Assembly (NCBI GenBank): GCA_965238055.1
Contig: OZ250178.1
Location: 2,009,184-2,073,183, forward strand
From: Candidatus Foliamicus sp.
GTDB lineage: Bacteria; Pseudomonadota; Gammaproteobacteria; Steroidobacterales; Foliamicaceae
Direction of reading: 5' to 3'
DNA length: 64,000 nt
Part shown: positions 1-64,000 of the stretch, piece after piece
Position numbering within the stretch: position 1 is the stretch's first letter
Layout of the letters: every line of letters starts with the position of its first letter
The notes under the pieces: generated by a model
Told to the model about the DNA's origin: nothing
Database searches by the model: none
Seen by the model: only the letters and a program-made list of their open reading frames with translations
Program-made: the position numbers and the translations under genes

Positions 1-281
1 GGGACATCGGTGACGAGCACGATCTTGAGCAGGCGCCTGAGCTGGTCGGCCAGGATGACGGCAGTTACCTGGTCAGCGCCAAGATGCGCATCGAGGAGTT
101 TGACGAGCAGATTGGCTCGGAATTGGATACCGGCGAGTTCGACACCGTCGGCGGCCTGGTCATTCATCGGCTCGGGCGCCTTCCCAAGCGGGGCGAACGC
201 GTCAGGATCGGGGATTGGCAGTTTGAGGTAACAGCGGCCGATCGGCGCCGCGTGAAGCGGCTCAAGATCAGCCGCGCCTGA
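1..281 (+). CDS. corC: CorC/HlyC-family transporter-associated protein, C-terminal part (5' end outside window)
   Basis: Frame 3 is open from the window edge (DIGDEHDLEQAPELVGQDDGSYLVSAKMRIEEFDE...). The C-terminal pattern TVGGLV..LGRLP..GE......F.V...D.RR is typical of the CorC_HlyC domain. It lies next to lnt, as in the ybeX-lnt neighbourhood. Confidence 0.75.
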   Translation, partial: DIGDEHDLEQAPELVGQDDGSYLVSAKMRIEEFDEQIGSELDTGEFDTVGGLVIHRLGRLPKRGERVRIGDWQFEVTAADRRRVKRLKISRA

Positions 282-294
282 GCTTTGTGCGTGC

Positions 295-316
295 CTGCCG
301 GGCTTCCGCCCGGCGC
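295..316. terminator. GC hairpin between convergent corC and cytochrome c genes
   Basis: GCCGGGC-TTCC-GCCCGGC at 297-314. No clear U-tract on either strand. Confidence 0.3.
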
Positions 317-765
317 TAGAGAGTCTTCAGGTAGGCGATGAGCGCAGAGCGCAGTTCAGGTTGCGGGATGCCCACGAAACTCATGATCGTTCCCGGGACC
401 ATGTTTGACGGTTGCTGCAGCCACAAGTCCAGCTTTTCTTCGGTCCAGGCAAAATCCTGTTCCCGTAGCGCGTCGGAATACGTCGAGCCGTCCACGGCTG
501 CAACGGGCCGATCCACGATGCCCTCAAGATGGGGGCCGATCTTGCTGTCAAGTACGGCTTCAGTTGAGTGACATGCCTGGCAGAACACGTAAAGCCGTTT
601 GCCCCGTGCAACAAGCTTGGGATCCAATGTCTGGGCGTCCGAAGAGCCGGTATCGTCCTCGGCGTCTTCGGCAGCGAGAGGAGGCAATATCGCCGTTGCT
701 GCAAAGAGAACTGCACCGCCAAGCACGGCGGTAACCCAGGAAAGTCGCTTACTGGAAACTTTCAT
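316..765 (-). CDS. Class I (c2-like) monohaem cytochrome c, exported
   Basis: N-terminal hydrophobic signal/anchor (VTAVLGGAVLFAATAILPPLAA). Single CxxCH motif (CQACH). Distal Met region NMVPGTIMSF. The ATG overlaps the upstream stop (ATGA at 762-765). Confidence 0.85.
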   Translation of the reverse strand: MKVSSKRLSWVTAVLGGAVLFAATAILPPLAAEDAEDDTGSSDAQTLDPKLVARGKRLYVFCQACHSTEAVLDSKIGPHLEGIVDRPVAAVDGSTYSDALREQDFAWTEEKLDLWLQQPSNMVPGTIMSFVGIPQPELRSALIAYLKTL

Positions 766-2246
766 GCCCGCTGCAGGATCTCAAAGGCGGCGCGCTCGCC
801 GCTCTCCAGCGCCGCTTCCATGCCAAAGTCCATTCGCCGCGTGTGTTCCCCGGCAAAGTGCAGCCGGTGGTGAGGGATGATCATTTCCCTGGCGAAACGA
901 TTGATCTGCCCGGGTGCAAATAAATGGCGGCAGCCCTGGATCATGGGGTTCTTCCGCCATCCGTAAAGCGACAGAAACTGCAATTTACCTTTGGTTGAAG
1001 GACGAATACGGGCGATTTCGGACTCGATCAGCGCAATAGCCTGATCGTCGGGCAGTTGGTCGATTCGCGCCGAAGCCGGACCCGTGAAAATCACGGTGAA
1101 CCGGTGCTTGTCCTCGTTCGGAAGTTTGTCCAGGACCAACAAGGCCTGAATGGTTTCGTCGGTAAAGAAGGAGGGTTCATGGCCGTCAGCCCAGTAGGGT
1201 TCGCTCAGGACGCCGAAGGCGCGCGTGGTGCCTCTGTAGCCAAGCGTCGCAACCGCTTCAGCCTGACGGCCCGTGTATCGCGGGCTGACCGTAATGTTGC
1301 GCAAGGTTGAGAACGGCGCCGCGCTAATTACGAATTCGGCGCGATAACGGCTGCCGTCAACACACCTGACTTCCGCCCCGGATCCCGACATGTCGATTTC
1401 CGCAACGAACTTGCCTGGCCGGACGCGGTCTCCCAGCGCCTGGGCCATGGCTTCAGGCAACCTTGAAGTTCCCCCTTCAATGTTCCTGATCGGGGTGACT
1501 TCGTTCTCTTCCTGCTCTCCGGCCGCCAGCCCAAAGAGCGCCACCGCCTCTTGCGGTGTCGATCTGCCGAAATTGGCGTCGAACTTTGTTCGGGTTTGCT
1601 CCTGCATCATTCCCAGGCCGGACGTGTTGCCCAGGTCCGCAGACCGGCTCATCAGCTTCAGGGCCGCGTGCGATACACCGTTTTTCTCAAACAATTCCTG
1701 CATGGATATATCGAAAGAAGCAAAGTCCGGAGAAAGCCAGTCGTCCAGCTCCTTCAGTGGATTCAGCCTGGACAACAACTGATTTGCCAGCATCAGCGGG
1801 GGTACTGCCCGTTCGTCTTTGATCGTCTTGTTCACTGGAGAGTCCGGCCATTCAGCGGAAGTGACCCACGTCCCGTCCACGTAGTTCGACATCGGCAGTA
1901 AGCTGCGAATATCGGGAATCAGATTGAGACCCAGTCGAGAACAGAGATCGATCGCCCTCGCATAGGAACGGCCGACCTCGCTGGCGCCATATTCGGGACG
2001 CGTTTCGACGTCATCGCCGGTAAAGGCTCGCCCCCCGATGCGGTTCGATCCTTCCAGCAGTATGACGTCCAGCCCGAAGTCCGTCAGCAGCAATGCGCAG
2101 TTCAGCCCCGACAGCCCGCCCCCGACTACCACCACCGTTGTTTTTTCGGCGGCAAAGGCGCCGCGAGGACCCAGTAGCGGATACGCGAGTGACAAGGCCG
2201 ACAGGGACACTGCCCCCTTTAGGACCTGTCTTCTTCGTACGCTCAT
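762..2246 (-). CDS. Flavin amine oxidase family oxidoreductase with twin-arginine signal
   Basis: Tat-like N-terminus MSVRRRQVLKGAVSLSALSLA. FAD fold VVVVGGGLSGLNCALLL....LLEGSNRIGGR. I place the start at ATG 2244-2246, which overlaps the lnt stop as ATGA, rather than at the ORF-track start 2276. Confidence 0.8.
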   Translation of the reverse strand: MSVRRRQVLKGAVSLSALSLAYPLLGPRGAFAAEKTTVVVVGGGLSGLNCALLLTDFGLDVILLEGSNRIGGRAFTGDDVETRPEYGASEVGRSYARAIDLCSRLGLNLIPDIRSLLPMSNYVDGTWVTSAEWPDSPVNKTIKDERAVPPLMLANQLLSRLNPLKELDDWLSPDFASFDISMQELFEKNGVSHAALKLMSRSADLGNTSGLGMMQEQTRTKFDANFGRSTPQEAVALFGLAAGEQEENEVTPIRNIEGGTSRLPEAMAQALGDRVRPGKFVAEIDMSGSGAEVRCVDGSRYRAEFVISAAPFSTLRNITVSPRYTGRQAEAVATLGYRGTTRAFGVLSEPYWADGHEPSFFTDETIQALLVLDKLPNEDKHRFTVIFTGPASARIDQLPDDQAIALIESEIARIRPSTKGKLQFLSLYGWRKNPMIQGCRHLFAPGQINRFAREMIIPHHRLHFAGEHTRRMDFGMEAALESGERAAFEILQRA

Positions 2247-3832
2247 TCCCGCTCTCCGCTGCGACTGGAAACCCAACGCGCGATTCTAACCGCCGTCGGC
2301 AGCACGATTCCGAGCAGTACGCAAAGGACAATCACGGGCCAGTCCCCATAGCGGACATACGGTGTCGAGCCGGTAAGCCGCGGCACGCTGACGTCCAAAA
2401 ACCCGGCTTCGTGCTTCGGTAACCGGGAGATGATGCGCCCGGCCGGATCTATCGCCGCGGTTATGCCGGTGCCGGTAACCCGCAACAGGTATCGGCCTGC
2501 TTCCATTGCCCGCATTCGGGCCATGTCCAGATGCTGCTCGAGAGCTACCGTGTCGCCGAACCAACCGTCGTTGCTTACGTTGATGAGCACCTCCGCTTCG
2601 GGAGCCCACCTTCGCTGTTCCGTTCCAAAGGCGGCCTCGTAGCAAATGCTCACGCCGAAAAGTACCCCGGCTGCGCGTATCGGTGCTTGCCCGACGGAGC
2701 CTCTGGCCAGATTGGGGGCCGGAAGCTTCATGCGCTCAAGCCAATCCTTTATCGCATCCGGGGCCGGAAAAAACTCGCCGAACGGAACCAGGTGGTGCTT
2801 GTGGTAAACGCCTGCACCGGCGCCCAGCACGATCAGGGAATTAAGGCGCCCGTTCTCGGTATCAGTGAGAATGCCGAGCGCCAGCGCCAAATTTCTGTCG
2901 CGCAAGAACTGATCCATGTCATCGAGGTATCTCCTGACAGAATCCTGCGTGTCGGGGATCGCAACTTCCGGCCAGATAATCAATTGAGGCCCCGGGGCTG
3001 ATGCGCTGCCCCCGATCCTCCCGAAGCTTAAGTTCTCGTATGTCGTAAGCGTGCGAAGAAAGGCCTCTTCCAGCCACTTCTCTTCCTGTGGGATTCCGCC
3101 TTGAACCAGACGCGCCCGCAGTTGTTGATTGGATTCGTTGTGCTGGTTCGCCAGGGGAATCTGCCCCAGGCCTACGAAGGCGGTCAGCAGCAAGAGTACG
3201 CTGACCGCTCGCTTGCCGGCGCTTCCCTTCAGGCGCAGCAGAAGCAGACAGGCGCCTGCCAAAGCAGCCGTAATCCAGCTCACCAGGTACATGCCACCCA
3301 ACGGCGCAAGGACCGCCGGCAGTTTTCCGGCGAACACCGGACCGGTCAGGTATCCGGCGCTCAGCCATGGAAATCCGGTGAAGACCCAGCCCCTGATCCA
3401 TTCGGCGAGCACCAGCACCGACGGCAGGATCACGAGCAGCGCCAGCCGGGGCTTGTCAGTCCGGCAGCGCGCCACCCAGTAGCCGCCGAGGGCATACCAG
3501 CTACCCATCAACGCCGCCAGCAGGACGACCAGCGCTACCGCCACTGCAATCGGCCCGCCGTTGACGACTCGAACGCTGTGGTAAATCCAGTGGCAGGCGA
3601 CTGAGAAAGCGCACAGCCCGAAAGCGAAACTGCCCAGCGCGATTGTCTTGGGGCTGTTTCCCTCCCTTGCGCCGGACCAAAGCGACAAGAGCAATGTAAG
3701 TCCCGCCAGACCGATGAACCAGCGAAGTAGCGGCCAGCCCGGGTAGAAGCAAAAAGCCGCCGCCCAGAGCAGTCCGCCGATAGCGCCTTTAGTTAGTTCC
3801 TTTTTCACGCTGATGCAAGAAGACTCGGACAA
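2243..3832 (-). CDS. lnt: Apolipoprotein N-acyltransferase
   Basis: 529 aa. Multi-TM N-terminal half followed by a CN-hydrolase domain with the ICYEAAF (catalytic Cys) and NVSNDGWFG motifs. Confidence 0.9.
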   Translation of the reverse strand: MSESSCISVKKELTKGAIGGLLWAAAFCFYPGWPLLRWFIGLAGLTLLLSLWSGAREGNSPKTIALGSFAFGLCAFSVACHWIYHSVRVVNGGPIAVAVALVVLLAALMGSWYALGGYWVARCRTDKPRLALLVILPSVLVLAEWIRGWVFTGFPWLSAGYLTGPVFAGKLPAVLAPLGGMYLVSWITAALAGACLLLLRLKGSAGKRAVSVLLLLTAFVGLGQIPLANQHNESNQQLRARLVQGGIPQEEKWLEEAFLRTLTTYENLSFGRIGGSASAPGPQLIIWPEVAIPDTQDSVRRYLDDMDQFLRDRNLALALGILTDTENGRLNSLIVLGAGAGVYHKHHLVPFGEFFPAPDAIKDWLERMKLPAPNLARGSVGQAPIRAAGVLFGVSICYEAAFGTEQRRWAPEAEVLINVSNDGWFGDTVALEQHLDMARMRAMEAGRYLLRVTGTGITAAIDPAGRIISRLPKHEAGFLDVSVPRLTGSTPYVRYGDWPVIVLCVLLGIVLPTAVRIARWVSSRSGERE

Positions 3833-3971
3833 GATAGTGGGGAAGAGTTAGTTCATTGGCCAAACGAAACCCGAAAAGGTCGCCCGATTGGTTCAATGCC
3901 CAATGTCCGGCGCAAGGCGATCAAGGAACTTCTTCGGAGAGACCTTGGCCGTGCTACCCAAGATCCTCAGG

Positions 3972-4376
3972 CTATTCCACCGAATCACGTTGGCCACCGG
4001 AACAACATATACGTTCACCTCGGGGAACGGAACTATGTCGGAAAGTAATGAATCCTCTGATACGACTGAGTTTTTCTTGGAATCCCGTCTCACTGAAGCT
4101 GCGTCCTGACCCAACCTGATTACTGGGAGTGAAGTAAACGCCGCCATTGGTAATCCATCGTACCTCCCACTTTTCATTTTCTGGGTCGAGAAGATCGTAT
4201 CCTGCACCTTCTGAGGGCGCCAATCTCCAGTCCTGATGTTCGTTGGCTAATCTTCGTTCAATGATGAAAGAAACTCGGCGCCCGTCCGTGAAATATTCGC
4301 GCACGTCATCTCTGGAAATACGAAATGCTCGCGCGAGTTCTGCCTCATCCCAGGTAATTCTGAATTTTTCTTGCAC
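3972..4376 (-). CDS. Putative type II restriction endonuclease (PD-(D/E)xK-like); 3' end may continue to 3893 in another frame
   Basis: GTG start at 4376 with SD GGAGG 6 nt upstream, 36 nt downstream of the methyltransferase gene. GYDLLDPENEKWEVRWI has the D-x2-D-x6-E-x-(K/R) spacing I recall from PvuII (GNDAVDNAGQEYELKSI). A second open frame (3893-4207) encodes a more protein-like tail. Confidence 0.45.
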   Translation of the reverse strand: MQEKFRITWDEAELARAFRISRDDVREYFTDGRRVSFIIERRLANEHQDWRLAPSEGAGYDLLDPENEKWEVRWITNGGVYFTPSNQVGSGRSFSETGFQEKLSRIRGFITFRHSSVPRGERICCSGGQRDSVE

Positions 4377-4412
4377 CTGCGCCTCCGCAAACGCGACCCC
4401 GCCTGCAAATTG

Positions 4413-5642
4413 CTATAGGCGCTGTAACAGTACGATGCGATTGGTGTTAGTTCCCTTCGTTCCGTTCACCACACCCCAGCAATTTGCAGTCTTCGTGAAT
4501 TTTTGGTCGTTAATCATTACCCCCAACCTGTCGAACGGGAGCGATTGCGCAGCTTGCCAAACAAGACCCTCAAGTAGGATGCGTCCTCCTCGCACCTCCC
4601 CAACTTCAAATGCTACGTAGCCACCTGGCCTGACTATCCTGGCCAGTTCGCGCAGAACACTATGGACCATTCCGGTCCATGCGTCTTCCGTTCGGTGCAT
4701 GTCTATGGCTACCATTGATGGATCGATGCCCGCAAACCAGCATCGCAGCCAATTGTCGGCTGCATATTGCACAACATCCAGGAACGGGGGTGACGTTACA
4801 ACGAGATCGACACTGCCGTCAGCTATTTCCGGCATGTCCCAGGCGGTCTTGGTATGTAAGCTGAATCTGGCCGGTCTAGGAGCGCACCCATCGCGCAGAA
4901 GCGACATTGACTTCTTGATTATCAGTTTTTCAACGTCACGCTCGGGTGGCTCAACACCCAGTTTCTTGTTTATCTTCAACTGGGCCGTAATCGAGACTGC
5001 CTGATTGGGAGGAAGCGATCGCCCAGAGAAGAATCCCGGCGAATGCCCAGATAGACGGCTAAGCGCTACCATCCGTATCCAATCTACTACTGGTTGAACC
5101 TGCTGACCGCCGGTCGGGGTGTTGTCCCGAATCCAAGTCCTCAGGGCTTCGAGCTTCCGCAGAGTCGTGGGGTGGTAGAACGCAAGAAGGTCCTTTCTTG
5201 CAATTTCGCCACTGCTCCAATTGACATTGCACAGGGCGCCCCTGATTTGTTCCAGCGTTATCGGGCCCAATCGAGGACGAGTGAGCATTAGAGAGAGAGG
5301 ATTGATGTCGTTTCCGTATGCGCAACGATCCATTAGAGCGGCCTGAACGGGTGTTGTACCCCGTCCCATGAATGGATCAAACACCGTATCTCCAACTCTT
5401 GTTAGACGAGCAATGAAGAATTCCGGCAATTGAGCCTTGAAACATGCGCGATATGACACCTCGTGAATGGAATGGGATCGCCTTTGACCGGCAGTCCAGA
5501 ACTCGTTTACATAGTAAGGAATACCGCCTTCGTTAAGTAGACTTGTGGCTTGCCCAAAGTCGCTGAACTTGGATACGTTCGTGATGAAATGTTCACGAGA
5601 TTGAGCAAACAAGTGATTCTCGGAGATCGAGAGTTGCATCAT
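4413..5642 (-). CDS. N4/N6 DNA methyltransferase
   Basis: AdoMet motif I VFDPFMGRGTT at aa 87-97. Catalytic motif IV TSPPF at aa 283-287, with about 190 aa (putative TRD) between them. Confidence 0.85.
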   Translation of the reverse strand: MMQLSISENHLFAQSREHFITNVSKFSDFGQATSLLNEGGIPYYVNEFWTAGQRRSHSIHEVSYRACFKAQLPEFFIARLTRVGDTVFDPFMGRGTTPVQAALMDRCAYGNDINPLSLMLTRPRLGPITLEQIRGALCNVNWSSGEIARKDLLAFYHPTTLRKLEALRTWIRDNTPTGGQQVQPVVDWIRMVALSRLSGHSPGFFSGRSLPPNQAVSITAQLKINKKLGVEPPERDVEKLIIKKSMSLLRDGCAPRPARFSLHTKTAWDMPEIADGSVDLVVTSPPFLDVVQYAADNWLRCWFAGIDPSMVAIDMHRTEDAWTGMVHSVLRELARIVRPGGYVAFEVGEVRGGRILLEGLVWQAAQSLPFDRLGVMINDQKFTKTANCWGVVNGTKGTNTNRIVLLQRL

Positions 5643-5705
5643 GTTCTATGCGCCACGTTATCGGGTCATCAAGAAAGGCAAGGTTGGCAATGGGGGATCA
5701 AATGC

Positions 5706-5722
5706 TGTGACACTTCGTCACA
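5706..5722. promoter_or_regulatory. Palindrome TGTGAC-N5-GTCACA upstream of the methyltransferase gene (operator candidate)
   Basis: tgtgacacttcgtcaca is read directly from the sequence. It lies in the 146-nt gap between gene 5789-6211 and the methyltransferase start. Confidence 0.3.
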
Positions 5723-5788
5723 AGTGCCTAACGAGACAAATGTGCACAGGAATGGAAAGCCGGCGAATCTTGCATTCAACAGCGTTAC

Positions 5789-6211
5789 CTAAGGCGCTTC
5801 CAGCCACCTTGCGTGTGCCGCCAATTCGTTAGCATGTTGCTTTTGTTGTTCGCGTCTCTCGTCCATGGTTATCTTCAGAAAAATGCCGGCATGGTAGACG
5901 TTTTCCGGAATCGGAGTGGCTTTAACGGTTCTGCCGCTCGTTGCCGCTGCCTCAACAGTCAGTATTGCCCATCCCTGACATTGCCGAGGAGGTGTCCTGG
6001 CAGCCGCGCGTATCCTACACAGGTCAGCCATTTCAGAGAGTGGCGCATGATCCATTCGATCGACCGAAATAGACGGTGCTTCTGCATCTTCGAGAAAAAC
6101 GTCACGAATGATTACGTTCTTCGCCCGAGCTCGTTTTGCAACTCTGCTGGAAACAACACTTCTGCCCAGTCTCTCATCATTCCCTAAATTAGGCAGACTG
6201 GATTGCATCAC
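5789..6211 (-). CDS. Hypothetical protein P3 (third gene of coupled trio)
   Basis: 140-aa ORF. Its start (GTG 6211 or ATG 6208) overlaps the stop of the upstream gene. Lies in AT-richer DNA. I recognise no motif with confidence (notable strings SISVDRMDH, GWAILTVEAA, ENVYHAGIFL). Confidence 0.6.
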   Translation of the reverse strand: MMQSSLPNLGNDERLGRSVVSSRVAKRARAKNVIIRDVFLEDAEAPSISVDRMDHAPLSEMADLCRIRAAARTPPRQCQGWAILTVEAAATSGRTVKATPIPENVYHAGIFLKITMDERREQQKQHANELAAHARWLEAP

Positions 6212-6828
6212 TTAGCGCTAGAAGTTTTCTTTAGTGCTTCCAATTGAGCCTTAACGAATTCATCCGGCATTTCTGTAGAGTCCTCAAAACGCGCTCGCCG
6301 ACTCTTGCCATTCGTGTAAGCGAAACATGCTCCTTGCAGATCATCATTTATCTCAATGATTACTGCTTCCGATGCCACTGGTGACCGAAAATGAATCGCA
6401 ATTTCTCCATCCTTGGTGGGATATATTGTTGGTGCTATGGTTTGATACCGCAGATCATTTAGTATCCTTTTCGCTTCGCTCCGCGCGGCTGAGCCAATCT
6501 GCGGCAGATTATCCTCCTTGATCTCCTCGTCGATTGTTGCTAGTTCCGTCAGCGCTTCAGGAAGCCAAGTCCTATCTTCCAATAGTTCTTGGATCTCTAA
6601 GTAACGAGCAGAGTTCAGCAGTTCAAAAGATTTCCTCAGCTCACCATGCTGCTGCTCAGCCTCTGCTTGGCGTCTTCTTGCATTCCCAATCAATTTGATC
6701 AGGCGTGCTCTTGGCGCCTTTGTGAAACTCACCTTTTGGCTTGATTCCCGATGTCGCGGGAATGGCATTGGACGGTATGTGTATGGGTCTTGATTTGGAT
6801 GGATAGCCAATTCCGTTGCCGACATCAT
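6208..6828 (-). CDS. Hypothetical protein P2 (second gene of coupled trio)
   Basis: 206-aa ORF. ATGA overlap with the upstream gene at 6825-6828, with the strong SD GAGGAGAGGG directly upstream. Charged, helical-looking centre (RRRQAEAEQQHGELRKSFELL...IDEEIKED). The C-terminal half alternates beta-like segments (GEIAIHFRS...AVIIEINDD). Confidence 0.65.
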   Translation of the reverse strand: MMSATELAIHPNQDPYTYRPMPFPRHRESSQKVSFTKAPRARLIKLIGNARRRQAEAEQQHGELRKSFELLNSARYLEIQELLEDRTWLPEALTELATIDEEIKEDNLPQIGSAARSEAKRILNDLRYQTIAPTIYPTKDGEIAIHFRSPVASEAVIIEINDDLQGACFAYTNGKSRRARFEDSTEMPDEFVKAQLEALKKTSSAK

Positions 6829-7619
6829 CCCTCTCCTCGATTTAGGCCAACTGCTTTGTCTGCAACGTCGGATAGCCCACTTATGATTCGATCCAAGTTG
6901 TCAGTATCTTCAGCGTCACGCAGCAGTATGGAAACATTTGTACTTACAAACAACTCATCATTGAATTGAAGGGATTTTTCTACCAATCTTTGCAGGCTCC
7001 AATTTTTCTTGGTACCGATCAGAGCAATACGTATAGACGGCTGATAGGATACTGCTGCTTCAGACTCTAACGCTTCCAAGATCTTGTCGTGAGCGAATTG
7101 GTTCAGATATTCGTCTACCGATTGCTCATCGTCCGAGTGCACATGCTCGTTGCAACGAAAATATAGCGTGTCTTGCTTGTGGCTGCCAAAATCAGATGCA
7201 AGCCAGCCTAAGGTGGATCGCATCGTCGAAAATACAGCGGGGTAGGCAGCATAGCTTACATTCTTGAAAGTCAGTCTCAGTTCATTTGGTGTAAGTGTGA
7301 TTAAGCATGCGCCTCCAAACAATCGGCACCTGCACGACATATCACCTAGAGAATTAGACAAGTTCACATTAAAGTCTTCTGCGAGCACTATTGTGTCAAA
7401 CCTTTCTGCGAGCCCACTAATAAACTTTTGCGACGCACCCGCCCAGTCAGCAATGAAGGGCGTCAGTGCAACACTGAATTCCAACTGTTTGTCGTGGGAT
7501 CTGACCGGCAAGTTCATCAGTCTAAGCGGATTTTCCATTTGATAATCCAAAAAGTCTAACACTGACAAAGGGTCAGTGAGATTCAGTCCTATTTTGAATT
7601 CTTTCCCGCAATCATGCAC
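6825..7619 (-). CDS. Hypothetical protein P1 (first gene of coupled trio)
   Basis: 264-aa ORF with a GTG start at 7619 and no clear SD, so the true start is uncertain. No signal peptide or TM segment, and no motif recognised. Confidence 0.55.
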   Translation of the reverse strand: MHDCGKEFKIGLNLTDPLSVLDFLDYQMENPLRLMNLPVRSHDKQLEFSVALTPFIADWAGASQKFISGLAERFDTIVLAEDFNVNLSNSLGDMSCRCRLFGGACLITLTPNELRLTFKNVSYAAYPAVFSTMRSTLGWLASDFGSHKQDTLYFRCNEHVHSDDEQSVDEYLNQFAHDKILEALESEAAVSYQPSIRIALIGTKKNWSLQRLVEKSLQFNDELFVSTNVSILLRDAEDTDNLDRIISGLSDVADKAVGLNRGEG

Positions 7620-7825
7620 TTCGGAGTGGAAGCGGGGAGACTATTAAACACGCAACTCCGAAAAGAAAGTTCTGTTCGAAGCAATCTATAAACAAAATCG
7701 GGTAGAAACTAATGCTCTATCGACTTTATCTCCTTGAGGTTGTGTCTCCATAAGTAACGATATGGCGTGCTATGCGCGATTCCGCAAGTCGGGATTTCGT
7801 CCCGGAAAATTCGGGGGTAATGCAC

Positions 7826-8041
7826 ATGCCAAAGAAGCTCTGCGGCGTATATCTCATTGCCGTAGCCGTCCTGGTTGCAATCCACACCGTCGCCGAGCCG
7901 CTGTACCACGCGTCAGGACCCGGCCAGCCATACAGTCCATTCTGGACCATTGTGAACCCTTTGACGGCGCTGGCAATTGTATTGGGCGTTATCTTCAACT
8001 ACACGCGCAAGCAGGGCGCCGGTGTCGTGTCCCGGGAATAA
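7826..8041 (+). CDS. Small membrane protein (2 predicted TM segments)
   Basis: ATG at 7826 preceded by GGGGG. Two hydrophobic stretches (VYLIAVAVLVAI and LTALAIVLGVIF). Confidence 0.4.
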   Translation: MPKKLCGVYLIAVAVLVAIHTVAEPLYHASGPGQPYSPFWTIVNPLTALAIVLGVIFNYTRKQGAGVVSRE

Positions 8042-8056
8042 GTTTCGCATCAGCGC

Positions 8057-8548
8057 GTGAGGATCATTGCGCGGGGAGCGGCCCTTGCGCTCCTGTCGCT
8101 CGCCTGGGTCCCGGTTACTCAGGCGCTTGACTGGAGCGATAGCGAATTTCACTTTCAGTACGGCCGGATTGACGTGCCCTCGTTTGCCGGGGGCGGAAAG
8201 CCAAGGCAGGCTATCTACATGCTTCAGCATGCGCATGGTTGGAAGTACGGCGACAACTTCTTCTTCCTGGATGCGCTTGATTCGAGGAGTCGCGATTTCC
8301 AGGATTCCGATTTCTACGGTGAGTGGTATTCGAATTTCAGCCTTGAGGGCCACATCGAGTACATTGGTGGCCGGAACAACGAGTTCGGCGGCGACCTTCG
8401 GGGTTGGTTGCTTGCACAACCACAACTGCGCTGGAAAGTCACCGGCCGTCTTTCCTTGGGAATCGAGGTTCAATTTTGGATGAATAAACTGGGAGACGGC
8501 GCTACCGACGAAAACACCGTGCTGGCGCTTTTTGTATGGCAGTTCTAA
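8057..8548 (+). CDS. Tsx/OmpK-like outer-membrane channel family protein (short form)
   Basis: Signal peptide ALALLSLAWVPVTQA. WKYGDNFFFLD and DFYGEWYSNFSL resemble the Tsx family. Ends in a terminal aromatic (VWQF). At 163 aa it is shorter than typical Tsx. Confidence 0.5.
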   Translation: MRIIARGAALALLSLAWVPVTQALDWSDSEFHFQYGRIDVPSFAGGGKPRQAIYMLQHAHGWKYGDNFFFLDALDSRSRDFQDSDFYGEWYSNFSLEGHIEYIGGRNNEFGGDLRGWLLAQPQLRWKVTGRLSLGIEVQFWMNKLGDGATDENTVLALFVWQF

Positions 8549-9462
8549 GGATTACATTGTTGATCGTGCTGGGCCTGGCGGGCTCGCCGGCACTGGCTGA
8601 AGAGGATCCGGGCCCGGCGAGGTTCCGGGATTGCGATTCGTGCCCGGAAATGGTCATCGTGCCACCGGGCGAGTTCATCATGGGGGCAGAAGGCGGCGAG
8701 GAGGGCCGCCCGGAGGGACCGCCGCGCAGTGTTGCCATTGGCCAGGCGTTCGCGATCGGCAGGTTCGAGGTCACCAATCGGGAATTCGCTGTATTTGTTG
8801 CCGAAACCGGGTACCAGACTCCGCCGAGTTGCGCGGTCCGGGTCGGCGACGAGTGGCTGATGCACCCTGAATCGCACTGGACCGACCTTCAAACCGGTCA
8901 GGAATCCGAACCGGACCACCCGGTAGCCTGTGTCAACTGGCTGGACTCACGCGCCTACGTTGCCTGGCTGGCTGAGAAGACTGGTCAGCCCTACCGGCTG
9001 CCCAGCGAAGCGGAATGGGAGTACGCGGCGCGCGGCGGTGTGAGCGGAGAGTTTCACTGGGGCGATGACCCCGATGAGGCCTGCAGGTACGCGAACGTGT
9101 ATGACTCAAGCGCAAACGCGGAGCACGGTTTTGGCTGGCAGGCCGCGGCTTGTGACGATGGTTTTCCGACCCTGGCGCCCGTTGGGCGACTCGAGCCCAA
9201 CGGATTCGGACTGCATGATGTCGCCGGCAATCTCTGGGAATGGGTGGAGGACTGCTATGAAGCGCCCTTTGCCGCGCACATGCCCACCGATGGTTCGGCG
9301 TACGGACCTCCGTCAGGGCAATGCGAACGGCGGAGCGTACGTGGAGGCAGCTGGAGCAGCCGCATCAGCCGCCAGCGCCCTGCCTTCCGTGGCCGCGACC
9401 CCGAAGACCTTCGTTACTCCATCTTCGGCTTCCGCGTCGCCCGTTCTCTGGCGGCGGAGTAG
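8536..9462 (+). CDS. Formylglycine-generating enzyme (SUMF1/FGE-sulfatase) domain protein, exported
   Basis: Signal peptide. Motifs FRDCDSCPEMVIVPPGEFIMG, LPSEAEWEYAARGG, NLWEWVEDCY, RGGSW and GFRVARSL. Confidence 0.85.
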   Translation: MAVLRITLLIVLGLAGSPALAEEDPGPARFRDCDSCPEMVIVPPGEFIMGAEGGEEGRPEGPPRSVAIGQAFAIGRFEVTNREFAVFVAETGYQTPPSCAVRVGDEWLMHPESHWTDLQTGQESEPDHPVACVNWLDSRAYVAWLAEKTGQPYRLPSEAEWEYAARGGVSGEFHWGDDPDEACRYANVYDSSANAEHGFGWQAAACDDGFPTLAPVGRLEPNGFGLHDVAGNLWEWVEDCYEAPFAAHMPTDGSAYGPPSGQCERRSVRGGSWSSRISRQRPAFRGRDPEDLRYSIFGFRVARSLAAE

Positions 9463-9477
9463 TAACGAACGGCTAGA

Positions 9478-10413
9478 ATGCCGGGCATGAAACAACATGC
9501 ATTACTAATGGCCCTTGTCCTGGGGTTGGCGATTGAATCGGTGGCGGCTGAAGAACATTCGGAGCCGGAGACCTTCAGGGATTGCGATCAATGTCCCGAA
9601 ATGGTCGTGGCGCCGCCCGGAAAATTCATCATGGGAAGCGAAGATGCAGTGAGCGACCGCCCGATGGGGCCGCCTCATGAAGTCCGGATCGCCCAACCTT
9701 TTGCACTGGGCAAATTTGAAGTCACCAACCGGCAATACAAGGATTTTGTGGATGCTACCGGCTACGAGATGTCGAAGGGCTGTCGCGGCAACATCAAAGG
9801 CGAGTGGACGGACAATCCCCTGGGGCACTGGACCGATTTGCGAGTGGGACAAGAGTCCGATCCGCAGCACCCCGTGGCCTGCGTCAGTTGGCTGGATGCT
9901 CGCTTCTACCTTGCCTGGCTGTCCGGGATCAGCGGCCAGGTCTATCGCCTGCCTAGTGAGGCGGAATGGGAGTACGCGGCTCGCTCGGGAGGCGGTGAAT
10001 TTTATCACTGGGGCGAAGATCCCGACCAGGGCTGCGCATACGCCAACATGTATGACTTGAGCGCCGATGCGGTGCACGACTTTGGTTGGCCGCTGATCGA
10101 CTGTGACGATGGGTATTCGACCCTGGCGCCCGTGGGGCGGTTTCGGCCGAATGGATTCGGGCTGTATGACATGACGGGCAATCTCTGGGAATGGGTAGAG
10201 GACTGCTATGAAGTGCTCTATCCCGATGACATCCCAACGGACGGGTCGGCGTATGGACCGCCGCCGGGACAATGCGAAAACCGCAGCGTCAGGGGCGGCG
10301 GTTGGATTACCAATCCCGACTGGCAGCGGCAAACCTTCCGCGGCCGCGATCCCGAGAGCGCGCGCTACACTTTCTTCGGCTTCCGCGTCGCCCGCTCCCT
10401 CGATACCGAGTAG
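9478..10413 (+). CDS. Formylglycine-generating enzyme domain protein, exported (tandem paralog)
   Basis: Same motif set as 8536-9462 (FRDCDQCPEMVVAPPGKFIMG, NLWEWVEDCY, RGGGW, GFRVARSL). Confidence 0.85.
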   Translation: MPGMKQHALLMALVLGLAIESVAAEEHSEPETFRDCDQCPEMVVAPPGKFIMGSEDAVSDRPMGPPHEVRIAQPFALGKFEVTNRQYKDFVDATGYEMSKGCRGNIKGEWTDNPLGHWTDLRVGQESDPQHPVACVSWLDARFYLAWLSGISGQVYRLPSEAEWEYAARSGGGEFYHWGEDPDQGCAYANMYDLSADAVHDFGWPLIDCDDGYSTLAPVGRFRPNGFGLYDMTGNLWEWVEDCYEVLYPDDIPTDGSAYGPPPGQCENRSVRGGGWITNPDWQRQTFRGRDPESARYTFFGFRVARSLDTE

Positions 10414-10609
10414 CACTGGAGCCTTTCGCGCGTTCCCCCGGGATCGGGAGTGTCTGAGCCAGTGAGCGCCGATGACCCGGTGCTCACAGCGAAGTCAAGC
10501 TCCATGGATGGATGCTTGCCCTTGCGGGTCAAGCTGCAAGCAGTCATGCGTCTCCCGGTACCGGGGGAACGCGTGAAAGGCGTAGATTAGGCAGTTCGCT
10601 GATGGCGTG

Positions 10610-12049
10610 TCAGGCGGCCTTGCCGTAGCCCAGCACGGCTTTCGTTTCGAGAAACTCCTCCAGCCCCTCGGGGCCTGACTCCCGGCCGTTGCCGGATTGC
10701 TTGTAGCCCCCGAACGGCGCGCTGAAGTCGCCCGAGTCCCCGTTCAGACAGACCTGGCCCGCTTGTAGCCGCGCCGCCACGCTCCGTGCCTGGTCCAGGT
10801 CGCTGCCCCAGATGTAGGCGGCCAGCCCGTAGTCCGTGTCGTTGGCGATCGCAATCGCTTCGTCCAGGTCCTGGTAGGGAATCACGCAAAGCACGGGCCC
10901 GAATATCTCCTCGCGGGCTATGGTCATATCGTTGCTGACGTTGCCGAACACGGTGGGCTTTACGTAGTACCCGCGCTCCAGGCCTTCCGGCTTGCCAGGT
11001 CCACCGGTGGCGAGCTGTGCGCCCTCTTCAATGCCCTTGTGGATCAGACCCTGCACCTTGTTGAACTGCGCCTCGCTGACCAGCGGCCCCATGGATGTGC
11101 TTTCCGCTTCGGGATCGCCGATACGCGCCCGTGCGGCGGAAGCCACCGACAGCTCGACCGCCTTGTCGTGCAGGGCAGCCGGCACCAATAGCCGGGTGGG
11201 CGCATTGCAGGACTGCCCGGTGTTCATGCACACGTCACGCATACCGCTGGTGACGCCTCGCTCCAGCATGGACTCGTCCAGGATGATGTTGGGAGACTTG
11301 CCGCCCAGTTCCTGGCTGACGCGCTTGACCGTTCCCGCAGCCGTCGCGGCAACCGCGATACCGCCGCGGGTGGATCCCGTGAACGAAACCATGTCGATAT
11401 CGGGATGTCCGGCGATTGCCTGACCCACCTCCGGCCCGTCGCCGTTGACCAGGTTGAACACGCCTGCAGGCACACCCGCCGCCTCAATGACCTCGGCGAA
11501 GATCATGCCGCTTAAGGGCGCGATTTCGCTGGGCTTCAGCACCATGGTGCAGCCCGACGCCAATGCCGGCAATACCTTCAGCGTGATCTGGTTGATCGGC
11601 CAGTTCCAGGGCGTGATGAAACCGCACACGCCGATGGGTTCGCGTCGAATCAAGGTGCCGCCACGCTGCTCTTCAAACCTGAAGTTCTCCAGGAGGCGCC
11701 GCGCGGTCTTGGCGATAACGATACCCATGGCCGCCTGGGCCTTGGTTGACAGGCGAGTGGGTGCTCCCATCTCCGCTGTGATTGCGGCCGCCATGTCGTT
11801 GTAGCGAGCCTTATAGGCGGCGATAAAGGCATCGATCAGCTCCAGGCGCTCCTGTTTGCTGGTTCGCGAGTAACTGGCAAAGGCCGTGCGGGCGGCTGCG
11901 ACTGCGCGGTCGACATCCGCAGCGCTCCCAAGCGAAATAATTCCGGAGGGTTTCTCGGTAGCCGGGTTGATTACTTCAAGATCGCGCGGTGCAACTGGTT
12001 CGACCCATGCCCCGTCAATGAAAAACCTGCGAAAATCGTACTGCGCCAT
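10610..12049 (-). CDS. NAD(P)+-dependent aldehyde dehydrogenase
   Basis: 479 aa. Motifs VLKPSEIAP, ELGGKSPNII and catalytic Cys region GQSCNAPTR. Confidence 0.9.
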   Translation of the reverse strand: MAQYDFRRFFIDGAWVEPVAPRDLEVINPATEKPSGIISLGSAADVDRAVAAARTAFASYSRTSKQERLELIDAFIAAYKARYNDMAAAITAEMGAPTRLSTKAQAAMGIVIAKTARRLLENFRFEEQRGGTLIRREPIGVCGFITPWNWPINQITLKVLPALASGCTMVLKPSEIAPLSGMIFAEVIEAAGVPAGVFNLVNGDGPEVGQAIAGHPDIDMVSFTGSTRGGIAVAATAAGTVKRVSQELGGKSPNIILDESMLERGVTSGMRDVCMNTGQSCNAPTRLLVPAALHDKAVELSVASAARARIGDPEAESTSMGPLVSEAQFNKVQGLIHKGIEEGAQLATGGPGKPEGLERGYYVKPTVFGNVSNDMTIAREEIFGPVLCVIPYQDLDEAIAIANDTDYGLAAYIWGSDLDQARSVAARLQAGQVCLNGDSGDFSAPFGGYKQSGNGRESGPEGLEEFLETKAVLGYGKAA

Positions 12050-12154
12050 GCGGTATTGCTCCGTCAGTCTCGTGGAAAGACTGGCGAGGATACACTGCTC
12101 CCGGCCCGCGTGCTATCCTGCCGCGCTACGCTCTAGATCGAGGCGCCGAAAGAA

Positions 12155-13549
12155 ATGCAAACCATGCTTGGCCGATTGACCCGGGTTAAGGGTTCGGTTC
12201 CTCTTTCGGTGCGCGCCGGCTGGGGTGTGGGTGCGCTGGGTGTGGCGTTGCTGTTCAACACCTACTCCGCGATCCTCCTCTTCTACCTGACCAGGGTGGC
12301 AGGGATCGCGGTCATCACGGCTGGGACGCTCTTGATGATCGCCAAGGCCTACGATCTTGTGACCGACTTGCCGATGGGCATTGTCAGCGACCGCACCAGG
12401 AGCCGCTTCGGACGCCGCCGGCCCTGGCTGCTGGTTGGCGCTTTTGTGTGTGGAGCGGCATTCGTGTTGTTGTTCAGCACTCCAGCGGACTGGTCGGATT
12501 ACGACAAGGCACTCTACGTTTTAGCGGGCCTGCTGGTCTTCAATACCGGCTACACGCTGTTCAACGTGCCACACGTGGCCATGCCCGCGGAAATGTCCGA
12601 CAACTACGACGAACGCACGGCCATCATGTCCTTCCGCGCCGTGGCGATCATGGTGGGAACCTTTACCGTGATTGGGATTGGGCCTACCCTGGCTGCGCAA
12701 TTTGGCGGCGGCAACGAAGGCTACAGGCTGGTGGGCTGGATGTTCGGCGCCCTGGCGCTTGCGGCGATGATTGCTTGTTTCTTCGGAACGGCCGGCGTGC
12801 GAGCGACCGAACACATCAGGCCCCGCTACGGTCCATGGGAGCAGATTCGAACCGCCGCTTCCAACGTGCACTTCCTGAAATTGGCGGCTTTCAAGCTGCT
12901 GACCCTGCTGGCCACGGGTGTGGCGGCTGGGAGTGTCCTGTTCTTTATAGTCGACATTCTGGGTCATTCCCAGTCCGTCATGCTGTATTACGCCCTTGGC
13001 GGAAACCTGATCATGCCGCTGCTGGCGGCTCCGCTTTTCTGGGTGCCGTTTTCGCGCAAGGTGGGCAAGCATCGCGCCCTGATGCTTGCAACGTTCGGCT
13101 TCATGGTGGGAGCGCTTTGGTGGTGGTTCGTCCCGCCGGGGGAACCTGTATGGCTGCTTTTCGTAAGGGCCCTGGTCCTTGCCTTTTTCGGGATGGGCAA
13201 GCTGCTGCTCGGAATGTCGCTGCTGCCGGACGTGCAGGAATACGATTACCTCAAGACCGGGCTAAGGCGCGAGGGCGTGTTCGCCGGCGCATACAACATG
13301 GTGGAGAAGGCCGCGTTCATGGGAGCCCCCATGCTTATCAGTTTAATTCTCTGGCTGCTGGGCTATCAGTCAACAGTTGACAACGAAGCCATTCAGCAGG
13401 ACCCTGGCGCGCTTACCGGAATTCGTATATCCATTGCGATTGTTCCGGCGATCTGCAACCTGCTGGCCGGCATTATTCTGCTGCGCTGGACCCTGACCCG
13501 GGAGTACCTGGCCGAGCTGCGCGCTCAGCGCGCGTCTGCAAGCGCCTAA
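12155..13549 (+). CDS. GPH-family (MelB-like) sugar/glycoside:cation symporter
   Basis: About 12 TM segments. DLPMGIVSDRTRSRFGRRRPW is the characteristic GPH loop. Confidence 0.8.
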   Translation: MQTMLGRLTRVKGSVPLSVRAGWGVGALGVALLFNTYSAILLFYLTRVAGIAVITAGTLLMIAKAYDLVTDLPMGIVSDRTRSRFGRRRPWLLVGAFVCGAAFVLLFSTPADWSDYDKALYVLAGLLVFNTGYTLFNVPHVAMPAEMSDNYDERTAIMSFRAVAIMVGTFTVIGIGPTLAAQFGGGNEGYRLVGWMFGALALAAMIACFFGTAGVRATEHIRPRYGPWEQIRTAASNVHFLKLAAFKLLTLLATGVAAGSVLFFIVDILGHSQSVMLYYALGGNLIMPLLAAPLFWVPFSRKVGKHRALMLATFGFMVGALWWWFVPPGEPVWLLFVRALVLAFFGMGKLLLGMSLLPDVQEYDYLKTGLRREGVFAGAYNMVEKAAFMGAPMLISLILWLLGYQSTVDNEAIQQDPGALTGIRISIAIVPAICNLLAGIILLRWTLTREYLAELRAQRASASA

Positions 13550-13550
13550 G

Positions 13551-13646
13551 CCTGGGAGGGAGGGCGTCCCGCCCTCGGCGAGCCCGGGGACGGGCTCGCT
13601 CCCTGGGTGCTCCAGCGTCGAGGGCGGGGACGCCCTCGTTCCCGGC
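13551..13646. repeat. REP-like palindromic element cluster
   Basis: cctgggagggagggcgtcccgccctcg ... cgagggcggggacgccctcgttcccgg. Copies lie in both orientations. Confidence 0.8.
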
Positions 13647-13652
13647 GTGGAA

Positions 13653-13787
13653 TCAGGCGGCCTGCTCGGTCTTCGCAGCCCTTGCCGGTGTAGCCGGCAG
13701 CAGCGGAATCGGGTCGATAACCCAGCCTCTCCTTTTGCGCCGCGCCGGGCTTGGGATGGCGAACGCGGTATGCGCGCCAACCTTGTT
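13653..13787 (-). pseudogene. Detached 3' end (44 codons + stop) of the Rieske oxygenase gene split by the IS
   Basis: Translates to NKVGAHTAFAIPSPARRKRRGWVIDPIPLLPATPARAAKTEQAA*. This is collinear with the C-terminus of the intact paralog (NKVGAHTAFAIPSPARRKRKGWVIDPIPLLPATPARAVEADQAA). Confidence 0.9.
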
Positions 13788-13854
13788 TGAGGTGGTCCCA
13801 CTTTTTTGGACAGGACGTTAAGGTGTATTTTGATGCCTCACGGAGGGCATTGAG

Positions 13855-14139
13855 ATGACGACGAGACGACGCCGGTTCACGGCGGAATTCAAGAAAAAGG
13901 TGGCGCTAGAGGCGCTCCGCGGAGATCGCACGATTCAGACGATAGGAGCCCGTCACGGGGTGCATCCGAACCAGGTGAGCACCTGGAAGCGGCAGGCCAT
14001 GGACGGTCTGGGGGATGTGTTCGCGGGTCGGGGTTCGAACCGCGGCTCGGGTCACGAGAAGACCATCCGGGAGTTGCACGCGAAGATCGGCGAGTTGACG
14101 GTGGAGCGGGATTTTTTTCTACGCGGGTTGGCGCGTTGA
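13855..14139 (+). CDS. IS3-family transposase OrfA (HTH)
   Basis: RRRFTAEFKKKVALEALRGDRTIQTIGARHGVHPNQVSTWKRQ is a typical IS3/IS911 OrfA. A T7 run at 14114-14120 is a candidate -1 slippery site. Confidence 0.9.
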   Translation: MTTRRRRFTAEFKKKVALEALRGDRTIQTIGARHGVHPNQVSTWKRQAMDGLGDVFAGRGSNRGSGHEKTIRELHAKIGELTVERDFFLRGLAR

Positions 14140-14975
14140 GTCGTGGGGAGCGGATCGGGATGCTGGAACGCGGCGGCGCATTGAATTTGAAGCACCAATG
14201 CGCGTTGCTGGGCGTCAGTCGCTCGTCGCGGTATTACAAGCCACTCGGGGAATCCGCGGAGAACATGCGGCTGATGCGGCGCATCGACGAGGCGTATCTG
14301 AAGTATCCGTTCTACGGCAGTCGGCAAATGGCTCGCCATCTGGGGCGTCTGGGGCTGATGGCGGGCCGTCATCGGGTCCGGCGGCTGATGGGATTGATGG
14401 GGCTGGAGGCGATCTATCGCAAGCCGCGAACGAGTGCGGCGCATCCCGATCACCGGGTGTATCCATACCTGCTGCGGGAGTTGACGATCGAGCGGCCGGA
14501 CCAGGTTTGGTGCGCGGACATCACCTATGTTCCGGTATCTCAAGGATTTTTCTATTTGGTGGCGGTGATGGATTGGGTGAGCCGGTACGTGCTGGCCTGG
14601 CGGCTGTCGAACACGTTGGACGGCGCCTTTTGCATCGCGGCGCTGGCGGCGGCGTTGCGCCTGGGGACGCCGGAGATCTTCAATACGGACCAGGGCGCGC
14701 AGTTCACCAGCGCGGCCTTCACCGAGCGGGTGCAAGCCGCCGGCGCTCGCTGTTCCATGGACGGACGGGGCCGGTTCCTGGACAACATCTTCATCGAACG
14801 GCTGTGGCGCTCGCTGAAATACGAAGCGGTGTACCTGCACGAGCTCGCGGACGGTTTCCAGGCCGAGCGCGTCATCTCGAACTGGGTTGGGTTTTACAAC
14901 GACTCGCGTCCGCACTCGGCGCTGGACGGGCGCACACCCGGCGAAGTCTATCGTGGCATCGCGGTGGCGGCATGA
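14136..14975 (+). CDS. IS3-family transposase OrfB (DDE integrase core), -1 frame relative to orfA
   Basis: Motifs VWCADITYV, FNTDQGAQFTS, IERLWRSLKYE and YNDSRPHSALDGRTP. Probably expressed as an OrfAB fusion by frameshifting. Confidence 0.9.
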   Translation: MSRGERIGMLERGGALNLKHQCALLGVSRSSRYYKPLGESAENMRLMRRIDEAYLKYPFYGSRQMARHLGRLGLMAGRHRVRRLMGLMGLEAIYRKPRTSAAHPDHRVYPYLLRELTIERPDQVWCADITYVPVSQGFFYLVAVMDWVSRYVLAWRLSNTLDGAFCIAALAAALRLGTPEIFNTDQGAQFTSAAFTERVQAAGARCSMDGRGRFLDNIFIERLWRSLKYEAVYLHELADGFQAERVISNWVGFYNDSRPHSALDGRTPGEVYRGIAVAA

Positions 14976-15039
14976 GCGCATCGGCGGGATTCAACCCAGC
15001 GGACCCGCCGGGGACCGGCCGCCTTGGAGTCCACACGCC

Positions 15040-15113
15040 GCGTATTCCACCGCCTCCCCACGGGCGCTTTATACGTGGGGAGACCGCGCCCGTGGCAAGC
15101 CGGTGGAATACGC
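15040..15113. other. Nested/alternative hairpins in the non-coding 3' part of the IS
   Basis: GCGTATTCCACCG (15040-15052) pairs with CGGTGGAATACGC (15101-15113). Inside it, CTCCCCACG (15054-62) pairs with CGTGGGGAG (15074-82). That inner pairing competes with CCACGGGCG (15058-66) / CGCCCGTGG (15087-95). Confidence 0.5.
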
Positions 15114-15266
15114 TACAGGCCCCGCTTCAACGTCCGGGAGGGACCCGGCCAGCGGTATTGACACCGGCTCGGTTCGCGAGCACGATTTCGTTTGACGAGG
15201 GCACAATCAACCAATCGAAATACACCTTAAAAAAGCCCTCGGACTGTCCAACAAACCAGGACCACC

Positions 15267-16283
15267 TCAGTTGACCCGGTCCATGTCGATACGCCAGCCG
15301 CGTGTCTGCCATTGCGCAAGCCATTGGCGATAGCGGCCCACGGCGTAGTCCGACGGAGTGAACAGATCCCTTGTGTTGGCCCGTGGCGCTGTCTTCGGAT
15401 GCAGGGAAAGCAGTACGTCGCGATCCTGAAATGCCACGTAGCGATTGCGCTCCATGATTGTTTCGTCATGCTGCTCGTCCTGCATGAAGTTGCGCATGGT
15501 GATCATGTACAAGAGGGTGCGAGTCTCATCGATGGGGACTCGGTACAGGTACTGATAGATCTTCATCACAGGTGTGGGATTGATGTGGGTCCACACGGAA
15601 GAGGGCCCGTGATGGCCCGTACCAACGTTGATGGTCTGGTTTTCCTGCACATTTGAAGTTTTCCGCATCCTTTCTTCCGGCAGCGGCGGTGCGTAGACTT
15701 TGTTGTAGAAGCCTGTTCCCCAGTCCGTTTCCCGAATATCCAGCTCGCTTACCTTGTAGTTCTCGTCCTCGCCCTTCATGCCGTGAGTGTCATGCACGAA
15801 TTCGTTATGCGCCGGGTCGATGCCGTTCTCTATTGCGCGCTTGTATTCGACATTCCAATCAAAATGCTGAAGGGTGGGACGCCATCCCGCTTCTCCCCAC
15901 TCGGGAATCTCAAGTATCGGCGGGCGTTCGGACTCGTCCAGATCACCGAGAAAGCAAAACACCAGACCATAGCGTTCGACGACGCGATAAGAATCCACTC
16001 GCGCACGCCCCGGTGGTTTGGCGTTCATTCCGATGGAGGGGACGCGAACGCACTGGCCATGGCCGTTGAAGCGCCAGCCGTGATAGGGACATTGCACGCA
16101 GCCTGCTGCCACCAAACCGTCGCCCAGCGATCCTCCGCGGTGGCAGCAGGTATTACTGAGGCAGTGTGCTTGACCCTCCTCGTCGCGCCACAACACGAAG
16201 TCCTGGCCCAGCATGCGCCTCTTCAGGGGTTGGTCGGCGAGAGTCTTCGACTCGACCGCGGGATACCAGAAATTGATAAACAT
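15267..16283 (-). CDS. Rieske [2Fe-2S] non-haem iron oxygenase alpha-subunit-like protein, 3' end truncated by IS insertion
   Basis: Rieske motif CCHRGGSLG...CPYHGWRF. Mononuclear iron motif ENGIDPAHNEFVHDTH. The stop codon TGA is supplied by the IS terminus. Confidence 0.85.
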   Translation of the reverse strand: MFINFWYPAVESKTLADQPLKRRMLGQDFVLWRDEEGQAHCLSNTCCHRGGSLGDGLVAAGCVQCPYHGWRFNGHGQCVRVPSIGMNAKPPGRARVDSYRVVERYGLVFCFLGDLDESERPPILEIPEWGEAGWRPTLQHFDWNVEYKRAIENGIDPAHNEFVHDTHGMKGEDENYKVSELDIRETDWGTGFYNKVYAPPLPEERMRKTSNVQENQTINVGTGHHGPSSVWTHINPTPVMKIYQYLYRVPIDETRTLLYMITMRNFMQDEQHDETIMERNRYVAFQDRDVLLSLHPKTAPRANTRDLFTPSDYAVGRYRQWLAQWQTRGWRIDMDRVN

Positions 16284-16320
16284 GGCAGTAGTCCTGGGTT
16301 ACGGTGGGCTTAACTCGCGA

Positions 16321-16400
16321 CCTGGGAGCGAGAGCGTCCCGCTCTCGTCGAGGGCGGGACGCCCTCGTTCCCAGGGGCGAGACGCCCTCGTTCCCAGGGG
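16321..16400. repeat. REP-like element cluster
   Basis: cctgggagcgagagcgtcccgctctcgtcgagggcgggacgccctcgttcccaggggcgagacgccctcgttcccagggg. Confidence 0.8.
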
Positions 16401-16405
16401 CGGGA

Positions 16406-17551
16406 TCAGGCAGCCTGGTCGGCCTCCACCGCTCGCGCCGGGGTAGCCGGCAGCAGCGGGATCGGGTCGATCACCCAGCCTTTTCTCTTGCGCCGTGCCG
16501 GACTGGGTATGGCGAATGCGGTATGCGCGCCGACCTTGTTGAGTTTGTCCATGTCGATGCGCCAGCCGCGCGCCTGCCATTCCTTCAGCCATTCGCGGTA
16601 GCGGCCCACGGCGTAGTCCGACGGGGTAAACAGTTCCTTGGTGTTGACCCGCGGAGTAACCTTCGGGTGCAGCGTCATCAGTACGTCCCGATCCTGGAAC
16701 GCTACGTACTGATTCCGCTCCATCATGGTCTCGTCATAGATATCATCCAGCATGAAGTTGCGCATGTTGATCAGGTACAGGCGCGTATTTTCCTCGTCGA
16801 TCGGTGTTTCGTAGAGGTATTGGAAGATGTGCATCACCGGCGTGGGATTGATAAAGGTCCATACGGACGAGGGCCCGTGATGGCCGGTGCCTACCTCAAT
16901 GGTACGGTTCCTGGTCTCTCCGGAAGCCTCACGCATTTTCTTTTCCGCGAGAGGCGGCGCATAAGACTTCTTGAAGAATCCCGTGCCCCAGTCGGTCTCG
17001 CGAACATCCAGTGCGCCGACCCTGTAGTTCTCGTCCTCGCCTTTCATGCCGTGCGTGTCGTGCACGAACTCGTTGTGCGCCGGGTCGATACCGTTCTCTA
17101 TTGAACGCTTGTAGTCGAGGTTCCAGACGAATTCCTGGCAAGTGGACGACCAACCTTCCTGTTCCCACTCGGGAATCTCGAGGATCGGCGGGCGTTCGGA
17201 CTCATCCAGATCGCCCAGAAAGCAGAACACCAGGCCGTAACGTTCCGTAACCGGATACGAATCGACCCGCGCCCTACCCGGCGGTTTGGCGTTCATTCCG
17301 ATGGAGGGCACGCGCACGCAGTTACCGTCACCATTAAAACGCCAGCCGTGATAAGGGCATTGCACGCAGCCGGCAGCCACCAGGCCCTCGCCCAGGGATC
17401 CTCCCCGGTGACAACAGGTATTGCTGAGGCAGTGGGCCTGGCCTTCCTCGTCGCGCCACAACACGAAGTCCTGGCCCAGCATGCGTCGCTTCAGCGGTTT
17501 GTCTTCGAGATCTTTCGACTCAACCGCGGGATACCAGAAGTTGATGAACAT
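16406..17551 (-). CDS. Rieske [2Fe-2S] non-haem iron oxygenase alpha-subunit-like protein (intact paralog)
   Basis: 381 aa with the same Rieske and Fe(II) motifs as 15267-16283. Confidence 0.88.
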   Translation of the reverse strand: MFINFWYPAVESKDLEDKPLKRRMLGQDFVLWRDEEGQAHCLSNTCCHRGGSLGEGLVAAGCVQCPYHGWRFNGDGNCVRVPSIGMNAKPPGRARVDSYPVTERYGLVFCFLGDLDESERPPILEIPEWEQEGWSSTCQEFVWNLDYKRSIENGIDPAHNEFVHDTHGMKGEDENYRVGALDVRETDWGTGFFKKSYAPPLAEKKMREASGETRNRTIEVGTGHHGPSSVWTFINPTPVMHIFQYLYETPIDEENTRLYLINMRNFMLDDIYDETMMERNQYVAFQDRDVLMTLHPKVTPRVNTKELFTPSDYAVGRYREWLKEWQARGWRIDMDKLNKVGAHTAFAIPSPARRKRKGWVIDPIPLLPATPARAVEADQAA

Positions 17552-17582
17552 GGTTGTGCTCCTGGATTACAGGCCAAATAGT

Positions 17583-18752
17583 TTATACCGGAACCGACCA
17601 GGCGTCGTAATGGAACAATCCAAGCGATTCTTCATTCGTGTTATTGCCCTCGGCGAAACGATCCGTGTCGGGGGCGAAAAACCGGTGAATAATTTCCGCC
17701 GAGTTCAGCATTACGAGCGTCGTGCGCTCCACCCGGGCACTTTCGTATCGCTGAAGCGCTTCGGTTACGTTCCCGGCCTCGGCCAGACAGCGCGCCAGCA
17801 CGACGCCGTCTTCAATCGCCATGACGGCGCCCTGGCCCATGAAAGGCAGGGTGGGGTGCGCGGCATCGCCCAGCAGCGAGACCCGGCCGATGCTCCAGGA
17901 TTCCAATGGCCGGCGGGAAAACAGCCCCCACTTGTAGCAAAGCTCCGGTGGGGTTGACGAGATGATGGATTGGACGAGTTCGTGGAAGCCTGCGAATTCG
18001 TCAAGCACCTCTGACACCTCGGAGTGTTGGGACCAGCTCTCGGTCTGCCAGTCTTCACGTTCGACAAAGGCCACGTAATTGACGGTTTCGCGGTCCCGAA
18101 TCAGGTAGCGCACGAACAAGTGTCCGGGGCCGATATAGATTCCCGAGGGCGGGTCCACGGCTTCGGCCGGTACGCTTGCAGCTGGCGCCAGTCCACGCCA
18201 GGCGACATAGCCGGTGAATGTGGGCGACTCGCTCACATGCAACTGTGTGCGGACCGGTGACTTTACGCCGTCGCAACCAACCAGCAGACGGCCGGCCGCG
18301 CTTTTTCCGTTGCGGAAATATGCGCGTGCTTCGGTCTCGCCTTGCGTAAAGCGCACGAACTCGTGATCCAGGTGAATACACTCCGGATCGTTGGCGCGCA
18401 CGGCCTGGGCCAGCATTTCGTGCAAGTCGGCCCGATGGATTTGGTAATACGGTGCGCCGTACTGCTGACGCGGCAGGTCGCCTCGCTCTATTCGAACCAG
18501 TACGCGGCCTGTCTGGTAGTGATGCACCGCCTGGTAACTGGGCGTGTCAGCGGCGGCGGCCAACTCTCGCTCCAGTCCCAGGCCCATGATTCCCATGGCG
18601 CCATTGGGACTGAGCGTAAGCCCGGCGCCTACTTCACCCAATTGCGGCGCCTGTTCGTAAACGCGCACCGAAATACCCAAACGCTGCAGGGCCAGCGCGC
18701 AGGTCAAACCGCCGATGCCGGCGCCGATCAACATGACTGGACGATTACTCAT
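17583..18752 (-). CDS. FAD-dependent aromatic monooxygenase (salicylate/3-hydroxybenzoate hydroxylase-like)
   Basis: Motifs VMLIGAGIGGLTCALAL, GCDGVKSPVR and GDAAHPTLPFMGQGAVMAIEDG. Confidence 0.85.
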   Translation of the reverse strand: MSNRPVMLIGAGIGGLTCALALQRLGISVRVYEQAPQLGEVGAGLTLSPNGAMGIMGLGLERELAAAADTPSYQAVHHYQTGRVLVRIERGDLPRQQYGAPYYQIHRADLHEMLAQAVRANDPECIHLDHEFVRFTQGETEARAYFRNGKSAAGRLLVGCDGVKSPVRTQLHVSESPTFTGYVAWRGLAPAASVPAEAVDPPSGIYIGPGHLFVRYLIRDRETVNYVAFVEREDWQTESWSQHSEVSEVLDEFAGFHELVQSIISSTPPELCYKWGLFSRRPLESWSIGRVSLLGDAAHPTLPFMGQGAVMAIEDGVVLARCLAEAGNVTEALQRYESARVERTTLVMLNSAEIIHRFFAPDTDRFAEGNNTNEESLGLFHYDAWSVPV

Positions 18753-18892
18753 CTACTCTCAAAGGCTGGCCTCCCGCGCCAAAGGCAGTTTTGTTAGCTT
18801 GAATTGTATGCCTGCAGCCATGAGTGTCGATGCTGTGATACCAGCGTCTCGGCGGATACAATGCGTGCGCTTATGTTCTGCGGGACTTACTC

Positions 18893-19687
18893 ATGCGCAA
18901 CGCCACAATCGCAGCCGGCTTGCTGGCCTGCCTCGTACTGATGTCCGCCGCCCAGGCGCAAACTGTGCTGATTACCGGCTCGAACCGGGGAATCGGCCTG
19001 GAATTCGCCAAGCAATACGCCGACAAGGACTGGACGGTCATCGCCACCCATCGGCGCGACACCACGCCGGATACATTGGCGGCCCTGGAATCGCAGTACC
19101 CGGATGTTCGGGCGGAAAAGCTGGACGTAACGGACCATGCCAGCATCGACGCGCTGGCTGAAAAGCTCGCCGGCATGCCGATTGACGTGCTGATCAACAA
19201 TGCCGGCATCACCGGCGACTTCACCAAGCCCAAACCGCAGTCCCTGGGTACGCTCGACTATGACATGGCGGTTCATTTCTTCCGCACCAACGCGCTGGGC
19301 GCCCTCAAGGTCAGCGAGGCCTTCATGGACAACGTCGTGGCCAGCGATCAGAAGAAGATCGTTGCAATCAGTTCGCTTGCCGGCTCCTTTGGCGGCGAAT
19401 CCGGCGGAAAGGGAGGAATCTACTGGTACCGTTCCAGCAAGGCCGCGCTGAACATGATGATGGTGGGAGTAGCAGCTGATTCCAGGCGCAAGGGCGTCAC
19501 GGTGGCCGTGCTTTCACCTGGAACGGTAAAGGTCGAGAAGGTGGCCGAGATGGTTGAAAGGATGGGGCTGAAGGGCTTTATCGAAACGGCCGAGAGCATT
19601 TCCGGTCTGATTACCGTTATCGAGAACCTTACGCGGGAAGATTCCGGCACTTTCATTCGCTACAACGGTGAGCCACAGCCCTTCTAG
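18893..19687 (+). CDS. SDR-family oxidoreductase with N-terminal signal/anchor sequence
   Basis: AAGLLACLVLMSAAQAQ is followed immediately by TVLITGSNRGIGLEFA (Rossmann motif). Active site YxxxK (YRSSK). Confidence 0.8.
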   Translation: MRNATIAAGLLACLVLMSAAQAQTVLITGSNRGIGLEFAKQYADKDWTVIATHRRDTTPDTLAALESQYPDVRAEKLDVTDHASIDALAEKLAGMPIDVLINNAGITGDFTKPKPQSLGTLDYDMAVHFFRTNALGALKVSEAFMDNVVASDQKKIVAISSLAGSFGGESGGKGGIYWYRSSKAALNMMMVGVAADSRRKGVTVAVLSPGTVKVEKVAEMVERMGLKGFIETAESISGLITVIENLTREDSGTFIRYNGEPQPF

Positions 19688-19711
19688 ATTGCAAACCTGC
19701 GGATCAAGAGG

Positions 19712-20157
19712 GCTAGTGTGCTGTCCCGCAAAGCACTTTCTTTGCTTAATCGTTTCGCTTTGGCGAGTTTGGAATCGGTGGTGTCGATCCAGGGGAAGAA
19801 AGTGACTGGCCTCGCCAGCACGAACGGCTGGCGAGGAAGCCAAACGATAGGCGCCGCGGCTTTGCGCAGCGCATTTGCCCGCTGGATGCCGATCAGTCAA
19901 CAAAGTCCTATTCGGCTCACAAATAGTGTTGTTCTAGCCTGATAATGAGCCGAATAGACCTACGCTCGTTACTGCACGGCGAAAACTTGTGCCAAGTCGT
20001 GTCCCGCAAATACCTTAACTTGTCTGCGGTCCTTTTTCGTCTCCGGCGGCGTTGCTCCTCCTTACCTGGAGCCTGCCACACTGCGTCGCCGCACCTTGCC
20101 GGGAAGGAAAAACGCCTCGCAGTTCAATCAAAGTTAATTGCGGGACATCACACTAGC
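19712..20157. repeat. 446-bp non-coding element bounded by 20-bp imperfect inverted repeats (MITE-like or structured RNA)
   Basis: GCTAGTGTGCTGTCCCGCAA (19712-19731) matches the reverse complement of TTGCGGGACATCACACTAGC (20138-20157) at 19/20 positions. Internal hairpins: CCTCGCCAGC-N7-GCTGGCGAGG (19810-19836) and CTATTCGGCTCA...TGAGCCGAATAG (about 19908-19957). A third TGTCCCGCAAA lies at about 20000. Confidence 0.55.
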
Positions 20158-20334
20158 TGGCGGCGTGTAGCATTAGCAGGGGACATGCAGTCACCGATTC
20201 CCGATTACCCCTGGAATTTCCCAAGCGTCCTTCCCCGACGCAATCAAGTCTCGTCGGATTACAGAGTGTGCTGAGTCTTGAGTCCCGAAGCGATTTGCTT
20301 GTCAACGCTATCCTCCGTTTAGAAGCTGGCCGAA

Positions 20335-20406
20335 TCGAGGCTCAAGTGAGCCATGTCGAGGCTCAAGTGAGTCATATCGAGACCTGTGTGGGTCATATCG
20401 AGGGTC
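20335..20406. repeat. 21-bp tandem repeat, 3.4 copies
   Basis: tcgaggctcaagtgagccatg / tcgaggctcaagtgagtcata / tcgagacctgtgtgggtcata / tcgagggtc. Confidence 0.8.
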
Positions 20407-20466
20407 TTCTTTCGCCCATGCCCGCCAACTTGCCATCCGCGGAGGCGCCCTGAAGATTGTGACGGA

Positions 20467-21225
20467 CTAAAGAAAGGTTACTCCGCCGTCCACCATCAGC
20501 GTCTGGCCGGTAGTCATCCGGCTTAAGTCGCTGGCCAGCCACAGCACGGCGCCTACTACGTCCGAAGTGTCCAGCGGCTGGCGTATGGCCTGCTGCGAGG
20601 TTGTTGCGCCGATCGCTTTCTCGTACTTGTCGCCGAAGAAATCGGACGAAGCCTGCGTGGAAACGATATTGGGAGCAACGGCGTTCACGCGCACCTTGTA
20701 GCGTCCCATTTCCCTGGCCAGGCCCCTCGTAAGTCCGATGACCGCGGCCTTGGAGGTGGTGTAGTGAATGACATTCGCCATTCCATAGGTCGCGGCCAGC
20801 GAGGAGATGTTGATGATGGAACCCCCTTCGCCTGACCGCATGTGCCGTGCTGCGGCGCGGCTGGCCAGCCATACGCCTTTTACGTTGACGGCCATCGTGG
20901 CGTCCCACAGTTGCTCGTCAACCTCGTCGAACCGCTGCAGCTTCAGGTTGCCCCACAAGGCGGCGTTGTTCACCAGCACGTCGATTCGGCCGTAGGCCTC
21001 GGCCGTTTCCGAGGCCATTGCCTCGAGATCGGCCAGCGAGGTCACGTCGACTCTCGCGGTGAGGGTTTGTGCCCCAGCCTCCTCCACCAGTGTCCTGGTT
21101 TCGCCGCAATCCTTCAGGTCACACAACATCAGGCGGGCGCCGCGCCGCGCAAACTCCACGGCGTAGGCCTGTCCCAACCCACCGGCTGCTCCTGTAATCA
21201 CCACGGATCGCTGATCAAATCGCAT
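20467..21225 (-). CDS. SDR-family oxidoreductase
   Basis: I place the start at MRFDQRSVVITGAAGGLGQAY (ATG 21223-21225, SD AGGAAAC upstream). Motifs NNAA and YTTSKAAV are present. The longer ORF-track N-terminus has no SDR-like sequence. Confidence 0.85.
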   Translation of the reverse strand: MRFDQRSVVITGAAGGLGQAYAVEFARRGARLMLCDLKDCGETRTLVEEAGAQTLTARVDVTSLADLEAMASETAEAYGRIDVLVNNAALWGNLKLQRFDEVDEQLWDATMAVNVKGVWLASRAAARHMRSGEGGSIINISSLAATYGMANVIHYTTSKAAVIGLTRGLAREMGRYKVRVNAVAPNIVSTQASSDFFGDKYEKAIGATTSQQAIRQPLDTSDVVGAVLWLASDLSRMTTGQTLMVDGGVTFL

Positions 21226-21498
21226 AATCTGGTTTCCTGATTCGCCCGGCCCAACCCACCGCGGCTTGCGGTGCAAGCGCCAGTATATTGGCATCAACCA
21301 AGGATTGCACTCGACGGGGTTGCGACGTCCCGGGTGCTCATCCGGGTCGCCAAATCTTTTGCATTCTTGCCTTCCAGTCGTGCAGGCCACTGCGACTTCA
21401 TTGCCGTTCAAGAACGACAGTTTCGATGCGGGCCTTGCGATCCTGACCGTGCACCACTGGCCTGACAAGGCGCTCGATGATGCTAGCATCTTGCGGCG

Positions 21499-22401
21499 AT
21501 GTCCGGCCCGATTGTCCGCAAGCGCCAGAGCGCTCCGCTTCCTTCAACCACAGTAATCCTGCTTCGCCATGGCGGCGGTTCCATGCAGGTCCTGATGTTG
21601 AAGCGGGCGGCGCGCGCTGCATTCGGCGGAGCGTGGGTATTTCCGGGTGGTGTGCTGGATGATCACGACCGCGACGCGCGCTTGTACGGCCGATGCCTGG
21701 GAATCGACGACGCCAGCGCCAGTCGGGCGCTCTCGGTGCCGCGCAACGGCCTGGCCTACTGGGTGGCGGGGATTCGCGAAACCTTCGAGGAGTCCGGCTT
21801 GCTGATGGCCGTCAATGGCAGTGGACAGGCAGTGCATGCTGGTTTTGCCACGCGCCAGGCGCTGCATGCGGGCAGGATCCGTTTCGAGGACCTTTGCCGG
21901 CGCGGAGGCTGGCGTTTGCCGGCGCATCGGCTTCATTACGTCGCGCATTGGATTACGCCCAGCCAGGCGCCTCGCCGATTCTCCACGCGTTTTTTTCTGG
22001 CAGCCGCTGCGCCCGCCGCAAGGATTCGGGCTGACGGCAGGGAAGTGTTGCGCGCGCATTGGTACGAACCCCGGGAAGCCCTGCGGCAGGAGATTCCCCT
22101 GGCTCATCCGACCCGGCATTTTCTGCGAATTCTTGCAGGACTGGGCAGTGTGGAAAAAGCCCTCGACTGGGCGGGCGGCCTGGATCGCCGTTCCATACCC
22201 ATAGTTCGACCCGAGGTACAGCTTATTGGAGGGAAACTGATGTCCTGCCTGCCGACCGGCGAGGTGCTGGGGCCGTTCAGCAAGGCCAGCTATCCGGGTG
22301 CGGCCCATTCCCGGCCCGCCGGCACTTCGGAAGATGCTGGTTCCGCCGGCTTGCACCCCATGCAGGCCGGTGGTGTCCATTCCTCTGCCAAGGCCGGATA
22401 G
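21499..22401 (+). CDS. NUDIX hydrolase family protein
   Basis: Nudix-box-like stretch WVFPGG...AGIRETFEESGLL. Confidence 0.7.
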   Translation: MSGPIVRKRQSAPLPSTTVILLRHGGGSMQVLMLKRAARAAFGGAWVFPGGVLDDHDRDARLYGRCLGIDDASASRALSVPRNGLAYWVAGIRETFEESGLLMAVNGSGQAVHAGFATRQALHAGRIRFEDLCRRGGWRLPAHRLHYVAHWITPSQAPRRFSTRFFLAAAAPAARIRADGREVLRAHWYEPREALRQEIPLAHPTRHFLRILAGLGSVEKALDWAGGLDRRSIPIVRPEVQLIGGKLMSCLPTGEVLGPFSKASYPGAAHSRPAGTSEDAGSAGLHPMQAGGVHSSAKAG

Positions 22402-22411
22402 AGTCGAACGA

Positions 22412-23259
22412 ATGCCGCCGCCAGCCGACCCTATTCGCGCCGGAGAGCTGGTGAGCCTGGCGCCATCAATCCACAGGATTACGGCGTTCAATGCGGGGAT
22501 GATGACCGGCCCTGGCACCAACACCTGGATTCTGGGTGAAGGTGAACTGGCTGTTCTGGATCCCGGACCAGCTTCGGCCGAGCATATCGAGAATGTGCTG
22601 TCCAAGGCGCCTGGAAGAGTGCGCTGGGTGCTGGCCACGCATACTCATCCCGACCATTCGCCGGCGCGGTGCTATTGGCGGGAAAGGCGAATGCTTCGGT
22701 GATCGGCCCGGCGCCGCCATCCGGTTCCCGGCAGGACCAGACCTTCAGTCCCGGCATTGAACCGCAGGACGGACAGCAATTCGACCTTGGTGGATTTGTG
22801 CTGGAGGCCCTCCATACTCCAGGGCATGCCTCCAATCATTTCTGCTGGTGGCATGCCGCAAGCGGTGTGCTGTTTACCGGCGATCACATCATGCAGGGTT
22901 CGACGGTCGTGATTGCGCCTCCGGATGGAGACATGAGTGCCTATATGGCCTCCTTGCGGCGGCTGCTTGAGCTCCCCCTGCGCGCAATGGCGCCGGGTCA
23001 TGGGCACTGGATCAAGCATCCGAAGCGGGAGATCAAGGCCTTGATCGCCCATCGCCTGGGCCGGGAGCAGAAGGTCATGAGGGTCTTGACGATGCTTGGT
23101 AACGCGAGGATCGGCGATATGCTCCCGCGGGTGTACGACGACGTTCCCGAGTACTTGCATCCTGTAGCTGCGCAATCGTTGGAGGCGCACCTTCTGAAGC
23201 TCGAAAAGGACCGGCAAGCGATCCGGGATGCGAGCCACTGGAGACCCGCCCCGGCATGA
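22412..23259 (+). pseudogene. MBL-fold metallo-hydrolase, apparent 1-nt frameshift near 22655-22672
   Basis: The N-terminal part (frame 2) ends ...WVLATHTHPDHSP. The continuation (frame 1) is ...LLAGKANASVIG...LHTPGHASNH...FTGDH...APGHG. Together these give a complete beta-lactamase-fold motif set. Confidence 0.75.
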
Positions 23260-23723
23260 ACGGCATAACCGACTTGACCATTCGTCGGGCTCGTCGGGGA
23301 GATACGCCCACTATCGTGCGCTTCAACGTGGCGCTCGCGGAGGAATCCGAGGGCCTCGAGCTGGATCCTCTGACGGTTGAGGCAGGAGTGACAAGGATGT
23401 TCGCCGATCCGGCCCTGGGCCGTTACTTTCTCGCTGTTTCAAACCAGGGAGAGCCATTGGGCCAGTTGATGATCACGACCGAATGGAGCGACTGGAGGAA
23501 CTGCATGATCTGGTGGCTGCAAAGCGTGTACACGGCTTCGGAGCACCGCGGCCGCGGCGTTTTCAGGTCACTTTGCGAGTTTGTCCTCGGCGAGGCGCGT
23601 GCGGCGGACTGCCGGTTGCGGCTCTACGTGGAGCGCGACAATGCGCAAGCGATTTCGGCCTACCGTGCGCTGGGTTTCTTGCGTTGCGGTTATGACGTGA
23701 TGGAGTACGAGCCCCCGGCGTGA
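23256..23723 (+). CDS. GNAT-family N-acetyltransferase
   Basis: 155 aa. QSVYTASEHRGRGVFRSL is the acetyl-CoA binding loop (R/Q-x-x-G-x-G/A). ATGA overlap with the upstream gene. Confidence 0.8.
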   Translation: MNGITDLTIRRARRGDTPTIVRFNVALAEESEGLELDPLTVEAGVTRMFADPALGRYFLAVSNQGEPLGQLMITTEWSDWRNCMIWWLQSVYTASEHRGRGVFRSLCEFVLGEARAADCRLRLYVERDNAQAISAYRALGFLRCGYDVMEYEPPA

Positions 23724-24050
23724 AGATTCCCGCCTGGGAGCGTATCGCCACCATTCTCCGAGGCGTCATTGGCTTCAAGGCCGTGTGGCTTTGCGCTGGG
23801 GTCCGTTCGCTGCGCCTGCATGGATTGTCGCCTTGTGGGGCGCCTTCTCCCTGATGAGTATCGATGGCCTGGCCTTGCTGCGTGGAAAAAGTGGCTGGCC
23901 GCCTTGCTGGGGGCGGCTGGGGCGCCGATTGCCTATTATTCGGGGATCGCGCTGGGGGCAGGCGAGGGCGCGGAAATCGGGTTTTACGTTCTGGTGGGTT
24001 TGTTCTACGCCGCAGCTACACCGCTGCTGGTGGAAATGGGAGGTTTTCTA
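23720..24050 (+). pseudogene. Decayed DUF2878-like small membrane protein gene (needs at least two frame changes)
   Basis: GTG 23720 overlaps the GNAT stop. Three frames in turn give MKIPAWERIATILRGVIGFKAVWLCAG, WGPFAAPAWIVALWGAFSLM and GAPIAYYSGIALGAGE...FYVLVGLFYAAATPLLVE. The family assignment is from memory of the GP(L/I)xYxxGxxLGA pattern. Confidence 0.3.
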
Positions 24051-24125
24051 GAAAGCGGCGCGGCCGCCCCCGGGGAGAAAGCGGCGCGGTCGCCCCCGGG
24101 GGGAGGAAAGAGTCGGGGGCGACCT

Positions 24126-24184
24126 GATCTTGATCCCGGGTTAGGGGGGAGGTCTCTTGGGAGGGGAGAACCGGGATCAAGATC
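24126..24184. repeat. 14-bp perfect inverted repeat GATCTTGATCCCGG ... CCGGGATCAAGATC
   Basis: Read directly at 24126-24139 and 24171-24184. Preceded by a 26-bp direct repeat (gaaagcggcgcgg[c/t]cgcccccgggg x2, about 24050-24104). Followed by the hairpin GGCCGGC-cta-GCCGGCC (about 24196-24212). Confidence 0.7.
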
Positions 24185-24205
24185 GCCGCTGGTTGTGGGG
24201 CCGGC

Positions 24206-24322
24206 CTAGCCGGCCATCATTGACCAGAAAGCTGCGAACGGGCTGATAAAGGCCACCGCAAACAATACGGCCTCACCGATGACGCCCAGGTTTCCGGCGC
24301 CAGTTCTTGAAATCAGTGTCAT
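24206..24322 (-). CDS. 38-aa hydrophobic micro-protein
   Basis: ATG 24320-24322 has SD AAGGAG 8 nt upstream. Sequence MTLISRTGAGNLGVIGEAVLFAVAFISPFAAFWSMMAG contains one TM-like segment. Confidence 0.45.
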   Translation of the reverse strand: MTLISRTGAGNLGVIGEAVLFAVAFISPFAAFWSMMAG

Positions 24323-24476
24323 TTCTCTTACTCCTTTGCATCTCTTCTTGATGCACTGCACAAGATACGGCCGAGGAGTTTTTTTTCTTCTCACTGCGGT
24401 AACGTTTCGTAACATTTTGTAACGCAGGGCGTTTTTGCCCCCAAATCACCCGATCCACCCATAAAATCGCCAAGGC

Positions 24477-25226
24477 ATGACGGCACGCATCTTTCTCATC
24501 GACGACGACGCCAAGCTCGCAATGCTGTTGCGGGCCTACTTCAGCCGCTTTGACCTCGAACTCGAATCCGCCCTGGAAGGCGACACTGGCCTGCGCAAGA
24601 TGACCACCTTCGACCCTGACCTGGTTATCTTGGACATCATGCTGCCCGGGCGTGACGGTTTTGAACTGTGCAGAGAGATCCGCAAGACCAGCAGCGTGCC
24701 GATCATCATGTTGACTGCACGCGGCGATGTAACCGATCGGGTCGTGGGACTGGAGGTGGGCGCCGACGACTACGTGCCAAAGCCATTCGAACCGCGCGAG
24801 CTGGTGGCCCGTATCCAGACCATTCTGCGCCGGGTGCAACGCTCGTCTACGGCCTCAGGCGTGGCCGAGCACGGACCCTTGCGACTCGATTTTGACCGGC
24901 GCGAAGCGCAACTGAACGGTGATTTGCTCGACCTGACGGCGATGGAATTCAACCTCTTGCAACTACTCTCGGCGGAGCCGGGGCGCGTCTATACCCGCGA
25001 CGAAATACTCTCGGAGTTGCGCGGTATCGAACCGAACTTCTTTTCCCGTTCGGTCGATATCAACATCAGCCGGCTGCGCCAGAAACTGGACGATGATCCT
25101 TCAAATCCGCGTTTCATCCGAACCATTCGCGGCGCCGGCTACGTATTCCTTAAAGGCCAGCGCCCTGGGAACGAGGGCGTCCCCCCTGGGAACGAGGGCG
25201 TCCCGCCCTCGACACCCGAATGCTAG
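24477..25226 (+). CDS. OmpR-family response regulator (3' end reads through REP copies)
   Basis: Receiver domain (IFLIDDD...DLVILDIMLPGRDG) and winged-helix domain (LTAMEFNLLQLL...IRTIRGAGYVF). The last about 22 codons (GQRPGNEGVPPGNEGVPPSTPEC) are encoded by REP sequence. Confidence 0.9.
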   Translation: MTARIFLIDDDAKLAMLLRAYFSRFDLELESALEGDTGLRKMTTFDPDLVILDIMLPGRDGFELCREIRKTSSVPIIMLTARGDVTDRVVGLEVGADDYVPKPFEPRELVARIQTILRRVQRSSTASGVAEHGPLRLDFDRREAQLNGDLLDLTAMEFNLLQLLSAEPGRVYTRDEILSELRGIEPNFFSRSVDINISRLRQKLDDDPSNPRFIRTIRGAGYVFLKGQRPGNEGVPPGNEGVPPSTPEC

Positions 25227-25312
25227 CTGCATGAGTAACCGTATCACCGCTGGGAACGAGGGCGTCCCGCCCTCGCCACCAGAATGCTAGCTGCATGAGT
25301 AACCGTATCAAC
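25164..25312. repeat. Three REP copies, including a 64-bp tandem duplication that carries the kinase start codon
   Basis: tgggaacgag recurs at 25187 and 25251, and atgagtaacc at 25231 and 25295 (period 64). A further half-REP lies at 25164-25183. Confidence 0.85.
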
Positions 25313-26338
25313 GAGGCAGCAAAATGGCTGGCGCGCAAGCTAGTGGAAGCTTGGCGAACGCTTCCCGTGCGCTTGGTACTGATCTTCGTGGCAGGTCTGA
25401 TTGTCATTTCCGCAGTCGTTACATTCGGCCTTGCTAAGTTTCCTCCCGATCACCACCCGATAGTGTTCCGCGTCCTTGCCTACGGCATATTTGCAGTGGT
25501 GGTCGGTGGTTGCTACCTGGCTGTGCGGCGGCTGTTTTATCCCTTGGAAGACATTCGCGAGGGCGCCCGCCGGATCCGCGAAGGACAGCTTGACTACCGC
25601 ATTCCCATTCGCCGGCAGGATGAACTGGGGAGGCTGTCGCAGCGCATCAATCGCATGGCGGAGGAGGTCCAGCGCATGCTGGACGGCCAGCGCCAACTGC
25701 TGCTGTCCTTGAGCCACGAATTGCGCACTCCGCTCACTCGCGCCCGGCTGGCGCTCGAGTTCATACACGATAAGGAGGTGCGTTCGCACCTGGAATACGA
25801 CCTTTCCAACATGGAGCGGATGATCACGGAATTGCTGGAAGGCGAACGCCTCAGTACGCGAACCCGGGAGATGTCGCGTTCCCGGGTCAACCTGAGCAAG
25901 CTGATGGCCGAGGTCATGCGCGGTGACTTTCCCAACGATCGCCACCGCGTGTCCCTAAGCATGCCGCCGGCTGTCGCGCACCTGAGCGTGAATGCCTCCC
26001 GTCTGCGAATGTTGGTGCGCAACCTGATGGAGAACGCGTTGCGCTACAACCCGAGGGGCGGGCCGCCGGTAGAGGTCAGCCTGGAAATGCAAGACAACGA
26101 GGCTGTGATCCAGGTACAGGATCACGGCCCCGGGATACGGCCAGAGCACCTTGAGCAGGTAACCTCGGCCTTTTACCGGGCAGACCCCTCGCGGGGAGCC
26201 GGGACCGGCATGCATGGCCTGGGCTTGTACCTGTGCCGACTCATTGCCGAGGCGCATGGCGGCAGCGTGGAAGTGGCCAGTCCCCCGGGAAGCGGCGCCT
26301 GCATCACCGCCCGAATTCCCGGAGCGCCGCCAAACTGA
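25295..26338 (+). CDS. Sensor histidine kinase (HAMP-HisKA-HATPase)
   Basis: Two TM segments. H-box LSHELRTPLT. N, G1 and G2 boxes present (NLMENALRYN, DHGPGI, GLGLYLC). Confidence 0.9.
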   Translation: MSNRINEAAKWLARKLVEAWRTLPVRLVLIFVAGLIVISAVVTFGLAKFPPDHHPIVFRVLAYGIFAVVVGGCYLAVRRLFYPLEDIREGARRIREGQLDYRIPIRRQDELGRLSQRINRMAEEVQRMLDGQRQLLLSLSHELRTPLTRARLALEFIHDKEVRSHLEYDLSNMERMITELLEGERLSTRTREMSRSRVNLSKLMAEVMRGDFPNDRHRVSLSMPPAVAHLSVNASRLRMLVRNLMENALRYNPRGGPPVEVSLEMQDNEAVIQVQDHGPGIRPEHLEQVTSAFYRADPSRGAGTGMHGLGLYLCRLIAEAHGGSVEVASPPGSGACITARIPGAPPN

Positions 26339-26350
26339 TCCCCGCGGGAG

Positions 26351-26419
26351 TGAGGGCATTGCCCTCACAGCGTCCCCGCTCTCAACCGCCTGGGAGAGAG
26401 GGCGTCCCCGCCCTCAACC
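26351..26419. repeat. Hairpin plus REP-like copy
   Basis: gtgagggcattgccctcac (26351-26369) and cctgggagagagggcgtccccgccctcaacc (26389-26419). Confidence 0.7.
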
Positions 26420-26524
26420 GGCCAAGGCGGGTTGCATGGCTACCCGCTCCGGTTTCGTGTACACGGTCACTCGTGCATAATTAGCACGACTATCGGCGGG
26501 GACAGCCGATTGGGAGGACATCAA

Positions 26525-29035
26525 ATGAAATTCAGACTTGCCGTTTTACCGATTCTGGCGGCGGGCGTGATTGTTGCACCGCGCCCTGTTGTTGCTCAGG
26601 AGGTCGCGCTCGAAGAGATCATCGTGACCGCCCGTAAGCGCGAGGAGTCCGTCCAGGACATCCCGATCGCGGTCAGCGCTTTCACGGCCGATGACATTCG
26701 CGAGTTGGGGCTTACGTCCATCGATGACATCGCTCTCTATACGCCGGGCTTTTCTTTCCATTCCGCCTTCGGGCGTCAACCTTCACTGGATCGGCCGTCG
26801 GTACGCGGCCAGACCACCATCCTCAACGGCATTGCTGGCGTAAAGGCGGTCTCCACCTTTGTTGACGGCATCTACATTGGGGGCCTGGTGTCGTCTGTTG
26901 ACCTGGCGAACGTCGAGCGCGTGGAAATCATCAAGGGCCCGCAATCGGCCCAATATGGCCGCGGCACGTACGCCGGCGCTATCAACTACGTAACCCGCCG
27001 TCCTTCCGAAGAGTTGGAAGGCGAGGTTTCCGTGGGTGGCGCCGAACATGAAACCTATAACGTTAGTGGTTGGCTTAGCGGTCCGCTATCCGAAGGCCGC
27101 GCGTATTTCCGTATCTCCGCCGGCTACGACCAATACGGCGGTGAACACGTCAACACACTTACGGGTGAAGAAGTGGGAGGTCAGAAGACTACCAACGTTG
27201 CGGCAAAGCTCTTTCTTACGCCCAACGAACAGTTCGAAGCCACCCTGTCCGTGGCCTACCAGAAAGTCGATGACGACCATTTCGTCATGGCGCTGCAAGG
27301 CCGCGAGTTCAACAATTGCTGCTTCCGGGGGCCGCCTTCGGACAGCCCGGACATTTCCGGCGTAACGGGACCGCGAGCACGCGAGTACTACAGAGGCGAG
27401 GCCAAGCGCAACTTGCCGGTGGCTCTATTGACCGAGGAGCTCGATAGCGTCGGCGGCGCGGGAAATCGCCTGGATCGCATATCCGCGTCGCTCTCGATGC
27501 ACTATGAATTGGCTAACAATTGGCGTATTTCGAGCCTCACCGGGAATATAGACGACGAGGACGAGAGCTTTTTTGACGCCACCTATGGCGGCTACGACTA
27601 CGGCACGGTCATCGTGAATGGTTATCCTCCTCCCTGGCGAGCACTTGAGGAAGTAGTACTTTTTCCCGGCGCAACGCCCTTTCCCGGGGGACGTGGTCTT
27701 TGCGTTACGGCAAGACTTTGCGGGCTATTCACTCGGATGGGTGGCTACGATCAGACCGACTTTTCGCAGGAATTGCGCCTTTCATCACCATCGGACCGGT
27801 CTTTCCGCGCTACTGTGGGTTTGTATTACTACCGGGGTGAGAAATACGAAACGCGCGATGACAAGGTCCTGCCTGATGTTGTTGAGACATTGAACGTTTA
27901 TGGTTTCGGATTGGTGGCCCGAACAGTCTCTCCCAACTCGACCCTGTCGAGTGAGGATGTAGAAAACACCGCAGTGTTTGGTGCGCTGGAGTGGGACTTC
28001 AACGACAAATGGGCAGCAACGCTGGAAGCGCGCTGGGCCACGGATGACGTCAGCCTGAAAGTCCATCCGCCGGGTGATCGAAGTTCCGTGACCGGCGAGT
28101 ACGAGGAGGAGTTTTCGTCGGCCAATCCTCGCGTTACGCTCAGCTATCGGCCTAACCAAGACACCAATATTTATCTGAATGTGTCCAAGGGCTCCAAGCC
28201 GGGCGGTTTCAATGCCGCAGTGCCGCTAAGCGCGGCCGGCGGCCCTGACGAGTCCTTCCGCGCCTATCAGGAAGAAGAAGCGTGGAACTACGAAGTGGGC
28301 TACAAGGCCCGCCTGTTGCAGGGGCGCATGGCGTTGAACGTGGCGGCTTACCGAACCGAAGCCGAGGAACAGCAATTCACCCTGGTAGTTGAGCACCGCC
28401 CGGATCAGAGTACCTCGATTGTGGACAATCTGGGTGAGACGGGCATCAGCGGAGTCGAGGTGGAAGTGGAGGCGCTGGTGGCTGACAACCTGACCCTTAA
28501 CCTTGGGTACGCCTGGACCAAGGCGGAGATCAAGGATTATTTCAATACGGACCAAGCCGATCTGCGCGGCGCGGATGGCTCCTTGCACGACGACCATAGG
28601 CTGGGTTCCGCTGCCGGGAACAGGATTCCTCGCATTCCGGAACATCAGGCATCGCTGGTGGCGCGCTATGAAGGCAACGCCATGGCGTCCGGTTTCTCCT
28701 GGTTCTTTGTGGGTGACGTAGTCTATGAAGGCTCGCGCTTTGGGCAGATTCACAACCTGATCGAAACGGGCGCGCTCACGAGAGTGGGCGTCCGTCTGGG
28801 TGTTCGCCGCGACAACCTGGAAATCGTCCTGTGGGGCAAGAACCTGTTCGATGATGACGCTCCCTTGGACATCCTGCGCTACATCGACCGGCGCACCGGA
28901 TCGCTGCCAAGGTGTTCTGCGCGAACCGGCTGCATTTCCGGCCAAGTGCCCAATGCCAGCGGCACCCCGCGTGGTTTCGCCATTACGCTACCCCGTGGCC
29001 GTCAAGTCGGCGTAAGCCTCAACTATAGCTTCTGA
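26525..29035 (+). CDS. TonB-dependent receptor
   Basis: I place the start at ATG 26525 (SD GGGAGGA). Signal peptide. Plug motif EEIIVTARKREESVQDIPIAVSAF. The large barrel ends in SLNYSF. Confidence 0.9.
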   Translation: MKFRLAVLPILAAGVIVAPRPVVAQEVALEEIIVTARKREESVQDIPIAVSAFTADDIRELGLTSIDDIALYTPGFSFHSAFGRQPSLDRPSVRGQTTILNGIAGVKAVSTFVDGIYIGGLVSSVDLANVERVEIIKGPQSAQYGRGTYAGAINYVTRRPSEELEGEVSVGGAEHETYNVSGWLSGPLSEGRAYFRISAGYDQYGGEHVNTLTGEEVGGQKTTNVAAKLFLTPNEQFEATLSVAYQKVDDDHFVMALQGREFNNCCFRGPPSDSPDISGVTGPRAREYYRGEAKRNLPVALLTEELDSVGGAGNRLDRISASLSMHYELANNWRISSLTGNIDDEDESFFDATYGGYDYGTVIVNGYPPPWRALEEVVLFPGATPFPGGRGLCVTARLCGLFTRMGGYDQTDFSQELRLSSPSDRSFRATVGLYYYRGEKYETRDDKVLPDVVETLNVYGFGLVARTVSPNSTLSSEDVENTAVFGALEWDFNDKWAATLEARWATDDVSLKVHPPGDRSSVTGEYEEEFSSANPRVTLSYRPNQDTNIYLNVSKGSKPGGFNAAVPLSAAGGPDESFRAYQEEEAWNYEVGYKARLLQGRMALNVAAYRTEAEEQQFTLVVEHRPDQSTSIVDNLGETGISGVEVEVEALVADNLTLNLGYAWTKAEIKDYFNTDQADLRGADGSLHDDHRLGSAAGNRIPRIPEHQASLVARYEGNAMASGFSWFFVGDVVYEGSRFGQIHNLIETGALTRVGVRLGVRRDNLEIVLWGKNLFDDDAPLDILRYIDRRTGSLPRCSARTGCISGQVPNASGTPRGFAITLPRGRQVGVSLNYSF

Positions 29036-29045
29036 CCACACACCC

Positions 29046-29080
29046 GAGGGAGGGCGTTCTCGCGCCCTCCCTCTTATTTT
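29046..29080 (+). terminator. Rho-independent terminator of the TonB-dependent receptor gene
   Basis: GAGGGAGGGCG-ttctcg-CGCCCTCCCTC followed by TTATTTT. Confidence 0.8.
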
Positions 29081-29837
29081 GGGCCCACGCCCCCTTTTCC
29101 TTGCGCGCCGAACTCGCTGGCGCAATATCACGGTTTGGCGGCCACGGCTTTCCATCGGTCGTTCTCCATGCTTTTCTTGTGGGTAGGATTCCCACGTTTC
29201 CAGGCAAGACACACACTCGCCCGGCGAACCCCCCACGGCTTAGAAAATATGACACACTTACTACCCCTTTTCCTTATTTTCTGCATCACCTTACCGTCCC
29301 CTTTCACTGGGAGCACGACAACTAACTGATTTACTGAGTATTCTGAAAATACAACATGATTCACTTTGTTCCCATTGCGCCGTATTTGTGAATCATTTTC
29401 CAATGCCTTCTCGTTATACCAAGGCGCAGCCCGTCGAGCCGGTTAGAGGTGATGGTCTCGGTCACTCAATCAGGTTGCCGAGTAAACGACTCCTATTGCG
29501 ACGCTTCTTGGATAACTTCAATAATATCTTTCACAAGTGGTCTTAGCACATCCTTGTCAGTCCAGTAGCGTTTGTGGCTTAGGGGATTCCAGTGAGACAA
29601 ATAACCCCCCGACGTTAACTTCTTTGTCCACGAACACTGCCTCACGATTCGCATTGTCAAGGGCACGCAAGAATGTCCGATTTACGGCACGGTAAGGTGT
29701 CCGGTATGGGTGGCTAACCCGCGCTCGGGATTTGCGTCAATAGCGAGCTGACCATCATGTCCGCTGAGCATTGAAACGCGAACCCTGCCCAGCGGATGAG
29801 AAGGAGTCAGGTCAGTTCCCGCCACCTCCGAACTGCA

Positions 29838-31898
29838 TCAACGCGAGACGGTGACCTTTGCTGTCCCCTCGTTTTTGCCCCGGCGCCATCCATAGGGCAA
29901 TGCCCAACGATCTCCCGGGACACCGAAGACCGCGTCGTTGACGTAAAGGAACAACTCGCCGTCCGATTTCGCCTTGTAGTACTTCGGGATAGACCCGATT
30001 GCGAACGTCTCGCTTCCACAGTCTCCGACGCGGCCCATCAGCTTCAGCCAGGGCTCGAAGATATGGCGGCGACTAAGGACGAACGGAACTAATCTCAGGG
30101 ACGAGAAGCCGTCTGCGTCGGCTGTTGCGGAACCGTCTTTCCACGCTGCGGGTTCCACGCGGAAATGATAGACAACTCCCTTCTTCAGTTGGATACCGGT
30201 GGCGTAGCATGGGTTGGAAATGTCGAATTTGATCTCCCGCTCGTCGCGGAGTTCGCTCGCCACCGTTGGTCCGCACAACTGGCAAAATGTGTCCACAAAG
30301 AAAAACGCCGTGCGATTGATAGCGCTGGCCGCCACGATCAAAATCGCGGCAAACACGACGATCGGTAGGAGCCAACGGAGCCCCGTCCATGGTGGTCTTG
30401 AGAGGATGCGACGCAATCGGGTGGTTGCGCTCGGCGATCTCCGGCTAACGCGCTTGCCCTTGAGTTTCGCCCAGGCGTTCGAGGCGCGCGTATGAGTGGC
30501 CCGTAATGCAATACCCTTCAGCTTGCCGAGAACGCCAAAAACCACAGGTATCGCGATCCAACATGGAGTTCGCCAGGCCTGCCCGGTCCACAGGAAATAT
30601 GCCGTTATCGAAGTTGCGAGCAGAAAGGCGGCGTACAGCCAACGGCGCCAAAACTCCAGATCGCGCGCTCTTTCCATCGCCTCAGCCCTACGTTTCGCTT
30701 GAACGCCTGGCTCGTAATGTCCTTTCGTCTTGTTCCGGCCGGGCGGCGTAGCAATCACCTCGTATTCGGCCGGTAGCGCTGTCGGCGCGTAAGGCACGCT
30801 GTTCTGTTTGATGCGCTCCAGCACGCCCCGGTGTATTTTCGGTTTCCCCTGAATTTTGCACCTGGATAGCTTCGCGATGTCGCGCGGCTGGTACCGGTAA
30901 TAGGCGCTCAAGCCCGAACGCGAGTCGTGCTGCACCCCGTGCCAATCACACCCGCGCCTGTAGTCCTTTCGAAGATTCGGCATGAACAGCAGCCCGTTTT
31001 GATTCTGCTGGTGGTGTTCGATTCTGGATATCATCCAGTCGAGCGTAACAAGGGCAAGATTGATCCTGGGATAGCCACCGCCCACGTCGGAGTGAACTCC
31101 CGCAAACCAGACCTGCTCGATGCGCGCCGTGCCCTCCTTGTCGTCCGCCTTATGGTGACATTTCTTCCGGTTCGCGCTCTTTTCGTCCCAAAGCACCGGG
31201 TGAAATGTCCGGCGCTCATCGTCGACGGACAGGGCGTGACAGGCCCGGTGCACATTGCCGGGCAGTTCATTGCTCACAAAGCGCAACGGCAGTATGAATC
31301 GATCCCAAAGTCGGGCCAGCTCGTCTATGGGGAAGCCATACGCCTCGACGGTATCCCAGACACCGATGAATTCCACACAAGGCTTAACGTGATTCTTGTC
31401 GTTACATGGGCGATGATTTCCGTTCATAAAACGACGGAAAGGCTGGGTCAGGTATCCCTTTCTATATTGCAAACGATAGGCTGAGAAGTACCGTTGAGCT
31501 GTACGCTGGAGATCTTCTTCGTCCTGGTAGTTTTTGTAGAGACCACAGTATTCGATCATGCCGGCCAGCATGCGCACAGTGAACGCGCCCCGGCTGAAGC
31601 CGAACAGGAAGATCTTGTCCGGCCCGTCCTCTTCGTTCTCCTCGTACGTTCGGCAGAGAAACTTGTAGAGCTCGATTACGTTTCTCTTCAGGCCCCAGCC
31701 AAAAATGCCGCCCAGCAGCTTGAGCGGCAGGAACTCCTTCGCGCCGACGCCGTCATCGTAGAAGGCGATTTGACTGCGCGTATGTCCTGGCGGATTGCCA
31801 TGCAAGTCCAACGCCTGATAAAGGCGCCAGACGTTGGTTTTGTGTCGTTTCGCGGCGCCATTTCCGGTACCGTCCGACAGGATGATTATGTTTTTCAT
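29838..31898 (-). CDS. DUF2235 (Tle1-like alpha/beta hydrolase) protein with central TM segments and a C-terminal beta-rich domain
   Basis: Start taken at MKNIIILSDGTGN (ATG 31896-31898, AAGGGGA upstream). Nucleophile elbow FLFGFSRGAF. Hydrophobic segments WLYAAFLLATSITAYFLW, CWIAIPVVFGVLG and WLLPIVVFAAILIVAASAI. The C-terminal roughly 170 aa end ...ELFLYVNDAVFGVPGD.... Confidence 0.75.
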   Translation of the reverse strand: MKNIIILSDGTGNGAAKRHKTNVWRLYQALDLHGNPPGHTRSQIAFYDDGVGAKEFLPLKLLGGIFGWGLKRNVIELYKFLCRTYEENEEDGPDKIFLFGFSRGAFTVRMLAGMIEYCGLYKNYQDEEDLQRTAQRYFSAYRLQYRKGYLTQPFRRFMNGNHRPCNDKNHVKPCVEFIGVWDTVEAYGFPIDELARLWDRFILPLRFVSNELPGNVHRACHALSVDDERRTFHPVLWDEKSANRKKCHHKADDKEGTARIEQVWFAGVHSDVGGGYPRINLALVTLDWMISRIEHHQQNQNGLLFMPNLRKDYRRGCDWHGVQHDSRSGLSAYYRYQPRDIAKLSRCKIQGKPKIHRGVLERIKQNSVPYAPTALPAEYEVIATPPGRNKTKGHYEPGVQAKRRAEAMERARDLEFWRRWLYAAFLLATSITAYFLWTGQAWRTPCWIAIPVVFGVLGKLKGIALRATHTRASNAWAKLKGKRVSRRSPSATTRLRRILSRPPWTGLRWLLPIVVFAAILIVAASAINRTAFFFVDTFCQLCGPTVASELRDEREIKFDISNPCYATGIQLKKGVVYHFRVEPAAWKDGSATADADGFSSLRLVPFVLSRRHIFEPWLKLMGRVGDCGSETFAIGSIPKYYKAKSDGELFLYVNDAVFGVPGDRWALPYGWRRGKNEGTAKVTVSR

Positions 31899-32304
31899 GA
31901 CTTTGCGTCCCCTTATCCGGCCCTGTTCACGCATGGCGTAGCGATTGACTCCTTGACCTACTTTAGCCTTATCCATTTGTCCGGGTCGCCTCGCGGGCGG
32001 GGTGACGGCAGGCAATGCTGACATGATCGTGGTGAGTAGGAGGTCCCTATGTGATATGCCAAATCCCTTCGTGTTGTTCCAAGCAGGTTCCGGCGTCGGA
32101 CGCGGTTGGTCATAGTTGGAATGCTAGCGTTTGTGGGGGCTTGCGCCGTTGTAAGTCGGTTGGTGCGGCACGTTGGTCGTGCTCGATTCTTGAATCATTG
32201 CTAAGGCGGGCGTCCGTAATGAGCCTTCGGACTTCGGAGCCCGAGGCCCGTGAATCAGGACACAGGATTGTTTAAACTGCCCCAATGGGGCATATACTGC
32301 GTCG

Positions 32305-32430
32305 ATGCAGACAGTAGCCGAGACCCCGGCATTCTCCCGTCAAGCCGACAAACTGTTTGGCGAAGAGGAAAAGCGGGCGGTTTCGGTACTCGCGGCCGCG
32401 CTTCGGACCACCCGGAAGGAGGCGAAATGA
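32305..32430 (+). pseudogene. Truncated RelE/HigB-2-like toxin remnant (41 codons)
   Basis: MQTVAETPAFSRQADKLFGEEEKRAVSVLAAALRTTRKEAK*. The ETP.F.rqa.kL..eE N-terminal pattern of this toxin family is present but the nuclease core is missing. The stop overlaps the antitoxin start (ATGA at 32427-32430). Confidence 0.45.
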
Positions 32431-32711
32431 GCACTTTTGGCAATGATCTGATCGGGTCACTTAATGAAGCCCTCGCGCATGCCAAGGGGGAAGGCCCTGC
32501 CATCCTCCATACGCCGATGATCCCGCGCGAAGTGCGCGAGAATGCAAAACTCACGCAGGCGCAGATGGCGCCGCTTATGGGCATGAGCCTGTCCGGCTAC
32601 CGGAAATGGGAACAGGGCGCTCGGCGGGTCAGCGGTACGGCTGCTATCCTGCTGCGTGTGATCCAGCGCGAACCGGAGGCTGTCAAGCGCGCATTACTAT
32701 CTCCGCAATAG
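32427..32711 (+). CDS. XRE-family HTH antitoxin (HigA-2/NadS-like)
   Basis: MSTFGNDLIGSLNEALAHAKGEG...LTQAQMAPLMGMSLSGYRKWEQGARRVSG. SD GGAAGGAGG lies upstream. The ORF-track N-terminal extension (from 32250) is not supported. Confidence 0.7.
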   Translation: MSTFGNDLIGSLNEALAHAKGEGPAILHTPMIPREVRENAKLTQAQMAPLMGMSLSGYRKWEQGARRVSGTAAILLRVIQREPEAVKRALLSPQ

Positions 32712-32942
32712 GTCTGCCTTGCGAAGGCTGCCGTGCTTGAGAAGTTTCATGAAGACGCCGACCGTTGCACTCGACTCAATGCCGTGCGGGTTCAGTTACC
32801 TGTGAGGCTGGGTTGGGCCTTCTTCATTGAAGAAGATTGCTGAACAGCCAGCTGTTCCGGGCGCGGCAATTCTCTATGCCCAGCCGAACCCGATTGGCTC
32901 ATACAGCCGATGCCTTCGTTCACCAAGGAGATTGGTCGGGGA

Positions 32943-34280
32943 CTAAGCATTGGGTCGCAATTCGGTCTCAATATCAATCTGGTTTTCGGCGCCAGCCTTT
33001 GGAGGACTAATGTCCTCCCGCAAATAATCCGCGAACGACGGGATCGGCACCGCGTAGCCTTTGTCGCTGACTGGACTCAGCACGCCCGCGTGCACGGCTG
33101 CGGCGAGAAAATTGTCAAAGGACGATTGCCGGCGCTGCACAAAGGGCGCAACAATCCTTTCGATATCCTCCTCAGGCAACCAAGCATACGCCTCAAGCTG
33201 GCGCGCAACCTCCCTGCAGGCGGGCTGCCACCGTTGGGTAGTTACAAGACGCGCTGCATAGAACTCGCGCATGCCGAATAGGCCGTGTTCCATCACCCGA
33301 TTAATGGATGCGCACGCCAAGTCAAGATCGTGATCCATCAGTTCTTTCAACGCGGCTTGTGACAAGATTCGCAAGTGCTGTGGCCATCCGCGCGACGTAT
33401 CGGCCAACTTTGTAATCCAGCGATTCCACTCTGCAGTAGAACCCTTTACTCCAAATGTTTCGAATGTCTTGAGGATGACCTGTTCGGCTTCACTCACAGC
33501 GTTACGCGCGTCGGAGGCCCACCCGACTTTGCTCTCGCCTCGCTTCGCCTGTTTCGCGATAGCCGCCGGCGTCGTGAGCGTGGACAAATTATGAACACGC
33601 GCGAGCGATGCTCGTGAGATACCCAAATCCACTAACTTGTCTGTTGTGTCGCTCAACCCGAAGCAAACCAGCAATACCGTGCTTGACTTGGTGCCGGCGT
33701 GCAAGTACTTGACAATGGCGCTAGAAACATCGGTTGTGGGAATGCTCTGAGCTTCGTCCACCAGGAGAACAATCGTCAGGTCCTGCCATGCTTTCTCCAA
33801 TTCCTTGAATTTTGAAACCGCGTCGAGACCCTCTTGGCGCTTTGGACCAACGCCTGCGCCGAAGCCAAGTCCTTGGACGGTGATCCCGCGATCCGCTAAT
33901 CCTCGCACAAACCGTTCAGCGCCCTTGGCTAGTTGCGGCGCCTTTTGTTTGACGGTTGCATATACCTCGTTGAACAAGCCATCCACGGAAGTCAATTGTT
34001 CGGGTTGCGCCTCCACCGAAACAATGGTCTTACCAGGGGACTGCGCTTTCTCGGCGCCGTTTTCCGTAGCCCGTGATGCGCACTCCTCAAGCAGCGCCGT
34101 TTTTCCGGCGCCGGGCGCACCTTGATATACCAGAGTCTTTCCTTTTACATCGCCTTGCTTTGCAAATTCCAAAGCATTCAGGAAGCTTCTCAATTCCCTT
34201 TCGCGCCCCGCGAAAAACGGCGTCGGCCCCGTGTGTTGACGGTCATCACCGTGGACAAATTGTTCAAGCTCGTTCATCAA
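32943..34280 (-). CDS. P-loop NTPase (AAA/ORC-like ATPase), orphan
   Basis: Walker A GAPGAGKTALLEE. Walker B IVLLVDEAQ. Long helical C-terminal half. No fused effector domain recognised. Confidence 0.7.
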   Translation of the reverse strand: MMNELEQFVHGDDRQHTGPTPFFAGRERELRSFLNALEFAKQGDVKGKTLVYQGAPGAGKTALLEECASRATENGAEKAQSPGKTIVSVEAQPEQLTSVDGLFNEVYATVKQKAPQLAKGAERFVRGLADRGITVQGLGFGAGVGPKRQEGLDAVSKFKELEKAWQDLTIVLLVDEAQSIPTTDVSSAIVKYLHAGTKSSTVLLVCFGLSDTTDKLVDLGISRASLARVHNLSTLTTPAAIAKQAKRGESKVGWASDARNAVSEAEQVILKTFETFGVKGSTAEWNRWITKLADTSRGWPQHLRILSQAALKELMDHDLDLACASINRVMEHGLFGMREFYAARLVTTQRWQPACREVARQLEAYAWLPEEDIERIVAPFVQRRQSSFDNFLAAAVHAGVLSPVSDKGYAVPIPSFADYLREDISPPKAGAENQIDIETELRPNA

Positions 34281-34330
34281 GATCGGCAGTCTATCACTTG
34301 GTCATGAGCTGCCGAAGACTGACCTGTCCT

Positions 34331-34576
34331 TCAAGTCCTGGCTTGACTGATTTCACCGTGGGCCGGCGCCGCCAGGGTTAGGGCCGCATGTTCATTGGCG
34401 AACAGCGTGACGCGCCGATGACTATGAGATCCACCCGCACGCCACGCCTCACATTTTGACCGTGCATCCTCGAGGCTTAAGAACCAGGAAGCATTCAAAC
34501 ATTCGGCCCGGAACGATTCATTTGACTGAACCACGAATCGGATGAAGGATGGGTGCTTGAGCAAGGCGGCTGTCAC
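34331..34576 (-). pseudogene. IS3/IS481-type transposase C-terminal fragment
   Basis: ...SNESFRAECLNASWFLSLEDARSKCEAWRA... matches the end of the DDE integrase core (FNG.fR.ECLN..WF.sL.eAr..ieaWR). No catalytic part is present. Confidence 0.7.
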
Positions 34577-34586
34577 TCACTTAGGC

Positions 34587-34637
34587 TTATACCTTATAAA
34601 TAAGATATAATGCATATACCTCTCAAAAGAGGTATCT
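34587..34637. promoter_or_regulatory. Two HipB-operator-like palindromes overlapping a TATAAT box
   Basis: TTATACC-N10-GATATAA (34587-34610) and ATATACC-N10-GGTATCT (34614-34637). A perfect TATAAT lies at 34606-34611, 42 nt upstream of the hipB ATG. Confidence 0.5.
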
Positions 34638-34652
34638 ATCAAAGATTTACTC

Positions 34653-34895
34653 ATGACCATTATACGCAGCGCAAACACACTAGGCGCTTCTGTCTACACT
34701 CGGCGTAAACAGAAGGGCTGGCGGCAATCTGACTTGGCTCGGCACGCATCCGTGCGTCAGCAACTGATCTCCGATTTGGAAAACGGGATCCGAACACCTC
34801 GGTTGGATACCATGGTGAAGGTGCTGGCGGCTCTCGATCTCGACCTCTCGGTCGTTCTTCGGCAAGCGCCATCTTTTGATCCTTCGGTCTATTGA
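34653..34895 (+). CDS. hipB: HipB-like XRE-family antitoxin
   Basis: 80 aa with HTH WRQSDLARHASVRQQLISDLENG. Lies directly upstream of hipA. Confidence 0.8.
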   Translation: MTIIRSANTLGASVYTRRKQKGWRQSDLARHASVRQQLISDLENGIRTPRLDTMVKVLAALDLDLSVVLRQAPSFDPSVY

Positions 34896-34896
34896 A

Positions 34897-36162
34897 ATGG
34901 GTCGCAGGAGCGCATCTCTAATGGTCTATGCCGGCGATAAGCAAGTCGGTGTTTACGCACGTAAATCCAGCGGTGCAACAACTTTCCGGTATCACGATTC
35001 CTGGCTTGGTTTAGTTCAAGCATTTCCGGTTTCCCTGTCTTTGCCGTTATCTACGCGGGAATGGACGGGCGCTGCGGTTGAGCAGGTGTTTGACGGTCTG
35101 CTTCCTGACAGTCCGGGGGCACGCGCCGCGCTTGCTGCGCATACCGGCGCCGAGAGCGCCGGAGTGTTTGACCTGCTTGCGGAAATTGGGCGTGATTGTG
35201 TGGGCGCGTTCCGCTTTCTGCCGCCGGGCGAAGAACCTGGCAGCGCCAGACTTATGCGCGCCCAAGAATTGAGCAAAACTGATGTCGCGCAACGCTTGGC
35301 CACTCTTTCGCAGCACCCGTTAGGTGTCGCCACACGATCGCCGGAGAGCGAGGATTTTCGCATCTCGCTTGCCGGCAACCAGGAAAAGACGGCACTGTTA
35401 CAGATCGACAATGACTGGCATCTACCCTTGGGGAGTACACCGACTTCACACATCTTCAAGCCGCCTATGCCGCCTCGACGGGATGGCGTGGACATGTCGG
35501 ATTCACCTTGGAACGAGTGGTTCTGCCTGAAACTATGCGAGGCATTCGGCCTGCCGAGCGCCAAGGCCCGGATTCAACACTTCGATGGCCATCCCGTCCT
35601 GGTGGTTGAACGGTTCGACCGACGTTGGCAGGGCGGGGTTCTCTACCGCCTTCCTCAGGAAGATCTCTGTCAAGCCCTTGGCGTCTCCCCTACGAGAAAA
35701 TACGAAGCCGATGGCGGCCCCGGCATTCCGCGCATTCTGAGCTTTCTTCATCAATCCGCCAGGCCGCAGGAGGACCGATTAGCTTTTCTCAAGACGCAGA
35801 TCGTCTATTGGCTCCTCTCCGCAATCGATGGTCATGCAAAGAATTTCTCGATCTTCCTGCGTCCCGATGGCTTCTCGCCGACACCTGTGTACGATGTGAT
35901 GAGCGCCGCGCCCTACCACCCAAAGCTCGCTGCGCAGAAAATCAAACTTGCCATGGCCATCGGGCGCAACCAGCACTACCGCATCAGCGAGATCATGCCC
36001 AGGCACTTCTATCAGACTGCCCGGATGGCCGGGCTTGCTACCGCCGATGTCGATACCCTGTTTAAAAGCGGCCGATTCAGCTTTACAAAGCGCAATAATG
36101 GACGCGGAGCACGCCGGCATGCCTTCTCAGACCAGGGATGCGACCGTGGACACGGTGAGTAG
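34897..36162 (+). CDS. hipA: HipA-family Ser/Thr kinase toxin (3' end apparently frameshifted)
   Basis: N-terminal coupling domain (LMVYAGDKQVGVY...). Kinase core with SLAGNQEKTAL and IDGHAKNFSI. The C-terminal continuation is found in the +1 frame to 36262. Confidence 0.85.
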   Translation: MGRRSASLMVYAGDKQVGVYARKSSGATTFRYHDSWLGLVQAFPVSLSLPLSTREWTGAAVEQVFDGLLPDSPGARAALAAHTGAESAGVFDLLAEIGRDCVGAFRFLPPGEEPGSARLMRAQELSKTDVAQRLATLSQHPLGVATRSPESEDFRISLAGNQEKTALLQIDNDWHLPLGSTPTSHIFKPPMPPRRDGVDMSDSPWNEWFCLKLCEAFGLPSAKARIQHFDGHPVLVVERFDRRWQGGVLYRLPQEDLCQALGVSPTRKYEADGGPGIPRILSFLHQSARPQEDRLAFLKTQIVYWLLSAIDGHAKNFSIFLRPDGFSPTPVYDVMSAAPYHPKLAAQKIKLAMAIGRNQHYRISEIMPRHFYQTARMAGLATADVDTLFKSGRFSFTKRNNGRGARRHAFSDQGCDRGHGE

Positions 36163-37107
36163 CCGCATCCGATTGTTGCAGTTCGCAGCACCGTCAATTG
36201 TGCAATCCACCGAGCCATTGCCGGACCACATGACGGAGCAGCCGCCGAGCTTCTTCAGTTGAAATGGTTCGGGTAGGGGAAAATTCCTTTGGTGTCTGCA
36301 TTATCCGAGTTGGATGCTGTGTATCCCGTCCCTGCAAGGGCATATTAACTTGCGCATAATTGGGAAATTAGAGGGGATAGTGACCATGCTCCCTGAATTG
36401 GAGCGCGGGTAATGCCGCAGGTGTCTTCAGTCCGAAACCTTCTTGCGCGGTATGTCAACGCAAAGTACAGATGTCCCCTTTTCTCCAATTCAGAGATGTC
36501 CCCTTTTTGCGTCGTGAGGTTTCCTTGAAGGGGATCGGCGGTTAGACGGCTTGCTGGGCCGGATCCGGGTCGCCTCGTGGGTTGGTGGTGTGTCCTTCCG
36601 ACCCTGCGCTTTGACGGACTGCGTCGCGCAGTGGTAATGCTATACGGCCACAACGGTCATACCTGGTCGCGCTGTTGAACCGTCGCGGTCGGCATCACGG
36701 CTGGGGGACCGCCGATCATTGGGTGCGAATGCCGGTTGGCTACCGCTTGACCCGATGGCGCTAGCGTCAGGCGGTGGGGCGTGACGGCAGTTTCGCGGAT
36801 GACGCCAAATAAATCGGGCCAGTTCCTTGAAGGAAGGCTGTCCCTCAATGGCATTAGCTTGGCTTCTTCGCAAGTCGCTATGCCAGGACACGAGGCGACA
36901 GCCTTCAAACGAAGTTTAGCCCGGAACACGGGCATTGTAGTGCGCAGTCTGCGTTTCTCGCACCTACACCATTCTAAGGAAATCGAAAATCCTCAATTAC
37001 GTCACACGCGGTCTCACGCGTATCTGAACTTGGACACTCCCTGTCTCATAGGTGTTTGAACTGGGACAGTGACCTGCGTCAAGTGCGGAAAGCAGTAGGC
37101 CCGGGCG

Positions 37108-37539
37108 CTATTTCGGGCGTAGCAACGTATTGGTGAAGTGACGTGGAGAAATTACGGAGGCGCCGCGGGGCGGGTTCTCAAGAAGGAGCCGGTCGCCCGT
37201 TACGAGGTGTCCCTGCGGATGGCTGGCAAACAATCCCCACAGGTGTTGGTCACCGGTGTCCGGAGCGTCGTCCGCTACGGCAGGTTCTCGCCACATAGCG
37301 CTGGCGACCAGATCCGTAAGGAGCCGGTCGAGTTCCTCGCCGGTCAGGCCATGCAATCGAACGATGGCGGAGCGGCGCAGAACGGAAGAATACTCGTTGA
37401 GCAGTTCGTCGGACATGAGGTACACGAGGCCGCCGTCGAGCATTGCGTCCAGAATGCGTGCCGGGGGGCTGTTCGAGACTGCGCCGATCAAGCCCGACAC
37501 GATGACGTTGGTGTCAACGATGCAAACCTTGGGAATCAC
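37108..37539 (-). CDS. PIN-domain toxin (VapC-like)
   Basis: 143 aa. N-terminal acidic residue in VCIVDTNVIVSGL. Later TGDQHLW and VTGD motifs. Confidence 0.75.
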   Translation of the reverse strand: MIPKVCIVDTNVIVSGLIGAVSNSPPARILDAMLDGGLVYLMSDELLNEYSSVLRRSAIVRLHGLTGEELDRLLTDLVASAMWREPAVADDAPDTGDQHLWGLFASHPQGHLVTGDRLLLENPPRGASVISPRHFTNTLLRPK

Positions 37540-37587
37540 CGGCGCCTTCCATGTTTCCGGCCCACGGTCGAGACGCAGCGAACAGCG

Positions 37588-37827
37588 CTACCGTCCTTCG
37601 CGGGAACGCCTTGTTTCCTTTACTGCTACGGCCATTGCTTGATCTGCATCCAGACGGGACTGCGCCCGCGCCTTGGCGACGATTTCCCTGGCGGTGTCCA
37701 GGGGTTGTATTCCTCTCAACTTCAGGCTTTCCTCAATGATTGAGCCCATTGAGCGATTCTGACGCGCCGCGGTTTCTTTCAGGGCGCGGTGTGTCGGGTC
37801 AGCCAAGCTGATGGTGAGGCGGGTCAT
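37588..37827 (-). CDS. Ribbon-helix-helix antitoxin (CopG/VapB-like)
   Basis: Start taken at MTRLTISLADPTHRALKETAARQNRSMGSIIEESL (a beta-strand followed by helices). Lies upstream of the PIN gene. Confidence 0.65.
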   Translation of the reverse strand: MTRLTISLADPTHRALKETAARQNRSMGSIIEESLKLRGIQPLDTAREIVAKARAQSRLDADQAMAVAVKETRRSREGR

Positions 37828-37929
37828 CGCGAATGCTCCGAATGGTGGGTTAGGCTGTTGATACGCGCACCATAGGACCAATGCACCACCTAGGCAACAT
37901 GTGGGTTGACACCAAACACAAACACACCT

Positions 37930-39087
37930 TCAGCGTATCAGTTCGCCGTCCCATAAGCGCTGCAGGAAATCCAGTATCGGCAGCACTCGCACTTCCCCCC
38001 ACAGAGAGGGGCGGTCGCAGGCGCAGACGCCGTAGCAGCTCGTTCCTGGGCGCCCCAGAGCCTCAGCCAGCCGCAGCAACCCGCGATTGAAGCGTTTCTC
38101 CCACCGTTGCGAGGCCTTGATCTCAATGGCCACGAAACCGTCCGATGTTTCCAGCAGCAGGTCCACTTCTGTGCCGTCGTAGGTGCGCCAGTAATGCACG
38201 GCATAGTCGAGCCTTGAGTAGGACAGGTAGGCGCGAACCTCGTTCAGGACGAAAGTTTCCATCAGTGCGCCCAGTTCCTCGGGCATGGGCGGATACGCCA
38301 GCCTGCCGGTCAGCGCTCGGGCGACGCCGCAATCGAAGAAGTAGAACTTGCTCCGCTGCACCTGCCGGTTGGGGGGCTTCAGCTTCCAGGCCGGCAGCCA
38401 GTAACCGAGCAGCGTGTCGTTGAGAATCTCAAAATGGCTCTCCACGGTACGCCGGTGTATGCCTGTCTCCCGGGCGATGTTCGTGGCGTTGGTCGATTGC
38501 CCGTTCTGGCGCGCCGCAATTTCCAGGAAGCGTGCGAAGGCGCCCACGTTTCGAGTGAACGCTTCCGCCTGCACCTCGTGCATAAGATAGGTTTCGGCGT
38601 AGCTACGCAGGTATTCGCCCGGGTTGTCGCCATCCACGGCCATGGGCAGCGTTCCGAACCGCAGCGTCTTGTCCAGGTTCAGGTTGAACGACAGCTCGGC
38701 GGACACCAGCGGAAACATCGCTGTGGTAACCGCCCTTCCGGCCAGCAGATTCACGCCGCCCCGGCGCAATTTGCGCGCGCTTGATCCGGAAAGCAAGAAG
38801 CGCAGTCCGCGCTGTTCAATCAGGCGATGTACTTCGTCAAGCAACTCGGGCGCCTTCTGCACCTCGTGGATCACCGCCCAACTGCCTTCCGGCCGCAGCG
38901 AGAGTTCCCGGTAGAGCGCTCCCGGGTCCTTGATCAGGCGTAGCGTCTCGCTAGTGTCAAGCAGATCGTAGTGCGCCGCGTGCGGGAACCGCTCGCGAAT
39001 CCAGGTGGACTTCCCGGTTCCGCGAGGTCCGAACAGAAGAGCCGACTGGGTGGGATGTTGAAGTAATCTGGCATACATGGGTGCCAA
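37930..39087 (-). CDS. AAA+ ATPase with DUF4143-type C-terminal domain
   Basis: Walker A LLFGPRGTGKST. The C-terminal VDLLLE....AIEIK restriction-endonuclease-like segment is typical of this family. Confidence 0.75.
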   Translation of the reverse strand: MAPMYARLLQHPTQSALLFGPRGTGKSTWIRERFPHAAHYDLLDTSETLRLIKDPGALYRELSLRPEGSWAVIHEVQKAPELLDEVHRLIEQRGLRFLLSGSSARKLRRGGVNLLAGRAVTTAMFPLVSAELSFNLNLDKTLRFGTLPMAVDGDNPGEYLRSYAETYLMHEVQAEAFTRNVGAFARFLEIAARQNGQSTNATNIARETGIHRRTVESHFEILNDTLLGYWLPAWKLKPPNRQVQRSKFYFFDCGVARALTGRLAYPPMPEELGALMETFVLNEVRAYLSYSRLDYAVHYWRTYDGTEVDLLLETSDGFVAIEIKASQRWEKRFNRGLLRLAEALGRPGTSCYGVCACDRPSLWGEVRVLPILDFLQRLWDGELIR

Positions 39088-39144
39088 TAATACGCGAATA
39101 ATGGCATATTACATCGCCAAATCGCAGATGCCGCTTTGCGTGGG

Positions 39145-39522
39145 TCAGATAATCAGTAGCGGCGCTTTTGCGTAGGCTATCGCTACGACGTAGCCGAACA
39201 GGAGCAGGGCAGCGGAGAAGAAGAACTTTTGCCGCCCCGGGCTGCCTGCATAGTGCAGCCCCAAGCCTCCGGCCACGATGTAGAGCACCACGGCCACGAG
39301 TTTGCAAATCAGCCACACCGGCAACGGCCAGTAGCCGAGCATTGAAGCCAGCCAGATTGCCGTGATGAACAGCACCGTGTCGTTAACGTGAGGGGCGACC
39401 CGCGTGACCGGGTGGCGCAGCAAGCGCGATCCGCGCCACATCCACACCCCGCGCACCACGAACCCCGCCAGGCTTGCGCCCGCAGTCACCATATGAACCA
39501 CCAATACCGATCCGTAACTCAT
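39145..39522 (-). CDS. SirB2-family small membrane protein
   Basis: Start taken at MSYGSVLVVHMV. Four hydrophobic helices. HVNDTVLFITAI resembles SirB-type proteins. Confidence 0.55.
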   Translation of the reverse strand: MSYGSVLVVHMVTAGASLAGFVVRGVWMWRGSRLLRHPVTRVAPHVNDTVLFITAIWLASMLGYWPLPVWLICKLVAVVLYIVAGGLGLHYAGSPGRQKFFFSAALLLFGYVVAIAYAKAPLLII

Positions 39523-39641
39523 CGCAGCGCGAATTGTAGGGCTTTGCGTGCTGCAATCCCGCTCGATTGACCTGCGCAGGAAAGGCGCCGGCGCTGCGGG
39601 CACTCCTACAGACGTGAGGTGAATTGTTGAAATCAACCGAT

Positions 39642-39896
39642 TTACTGTATGCTTGCTTTTACACCCTCCACGGACTTGAGTTCGATTTCCAGCGGCATGA
39701 TCAACAGCCGCGTGGCGTCTTCAGGCGAGATACCCTCATGGGGCACGGTTATCACGAAGAACGGCACTTCGATCCGCGGTTCGCTCTCCACCGGAATCGC
39801 CACACGGGCAACGATTCCGAAGATCAGAATGCCTATCATGACCAATATGGTTGACCGGTAGCGGTCAAGCGAGAGATCAATCAGTTGGTCTTTCAT
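39642..39896 (-). pseudogene. N-terminal 84-codon fragment of an RND (AcrB-family) efflux permease
   Basis: MKDQLIDLSLDRYRSTILVMIGILIFGIVARVAIPVESEPRIEVPFFVITVPHEGISPEDATRLLIMPLEIELKSVEGVK is a typical RND N-terminus (TM1 plus the start of the periplasmic loop). Full genes encode about 1000 aa. Confidence 0.8.
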
Positions 39897-40072
39897 CCGG
39901 AGCTGCGCATTGCTCTTATTCGGCGGGAAGTGGGCCCGGTGTCAGGGTTCGCCGCGACTCGGCAATGCTCCATTCTGACTTGAATTCCAATATCGTCGCA
40001 TCCCCCCGCAGACTCCCCTCTAGCGGATTTGGAGTATAACTGAATGCCCCAAAAGCATGTACTTGCTCTAAA

Positions 40073-41287
40073 TTGACGTTGATAAGCTATTCCGAGGCGC
40101 TTCGCGCCATTGCCGATTCATGTGTCCTGGGGGCGGAGGAAATTGTTGCCCCGGCGGACGCCTTGGGAAAGGCGCCCGCCAGGCCCGTTGTCGGCATCCT
40201 GGGCTCTCCTGCATTCAACAACGCCGCAATGGATGGTTTCGCCGTTTGTGCCGAAGACACAGCGGGCGCCACAAAGGCATCTCCGGTGGAGCTCCGCATT
40301 ATTGGCGAACGTAACGCGGGCGCCGTTACAAGAGCGGTCCAGCCAGGTTCGGCGTGTGCTCTGCGAGTGGCTACCGGCGCGCTCACGCCTCCTCCGCTGA
40401 ATGCGGTGATTGCCCAGGAAAAGGCTATGCTGGTTGAGCGGCAGGACTCAATGAGACTCCGCATTACGAAGCCCGTCGACAGCGGCCGAAACCTGCGCCA
40501 TGAGGGAGAGGAGTATCCTGCCGGCGCCGAGTTTGACTACACAGGTATGCGCTTGAACTCGGGGCATATCGCACTGCTTTCGTCCGCCGGGGTAAACGAT
40601 CTGTCCGTGCGCAGGCCACCGCTTCTTGGCCTGTTCACGACCGGGGACGAAGTTCGTCCACCCGGAGCGGCGCTGGCGCCCGGGGAAATCCCCAACGTCA
40701 ATGCCGCCTGGCTGAGCGCCTGGTGTGCGGAACGAGGCCTACGGGTTGCGGTATCTCGCCATGTTGCCGACGATGCAGGACGGCTCGCGCGGGAACTGGT
40801 CCACGCCAGGGAAGCAGGCGCGCAGGTGTTGATCACCAGCGGTTCGGCTTCGACCGGCCGCCGTGACGTATTGCGGGCGGCTCTTGAATCAATCAAGGCG
40901 CGCATCGTGTTTCACGGTGTGGCCATGCGCCCGGGCAAACCAGTGCTGTTTGCGTTGCTGAGCGACGGAACCCCGGTCTTTGGGCTTGCGGGAAATCCGC
41001 TGGCGACGGCTGCGGGCATGCGTTTTGTGGCGTGGCCTGGCATTCGTCGCATTCTGGGTATGGACAGCGAACAGGGCCAGGTGGTCGGGCTGGCGGATTC
41101 CGTGGACTTGCGCAAAGGCTTTACGCACTTCTTGTTGGCAAAGCGCGCTGGTGAAGACTCACTGGTTAGCCCCGTGCAACCGCAGCGTCCGGCCCAGGCC
41201 GGTGCATTGGCCGCGGCCGATTGCTGGTTGCGCCTTGAAGGCGGCCGCACCGAGGCCGGCGCCCATGTGAACAGCTATCCCCTCTAG
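40073..41287 (+). CDS. moeA: Molybdopterin molybdotransferase
   Basis: 404 aa. Motifs NAAMDGFAV, TGDE, ITSGSASTG.RD and GLAGNPLA. Non-ATG (TTG) start, so the start is uncertain. Confidence 0.85.
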   Translation: MTLISYSEALRAIADSCVLGAEEIVAPADALGKAPARPVVGILGSPAFNNAAMDGFAVCAEDTAGATKASPVELRIIGERNAGAVTRAVQPGSACALRVATGALTPPPLNAVIAQEKAMLVERQDSMRLRITKPVDSGRNLRHEGEEYPAGAEFDYTGMRLNSGHIALLSSAGVNDLSVRRPPLLGLFTTGDEVRPPGAALAPGEIPNVNAAWLSAWCAERGLRVAVSRHVADDAGRLARELVHAREAGAQVLITSGSASTGRRDVLRAALESIKARIVFHGVAMRPGKPVLFALLSDGTPVFGLAGNPLATAAGMRFVAWPGIRRILGMDSEQGQVVGLADSVDLRKGFTHFLLAKRAGEDSLVSPVQPQRPAQAGALAAADCWLRLEGGRTEAGAHVNSYPL

Positions 41288-41338
41288 CTAAACCTGGGAA
41301 CGAGGTCCGAGAGGCCCTTTCTCCGACCGCGAAAACCC

Positions 41339-42664
41339 CTACGCCTGCCGCGCGGCCGCGCGGAAGTGCTTGAGACCGTAGAACAGGAATAGCCCTGCTA
41401 CAGGCGCCGCAATGGCGCTGACCAGGGCAATAGAGCTCCCCACTGCCTGGTCGCTGCCGAATACGTAGTCGATGGTAAGACCCACCGCAGTGGGTCCCGC
41501 GATGGCGGAAAGGATGTTCAGCGCCAGCATCCATACGGCCGACACCGTGGCCCGCAATTGATTCGGTGTTACCAGCTGCAAGGCGGCAGGCCCACAGGCT
41601 ACGGCGAAACATCCGAAGAAAGCGTACGGGCAAAAAAGCACCAGCGTCCAGAAAGCGCTGTCCAGTTGCGTGGTAATCAGGCAGATGGGCGTGAGCGCAC
41701 CCGCGGCGATAATGCCGACCACCAGTGGAGCATCTACTCGCCCCCGACGCCTGAGGAAATCCGTGAACCACCCTCCCGCGAACACCGCTAAGGGAGAGCA
41801 CAGAAGAAGAATCAGCCCAAGTTTGGCGCCTGCTTCCGGTGCACTCAGCCCGAGGTTACGGATCAGGTGTGTGGGCCCCCACAAGAGCAGGTTTGCGATC
41901 GGCGCGGCAAGAATGGCAAATCCGAAAAAGTGGGCCAGGAACATCCGCCATCTCTGCGAGAAAAAGGCAAATACGGTCTGCCACGGGACTTTCTGTTCCG
42001 CACCCGCCATCAGGCCCCGACGCACCGGTTCGCGGATTGTCAGTGCCAGCATGGCCACCAGCACTCCCGGCAGTCCCACGACCATGAAGGCCAATTGCCA
42101 GGACTTGAACTGATTAAAGAAGTCAGGCAGTCCACCGGGAAGAAGTTCGAACGGGATGGCTTCGACCAGTTCAATTACCGCGCCGCCCAAAATAAAGGCG
42201 ACTCCGGCGCCGACAAAAGCAGCGGATTGAAAGACGCCCAGGGCCGTTCCCAGCCGATCCTTGGGAAAATAGTCGCTTATGAGGGAATAAGCGCAAGGCG
42301 AAAGCGTGGCTTCGCCTACCCCTACGCCGACACGCGCCAGCGCCAATTGCCAGAAATTCCGCGCCAGGCCGCAGGCCACGGTCATCAGGCTCCAGAGGAA
42401 GATTCCGGCGCTCACGATCAACCTGCGGCTGCTGCGGTCGGCCAGCCGTCCCAGGGGCAAGCCCATCAAGGCGTAGAACAATGCGAAGTACAACCCGCCC
42501 AGCAGGCCGATGGCGGTGTTGCTAATTTTCAGGTCCTGCATGATGGGCGGGACCAGCAAGGCAAGGATCAGACGGTCGAGGAACGAGAAGATGAAGGCGA
42601 TCATCAGCACGCCCACGACGTACCACGCCAGTACCGGGCTCGGCCAATCCTGTCTGTTGTTCAA
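41339..42664 (-). CDS. MFS transporter
   Basis: 12 TM segments. The loop motif GRLADRSSRRLI lies between TM2 and TM3. Confidence 0.85.
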   Translation of the reverse strand: MNNRQDWPSPVLAWYVVGVLMIAFIFSFLDRLILALLVPPIMQDLKISNTAIGLLGGLYFALFYALMGLPLGRLADRSSRRLIVSAGIFLWSLMTVACGLARNFWQLALARVGVGVGEATLSPCAYSLISDYFPKDRLGTALGVFQSAAFVGAGVAFILGGAVIELVEAIPFELLPGGLPDFFNQFKSWQLAFMVVGLPGVLVAMLALTIREPVRRGLMAGAEQKVPWQTVFAFFSQRWRMFLAHFFGFAILAAPIANLLLWGPTHLIRNLGLSAPEAGAKLGLILLLCSPLAVFAGGWFTDFLRRRGRVDAPLVVGIIAAGALTPICLITTQLDSAFWTLVLFCPYAFFGCFAVACGPAALQLVTPNQLRATVSAVWMLALNILSAIAGPTAVGLTIDYVFGSDQAVGSSIALVSAIAAPVAGLFLFYGLKHFRAAARQA

Positions 42665-42699
42665 GGCGTTGTCCCTATCGTCTCAAGAGGACGCCGGAA

Positions 42700-43950
42700 T
42701 TAGGATTTCTCAAGGTCCAGATCGGTTAGCGAATCCCCGGTCGGCACACCCAGCAGCAGTTTGCCGGTGGGCGTCATCCCATTGTCCCAGTTGAGGCCGC
42801 CGTGCGTCGAGATCGTGCGCATGTCGCGGTAGTGGCGCTGAACGGGGTTGTTGCCGGTTTGCCCGGTGACGCCCATCATGTTCGCCAGCCGGGTTATGGC
42901 ACTCAGGCAGAGCTTGGCCGCCATGGCGGGTTCGCGGCGGATGCGCAGGCGATCAATTCCCCGTATCGTCTTGCCCGAACTGCCGGCCTCGTGCAGGAAC
43001 TGCATCAGGTTGTCGGTGATCAGATCGGCCACCCGCAATTCCTCGAAAGATTCCGCGACCCGAACCTGCACGGGAATCTGGTCGACAATGCTCTCGCCGA
43101 ACATCTGCCCGGTGCGTTCCCGTGTTTGCTCCAGGTAGTGTTCCAGTCCGCCGCGGGTCGCTCCCAACATGGGCCCGCACAGCAGAGTGTAGAAATACTG
43201 TTGCAATTCCGTGCGATAGATATAGCTCTCGTGCAGCTTTGCCCCCGGTGGTTCGGCGCCGGCCAGCTCCTCGGAAAGGACGGTCCGGTATTCCGGAACG
43301 AAAAGGTCCTTGACCAGGATATCCTTGCTCCCGGTGCCCTTCAGACCTTCGGCATGCCAGGTATCGACAATCTCATACTCGCCCGGAAGCAGGTGCGCCA
43401 TTCGAAATTTCACGTTCGAACCTTCAGAGGAACGGCCCTTCATGTTGTAGCGGCCACCTACGATCGCGCAGTTTGCATGGTCCACGCCACTGGCGAAACG
43501 CCATTGACCGGAAAGCACGTAGCCGTCGTCGACCGGCTCCATCTTTCCGCTGCCGGCGAAAGCGGTCGCGATTATCGTGTCCGGGTTGTCCGGCCAGAAT
43601 TCCTCCTGGGCGCGAGGGGGGAAACGGCCCAGCATCCAGGTGTGTGACATCACCACGGACACGACCCATGAAGTCGAGGAGCAGCCGCGGCCGAGTTCCC
43701 GGGAAACGTCCACATGGGCGCCCCAGTCCATTTCGAACCCGCCGTAGCGCTTGGGCGCAAAAATCTTGTGGATTCCCGCCGCCTTTAAATCAGCTACGGT
43801 CTCATCCGGCAGCGTCCGCAGCTCGTCGGTCGCTTGCGCGCGCTCACGCAGTACCGGCACCAGCTTGCGCGCCTCGCGCACCAGTTCCTCACTTGTTGGA
43901 ATGTAGCTGGGTTGCGCCGTGATCGCGCTTGTGCTCTTGGTCTGGGGCAC
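42700..43950 (-). CDS. Acyl-CoA-dehydrogenase-fold flavin-dependent monooxygenase, oxygenase component (HsaA/HpaH-C2-like)
   Basis: 416 aa. The N-terminus LVPVLRERAQATDELRTLPDETVADLKAAG and GQWRFASG are typical of ACAD-type two-component monooxygenases. Confidence 0.65.
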   Translation of the reverse strand: MPQTKSTSAITAQPSYIPTSEELVREARKLVPVLRERAQATDELRTLPDETVADLKAAGIHKIFAPKRYGGFEMDWGAHVDVSRELGRGCSSTSWVVSVVMSHTWMLGRFPPRAQEEFWPDNPDTIIATAFAGSGKMEPVDDGYVLSGQWRFASGVDHANCAIVGGRYNMKGRSSEGSNVKFRMAHLLPGEYEIVDTWHAEGLKGTGSKDILVKDLFVPEYRTVLSEELAGAEPPGAKLHESYIYRTELQQYFYTLLCGPMLGATRGGLEHYLEQTRERTGQMFGESIVDQIPVQVRVAESFEELRVADLITDNLMQFLHEAGSSGKTIRGIDRLRIRREPAMAAKLCLSAITRLANMMGVTGQTGNNPVQRHYRDMRTISTHGGLNWDNGMTPTGKLLLGVPTGDSLTDLDLEKS

Positions 43951-44089
43951 TATGAAGACTCCTTTGAGAACTCCCGTTGATTGCGGCCAGCCGGGACCCC
44001 CGGGTGGGCAGAACTGGCAAGTTTAGCCTCAAACCACCGAAATCAGGTCCCGGCGTGCTGGCTTACAATGCGTCTCGGGAGGAAAGTGC

Positions 44090-44929
44090 ATGAAACGATT
44101 TCGCAGACTGACGGCGCCGACACGGTCCGGTGCGCCGTTGTCGATCATGGTCCTGGCGCTGCTGTTGAGCGCGCCGGGCACAACTGCCGCCCAACAAGAG
44201 GCGGCAGCCGCGGACAGTGGCCCCCCGACGGTCCTGATCACGGGTTCGAATCGCGGAATCGGTTTGGCGTTTGCGACGTGGTATGCACAACAGGGTTGGA
44301 ACGTCATTGCTACCTGCCGTCGTCCCGAAGAGGCCGAGGACCTGCAGGAACTGGCCACGGACCGTCGCAACCTGAGCATTGAGCAGCTTGACGTAACGAG
44401 CGAAGAGCAGATTGCCGCGCTGGTCGAGAGCCACGCGGGTCAACCCATCGACCTGCTGATCAATAACGCGGCAATTCTCGGAACACTGCCCGAGCAAAGC
44501 CTCGGCGGCCTGGATTACGACAGTTTTGAGCAGACCATGGCGGTCAATGTTTATGGCCCGCTGCGCGTTTCAGAAGCCCTTTCGGACAACGTCGCGGCAG
44601 CCGGCGGCAAGATCGTGGCGCTGACCAGCGGGTTGGGCTCGATCACCCTGATGGGCCGCATGCACGGCTTTTATTTCTATCGGATCAGCAAGGCGGCGCT
44701 GAATATGGGCTGGCGCGCCTTGCGGGCGGATCTCAAGCCGCGTGGTGTCGCGGTCCTGCTGGTTGCGCCCGGGATGGTGGACACGCGCCTTTTATTCGAA
44801 TCCGGTTACCGGGGCCCATCACTTACGCCGGACGAGAGCGTCGCCGGCATGGCGGACATTATCGCCAACGCAACGCTGGAGGATCCCGGCGTACCGATTA
44901 ACGTAGACGGGAAGGTCATTCCCTGGTAG
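44090..44929 (+). CDS. SDR-family oxidoreductase with N-terminal signal/anchor sequence (paralog of 18893-19687)
   Basis: LSIMVLALLLSAPGTTAAQ is followed by TVLITGSNRGIGLAFA. Active site YRISK. Confidence 0.8.
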   Translation: MKRFRRLTAPTRSGAPLSIMVLALLLSAPGTTAAQQEAAAADSGPPTVLITGSNRGIGLAFATWYAQQGWNVIATCRRPEEAEDLQELATDRRNLSIEQLDVTSEEQIAALVESHAGQPIDLLINNAAILGTLPEQSLGGLDYDSFEQTMAVNVYGPLRVSEALSDNVAAAGGKIVALTSGLGSITLMGRMHGFYFYRISKAALNMGWRALRADLKPRGVAVLLVAPGMVDTRLLFESGYRGPSLTPDESVAGMADIIANATLEDPGVPINVDGKVIPW

Positions 44930-44939
44930 GAGGTTTCTT

Positions 44940-45581
44940 ATGAAACACACAACACTTGCAATTATTGCCTGCGCAGCCCTGGTGGCGTCATCGCCGGCCG
45001 TGGCGGAGCCGAGCGGCGATAAACAGTTCGCCGGCGCCAGCAGCGGGCTGGAGGGCCGCGAGCATGAATTGGGCCTGGCCCTCGGCGTTGTGCTCAAGAC
45101 CATGCACGAGGACGAGTCGTACGTGCATGAACTCAATGACGCTCTGGTCAAGGCTTTGCTCTCGCAAATGCAGTTCGCCAAGGACCAGGGCATGATTGAT
45201 AATCTCATTGCCCACGAAGTTGAAACGCTGGAGCCCTTGTTGAAGCGCATCCGCAAGCACTACGAGCGTACCGGCGACCTGGAAATGGTAATGGTGGGCA
45301 TGGTTGACCGCACCTCCTGCCACTATCAGTTGATCTTCGAGACGGAAAGCAAGCCCGGTTATCGTGCCTGGCAGTCACCCTGGTCACGCGTACTTACGCA
45401 GACTCGGCGGCTTGGCCAGCACGACCTCACCGAGGCGGAAGTTCACGACATCTGGGTGCGGCAACGCCTGCAGGCCTATGCCAACGTGATCGGAGTGGGA
45501 CTGGAAGTGTCGAAGCTCGGCGACGACGGCCGGGTCTGGGTACGCGCAGTTCAGCCCGACGCTGCTTCAGCCGGCCAGTAA
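44940..45581 (+). CDS. Hypothetical exported protein
   Basis: Signal peptide MKHTTLAIIACAALVASSPAVA. 10 nt after the SDR stop. No motif recognised. Confidence 0.55.
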   Translation: MKHTTLAIIACAALVASSPAVAEPSGDKQFAGASSGLEGREHELGLALGVVLKTMHEDESYVHELNDALVKALLSQMQFAKDQGMIDNLIAHEVETLEPLLKRIRKHYERTGDLEMVMVGMVDRTSCHYQLIFETESKPGYRAWQSPWSRVLTQTRRLGQHDLTEAEVHDIWVRQRLQAYANVIGVGLEVSKLGDDGRVWVRAVQPDAASAGQ

Positions 45582-45587
45582 GCCCTC

Positions 45588-45636
45588 CCTGGGAACGAGG
45601 GCGTCCCCCTGGGAACGAGGGCGTCCCGCCTTCGAA
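45588..45636. repeat. REP-like copies (1.5)
   Basis: cctgggaacgagggcgtccccctgggaacgagggcgtcccgccttcgaa. Confidence 0.8.
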
Positions 45637-45658
45637 CTCTTCGCCTTCTTGCGCGCGA

Positions 45659-45730
45659 GCGCTTGGTGCTCCCCCTTGGGGCCTCAGCCACATTCGCGAC
45701 GCTTCCGCCCCAAGGGGGAGCACCAAGCGC
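45659..45730. repeat. 72-nt perfect hairpin (24-bp stem, 24-nt loop), second palindromic element family, copy A
   Basis: GCGCTTGGTGCTCCCCCTTGGGGC - ctcAGCCACATTCGCGACGCTtcc - GCCCCAAGGGGGAGCACCAAGCGC. Confidence 0.85.
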
Positions 45731-45758
45731 TAAACCGAACAGAAGTGCGCAAACCAAA

Positions 45759-45829
45759 GCGCGTTGTTGCCCCCTTCCTGGCAGGAGCGTCGCGAATGTG
45801 GCTCCAGAAGGAAGGGGGCAACAACGCGC
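45759..45829. repeat. 71-nt hairpin (20-bp perfect stem), copy B; loop core inverted relative to copy A
   Basis: GCGCGTTGTTGCCCCCTTCC - tggcaggAGCGTCGCGAATGTGGCTccagaa - GGAAGGGGGCAACAACGCGC. Confidence 0.85.
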
Positions 45830-45858
45830 GAAGGATTGGCGCAACACCGCGCGCAGGG

Positions 45859-48231
45859 TTAGCTGCCCCCAAGGCCTCGGGAGATCGCCACGAATAGCGT
45901 GTTCTCCGGACGAGCCAGAGCGCGGTGGCCGGGCTCGAAGGAGCGCCACGCTTCAAGCCGGATTCGCCAGCCCTCTACGCCGGTGACGCTCGACGACAGG
46001 GCCGTCTCGTACCCAAAGGTCAAGTCAATCTGCCGCCCGCTTGGTTCCGCACCGAGCAGTGCGTTTTCTCTAACGACGCCGCCCGCCCGTGTTCTGCCGA
46101 TCGGGTAGTCCAGTACCAGCCCGCCAGACTCGTTCCTGAGCGGTTGTGAAACCATCAGCCACATACGCTCCTGATTGCCGAAAACGGATCCCTTGAAGTG
46201 AAATCCAGCACTGAACGCGCTGCTTAGCACGCCCTGCATGCCGCGGAAAAGGCCCCGGGTCGCCTCGCCCGAGGTGTATCCTCCTTGCGCCACGGCCACC
46301 AGCTTGAGTCCGGCTGCGAGCTCTCGCTCCGCCAGCAAGCGCGTGAACCAGGTGCTGCCGGCGAGTCGCCCGTACGCGCCCGCGGCGCCTGCTCCCAGCA
46401 GCCGCTCCGATTCCCTGAGCAAGCCGATGTCCACGGAGAATCGCCGGCCGCTGCTGCCGATATCCAGGTTCAGGAAGGCGCCTTGCGCGCGTCCCGGCTC
46501 GGTCAGGCGCTCGCCAAGCGTAGTTCCCGAGTTCTGGACGAAGAAACCGCTGCGAATCCTCGCGCGATCGCCTACCGTAAACAGGTCGCGCGCAACTCCG
46601 ACACCAGGCCTTCCGAGTGCGATCCAGGCATTTTCCAAACCGGATATGCGGGGCAAGGCATTCCCCCGTCCGACTCGGTCGTAGAGCGCGCCGGTAAGGC
46701 CAATGGCCGATGAAATAGTCCACTCGCCGAATACTGCGGCCGTTTCCGGCACAGGTTCCGCGGCGCGCTCAAGAAAACGGGCAAACTGCCGGTCGGCCCG
46801 AAACCCATCATCCAGTGGCCAGTGCGCACTGAAGCTCTCCATTGGAATAAAGAATGGGGCATTCAGGCTGTCGAACACTGCCAATTCCAGTCCGGCAAAC
46901 GCATCTTGCAATGCGTCGCCCCAGGCAGGACCGGCCGCGACAGTACTGCGTGCCAAGGTCACAGACGGCCCGTCCAGCATTTGAGACAGTGAAACGCTCG
47001 CGGCGCCGATGGGCCGGGTGGCCTTTTCTACATCAAGCAGACCTTCACCGTAGATGTTGCGGTTTGCGTAGATACCAGTCTTGTCGGCAGCGGCGAAAAG
47101 CCGGGTGACCAGCTCGGTAGAACCGAGCTGTCCACGGAACGCTTCTTCCATCAGCGCCAGCGCCCCCGCCACATGCGGAGCGGCGGCCGAGGTTCCGGCA
47201 ATACGGAAGTAATCGTTATCACTTCTGGCCGTGGGGGCGAGTACGCCGTGCCCGGGCGCCGCGATGCAGAAATTCGCCGCAACGCCGCAGTGGTTGGAGT
47301 ACGAAGCAATGGTTCCGTCGGACTGCGTAGCCACGACGGTCACGAAATGCCCCTTCAGCGCCGGGAACAGGTGGGGCGTGCCGGCAGTGATATTGGGGGA
47401 TGAAGCGTCGGCCAGATTGCCCTGCGCATCGCGCTTGCCGAAGGAATTGCCGGCTGCCCATACCAGAATCATCTTTTCGGAATCCGTCGTTCCCGCCTGC
47501 AGCAGGCTATCGATCGTGCGGCCGAAAGCGCCGCGGTATTCGCCCGCCGTGTAGTCCGTGACCACGCCCTCGTAACCAAAACTGTGATTGATGATGCGGG
47601 TTATGCCGCTGATGCGGCGATAGATTCCCTGGCCTTGCTCATCCAGGCTTCTGAACGATGCGCCATTGCTCAAGTTCACGGGACGGTAGATGGGGGTTCC
47701 GCTGCCGAGCTGTATGCCGATTGCCAGGAGTTCCGCGTCGTATGCCACTCCATGCATCTGATTGCCCAGCTTGGCGCCCGCAATCAGGCCACCCACCGCG
47801 GTTCCATGCGAAGCCGTGTCGCGAATGGAAGTAAAGGAGCAGGTACCGCCTGGGCAGGACTGTGACGCGATGGCGGACCGCGAGTGCAGTTTGTTTTCGA
47901 ACGCATCGTGATTCGGATCCACGCCCGTGTCGATTATTCCGACCGTCACGCCGGCGCCGGTAAAGCCCCGCGCATAGGCATAGTCAGCCTTGATTTCCGG
48001 AAGACTCCATTGGCCTCGGAACTCCCGAGAATCGGCAATCGTCGTGCGCTCGGTTTCTTGCGCTGTGGTCAGCCCCGCATCGTCCGGAAAGCTTGTCGGG
48101 TCCGGACGCTCCGGCTCCGGCGGCATGACGGGTGGGGGTGGCGGCGGAGTCTGGGTCCCGCCGCTACTGCCGCATGCGGCTACCGCTAATGTGGAGAACA
48201 GGAATAGGGCTATACCGAGTTTCTTTTTCAC
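45859..48231 (-). CDS. Subtilisin-family (S8) serine protease lipoprotein with large C-terminal beta-rich domain
   Basis: I place the start at GTG 48229-48231 (SD GGAG 8 nt upstream). Lipobox-like signal KKKLGIALFLFSTLAVAAC. Catalytic triad motifs IIDTGVD, HGTAVGG and GTSAAAPHVAG. Confidence 0.85.
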   Translation of the reverse strand: MKKKLGIALFLFSTLAVAACGSSGGTQTPPPPPPVMPPEPERPDPTSFPDDAGLTTAQETERTTIADSREFRGQWSLPEIKADYAYARGFTGAGVTVGIIDTGVDPNHDAFENKLHSRSAIASQSCPGGTCSFTSIRDTASHGTAVGGLIAGAKLGNQMHGVAYDAELLAIGIQLGSGTPIYRPVNLSNGASFRSLDEQGQGIYRRISGITRIINHSFGYEGVVTDYTAGEYRGAFGRTIDSLLQAGTTDSEKMILVWAAGNSFGKRDAQGNLADASSPNITAGTPHLFPALKGHFVTVVATQSDGTIASYSNHCGVAANFCIAAPGHGVLAPTARSDNDYFRIAGTSAAAPHVAGALALMEEAFRGQLGSTELVTRLFAAADKTGIYANRNIYGEGLLDVEKATRPIGAASVSLSQMLDGPSVTLARSTVAAGPAWGDALQDAFAGLELAVFDSLNAPFFIPMESFSAHWPLDDGFRADRQFARFLERAAEPVPETAAVFGEWTISSAIGLTGALYDRVGRGNALPRISGLENAWIALGRPGVGVARDLFTVGDRARIRSGFFVQNSGTTLGERLTEPGRAQGAFLNLDIGSSGRRFSVDIGLLRESERLLGAGAAGAYGRLAGSTWFTRLLAERELAAGLKLVAVAQGGYTSGEATRGLFRGMQGVLSSAFSAGFHFKGSVFGNQERMWLMVSQPLRNESGGLVLDYPIGRTRAGGVVRENALLGAEPSGRQIDLTFGYETALSSSVTGVEGWRIRLEAWRSFEPGHRALARPENTLFVAISRGLGGS

Positions 48232-48343
48232 GTTTTTTACTCCGTCAGTCCACCCCACCAATCCCCGCTTATCATTTGCCCGCAAGTATAGCAACCTACT
48301 GCGCCGGGCAGCCGACACCGGCCGAGCGAAGGGAGGCTCTCTC

Positions 48344-49396
48344 ATGTCACACCCGATTTCCCGTCCTGGCGCATCAGTGCGTACCCGAACTGCGTGCGCG
48401 CAGGCCGCAACGCTTGTTCTCGGGCTTGCCTGGATGCTTGTTGCGTCGCCGTCGGAAGTAGCGACCGCGGTCCCCAAGGCCTACAAGACCGATTGGGGAC
48501 CGCACGGTGTGCATGTGATCGACAACCACACAATGCCGTCGGAATCTGGACAACGCAGCCTTCGGGTCCGTATCGCCTATCCCGACGGAGAAGGCCCTTT
48601 CCCGCTGGTGGTGTATTCGCATGGCTTCAACTGCTACCGGGAAAGCTATTCAGGACTTACCGATCACTGGGCTTCGCATGGTTATGCCGTCGTATTGCCC
48701 GAACATCCCGACTGCCCTACTGCGCAAGCAAAGCTGAGCCCCGAAGATATTCGCAACCTGCTCTACATCCGTATTTCCGACGTAGCGCGGGTGTTGGACG
48801 CGCTTTTTTCGCCGGGCCAGGTAATTCCGGGATTGACTGGACGAATCGACTACGAGCGCAAGGCGATCGCCGGGCATTCCTTCGGCGGGATGATTGCCCA
48901 GGTAACCTGGGGGCAGCCCCTGAAGGACGTGCACAGTTCCGAGCAGGTCAGCTACGCGCTGGGCTTTGACGCGGCCATCGTCATGAGCGGCGTGGGGCAG
49001 ATGCCGCAGATGGCGAACGGCTCGTTTGACGAAATTCCCGGCCCGGTGCTTGTGACCGGTGGGACACTGGATACGGGCAATGTGGGTGGCCCCGTCACCT
49101 ATCCCTGGGAATGGCGAATGTCCGCCTTCGACTTGGGTCCGCCGGGACACAAGTACTCGGTGATTCTTGAACAAGGCGATCATTATCTGGGTGGCCTGAT
49201 CTGTCGGGAGGACCGGGGCGGACCCGACAATCGCGGCGGCGCTCACGACACGGGAGGTCTTGAAATCCTCGCCGGTGTGACCACGGTATTCCTGGACGCC
49301 TGGCTGAACAAGGATGCAGCGGCCAACAGGTTCCTCGAAGAGTTCCAGCAACACACCTCAGTCACCGGGGGACGCGCCCGCTTCGCCCAAAAATAA
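48344..49396 (+). CDS. Exported alpha/beta hydrolase (dienelactone-hydrolase/PAF-acetylhydrolase-like)
   Basis: ATG 48344 with SD GGGAGG. Signal-like N-terminus. Motifs FPLVVYSHGF and nucleophile elbow GHSFGG. Confidence 0.8.
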   Translation: MSHPISRPGASVRTRTACAQAATLVLGLAWMLVASPSEVATAVPKAYKTDWGPHGVHVIDNHTMPSESGQRSLRVRIAYPDGEGPFPLVVYSHGFNCYRESYSGLTDHWASHGYAVVLPEHPDCPTAQAKLSPEDIRNLLYIRISDVARVLDALFSPGQVIPGLTGRIDYERKAIAGHSFGGMIAQVTWGQPLKDVHSSEQVSYALGFDAAIVMSGVGQMPQMANGSFDEIPGPVLVTGGTLDTGNVGGPVTYPWEWRMSAFDLGPPGHKYSVILEQGDHYLGGLICREDRGGPDNRGGAHDTGGLEILAGVTTVFLDAWLNKDAAANRFLEEFQQHTSVTGGRARFAQK

Positions 49397-49484
49397 TCAC
49401 GACTACGTAAACTATCGCATCAGCCGGGCCCCCATGTTCATGCAATATTCCGATAGGCGATCTGACACCTTCTTAAGCCGGAAA

Positions 49485-50486
49485 ATGGCAGGCCGGGTTG
49501 CAGTGGCCCTGGCGCTTGTCGCAGCGGCATGCAGGCCGGCAATTACGCACGCGGAAACCCAGCCGGAAGCCTACAAGACGGAAAGGGGGCCGCATGAAGT
49601 GCACGTGATCGACAATCACGTGTTGCCGGCCGAACCGGGCCAGCGAAACCTGCGGGCGCGCATTGTATTTCCAGGCAGCGAGGGGCCGTTTGCCTTAGTG
49701 GTGTTCTCGCATGGCTTCGCTTGCTATCGCGAACATTACGCCGGGTTGACCGACCACTGGGCCTCGCACGGCTATGCCGTCGTGCAGCCGGAACATCCCG
49801 ACTGCCCAACCGCGCAAGTCAAGCTCAGCGCGCAGGATGCCGTCAACCTCCTCTACGTCCGAATTTCCGACATAGCGCGCGTGCTCGACGCGCTGTTTGC
49901 GCCCGGCCAGGAAATACCGGGGCTGACCGGCCGTATCGACTACGACCGCAAGGTGATCGCGGGACATTCCTTCGGCGGGATGATCGCGCAGATCATCTGG
50001 GGTCAGCCCTTGCAAGACCGATACAGTTCCGAGAGCGTGAGCTACGCACTGGACTTCGATGCGGCCATCGTTATGAGCGGCCCGGGGCCGATGCCGCAGA
50101 TGGCCGAAGGGGCCTTCACCGAAATGCCGGGACCGTTGCTGGTAACGGGCGGCACCCGGGATACCCGCAACGCAGGCGATGGTGTTATCCAACCCTGGGA
50201 ATGGCGCATGTCGGCCTACGATTTAAGCCCGCCGGGACACAAGTATTCCGTGGTGCTCGAGCAAGGCGATCATTACCTGGGCGGACTCATCTGCCGCGAC
50301 GATCGGGGCGGGCCGGACAATCGCGGCGGCGCCCACGACACGGAGGGACAGACGATCCTGGCCGGCGCTACCACCGCCTTCCTTGACGCCTGGATGAACA
50401 ACGACGCAGCCGCCAAGCGCTTTCTCAAGGACTTCGACCAGCACGCCGCTCTAACAGGCGGCCGCGCCCGCTTCGCCCGGAAATAA
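49485..50486 (+). CDS. Exported alpha/beta hydrolase, tandem paralog
   Basis: Collinear with 48344-49396 over the whole mature region, with most positions identical by eye. GHSFGG is present. The start is ambiguous (ATG 49434 or 49485). Confidence 0.8.
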   Translation: MAGRVAVALALVAAACRPAITHAETQPEAYKTERGPHEVHVIDNHVLPAEPGQRNLRARIVFPGSEGPFALVVFSHGFACYREHYAGLTDHWASHGYAVVQPEHPDCPTAQVKLSAQDAVNLLYVRISDIARVLDALFAPGQEIPGLTGRIDYDRKVIAGHSFGGMIAQIIWGQPLQDRYSSESVSYALDFDAAIVMSGPGPMPQMAEGAFTEMPGPLLVTGGTRDTRNAGDGVIQPWEWRMSAYDLSPPGHKYSVVLEQGDHYLGGLICRDDRGGPDNRGGAHDTEGQTILAGATTAFLDAWMNNDAAAKRFLKDFDQHAALTGGRARFARK

Positions 50487-50491
50487 CCTTC

Positions 50492-50517
50492 CCTGGGAAT
50501 GAGGGCGTCCCGCCCTC
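50492..50517. repeat. REP-like copy
   Basis: cctgggaatgagggcgtcccgccctc. Confidence 0.8.
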
Positions 50518-50576
50518 AAGATCGAAGTGCGCTACTTTTGTAGCAGCGGGGGCGAGTACGCCCTCCGTCCCAGGCG

Positions 50577-51785
50577 TCAGATTTGGCCGAGGGCGACGCT
50601 GTCGCGCCAGGCTTCGATCATGCTTGTCTTGAGCAGGAATGCGCGGGCCAATTCGGGGTCCTCGGCCGTACGCATGAACTCCGCCTGACGCTTGCGTTGC
50701 GCCTCCGGGTCCAGCGATTCCATGCGCTTCTTGTTTTCTATCGTTTGCTTTTGAATGAATTCGCTCGCAATCGTGCGCCGCTGGTGATCGTACGTGTCCA
50801 ACAGGTCCTCGCTCCCGCCTTCTCGCAGAATCTCGATCAGTTTCTCTGCCAGCACGATGGAGTCGTGAATTCCCCCGTTCATACCCATGCCGCCAAGCGG
50901 GTTGTTGATGTGGGCTGCATCTCCGGCAATCAGGATGTTGCCGATCCGGTAGGTTTCGGCAACACGCTGGTGGACGCGGTACAGTGTGCGATGGACAACC
51001 TCGTAGGGATCGTCCCGCGGTACTACGGCGTTCAATCGCTCCTGGGCGTACTCGGGCGCCAGGAATTTCCCGTCCGGCTCGCCGGGAATCGTTGGCAAGA
51101 GCACCCGCCAGAGGTCTGCCGTGCGCAGCAATACGCACCACTCGTGGGGATCGGCCACATAGTTGACGTTGCTCAAACCCTCCATGTGTGCAGCGAAATC
51201 GAAGGGGGTGCTTAGTACCAGGAATTTTTCCGGGTAGGTGAATCCCTCGTAGCGCACCGTAATGCTCTTGCGAACGCAACTGTTGGCGCCGTCCGCGCCA
51301 ATCAGGTAACGCCCCGTGTAGAGTTCCTCCTCTTTTCCGGTGAAGCAGAGCATTCGCGCGCCATCGTCGTCCTGCCGCGCGCCGATCACCTCACGGCCAA
51401 ACAGCACTTGGGCATTGGGCATGTCTTTAAGCATTTCGCACACCACCTGGGTGAGCTTGTATTGCTCGCACTGCAACCGGTACGGGTGGCCGGTCTCAGC
51501 CGCCAGAAGCCCCAGATCGAATACAGCGGCCTCCCCGGTGGAGCGGTCGCGATACTGGTAGTCGCGCGTAACCAATCCCAGCGGGATCAGCCGCCGGGTG
51601 AGGTCCAGGTCTTCCAGCAGGTCCAGCGTAGGCGGATGAAAGGTCGAGGCCCGCAGTTCCAGCGGCAGCGTTTCGCAGCCTTCGACCATGATCACGGATA
51701 TGCCGGCGCGCGCCAGCGCCAGGGCCGCGGTGCAGCCCACGGGGCCGGCGCCGGCTATCAGTACTTCGGCGTGTTGTTCGGGCAT
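50577..51785 (-). CDS. FAD-dependent monooxygenase (UbiH/PheA-TfdB-like)
   Basis: Motifs VLIAGAGPVGCTAALALARAG, GADGANSCVRK and GDAAHINNPLGGMGMNGGIHD. Confidence 0.85.
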   Translation of the reverse strand: MPEQHAEVLIAGAGPVGCTAALALARAGISVIMVEGCETLPLELRASTFHPPTLDLLEDLDLTRRLIPLGLVTRDYQYRDRSTGEAAVFDLGLLAAETGHPYRLQCEQYKLTQVVCEMLKDMPNAQVLFGREVIGARQDDDGARMLCFTGKEEELYTGRYLIGADGANSCVRKSITVRYEGFTYPEKFLVLSTPFDFAAHMEGLSNVNYVADPHEWCVLLRTADLWRVLLPTIPGEPDGKFLAPEYAQERLNAVVPRDDPYEVVHRTLYRVHQRVAETYRIGNILIAGDAAHINNPLGGMGMNGGIHDSIVLAEKLIEILREGGSEDLLDTYDHQRRTIASEFIQKQTIENKKRMESLDPEAQRKRQAEFMRTAEDPELARAFLLKTSMIEAWRDSVALGQI

Positions 51786-51831
51786 GGCGCCGGTATCTTA
51801 CTCGCTTGGTGGTGTTAGTTGAGGGCGGCGG

Positions 51832-52020
51832 CCTGGGAGAGAAGGCGTCTCGCCTTCGCAGAGGGCGGAACGCCCTCTTTCCCGGCGGCGGCGGCCTGGG
51901 AGCGAAGGCGTCTCGCCTTCGCAGTGGGCGGGACGCCCTCTTTCCCGGCGGCGGCACCCTGGGAGCGAAGGCGTCTCGCCTTCGCAGTGGACGGGACACC
52001 CTCTTTCCCGGCGGGGACGC
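51832..52020. repeat. 3 x 63-bp tandem array of a two-hairpin (BIME-like) REP composite
   Basis: cctggg recurs at 51832, 51895 and 51958. Each unit holds GAAGGCG-tct-CGCCTTC and G(A/T)GGGCG-g(a/g)a-CGCCCTC. Confidence 0.85.
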
Positions 52021-52110
52021 CCCCCTTTGTGGTGGAGACTTCCTCGGTCCTGGGAGTCCCGTAGGTGCTTGCAGGCATAATGCCCCCTGTTTCTCGCCGG
52101 GTCCCGGTCT

Positions 52111-53358
52111 ATGCTCATTATTTTTGCACTTGTGCTGCTGGGCGCGATGGGTTTCAGCATTGTGCTGCCGTCTATCATGTTCGTGGCCGAGGAATTTGGC
52201 GGCGGCGAGGCCATGGCCGGATGGATCGTCGCCAGCTACGCGATCGGCCAGCTCATAGCGACGCCGATCTGGGGACGATTGAGCGACCGCTATGGCCGCA
52301 AGTTGGTCCTGGCGATCTGCTCAGCCAGCACAATGATCGCTTTCCTGGGCCTGGCGTTCGCCTACGACGCATTTACGCTGTTCGTGTCGCGCTTCATCGG
52401 CGGTCTCGCGGGTGGTTTGTTTTCCGTCAGCCAGGCGTGGGTGGCGGACACAACCACTCCCAAGAATCGCGCCAAGGGCATGGGAATCATGGGCGCGGGG
52501 ATCAGCCTGGGATTCATTCTCGGTCCGTTTGTTGGCGGAATGCTCGGGGGCGAAACCGCCGATACGGCCAGCCTTATGCAGCCCGGCCTCCTGGGTGCGG
52601 TGCTGGCGGGCTTGCTCCTGGTCATGATCCTGATTTTCATGCGAGAGAGCCTGCCGCCGGAGAAGCGCATGGCCTCGCAACCTTTCGGCGACGAATTGCA
52701 GCAATGGGGTGCGGTAAGTGCCCGGCCGGTTGTGAAACGCCTGCTGATTCTGGGGCTTTTGTGGATGACCGCGGCCGGAATGTTTGAGGTGATGATGCCG
52801 CTATGGGTCGGTGACACACTGGATTGGGGACCACGACACGTGGGCGCCCAATTCCTCTTCCTCGGTCTGCTTGTCGCAATCGTGCAGGGATTGATTGCCG
52901 GCAGACTGTCGATTCGATTCGGGGAAGTTCCTGTGATCGCGGCGGGAATCGTGCTTTATGCCGTGGGCCTGATCATGATCGCCTATCTCGGCGCCGATCC
53001 GGGCCCCGAGATTCTAAAAGTTGGTACCGGCGTGCTGGCTGACTTTACCGGCCAGCCCTGGCTGGTGTTGGGGCTAGGCCTGCTTGCCAGCGGCAGCGCC
53101 TTGCTGGTGCCCAACATCAGCAGCCTGGTTTCCAAGTACGCGTCGGCGACCGAACGAGGCACCGTGTTGGGCCTGTTCCAATCGTCGAATTGGCTGGGCC
53201 GGTCCATATCGCCGCCCATAGGCGGAATGTTGTTTCAGTCACAGGGCGCCAACGCGCCGTTGTTCGGTTCAGTACTCATTCTGATCCCATGCCTGATGGG
53301 GTTACTGCTATGGTTTGGCGGCTCGCGAGCGCAGCCGCATAAGGAGGTCGAAACATGA
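52111..53358 (+). CDS. MFS transporter (drug/H+ antiporter-like)
   Basis: 12 TM segments. Motif GRLSDRYGRKLVL. Confidence 0.85.
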   Translation: MLIIFALVLLGAMGFSIVLPSIMFVAEEFGGGEAMAGWIVASYAIGQLIATPIWGRLSDRYGRKLVLAICSASTMIAFLGLAFAYDAFTLFVSRFIGGLAGGLFSVSQAWVADTTTPKNRAKGMGIMGAGISLGFILGPFVGGMLGGETADTASLMQPGLLGAVLAGLLLVMILIFMRESLPPEKRMASQPFGDELQQWGAVSARPVVKRLLILGLLWMTAAGMFEVMMPLWVGDTLDWGPRHVGAQFLFLGLLVAIVQGLIAGRLSIRFGEVPVIAAGIVLYAVGLIMIAYLGADPGPEILKVGTGVLADFTGQPWLVLGLGLLASGSALLVPNISSLVSKYASATERGTVLGLFQSSNWLGRSISPPIGGMLFQSQGANAPLFGSVLILIPCLMGLLLWFGGSRAQPHKEVET

Positions 53359-55061
53359 GTGACGGCAACGTAACGATCACCCGGCACTTCGTCAGCATCC
53401 GCGGCAAGTACGGAAACCGCCAGGTGCACTATCGCCGCGCGGGCGACGGCCCTTCGCTGGTGCTGCTGCACCAATCCCCTCAATCGTCGCTGGAGTATGT
53501 GCCGCTGATGAAGGAGTGGGGCAAGCACTTCACCGTGATCGCGCCGGATACGCCGGGGTACGGCGGATCGGATCCCGCCGAGGGAGACGACCTGACGATG
53601 GCGGATTTCGCCGACTGCGTGGCGGAGTTCATTCGCGCGCTGGGCATTGGCAAGACCGGCCTCTACGGCTTTCATACCGGCGCGGCGATGTCGGTGGAGA
53701 CGGCGGCACGGCATCCAGGCCTGGTGACCGCGGTGGCCGTTAACGGTTACGGCGCTTTCAACGATGCGGAACAGGCCGAACTTCTGGCCAACTATTTGCC
53801 GGCCTTCGTTCCCATCTGGGATGGCTCTCACCTTACCTGGTTGTGGAGCCGCTTACGCCAGCAGCTGATGTTCTTTCCCTGGTATGACCTGCGGGCCGTG
53901 TCGCGCATGTCCTACGACCTGCCCTCGCCCGAGCACTTTCAAGGCGAGGTGCTGGAGTTCCTGCGCGCCGGCGACAACTATCGCAAAGCCTATGGCTGCG
54001 CGTTTTCACACGACGGGGCCGAGGCTGTGTCACAGCTTGAGGCGCCGGCACTGATTACCGCCTGGGAAGGCGATGTCCTCGCGCCTCATCTGGAGCGTAT
54101 GCCTCCGCCGCCGGATGGCGTCGCGGTTTATTCAAGCCCGACCCGCGAGTCTGCGCTGGATAATTGCTTCAACCTGCTCACCGCCAATCTGGCGCCGGTT
54201 CCGCCGGCCTCACCGCCGGCCCAGGCAATTCAGGGCCGCTTGTGGAGCGAAATGGTCTCGATTCCCGGCGGACAGGTTCGCGTGTATCGCAATACCGACG
54301 CCGACGGCGCCACGGTAGTGGTGCAGCACGACGCCGCAGGGTCCGGGCGCACCGTGCAGGGACTTGCCGAGTCAATGATCGGTTCGCACCCGGTACTCGC
54401 TGTCGAACTGCCCGGGCATGGCGATTCGGACAACACCATCGGCGAGGGTGACGTGAGCGTAGCGGACTATCGCGAGGCCCTGGCCGGAGTGCTGGACGTG
54501 CTGGGTCTCGAACAGGTGAATGGCTACGGTGTCTGGGGCGGTGGTTCGGTGCTTCTGGACATGGCCATCGCAAACCCGGGCCGGGTAAGGCGGCTGGTCA
54601 TAACGGGTCTGATTGATCACACCCCGGAGGAACAGGAAGATCTGTTGGCGAATTACACACCGGAAATCACCCCCGAGTGGCACGGTGGGCACCTGCTGGA
54701 GGCGTGGCACATGATGCGTGACCAGGGAATCTACTTCCCCTGGTATTCGCGCAAGGCCTCCACAATGCTGAAAGGCGAGCCTTACCTGGATCCGGACATG
54801 GTGCATCGCCGCGTGGTTGAAGTGCTCCGAGCTCCCGTCATGTGGCGCAAGGCATACCACGCACACTTCAAGTATCGTGCCGGACAGCGCCTGGCGGATG
54901 CAGGCATCCCGGTACTGCTGGCCACAGCGGAATGGGATGTGGCGCGCCCGTTGAGCGAGCGCCTTGGAGGCGAGTACTCACACGTTGATGCAATGCTATT
55001 GCCCGATAACCCGGCCCACTGGGGGTCGGCGATCACGCCATTTCTTACAGGAGACGCGTAA
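53355..55061 (+). CDS. Tandem double alpha/beta-hydrolase-fold protein
   Basis: 568 aa. Two HQSP/HD-type oxyanion regions (LVLLHQSPQSS and VVVQHDAAGSG). Two nucleophile-elbow-like turns (YGFHTGA and YGVWGGG). ATGA overlap with the MFS gene. Confidence 0.7.
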   Translation: MSDGNVTITRHFVSIRGKYGNRQVHYRRAGDGPSLVLLHQSPQSSLEYVPLMKEWGKHFTVIAPDTPGYGGSDPAEGDDLTMADFADCVAEFIRALGIGKTGLYGFHTGAAMSVETAARHPGLVTAVAVNGYGAFNDAEQAELLANYLPAFVPIWDGSHLTWLWSRLRQQLMFFPWYDLRAVSRMSYDLPSPEHFQGEVLEFLRAGDNYRKAYGCAFSHDGAEAVSQLEAPALITAWEGDVLAPHLERMPPPPDGVAVYSSPTRESALDNCFNLLTANLAPVPPASPPAQAIQGRLWSEMVSIPGGQVRVYRNTDADGATVVVQHDAAGSGRTVQGLAESMIGSHPVLAVELPGHGDSDNTIGEGDVSVADYREALAGVLDVLGLEQVNGYGVWGGGSVLLDMAIANPGRVRRLVITGLIDHTPEEQEDLLANYTPEITPEWHGGHLLEAWHMMRDQGIYFPWYSRKASTMLKGEPYLDPDMVHRRVVEVLRAPVMWRKAYHAHFKYRAGQRLADAGIPVLLATAEWDVARPLSERLGGEYSHVDAMLLPDNPAHWGSAITPFLTGDA

Positions 55062-55990
55062 TGAACTCTGAATCCACGCTGCAGCCCTTCAGCCCCGGCG
55101 ACGTGTTCGTCGGCGCCACGCTGCTCAATGATCCCGACGACGACCATGCCGGTCGCGGGCGAATCATCCAGTACGACGCCGGTCTGAACGAGAAGGGCGT
55201 GCTTTGGATCGATGACAGTACCCACCTGGTGGGCGGGCTGAAAGTCGATCCCGATGGCGTGCTCTGGGCGTTCGACAGCAACGCCCACCTGGTGATCCGC
55301 GTAGGTTCCGACGGTCAGCGGCTCGCGCACAAGGACTTTGCAAAGCGTTCATTCTCGAACGTGAATTTCGGACCGGGAGGGCAGATCTACTTGGCTGAGC
55401 ACATGGTGGGATCCGAGATTCGCGTGCCGCTGCAGACGACTCTCATCCGAATGCCGGGCAGTGAACGGCTCGGCGACGGCCACGTATTCGAGTACACCTC
55501 CGACGGCGAGTTGGTCGCCGAGCATGCCACCGATACGCACGGCGGCATGGGCGGCTTCCTTGGCGTAACGCATTCAACGCTGACCCCCGACGGCAAGACC
55601 CTTGTCTACGCGTCGGAGACCGGTAAGCGCATCATGCGATTCGACCTTGAGGCTTCGCGGCAGGGAGAGGACGTACTGAATTTGCCCGAGGAAGACCGCC
55701 GCGCCATGTGTTTCGCGGTCGGATACAGCAGCGACGGCGCCTTGCTGCATATGTGTGGAAACGCAATCGACGTATTAAGCGAGCAGGGCGAGCAGCTAAG
55801 GCAAGTACCACTCCCCGGATTCGGTTGGGCGACGATGTGTTTGTCAACCGACGGGCAGACGGTTCTGGCGGGTAATTTCTTTACCGGCGAATGCGCGCGT
55901 GCGAACCTCGAAACCGGCGCGATTACCGCCACCGCCAACGTGGGAGTCGAGCGCTCCCTGGCGGGGGTTGCCGAATACCCGGGCGCCTGA
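55061..55990 (+). CDS. Beta-propeller protein (SMP-30/gluconolactonase/NHL-like)
   Basis: 309 aa with repeated short beta-strand blades (e.g. DGVLWAFDS, GQIYLAEH, GKTLVYASE). The start overlaps the upstream stop (TAATG). Confidence 0.5.
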   Translation: MNSESTLQPFSPGDVFVGATLLNDPDDDHAGRGRIIQYDAGLNEKGVLWIDDSTHLVGGLKVDPDGVLWAFDSNAHLVIRVGSDGQRLAHKDFAKRSFSNVNFGPGGQIYLAEHMVGSEIRVPLQTTLIRMPGSERLGDGHVFEYTSDGELVAEHATDTHGGMGGFLGVTHSTLTPDGKTLVYASETGKRIMRFDLEASRQGEDVLNLPEEDRRAMCFAVGYSSDGALLHMCGNAIDVLSEQGEQLRQVPLPGFGWATMCLSTDGQTVLAGNFFTGECARANLETGAITATANVGVERSLAGVAEYPGA

Positions 55991-56158
55991 GGATTGTTGC
56001 CTGGCGGGTAGAGAGAAACGCCGATGCTCGATCGCAATGTCGTAATTGCCGGCGGAAGCGAAATCTTTCTTCAATGGACGACTTGACGTATTCATCAATT
56101 GCGTCGGCATAAACATGCGCAACTCCTTGCTCGACCTGGCGGTGGAAGATTGGGACCG

Positions 56159-56222
56159 AGGATTTGCTGGGACCGAGTGCTTGCTGGGACCGAGGGCGTC
56201 CCCGCCCTCGAACACGACCTTT
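56159..56222. repeat. REP-like copy with two partial 5' repeats
   Basis: tgggaccgagg...gctgggaccgagtgcttgctgggaccgagggcgtccccgccctcgaac. Confidence 0.7.
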
Positions 56223-56234
56223 CGTTGTACCCCC

Positions 56235-57377
56235 TCAGAAAAACAGCGAGAACTGCAAAGTAACCGTAGTGAACTCCTCGCCGCTGCCGCCGTCAGCCAT
56301 CGAATAGTCCTTGTCGCGCGCCCATTCGATAGCAAGCAGGATCGGGTCAGTCAGCTGTAGATCGAACACAGCAAGCCAGCGTTGTTCCGGCAGCTCCAAC
56401 GCCAGCGACTCCCCAGTCCCCTGGTAGCCCAATGCAACTGTCGCATCCTTGCCCGACAGCGGGAATTCGTACGCCGCCTCGATCATCCAGCTTGAGGGCC
56501 GGGCGCCGCGGCCGCCGAATTCGACTTTCCCGGGTGCAAAGCGCTCAAGAGAACCGATGTATGCCAGGGTCAGCGCGCCGCCGCCATGGCTCAATCTGGC
56601 ATGGGCAGCCAATCCTGATGTCCGTTCCTCTTCAACCTGCGCAGCGGGAAACAGACCCAGCAGGTTGTCCGAGTAGCCGATGTCGCTGGTATAGGCGAGG
56701 TTGAGATCGAGCGCTGTTGAACTCCCCTCGTTTGCATAAGCCATGGCAGCCCCGTACCCGGCCAGGCCTCCCGCATGGTCGTCGTCTCCATTGAATCCAA
56801 AGACACTTCCGCTGAAGCCGTATGAAGCGTAGCCGACGTGCCAACCGAATTCGTTGGTTTCTCCGAGTTCCAGGGTAAGCGGATCGGTGATCATCACGGT
56901 ATCGAACACGCCGAAAGGCAGGAAATTTCGTCCCGCTGCGAAGAACCACGGGCCATCATTCGGCTGAAACGAAAGCATGCCAACATCAAGGATGGTGGCT
57001 TTCGCGCCTGCTACATCTTCCGGCGCTCCAATGTCGGTTTTCTCGTGCAAGAGGCCCAATTCGGCCGAAAGCCCCGAGTCAAATGCAGCCGTTACCCCAA
57101 GTATCGCCTCCGCGACACCTACCCCTTCGGAACTTTCGCCCGTCTCCGGGCGCATGAAGACAGCTTCGACGTCTATCTGGCCGGTTGCCTGCAGCCATTG
57201 ATGTGCCGACTCCTTTTCCTCAGCCTGCGAGGCAACGGGTATCGTGTCGGCAGCCTGTGCCAGTGAGAACAAAGGCAAGAGCCCCAAGCCAAGGCCGGCC
57301 AGATTCAACTTTGGCAACGTCCGCCCCCCTCTTAAACCCCAGTTTGCTCTCTGGCTGACAGGAATCTGCAAGGCCAT
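56235..57377 (-). CDS. Predicted outer-membrane beta-barrel (porin-like) protein
   Basis: Signal-like GLGLGLLPLFSLAQA. Alternating amphipathic strands. C-terminus LQFSLFF. Confidence 0.55.
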   Translation of the reverse strand: MALQIPVSQRANWGLRGGRTLPKLNLAGLGLGLLPLFSLAQAADTIPVASQAEEKESAHQWLQATGQIDVEAVFMRPETGESSEGVGVAEAILGVTAAFDSGLSAELGLLHEKTDIGAPEDVAGAKATILDVGMLSFQPNDGPWFFAAGRNFLPFGVFDTVMITDPLTLELGETNEFGWHVGYASYGFSGSVFGFNGDDDHAGGLAGYGAAMAYANEGSSTALDLNLAYTSDIGYSDNLLGLFPAAQVEEERTSGLAAHARLSHGGGALTLAYIGSLERFAPGKVEFGGRGARPSSWMIEAAYEFPLSGKDATVALGYQGTGESLALELPEQRWLAVFDLQLTDPILLAIEWARDKDYSMADGGSGEEFTTVTLQFSLFF

Positions 57378-57524
57378 TGCAACGCTTCTGCTGGATTTGG
57401 GCGCCAGGCGGTGACATTGCCAAAGGCGAACGGTACGATAGCACGCTGATCACGGCCATGGCCGTCGCTTCCTGATCGTAGGGCGCACCGGAGAAAAGGC
57501 CTGGATATCGAAAAGGAGTATTCC

Positions 57525-58301
57525 TTGAGTAACGGATTCCGCTTCATGGGCAGCATTGTGCCGGTTCTTTTTCTTCTGGCTGGGGCTGTTGGTCCGTTCA
57601 GCACTGCGGCGGCCGAAGGGAACCCGCGGGAGGAGCCGGCGAAGCACCTTGGTGTGTTCGTCGGCGCCGGATGGCCGGACAGCAGAATTGTGGACGTCGA
57701 AGGTTTTGCCAACTGGGGGAATCCGGGCTGGGCGGTGGAGTACGGAACAAGAGGATTCCTGGTGGGAGCCCTGGCAGGAAAGAGGATCAGAATCGCCGAA
57801 CTTCCTTTGCGCTTCGAGCTTGACGGTACCTACGGAGACATGCGCGGCAGGACCAATCAGCTCGATCCGGCTGGTCTTGATGAGACGGCCGAGTCAAAGT
57901 TCCTCTGGATTGTTACCGCGAGAGCAGGCGTCGAAGGCGGCCTTGGAGGCGCAACATTCTTCCTGAGCGCAGGCCCGGCCGTTGCGCGAATCGACAATCA
58001 GGCAATCGATGTCGATTTCGGCCCAGGCAGACCTACACAGCCCGATCCCGATGATTCCTTTCGTGACCGTTCGATGGAGTTGGGATGGACCCTTACAGCC
58101 GGAGTCGAGCTGCCGTTCCCGGACCAATGGAAGCTCCGCCTTGAAGGAATGCACCTTGACTTCGGCAGTGAATCACATCGAGTCAACCACTCCGGCGACG
58201 GCCGGTGCGGCCCGGGAGGCGAGCGCCGCCCTTGCCTCTACTCAGTTGAGAACCGGCTGCGTATCGTGCGCCTTGCCATCACGCGCTCCTTCGGACAATG
58301 A
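57525..58301 (+). CDS. Outer-membrane beta-barrel protein (OmpW/OmpX-size)
   Basis: Signal peptide VPVLFLLAGAVGPFSTAAA. Glycine/aromatic-rich alternating strands. Confidence 0.5.
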   Translation: MSNGFRFMGSIVPVLFLLAGAVGPFSTAAAEGNPREEPAKHLGVFVGAGWPDSRIVDVEGFANWGNPGWAVEYGTRGFLVGALAGKRIRIAELPLRFELDGTYGDMRGRTNQLDPAGLDETAESKFLWIVTARAGVEGGLGGATFFLSAGPAVARIDNQAIDVDFGPGRPTQPDPDDSFRDRSMELGWTLTAGVELPFPDQWKLRLEGMHLDFGSESHRVNHSGDGRCGPGGERRPCLYSVENRLRIVRLAITRSFGQ

Positions 58302-58423
58302 CACTCCCTCTTCGAGTTCCCGGAAACCGGGAACTGCTGGCTTTCAGGGGCGGGAACTAGCTACTCAGGGCGGCGAGAACGATCAGATACTTCTTCACTT
58401 GGCTACTTCTTCACAATGCAGTG

Positions 58424-58804
58424 TCAAGTATTGGTAACGGCCTCCTTGTTGCGGCAGCCCTTACGTGTCTGTAGTTGCAAGATGGCCTGTTGTCTTGCGT
58501 GATTGCTCATTCGTTGTTTCTGATCAGGGGACGGAGGCGCTCCCACTCGGACATCGTGTGCATTTGACCAGAATACCTTGTTCGCTACTACTACCTTGTA
58601 TGACTTGGAAAGGGCGCTTTGAGCATCGCGATACCAGTGCTTTTCCAGGCCCGTGGGGCTTGTCATGCCTTGGGAAATACTCATTTGCGACTCCAAAGCA
58701 CTGCAATCGTAGCCGGCATATTCCGCGAGATAATCCGCCCTGAATTGCGCATGTGCGCAGCCTGTTACGGCCAAGGCGGTGAGCACAAGTAAGCACTTCT
58801 TCAT
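58424..58804 (-). CDS. Small lipoprotein
   Basis: I place the start at ATG 58802-58804 (SD GGAGAA). Lipobox LTALAVTGC. Confidence 0.6.
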   Translation of the reverse strand: MKKCLLVLTALAVTGCAHAQFRADYLAEYAGYDCSALESQMSISQGMTSPTGLEKHWYRDAQSALSKSYKVVVANKVFWSNAHDVRVGAPPSPDQKQRMSNHARQQAILQLQTRKGCRNKEAVTNT

Positions 58805-58955
58805 TTTAACGTTCTCCGGGGCTAGAGCATTTTCCCATACTAGCATTAAGGAGTTTCGAGATCGCGTTTGGGTTCGTCGCCGTCGGGGGATTCGCGTTAA
58901 CGGCGGGTAGGGATAAAATTTCGCCGCCGAATCAATTGTTGCCGGGAGAAGGGCC

Positions 58956-59669
58956 ATGACGATACGTATGCGCGACGTGGAATATAGCCACGGGGACGAG
59001 ATCCTCGAAGCGCGAATGTACTGGGACGACGCGAAAGGTCCGGCGCCGGCGGTGGCCGTTGCGCACGCCTGGAGTGGCCGCGGGGAGCACGAGTGCGAGG
59101 CCGCGGAGAAGCTGGCCGGCGAAGGCTACGTCGGGATTGCGCTGGATGTATACGGCAAGGGTGTGCTGGGCCAGAGCGTCGAGGAGAACATGGGCCTGAT
59201 GCAACCCTTGTTGGAGGACCGGGCGCTGCTTCAGGCGCGGTTGCAAGCGGGCCTGGACTGCGCCGCGGCGCAAGCGGAAGTGGACGGCGAGAACATGGCC
59301 GCGATCGGCTACTGTTTCGGCGGCCTTTGCGTATTGGACATGGCGAGGGCCGCCGCGCCGGTCAAAGGGGTGGTGAGCCTGCACGGATTGTTTAATACGC
59401 CCGGCAATACCGAAGGCAACAGCATCAGTGCGAAGGTCCTGGTCTTGCATGGCTGGGCCGACCCGATGGCGCCGCCCGACACGGTCCTTGGGCTGGCTAC
59501 GGAAATGACGCAGGCGGGTGCGGACTGGCAGATTCACGCCTACGGACATGCGCTGCATGGGTTCACACATGACGCTCCGGCAATAGCGGACGGAATCGGC
59601 TACAGCGAGTCGGCGGACCGCAGGTCATGGCAGTCGGTGTTGAACTTCATGGCGGAGCTGTTTTCTTGA
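58956..59669 (+). CDS. Dienelactone hydrolase family protein
   Basis: 237 aa. Cys nucleophile elbow IGYCFGG. The late HG...D and H motifs of the DLH fold are present. Confidence 0.8.
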   Translation: MTIRMRDVEYSHGDEILEARMYWDDAKGPAPAVAVAHAWSGRGEHECEAAEKLAGEGYVGIALDVYGKGVLGQSVEENMGLMQPLLEDRALLQARLQAGLDCAAAQAEVDGENMAAIGYCFGGLCVLDMARAAAPVKGVVSLHGLFNTPGNTEGNSISAKVLVLHGWADPMAPPDTVLGLATEMTQAGADWQIHAYGHALHGFTHDAPAIADGIGYSESADRRSWQSVLNFMAELFS

Positions 59670-59785
59670 GGGCGGGGACGCCCTCGCTCCCAGGGTTGAG
59701 GGCGGGGACGCCCTCGTTCCCACGGTTGAGGGCGGGGACGTCTTTGCTTCCAGGGTTGAGGGCGGGGACGTCCTCGTTATCGGAG
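59666..59785. repeat. 4 x 30-bp tandem REP array
   Basis: ttgagggcggggacgccctcg[c/t]tccca[g/c]gg repeated from 59666, 59696, 59726 and 59756. The last two copies are degenerate. Confidence 0.85.
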
Positions 59786-59797
59786 TTGAACGAATAG

Positions 59798-60361
59798 ATG
59801 GCTTCTTATTCGACCAACGAGTTCAAGTCGGGTCTCAAGGTGATGCTGGGTGACGAGCCCTGCGCCATCCTGGGGACCGAGTTCGTCAAGCCCGGCAAGG
59901 GCCAGGCTTTTGTCCGCGTCAAGTTGCGCTACCTGCGCAGTGGGCGCGTGATCGAGCGCAACTTCCGGTCCGGAGAATCGATCCCGGCGGCCGATGTCGT
60001 CGACCGCGAAATGGACTACCTCTACAGCTCGGGAGACCAGTGGGTGTTCATGGACACCGAGAACTTCGAGCAATACGAGGCAAACGAGGCCGCCATGGGG
60101 GGCTGCGAACGCTGGCTGGTAGAGCAGGCTTGTTGCCGTGTGACGTTGTTTAACGGGGCGCCGCTTACGGTTGCGCCGCCGAATTTCGTCGAATTGAAGG
60201 TAACTCAGTCCGATCCCGGCATGAAGGGCGATACAGCCACCGGCGGCGTAAAGCCCGCGACGCTGGAAACCGGCGCGGTGGTGCGGGTGCCGCTATTCGT
60301 GGAGGAAGGGGCGGTGATCAAGGTCGATACGCGCACCGGCGAATACATGGGGCGCGCCTAG
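59798..60361 (+). CDS. efp: Elongation factor P
   Basis: 187 aa. Motifs [16 protein letters not shown] and the C-terminal OB domains. Confidence 0.92.
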
Positions 60362-60369
60362 CGCCTTGG

Positions 60370-61227
60370 TCAGGCAGGGGCGTCTAACCGTTCGCCTAGC
60401 GCCTGCCCACACTGAATTTCTTCGCCTTCCCGGCGCTCGGGCAACCAGCCCAGCAAATTCTCTGTTGCGACCAGGACCACGGTGGAGCCGAAATTGAAAT
60501 GCGCGACATAGTCGCCCCGTTCGCATTTCGGACCAAGCGGACCGGGGAATCGCCAGCGAGTGGAAACCGGCGGAATATTCGCATCGGTCGTGATGTTGAA
60601 CGCCGTGCTGATGGAGCCGACATTCAGCGCTCCCACCATAACCAGGCAGAATTTTCCGCCGGCCGTTTCAAAGTGCAGCGCAACGCGTTCATTGGTCGTG
60701 AGTACCGAGGGCGCAGCATCTATAAGGGCCGGATTGACCGACAGCCGCCTCCCGGGAAGGTATACGATCTCGCGCAACTGGCCCTCAGCGGGCATGTGCA
60801 CGCGGTGGTAGTCGGACGGACGCAAATAGACGATAGCAGCATGACCGCCCTTATAGGGTTCCGCGTAGCGTGCGCCTCCCAGCATTTGCTCCAGGGAGTA
60901 ACGGATACCCTTCGCTCGCGATCGGGAAATCTCGCTTACGCGGCCCAGTTGCGTCAGCAAACCGTCGGCCGGACAGGTCACGACTTCGTCGCCGCCTTCC
61001 GAATTGCGTGCTCCCGACTTGAGTTCACGCGAGAAAAACTCGCCGAGGCTGGCGTAGTCGCGGGGCACGGACTTCGCTGCTTCCGCCGTGTTGATCGAAA
61101 ACACCCAGGCAAATGCGCGAATCAAAAAGCCGCCGGGTCCGCGAAACCGCGCCACGCGCGCCGCCAGGCGGCTGAGTGTCAGCAGCGGCAGAAGAAAGTG
61201 CAGACGGACAAGAAGTCTGGCGAACAC
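60370..61227 (-). CDS. psd: Phosphatidylserine decarboxylase proenzyme
   Basis: 285 aa. FFSRELK and the self-cleavage motif FNFGSTVV. Confidence 0.88.
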   Translation of the reverse strand: MFARLLVRLHFLLPLLTLSRLAARVARFRGPGGFLIRAFAWVFSINTAEAAKSVPRDYASLGEFFSRELKSGARNSEGGDEVVTCPADGLLTQLGRVSEISRSRAKGIRYSLEQMLGGARYAEPYKGGHAAIVYLRPSDYHRVHMPAEGQLREIVYLPGRRLSVNPALIDAAPSVLTTNERVALHFETAGGKFCLVMVGALNVGSISTAFNITTDANIPPVSTRWRFPGPLGPKCERGDYVAHFNFGSTVVLVATENLLGWLPERREGEEIQCGQALGERLDAPA

Positions 61228-61283
61228 GGCATGGGGTCAATTGCAGGACGTTCGATTGTAGCCGGTGGGGAACCCGGCGTCTG

Positions 61284-62147
61284 ATGCGATTCCTTGATCT
61301 CGTTGATGAGGTGGCGGCGTACCTTGACGGCGGGCGCATCCACTTCGGTCATGGCTTCTCCAGCGCCCGGGACGAAGCACTCGCGCTGGTGAGTCATGTC
61401 AGTCACTCGGGAAACTGGCAGCGTGACTCCATTTTGCGCAAGCGCTTGTCCCTTTCGGTCCAGGCTCGGTCTCGCCGTCTGGCGTCCTTGAGGGTATCTC
61501 GGCGGATTCCACTCGCTTACCTGACCCGGGAGGCCTGGTTTGCAGGACTGCGGTTTGGCGTGGACAAACGCGTCTGTATTCCTCGCTCGCCGTTCGCTGA
61601 ACTGATACAAAACGGCTTTTGGCCCTGGCGGCGCCCGGAGAATGTCCGGCGCGTACTTGAACTTTGCACTGGCTCGGGCTGCATTTCGGCGGCTTGCGCC
61701 TTGTACTTTCCGGGAAGCAGAGTGGTGGCGACCGATATTTCCCAGGCGGCCTTGTCCGTGGCCGTGCACAATCTGCGTGGACTCGGCCTGGGGCACCGGG
61801 TTTCGCTGCGCCATGGAGATTTGTTTGCCGATGCCGAGGGAAAGTTTGATCTGGTGATCGCCAATCCGCCATACGTGCCCAGCGGTGTCTACCACTTGCT
61901 GCCGCCGGAGTACCGGCATGAACCCGGCCTCGCGCTGGAGGCGGGAGCCGACGGGCTGCTTATGGCCGAGCGCATCCTGCGCGCCGCGCCCCAATACTTG
62001 AGCGAGGATGGGCTATTGGCGCTTGAGGTGGGCGAAGTTGCACTGGACCTCGTGGCGGCACACCCCGAGCTTCCCTTTTTCTGGCCGAATCTTGAGCGGG
62101 GCGGCGAAGGCGTACTGTTGCTGAGGGCCGCGGATTTGGCTGGCTAG
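61284..62147 (+). CDS. prmB: Ribosomal protein L3 N5-glutamine methyltransferase
   Basis: Start taken at MRFLDLVDEVAAYL. Motifs HFGHGFSSARDEALALV, LELCTGSGCI and IANPPYV. Confidence 0.8.
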   Translation: MRFLDLVDEVAAYLDGGRIHFGHGFSSARDEALALVSHVSHSGNWQRDSILRKRLSLSVQARSRRLASLRVSRRIPLAYLTREAWFAGLRFGVDKRVCIPRSPFAELIQNGFWPWRRPENVRRVLELCTGSGCISAACALYFPGSRVVATDISQAALSVAVHNLRGLGLGHRVSLRHGDLFADAEGKFDLVIANPPYVPSGVYHLLPPEYRHEPGLALEAGADGLLMAERILRAAPQYLSEDGLLALEVGEVALDLVAAHPELPFFWPNLERGGEGVLLLRAADLAG

Positions 62148-62164
62148 GCCGCTTTGCCTGTGGA

Positions 62165-62295
62165 GGAGGGTGGGGACGTTCCCGGGAGCGAGGGCGTCCC
62201 GTCCTCGCCGAGGGCGGGACGCCCTCGTTCCCAGGGCGGGATGCTCTCCTTCCCAGTGTCGAGGGCGGGACGCCCTCGTTCCCAGGGACGCCCTT
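62165..62295. repeat. REP-like element cluster (about 4 copies, both orientations)
   Basis: ...gggagcgagggcgtcccgtcctcgccgagggcgggacgccctcgttcccagggcgggatgctctccttcccagtgtcgagggcgggacgccctcgttcccaggg. Confidence 0.8.
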
Positions 62296-62302
62296 TCCCC
62301 GA

Positions 62303-63169
62303 TTAAGCGGGGGCCGGCTTCCGTTGCAGTTTTGCGAGCAGTTTCGCAATCTCCAGGCGCATCACTCGCCGGTCCAGGATCATGTCCAGCGCGCCATGCT
62401 CCAGCAGGAATTCCGACCGCTGAAATCCCTCGGGCAGATCCTCTCGGACCGTCTGCTTGATCACTCGGGGACCGGCGAAACCGATCAGCGCGTTCGGTTC
62501 CGCAATCACGATGTCGCCCTGCATCGCCAGGCTCGCCGACACTCCCCCCATTGTGGGATTGGTGAGCACCGAGATGTAGGGGAGGCCTGCCTTGGCAAGG
62601 GCGTGCAGCGCCGCGGTGGCTTTGGCCATCTGCATCAGGGAGAACAGGGCCTCCTGCATGCGCGCCCCGCCGGAAGCGGAAAAATTGACCAGGGGCATAC
62701 CGTGCTCCCGGCAATAGTCGGCGGCGCGCACGAACTTTTCCCCCACCACGGAGCCCATGGAGCCACCCATGAAAGCAAACTCGAACGCGCTGGCCACAAT
62801 CGCTTCCCCGTGCAGCTTCCCGGTCATGGTGACCAGCGCCTCCAGCTCTCCGCTGCTGTCGATGGCCTGGGCGATTCGATCGGTGTATCGCTTGGTGTCC
62901 ATGAACTTCAACGGGTCCTTGGACTGCAGCCTGGGTGCGAGTTCCTTTGCGGAGTCCTTGTCCAGGAACAACTCCAGCCTGCGGCGGGCCGAGAGGCGCA
63001 TGTGATGTTCGCACTTCGGGCACACATGCTGGATGCGTTCCACTTCGGTCCGATACAGTTGCGTTCCGCAAGCGTCACACTTGACCCACACGCCCTCGGG
63101 CACGCTTTTCTTGGGTCGCCGCGTGGTGATGCGCGACGGCATTAATCTCCGCAACCAGGAAATCGCCAT
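62303..63169 (-). CDS. accD: Acetyl-CoA carboxylase carboxyltransferase beta subunit
   Basis: Zn-ribbon CDACGTQLY...CPKCEHH. Motif [11 protein letters not shown]. Confidence 0.92.
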
Positions 63170-63186
63170 AAGACTTTGATTTTAGC

Positions 63187-63996
63187 CTAAATGTTCTCAG
63201 GTCTTTGAATAAATGATTCGGGAAGTGACGCGCTTTGGTTTGGAAGCAGTTCCGGCGGATACTCAATGTGATGAAGGTAGAGGCCCTGGGGCGGCGCGGC
63301 CGGACCGGCCGCTTCGCGATTGCAGGCCTCAAGTATTTCTGCAATCCAGCCAGGTGATTGACGGCCCCGGCCCACCAGAGCGAGGGAACCGGCAATGTTC
63401 CTCACCATCCGTTGCAGGAAGCTGTTGGCCCGGCAGACTATCCATACGCGATCCCCGTCCCGGCGTACCTGAATACTGAGCATCCTTCGTACGGGTGATT
63501 TGGCCGGACAGTCGGCCGCGCGGAAGGTGCTGAAGTCCTGCTCGCCCGCCAATGCCTGAGCCGCCTTGTGCATGTTGCCGGTATCCAGGTTGTCCCGAAT
63601 CTGCCAGGCACGATTGCGCTGCAATGCCGACCGCACGGAGCGATTGAGAATCAGGTAGGCGTAGGTGCGGGATGTCGCGGAATGCCGGGCATGAAAGCTG
63701 CCTTGAACCTTGCTTGCCCAGAGCAGGTTCACGTCATCGGGCAGATAGGTGTTGGCGCCCAGCAGCCAGTCGCTTGTGCTGCGCTCAGCGCTGGTGTCGA
63801 AATGCGCCACTTGCTCAAAGGCGTGCACCCCGGCATCCGTGCGGCCGGCTCCCATGCATTGCACCTCATGATCGGCAATCCGGCCGAGCGCCTGGTTGAC
63901 GGCTGCCTGTATGCTCGGTCTGCGGCGTTGCAACTGCCAGCCGTGATAGGCGCTGCCGTCGTACTCCAGGCCGACGGCGAGTCGTTCGACAGTCAT
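63187..63996 (-). CDS. truA: tRNA pseudouridine(38-40) synthase
   Basis: 269 aa. Motifs EYDGSAYHGWQ and the catalytic GRTDAGVHA. Confidence 0.9.
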   Translation of the reverse strand: MTVERLAVGLEYDGSAYHGWQLQRRRPSIQAAVNQALGRIADHEVQCMGAGRTDAGVHAFEQVAHFDTSAERSTSDWLLGANTYLPDDVNLLWASKVQGSFHARHSATSRTYAYLILNRSVRSALQRNRAWQIRDNLDTGNMHKAAQALAGEQDFSTFRAADCPAKSPVRRMLSIQVRRDGDRVWIVCRANSFLQRMVRNIAGSLALVGRGRQSPGWIAEILEACNREAAGPAAPPQGLYLHHIEYPPELLPNQSASLPESFIQRPENI

Positions 63997-64000
63997 GCTT

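Follow-up and report, generated by a model that had tools for sequence, protein, structure and literature searches.

Tripartite toxin–antitoxin (TA) systems, in which a TA pair is accompanied by a separate regulator or chaperone gene, include TAC (HigBA with a SecB-like chaperone), omega-epsilon-zeta and PaaR2-PaaA2-ParE2. Together with the type II TA pairs RelBE and FitAB/VapBC, these systems come closest in organisation to the three-gene cassette of Candidatus Foliamicus sp. that is described here. A further point of comparison is PDC-M32, a "phage defence candidate" of PADLOC which, like the cassette, is a multi-gene unit without assigned function, although it comprises two genes instead of three. 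The PADLOC candidates of this kind are the output of a guilt-by-embedding screen (PMC10855318) and, since PDC-M32 is an untested member of that set, similarity to it adds no mechanism.

The cassette lies on the minus strand of the window, which is the whole stretch of 64,000 nt that was analysed (assembly GCA_965238055.1, contig OZ250178.1, positions 2,009,184-2,073,183). Its three genes, named P1, P2 and P3, are listed below in the order of reading, with their junctions and surroundings.

7539..7771, minus strand: AT-rich intergenic region, presumed promoter/operator of the operon
6825..7538, minus strand: P1, putative accessory first gene; 237 aa from ATG at 7538, in a frame open to GTG 7619 (264 aa)
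6825..6838, minus strand: P1/P2 junction, an ATGA stop/start overlap with the Shine-Dalgarno-like GAGGAGAGGG before it
6208..6828, minus strand: P2, putative antitoxin; 206 aa, ATG start
6206..6211, minus strand: P2/P3 junction GTGATG, where the P2 stop overlaps GTG by 4 nt and ATG by 1 nt
5789..6211, minus strand: P3, putative toxin/effector enzyme; 139 aa (ATG 6208) or 140 aa (GTG 6211)
4413..5642, minus strand: Type II N6/N4 DNA methyltransferase, context outside the cassette; Pfam N6_N4_Mtase, E 7e-15, PADLOC MTase_II, E 2e-201
3893..4376, minus strand: Type II restriction endonuclease, context, frameshifted near 4045; PADLOC REase_II

A first-pass annotation of this DNA had described three minus-strand open reading frames of 264, 206 and 140 aa, chained by stop/start overlaps, without recognisable domains and placed where the window is richest in AT, and the ORF list, the sequence and the database searches agree with it on all of these points. 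At the first junction the P1 stop TGA (6825-6827) overlaps the P2 ATG (6826-6828), with GAGGAGAGGG directly upstream at 6829-6838; at the second, the P2 stop TGA (6208-6210) is overlapped by both GTG 6209-6211 and ATG 6206-6208. The GC content of 6001-8000 is 0.474, the minimum of the window, against about 0.60 elsewhere, and searches of Pfam, NCBIfam, PHROGs and PDB sequences returned no match for P1, P2 or P3. P1 probably starts at ATG 7538, because the resulting protein of 237 aa is the database form (P0001) and in the orthologues the alignment begins at residue 28 or beyond; for P3, the start is probably ATG 6208, which gives 139 aa. The upstream region 7539-7771 holds no ORF common to the orthologues and no match to the sigma-70 consensus, and a perfect 8-bp inverted repeat is found at 7620-7627/7655-7662. 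Scans for promoters and terminators gave nothing exceeding shuffled sequence, Rfam returned a single sub-threshold and spurious match to SNORD15, and no long repeats were found flanking the island.

With type II TA pairs such as RelBE and FitAB/VapBC the cassette has several features in common. A small putative antitoxin gene overlaps, and lies directly upstream of, the gene for a putative toxin of ~140 aa, and the two are adjacent, co-oriented, tightly coupled and co-inherited, as in a type II TA pair. Variant loci fuse a RelB or FitA-like DNA-binding domain to the P2 domain, and the cassette is multi-copy, often decayed, horizontally spread and found beside other toxin–antitoxin pairs. However, searches of Pfam and NCBIfam with the window P2 detected no domain, DNA-binding or other, a third gene is present at the locus, and P3 falls outside RelE, ParE and PIN by sequence and by Foldseek, with no recognised toxin superfamily to receive it. 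With tripartite TA systems the cassette shares a third gene that is dispensable where the P2-type antitoxin has a folded N-terminal domain of its own, in parallel with chaperone "addiction" or separate-repressor logic. It differs from them in that P1 and its DUF3467 substitutes (see below) resemble neither SecB nor known repressors, and in its gene order, which is accessory-antitoxin-toxin with P1 as the presumed accessory; as regards TAC, no SecB-like third gene was found, P1 and its orthologues being without a Pfam match. In PADLOC the cassette yielded one weak and partial match, between P2 residues 77-197 and positions 245-371 of the 375 of PDC-M32A (E 1e-6), which takes in only the last third of that profile, and nothing for window P1 or for window P3 (E <= 1). 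No P1 orthologue matched PDC-M32A, its C-terminus was matched by 37 of the 55 P2 orthologues, and PDC-M32B was matched by two of 113 diverse P3-family members (E 0.007).

The trio is a real, co-inherited and horizontally mobile cassette. A search seeded with P3 recovered 60 loci; the metagenome-assembled genomes (MAGs) that carry them represent seven or more lineages at phylum level. Among 61 non-redundant loci, 38 had the three genes side by side and all intact. P2 was intact in 53 of these 61 P3-seeded loci, P3 in 51 and both in 48. A search seeded with P2 found 25 metagenome loci, 20 of them with P3 directly downstream. The P1 stop was placed between -23 and +10 nt from a P2 start in 45/49 loci, and the P2 stop between -20 and +23 nt from a P3 start in 51/56, most commonly as a 4-nt overlap. 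Such an arrangement is far beyond chance, because dozens of unrelated genomes have the three genes in this order and with overlapping junctions. The pairwise identities of P1, P2 and P3 are also correlated (r = 0.87-0.92), and with the 38 intact trios this answers in the affirmative the question, raised by the first-pass annotation, of whether the genes travel together. The nearest relatives of window P3 outside Foliamicus were found in Acidobacteriota (62% identity), and those of other Gammaproteobacteria reach ~53-55%. Nearly every host is an uncultured MAG; Acidobacteriota, Binatia, Nitrospirota, Proteobacteria and Tectomicrobia are among the lineages represented, and several of the lineage names point to sponge symbionts.

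Several genomes carry two copies of the cassette, and decayed copies or fragments also exist. P1 was lost, broken or replaced beside intact P2 and P3 in 10 loci, and P3 was broken beside an intact P2 in four. Leaving aside L041, where the P2 call is borderline (coverage 0.86), an intact P3 without an intact P2 was clearly seen in one locus only (L007), which retains an 80-aa ORF of the P2 C-terminus and whose P3 bears a P100H change. This combination of an intact P3 and a disrupted P2 would be unexpected if P3 were lethal.

The core of the cassette is the C-terminal domain of P2 together with P3. In P2, the C-terminal domain (residues ~88-200) is conserved, the stretch held in common by 55 orthologues being residues 88-205, and the N-terminal ~85-87 aa are variable; the conserved positions are mostly hydrophobic or structural, as are those of P1, and an ortholog profile gave chance matches only. 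Only two fusions of this domain to ribbon-helix-helix (RHH) modules were found. In the first (L025), a FitA-like RHH (PF22513, E 2e-18) is fused N-terminally to the P2 C-domain and, in the second (L085), RelB (PF04221, E 8e-15) occupies the same place; in both, P3 follows and a P1 gene is absent.

P3 has 30 close homologues and belongs to a family of 684 clusters at 50% identity. Across 113 diverse members, H107 is invariant and R17, S49, D51, R94 and N104 are conserved in at least 90%, and the strings SISVDRMDH, GWAILTVEAA and ENVYHAGIFL, which had been singled out from the window sequence alone as conserved-looking, prove to be the conserved motifs of the family. The AlphaFold model has a pLDDT of 93.2. 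Because of these conserved polar residues and the confident model, P3 looks like an enzyme. With this model, Foldseek found no match in PDB (best E 0.6) or BFVD (best E 9e-3), and even a profile of the 113 sequences matched nothing in Pfam, NCBIfam, PHROGs or PDB sequences. Two candidate activities were considered and set aside. An ADP-ribosyltransferase-like P3 (R on beta1, S-x-S on beta2, H-x-D on beta5) had no ART structure among its Foldseek matches, and a clue to an RNase from LigT-like neighbours was dismissed, such neighbours being present in two related genomes only. In the literature on PDC-M32, DUF3467, Foliamicus and the P3 motifs, no functional information was found.

Of the three components, P1 evolves fastest and is most readily replaced, and in other variants its place is taken by a DUF3467 protein. 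No family match was obtained for it in PADLOC, in addition to the databases named above, and no DNA-binding or chaperone signature was detectable; the best PDB match of its ortholog profile, 1yqh at E 0.06, is not meaningful. The AlphaFold model, built on a 6-sequence alignment, is of low confidence (pLDDT 52) and presents a duplicated beta/alpha pattern. Resemblances to TBP or AdoMetDC, which come from this low-confidence model at Foldseek E >= 4e-3, are not trustworthy. By hhalign and PDB profile search, P1 shows no relationship to DUF3467, nor do the DUF3467 substitutes show one to E. coli SecB.

Taken as a whole, the locus is best read, with a probability of roughly 0.55, as a tripartite toxin–antitoxin-like, possibly abortive-infection, module, whose toxicity and neutralisation are inferred from its architecture. 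Toxin–antitoxin logic is proposed because the P2 domain is fused to the DNA-binding domains of the RelB or FitA antitoxins in two-gene variants. The three genes would form one operon, in which co-translation through the overlapping stop/start codons would fix the stoichiometry of P1, P2 and P3. P3 would be the effector, an alpha/beta enzyme of ~140 aa with no recognised fold, for which R17, S49/D51/R52, R94 and N104/H107/D109 are the candidate catalytic residues; when freed, it would arrest growth, its substrate probably being a nucleic acid or a nucleotide. P2 would act as the antitoxin, its conserved C-terminal domain binding and neutralising P3, and its variable N-terminal ~85 residues may be a regulatory or lability segment. 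P1 would be a swappable accessory that regulates, stabilises or senses by way of the P2 N-terminus, a role suggested because RHH-P2 lineages have no third gene, DUF3467 proteins are swapped in, and P1 decays where P2 and P3 persist.

Further observations were counted for the toxin–antitoxin reading. The decay is asymmetric, P2 being almost never lost while P3 is intact, and this was counted for the putative antitoxin role. Selfish-module behaviour (two copies, decayed fragments, cross-phylum relatives, and contexts of TA, IS and defence genes) was likewise counted, as was the distant similarity of P2 and P3 to PDC-M32 A and B. A bolder form of the proposal, which we regard as speculative, is that P3 founds a new toxin/effector superfamily with a fold and chemistry outside the PDB, and that one of several control modules (the fused RHH, DUF3467 or the 237-aa P1) is combined with the single neutralising domain, the P2 C-domain, the separate ones serving as phage sensors or stabilisers; the whole would then be a new tripartite abortive-infection system.

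The neighbourhood bears on the alternatives. It had been noted that the trio lies 146 nt upstream of, and co-oriented with, a methyltransferase/endonuclease pair. The spacing and orientation are correct, the methyltransferase starting at 5642, and the methyltransferase itself was confirmed; the endonuclease is frameshifted. PADLOC REase_II covers only profile positions 1-111 of 160, and tblastn with the intact 160-aa endonuclease of a relative (L006) gave a window alignment split between frames -3 and -1. Given this frameshift, the restriction-modification "pair" of the window consists of a methyltransferase and the pseudogene of an endonuclease, unless the sequencing is in error. Moreover, adjacency to restriction-modification genes could not be upheld as a property of the cassette. 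Of 111 proteins encoded downstream of the cassette in 56 loci (two per locus), only 4 have the N6_N4 methylase domain. Three of these belong to L002, L006 and L007, the Ca. Foliamicus relatives which alone have the methyltransferase in synteny with the trio; no restriction-modification genes are nearby in L003 to L005.

It is conceivable, though rather unlikely, that the window cassette is a decaying remnant which has lost its function in this genome, irrespective of what the family does in others. In window P3, residue 109 is Gly; at this position Asp is near-universal (30/30 close homologues and 53/55 locus orthologues), and 107 of 112 diverse family members have D, E or N. Besides the frameshift in the adjacent endonuclease, the same island is decaying in sister genomes, with P1 and P2 broken in L007 and the endonuclease lost in L002. 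Nevertheless, none of the three ORFs is truncated, the overlaps at both junctions are intact, the Shine-Dalgarno is strong, and an assembly error could account for the frameshift in the endonuclease. Window P3 retains R17, S49, D51, R52, H55, R94, N104 and H107 and departs from the family consensus at 32, 78 and 113 besides 109 and nowhere else, and one substitution may merely attenuate it. The window copy may be attenuated, on account of D109G and the frameshifted neighbour.

A dedicated anti-phage system, in which P1 would sense a phage cue, P2 would serve as adaptor or inhibitor, and P3 would be the effector that infection sets free, with abortive infection as the outcome, is a doubtful alternative. 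It overlaps mechanistically with the toxin–antitoxin reading and differs in taking phage defence as the selected function. The replaceability and fast evolution of P1 are as a sensor's should be, and P2 and P3 weakly resemble PDC-M32, but the latter is itself only a candidate and the matches are partial or marginal. Some copies reside in accessory DNA with toxin–antitoxin islands, IS elements, Shedu/GmrSD or methyltransferases: one adjoins Shedu SduA_C and GmrSD (L095), another HEPN_AbiU2 and a RecD-like helicase-nuclease (L025), and methyltransferases adjoin the cassette in the window and in L094. However, the immediate neighbours of the cassette are mostly housekeeping genes, tblastn of window P3 and the C-terminal 122 residues of window P2 against plasmids and phages found no match, and IMG/VR gave a single locus. 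The candidate defence module of the first-pass annotation survives as a mobile, co-inherited cassette without known homologues; its restriction-modification link does not, and the architecture points to toxin–antitoxin logic.

A function outside conflict, such as a small regulatory or metabolic complex made up of P3 as the enzyme and two subunits for assembly or regulation, in horizontally acquired DNA, would agree with the enzyme-like P3, with the many cassettes among metabolic genes and with the lack of homology to known toxins, but it is improbable in view of the variants that join the P2 domain to an antitoxin module, RelB or FitA, the patchy cross-phylum spread with several copies per genome and frequent pseudogenisation, the variable third gene, and the search for a conserved metabolic neighbour, which found none.

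The P3 family lacks a Pfam model, and no structural relative of it has been solved or is detected by Foldseek. If the toxin–antitoxin reading is true, a sizeable family, of the 684 clusters given above, would join the toxin/effector repertoire, and the PADLOC candidate PDC-M32 would gain its first link to a function. The interchangeable third component, be it P1, DUF3467 or the fused RHH, represents a natural experiment on antitoxin control, and a small toxin with new chemistry, should P3 be one, might be put to use as a tool. The family would, in addition, help to explain the dynamics of accessory genomes, and possibly phage resistance, in microbiomes beyond culture.

The three overlapping genes of the cassette, P1, P2 and P3 (the trio), were read in the sequence as the first-pass annotation had claimed, chained on the minus strand by stop/start overlaps. 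They are separated by 146 nt from a methyltransferase gene downstream and occupy the window's lowest-GC kilobases (GC 0.474, against ~0.60 elsewhere). The locus comprises the following features.

3893-4376, minus: Type II restriction endonuclease, frameshifted (PADLOC REase_II, profile positions 1-111 of 160)
4413-5642: methyltransferase gene, downstream of the trio
5789-6211, minus: P3, ORF of 140 aa from GTG; alternative ATG at 6208
6208-6828, minus: P2, ORF of 206 aa
6825-7619, minus: P1, ORF of 264 aa from GTG; shorter form of 237 aa from the ATG at 7538
7772-8041, plus: 89-aa ORF, membrane-protein-like, divergent, between the trio and the sulfatase-modifying genes
8057-8548, plus: 163-aa ORF with a signal-peptide-like start, likewise divergent and between them
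8536-9462 and 9478-10413, plus: two tandem paralogous FGE-sulfatase (formylglycine-generating enzyme-like) genes bordering the island

At the P1/P2 junction, cgaGGAGAGGGATGATG, the P1 stop TGA lies within an ATGA shared with the P2 start, and a strong Shine-Dalgarno-like purine run precedes the overlap; at the P2/P3 junction, aaGTGATG, the P2 stop TGA spans a GTG and an ATG, either able to start P3. The claimed extents of two ORFs are probably too long: the database form of P1 is the 237-aa one, from which point alone its orthologues align, and P3 orthologues begin at the position equivalent to the ATG at 6208. The P3 ORF is conserved in the window's genome and in two relatives, in all of which gene callers missed it.

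The trio is a real, conserved and mobile unit. Homology searches seeded by words returned 6 relatives for P1, 7 for P2 and 30 for P3, and a P3-alignment scan covering one genome per species returned 60 loci, every one in MAGs, from Ca. Foliamicus (closest, at 68% identity, which points to a Ca. Foliamicus-like gammaproteobacterium as the probable source of the window), Vicinamibacterales and other Acidobacteriota, Binatia, Nitrospirales, Thermodesulfobacteriota, Alpha- and Gammaproteobacteria, and Entotheonellaceae/Tectimicrobiota. By tblastn with the window's three proteins, the order and adjacency P1-P2-P3 were kept in nearly all of these loci, and a census found all three genes intact in 38 of 61 non-redundant loci. 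A start codon lies -23 to +10 nt from the P1 stop in 45/49 loci and -20 to +23 nt from the P2 stop in 51/56, a 4-nt overlap being the commonest case. Across 41 cassettes, the matrices of pairwise identity for the three components (P1, P2 C-domain, P3) correlate at r = 0.87-0.92, a correlation to which shared ancestry alone contributes. Several genomes carry two copies, and decayed fragments are also present; a 184-aa predicted metagenomic protein (P0123), in which the N-terminal and middle parts of a P2 are joined to the C-terminal half of a P3, probably represents a cassette pseudogene formed by deletion and fusion. Outside Foliamicus, the window's P3 is closest to proteins of Acidobacteriota (62%), ahead of other Gammaproteobacteria (~53-55%), and this sequence relationship indicates horizontal transfer. 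Plasmids and phages gave no tblastn match to the window's P3 or to the last 122 residues of its P2, and IMG/VR gave one locus.

The core of the cassette is the P2 C-domain together with P3, and P1 is a swappable accessory. Conservation of P2 is limited to residues ~88-205, the N-terminal ~87 residues being unalignable across lineages. When metagenome contigs were scanned with the P2 alignment, P3 lay directly downstream in 20 of 25 loci, two of the other five lying on contigs cut off at P2 or no more than about 420 nt from it; P1 was found only among closer relatives. Minimal cassettes consist of the P2 C-domain and P3 alone (e.g., L084 and L062). Decay is asymmetric: P1 is broken or absent beside intact P2 and P3 in 10 loci, and P3 is broken beside intact P2 in 4, while P3 intact without intact P2 has one clear case, the Ca. 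Foliamicus relative L007, which keeps an 80-aa ORF spanning the P2 C-terminal subdomain and whose P3 carries P100H (in L041, P2 is borderline, at coverage 0.86). In L025, which has no third gene, the P2 N-terminus is a FitA-like ribbon-helix-helix (RHH) domain (PF22513, E 1.9e-18), and in L085 it is a RelB antitoxin domain (PF04221, E 8e-15), with P3 next in both; the L085 fusion directly follows a PhD/PIN-like pair, as read from translations. No single argument for P2 as a putative antitoxin and P3 as its toxin is stronger than this fusion of the P2 domain to two different, bona fide DNA-binding modules of antitoxins. Directly upstream of the L025 pair lies a gene for a 1282-aa protein (L025:1475-5320) with RecD-like AAA_30/UvrD_C helicase domains and with N- and C-terminal regions that have no assignment, a possible defence neighbour.

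P3 looks like an enzyme of unrecognised fold, judging from its sequence and model. Searching 1.8 billion cluster representatives with a profile gave 684 clusters at E <= 1e-3, of which 420 reach E <= 1e-10; single-domain proteins of 130-150 aa make up almost all of the 150 top-scoring ones listed. All 113 diverse members examined carry H107 and G80, and G16, R17, S49, D51, W81, R94, P100 and N104 are kept in at least 90% of them, within the motifs GRxVFS, ISVDR, GWA, GRxVxAxP and NPYHADI; the conserved positions of P1 and P2 are chiefly hydrophobic, Gly and Pro. The AlphaFold2 model (pLDDT 93.2, pTM 0.87) has the order beta-alpha-alpha-beta-alpha-beta-(alpha)-beta-beta-alpha-beta, and neither the PDB (best E 0.6, TM < 0.3) nor BFVD (best E 9e-3, TM 0.46, an unnamed protein) yielded a significant Foldseek match. 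No family member matches Pfam, and the family profile matches no PDB sequence.

Of the three components, P1 evolves fastest and is lost most often. It matched no family even when 42 orthologues were included, and its model from a 6-sequence alignment (pLDDT 52) has a duplicated beta/alpha pattern whose Foldseek matches (AdoMetDC-like, TBP-like, PA4090) are not significant. P1 occurs with the variable, non-domain P2 N-terminus and is missing where that N-terminus is RHH, and in four alphaproteobacterial loci (L045:5118-5402, L046:5093-5404, L053:5143-5439, L061:5140-5436) a ~95-aa DUF3467 protein (PF11950, E down to 3e-8) takes its place. From this comparative anatomy, we infer an exchangeable accessory role.

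The surroundings of the cassette were surveyed against Pfam (two nearest genes each side, 55-56 loci). Neighbours are heterogeneous and mostly housekeeping, with conflict-related or mobile-element families in the minority, among them N6_N4 methylases in 4, HEPN_AbiU2 in 3, DEAD helicases in 3, integrases, a resolvase, transposases and one EcoO109I endonuclease. Three of the four methylases belong to the Foliamicus relatives L002, L006 and L007, so adjacency to restriction-modification genes is specific to that lineage and not a property of the cassette. Some loci lie beside toxin–antitoxin or defence genes, such as L093 (a HipA/MazE/FitA toxin–antitoxin island) and L095 (Shedu SduA_C and GmrSD). 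Together with the contexts of L003 (PIN/PhD pair and DUF4926), L092 (IS-rich region with SLFN_AlbA_2) and L094 (N6 methyltransferase), these show that the cassette behaves as accessory, conflict-type DNA.

Among the Foliamicus relatives, the island of trio, methyltransferase and endonuclease is syntenic between the FGE-sulfatase genes, a pair conserved in related genomes, and lnt. Amino-acid identity to the window is 70-90% for the flanking lnt, amine oxidase and aldehyde dehydrogenase, 78% for the methyltransferase, 68-70% for P3, 60-62% for P1 and 54-56% for P2. Of the two divergent ORFs, the 89-aa one has a tblastn match in L006 only among three sister loci, and the 163-aa one has no match in any of the three. 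Some 6 kb from the island, the ORF list and the annotation of the contig that carries the window show an IS3-family-like transposase pair (HTH_Tnp_1 orfA then rve integrase; ~13855-15000, plus).

The restriction-modification pair described beside the trio retains its methyltransferase gene, but the endonuclease is frameshifted near 4045 (residues 1-118 in one frame and 110-158 in another, against the intact 160-aa L006 orthologue); therefore, the methyltransferase may be effectively orphaned, or the frameshift may be an assembly error. Codon 109 of the window's P3 (5885-5887) is GGC, Gly, at the Asp of the YHADI consensus, a position held by Asp in 30/30 close homologues and 53/55 locus orthologues and by D/E/N in 107/112 diverse members, which suggests an attenuated or inactivated effector. 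Taken with the frameshift and the decay of the island in the sister genomes L007 and L002, Gly109 points to a possibly attenuated copy in the window, in which the three ORFs and the two junctions otherwise remain intact. In L002, the endonuclease is only a 66-aa remnant beyond a 280-nt inverted repeat (9866-10145 and 11369-11648, 95% complementary) that flanks the orthologous methyltransferase gene and resembles a MITE-like pair or the scar of a rearrangement.

With regard to known systems, the proposed lack of recognisable domains held for P1, P2 and P3 in Pfam, NCBIfam, PHROGs and the PDB sequence search (zero matches), but PADLOC gave one weak partial match, of P2 residues 77-197 to the C-terminus of PDC-M32A (E 1e-6). 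PDC-M32, a 'phage defence candidate', is the nearest catalogued entity, although the architecture differs. The C-terminal third of PDC-M32A is matched by 37/55 P2 orthologues (best E 1e-6), PDC-M32B by 2/113 P3-family members (E 0.007) and neither by P1 orthologues; given such partial and sparse matches, the locus would be at most a distant relative of this uncharacterised candidate, not a member. PDCs themselves are 'guilt-by-embedding' candidates (PMC10855318; PMC12429752).

The reading as an undescribed defence module is thus partly borne out: the locus is an undescribed, conserved, mobile conflict-type cassette, and its best-supported mechanism is that of a tripartite toxin–antitoxin-like module, to which we give a probability slightly better than even (about 0.55). 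P2 would act as the antitoxin, P3 as a putative enzyme toxin and P1 as an exchangeable control component. The likeness to type II toxin–antitoxin systems would be one of function, with an extra component for which TAC, omega-epsilon-zeta and PaaR2-PaaA2-ParE2 are analogues; none of the proteins shows homology to a known family of toxins, antitoxins, chaperones or repressors. An anti-phage function would be plausible. DUF3467, by standing in for P1, is placed in a context for the first time, beside a toxin–antitoxin-like pair.
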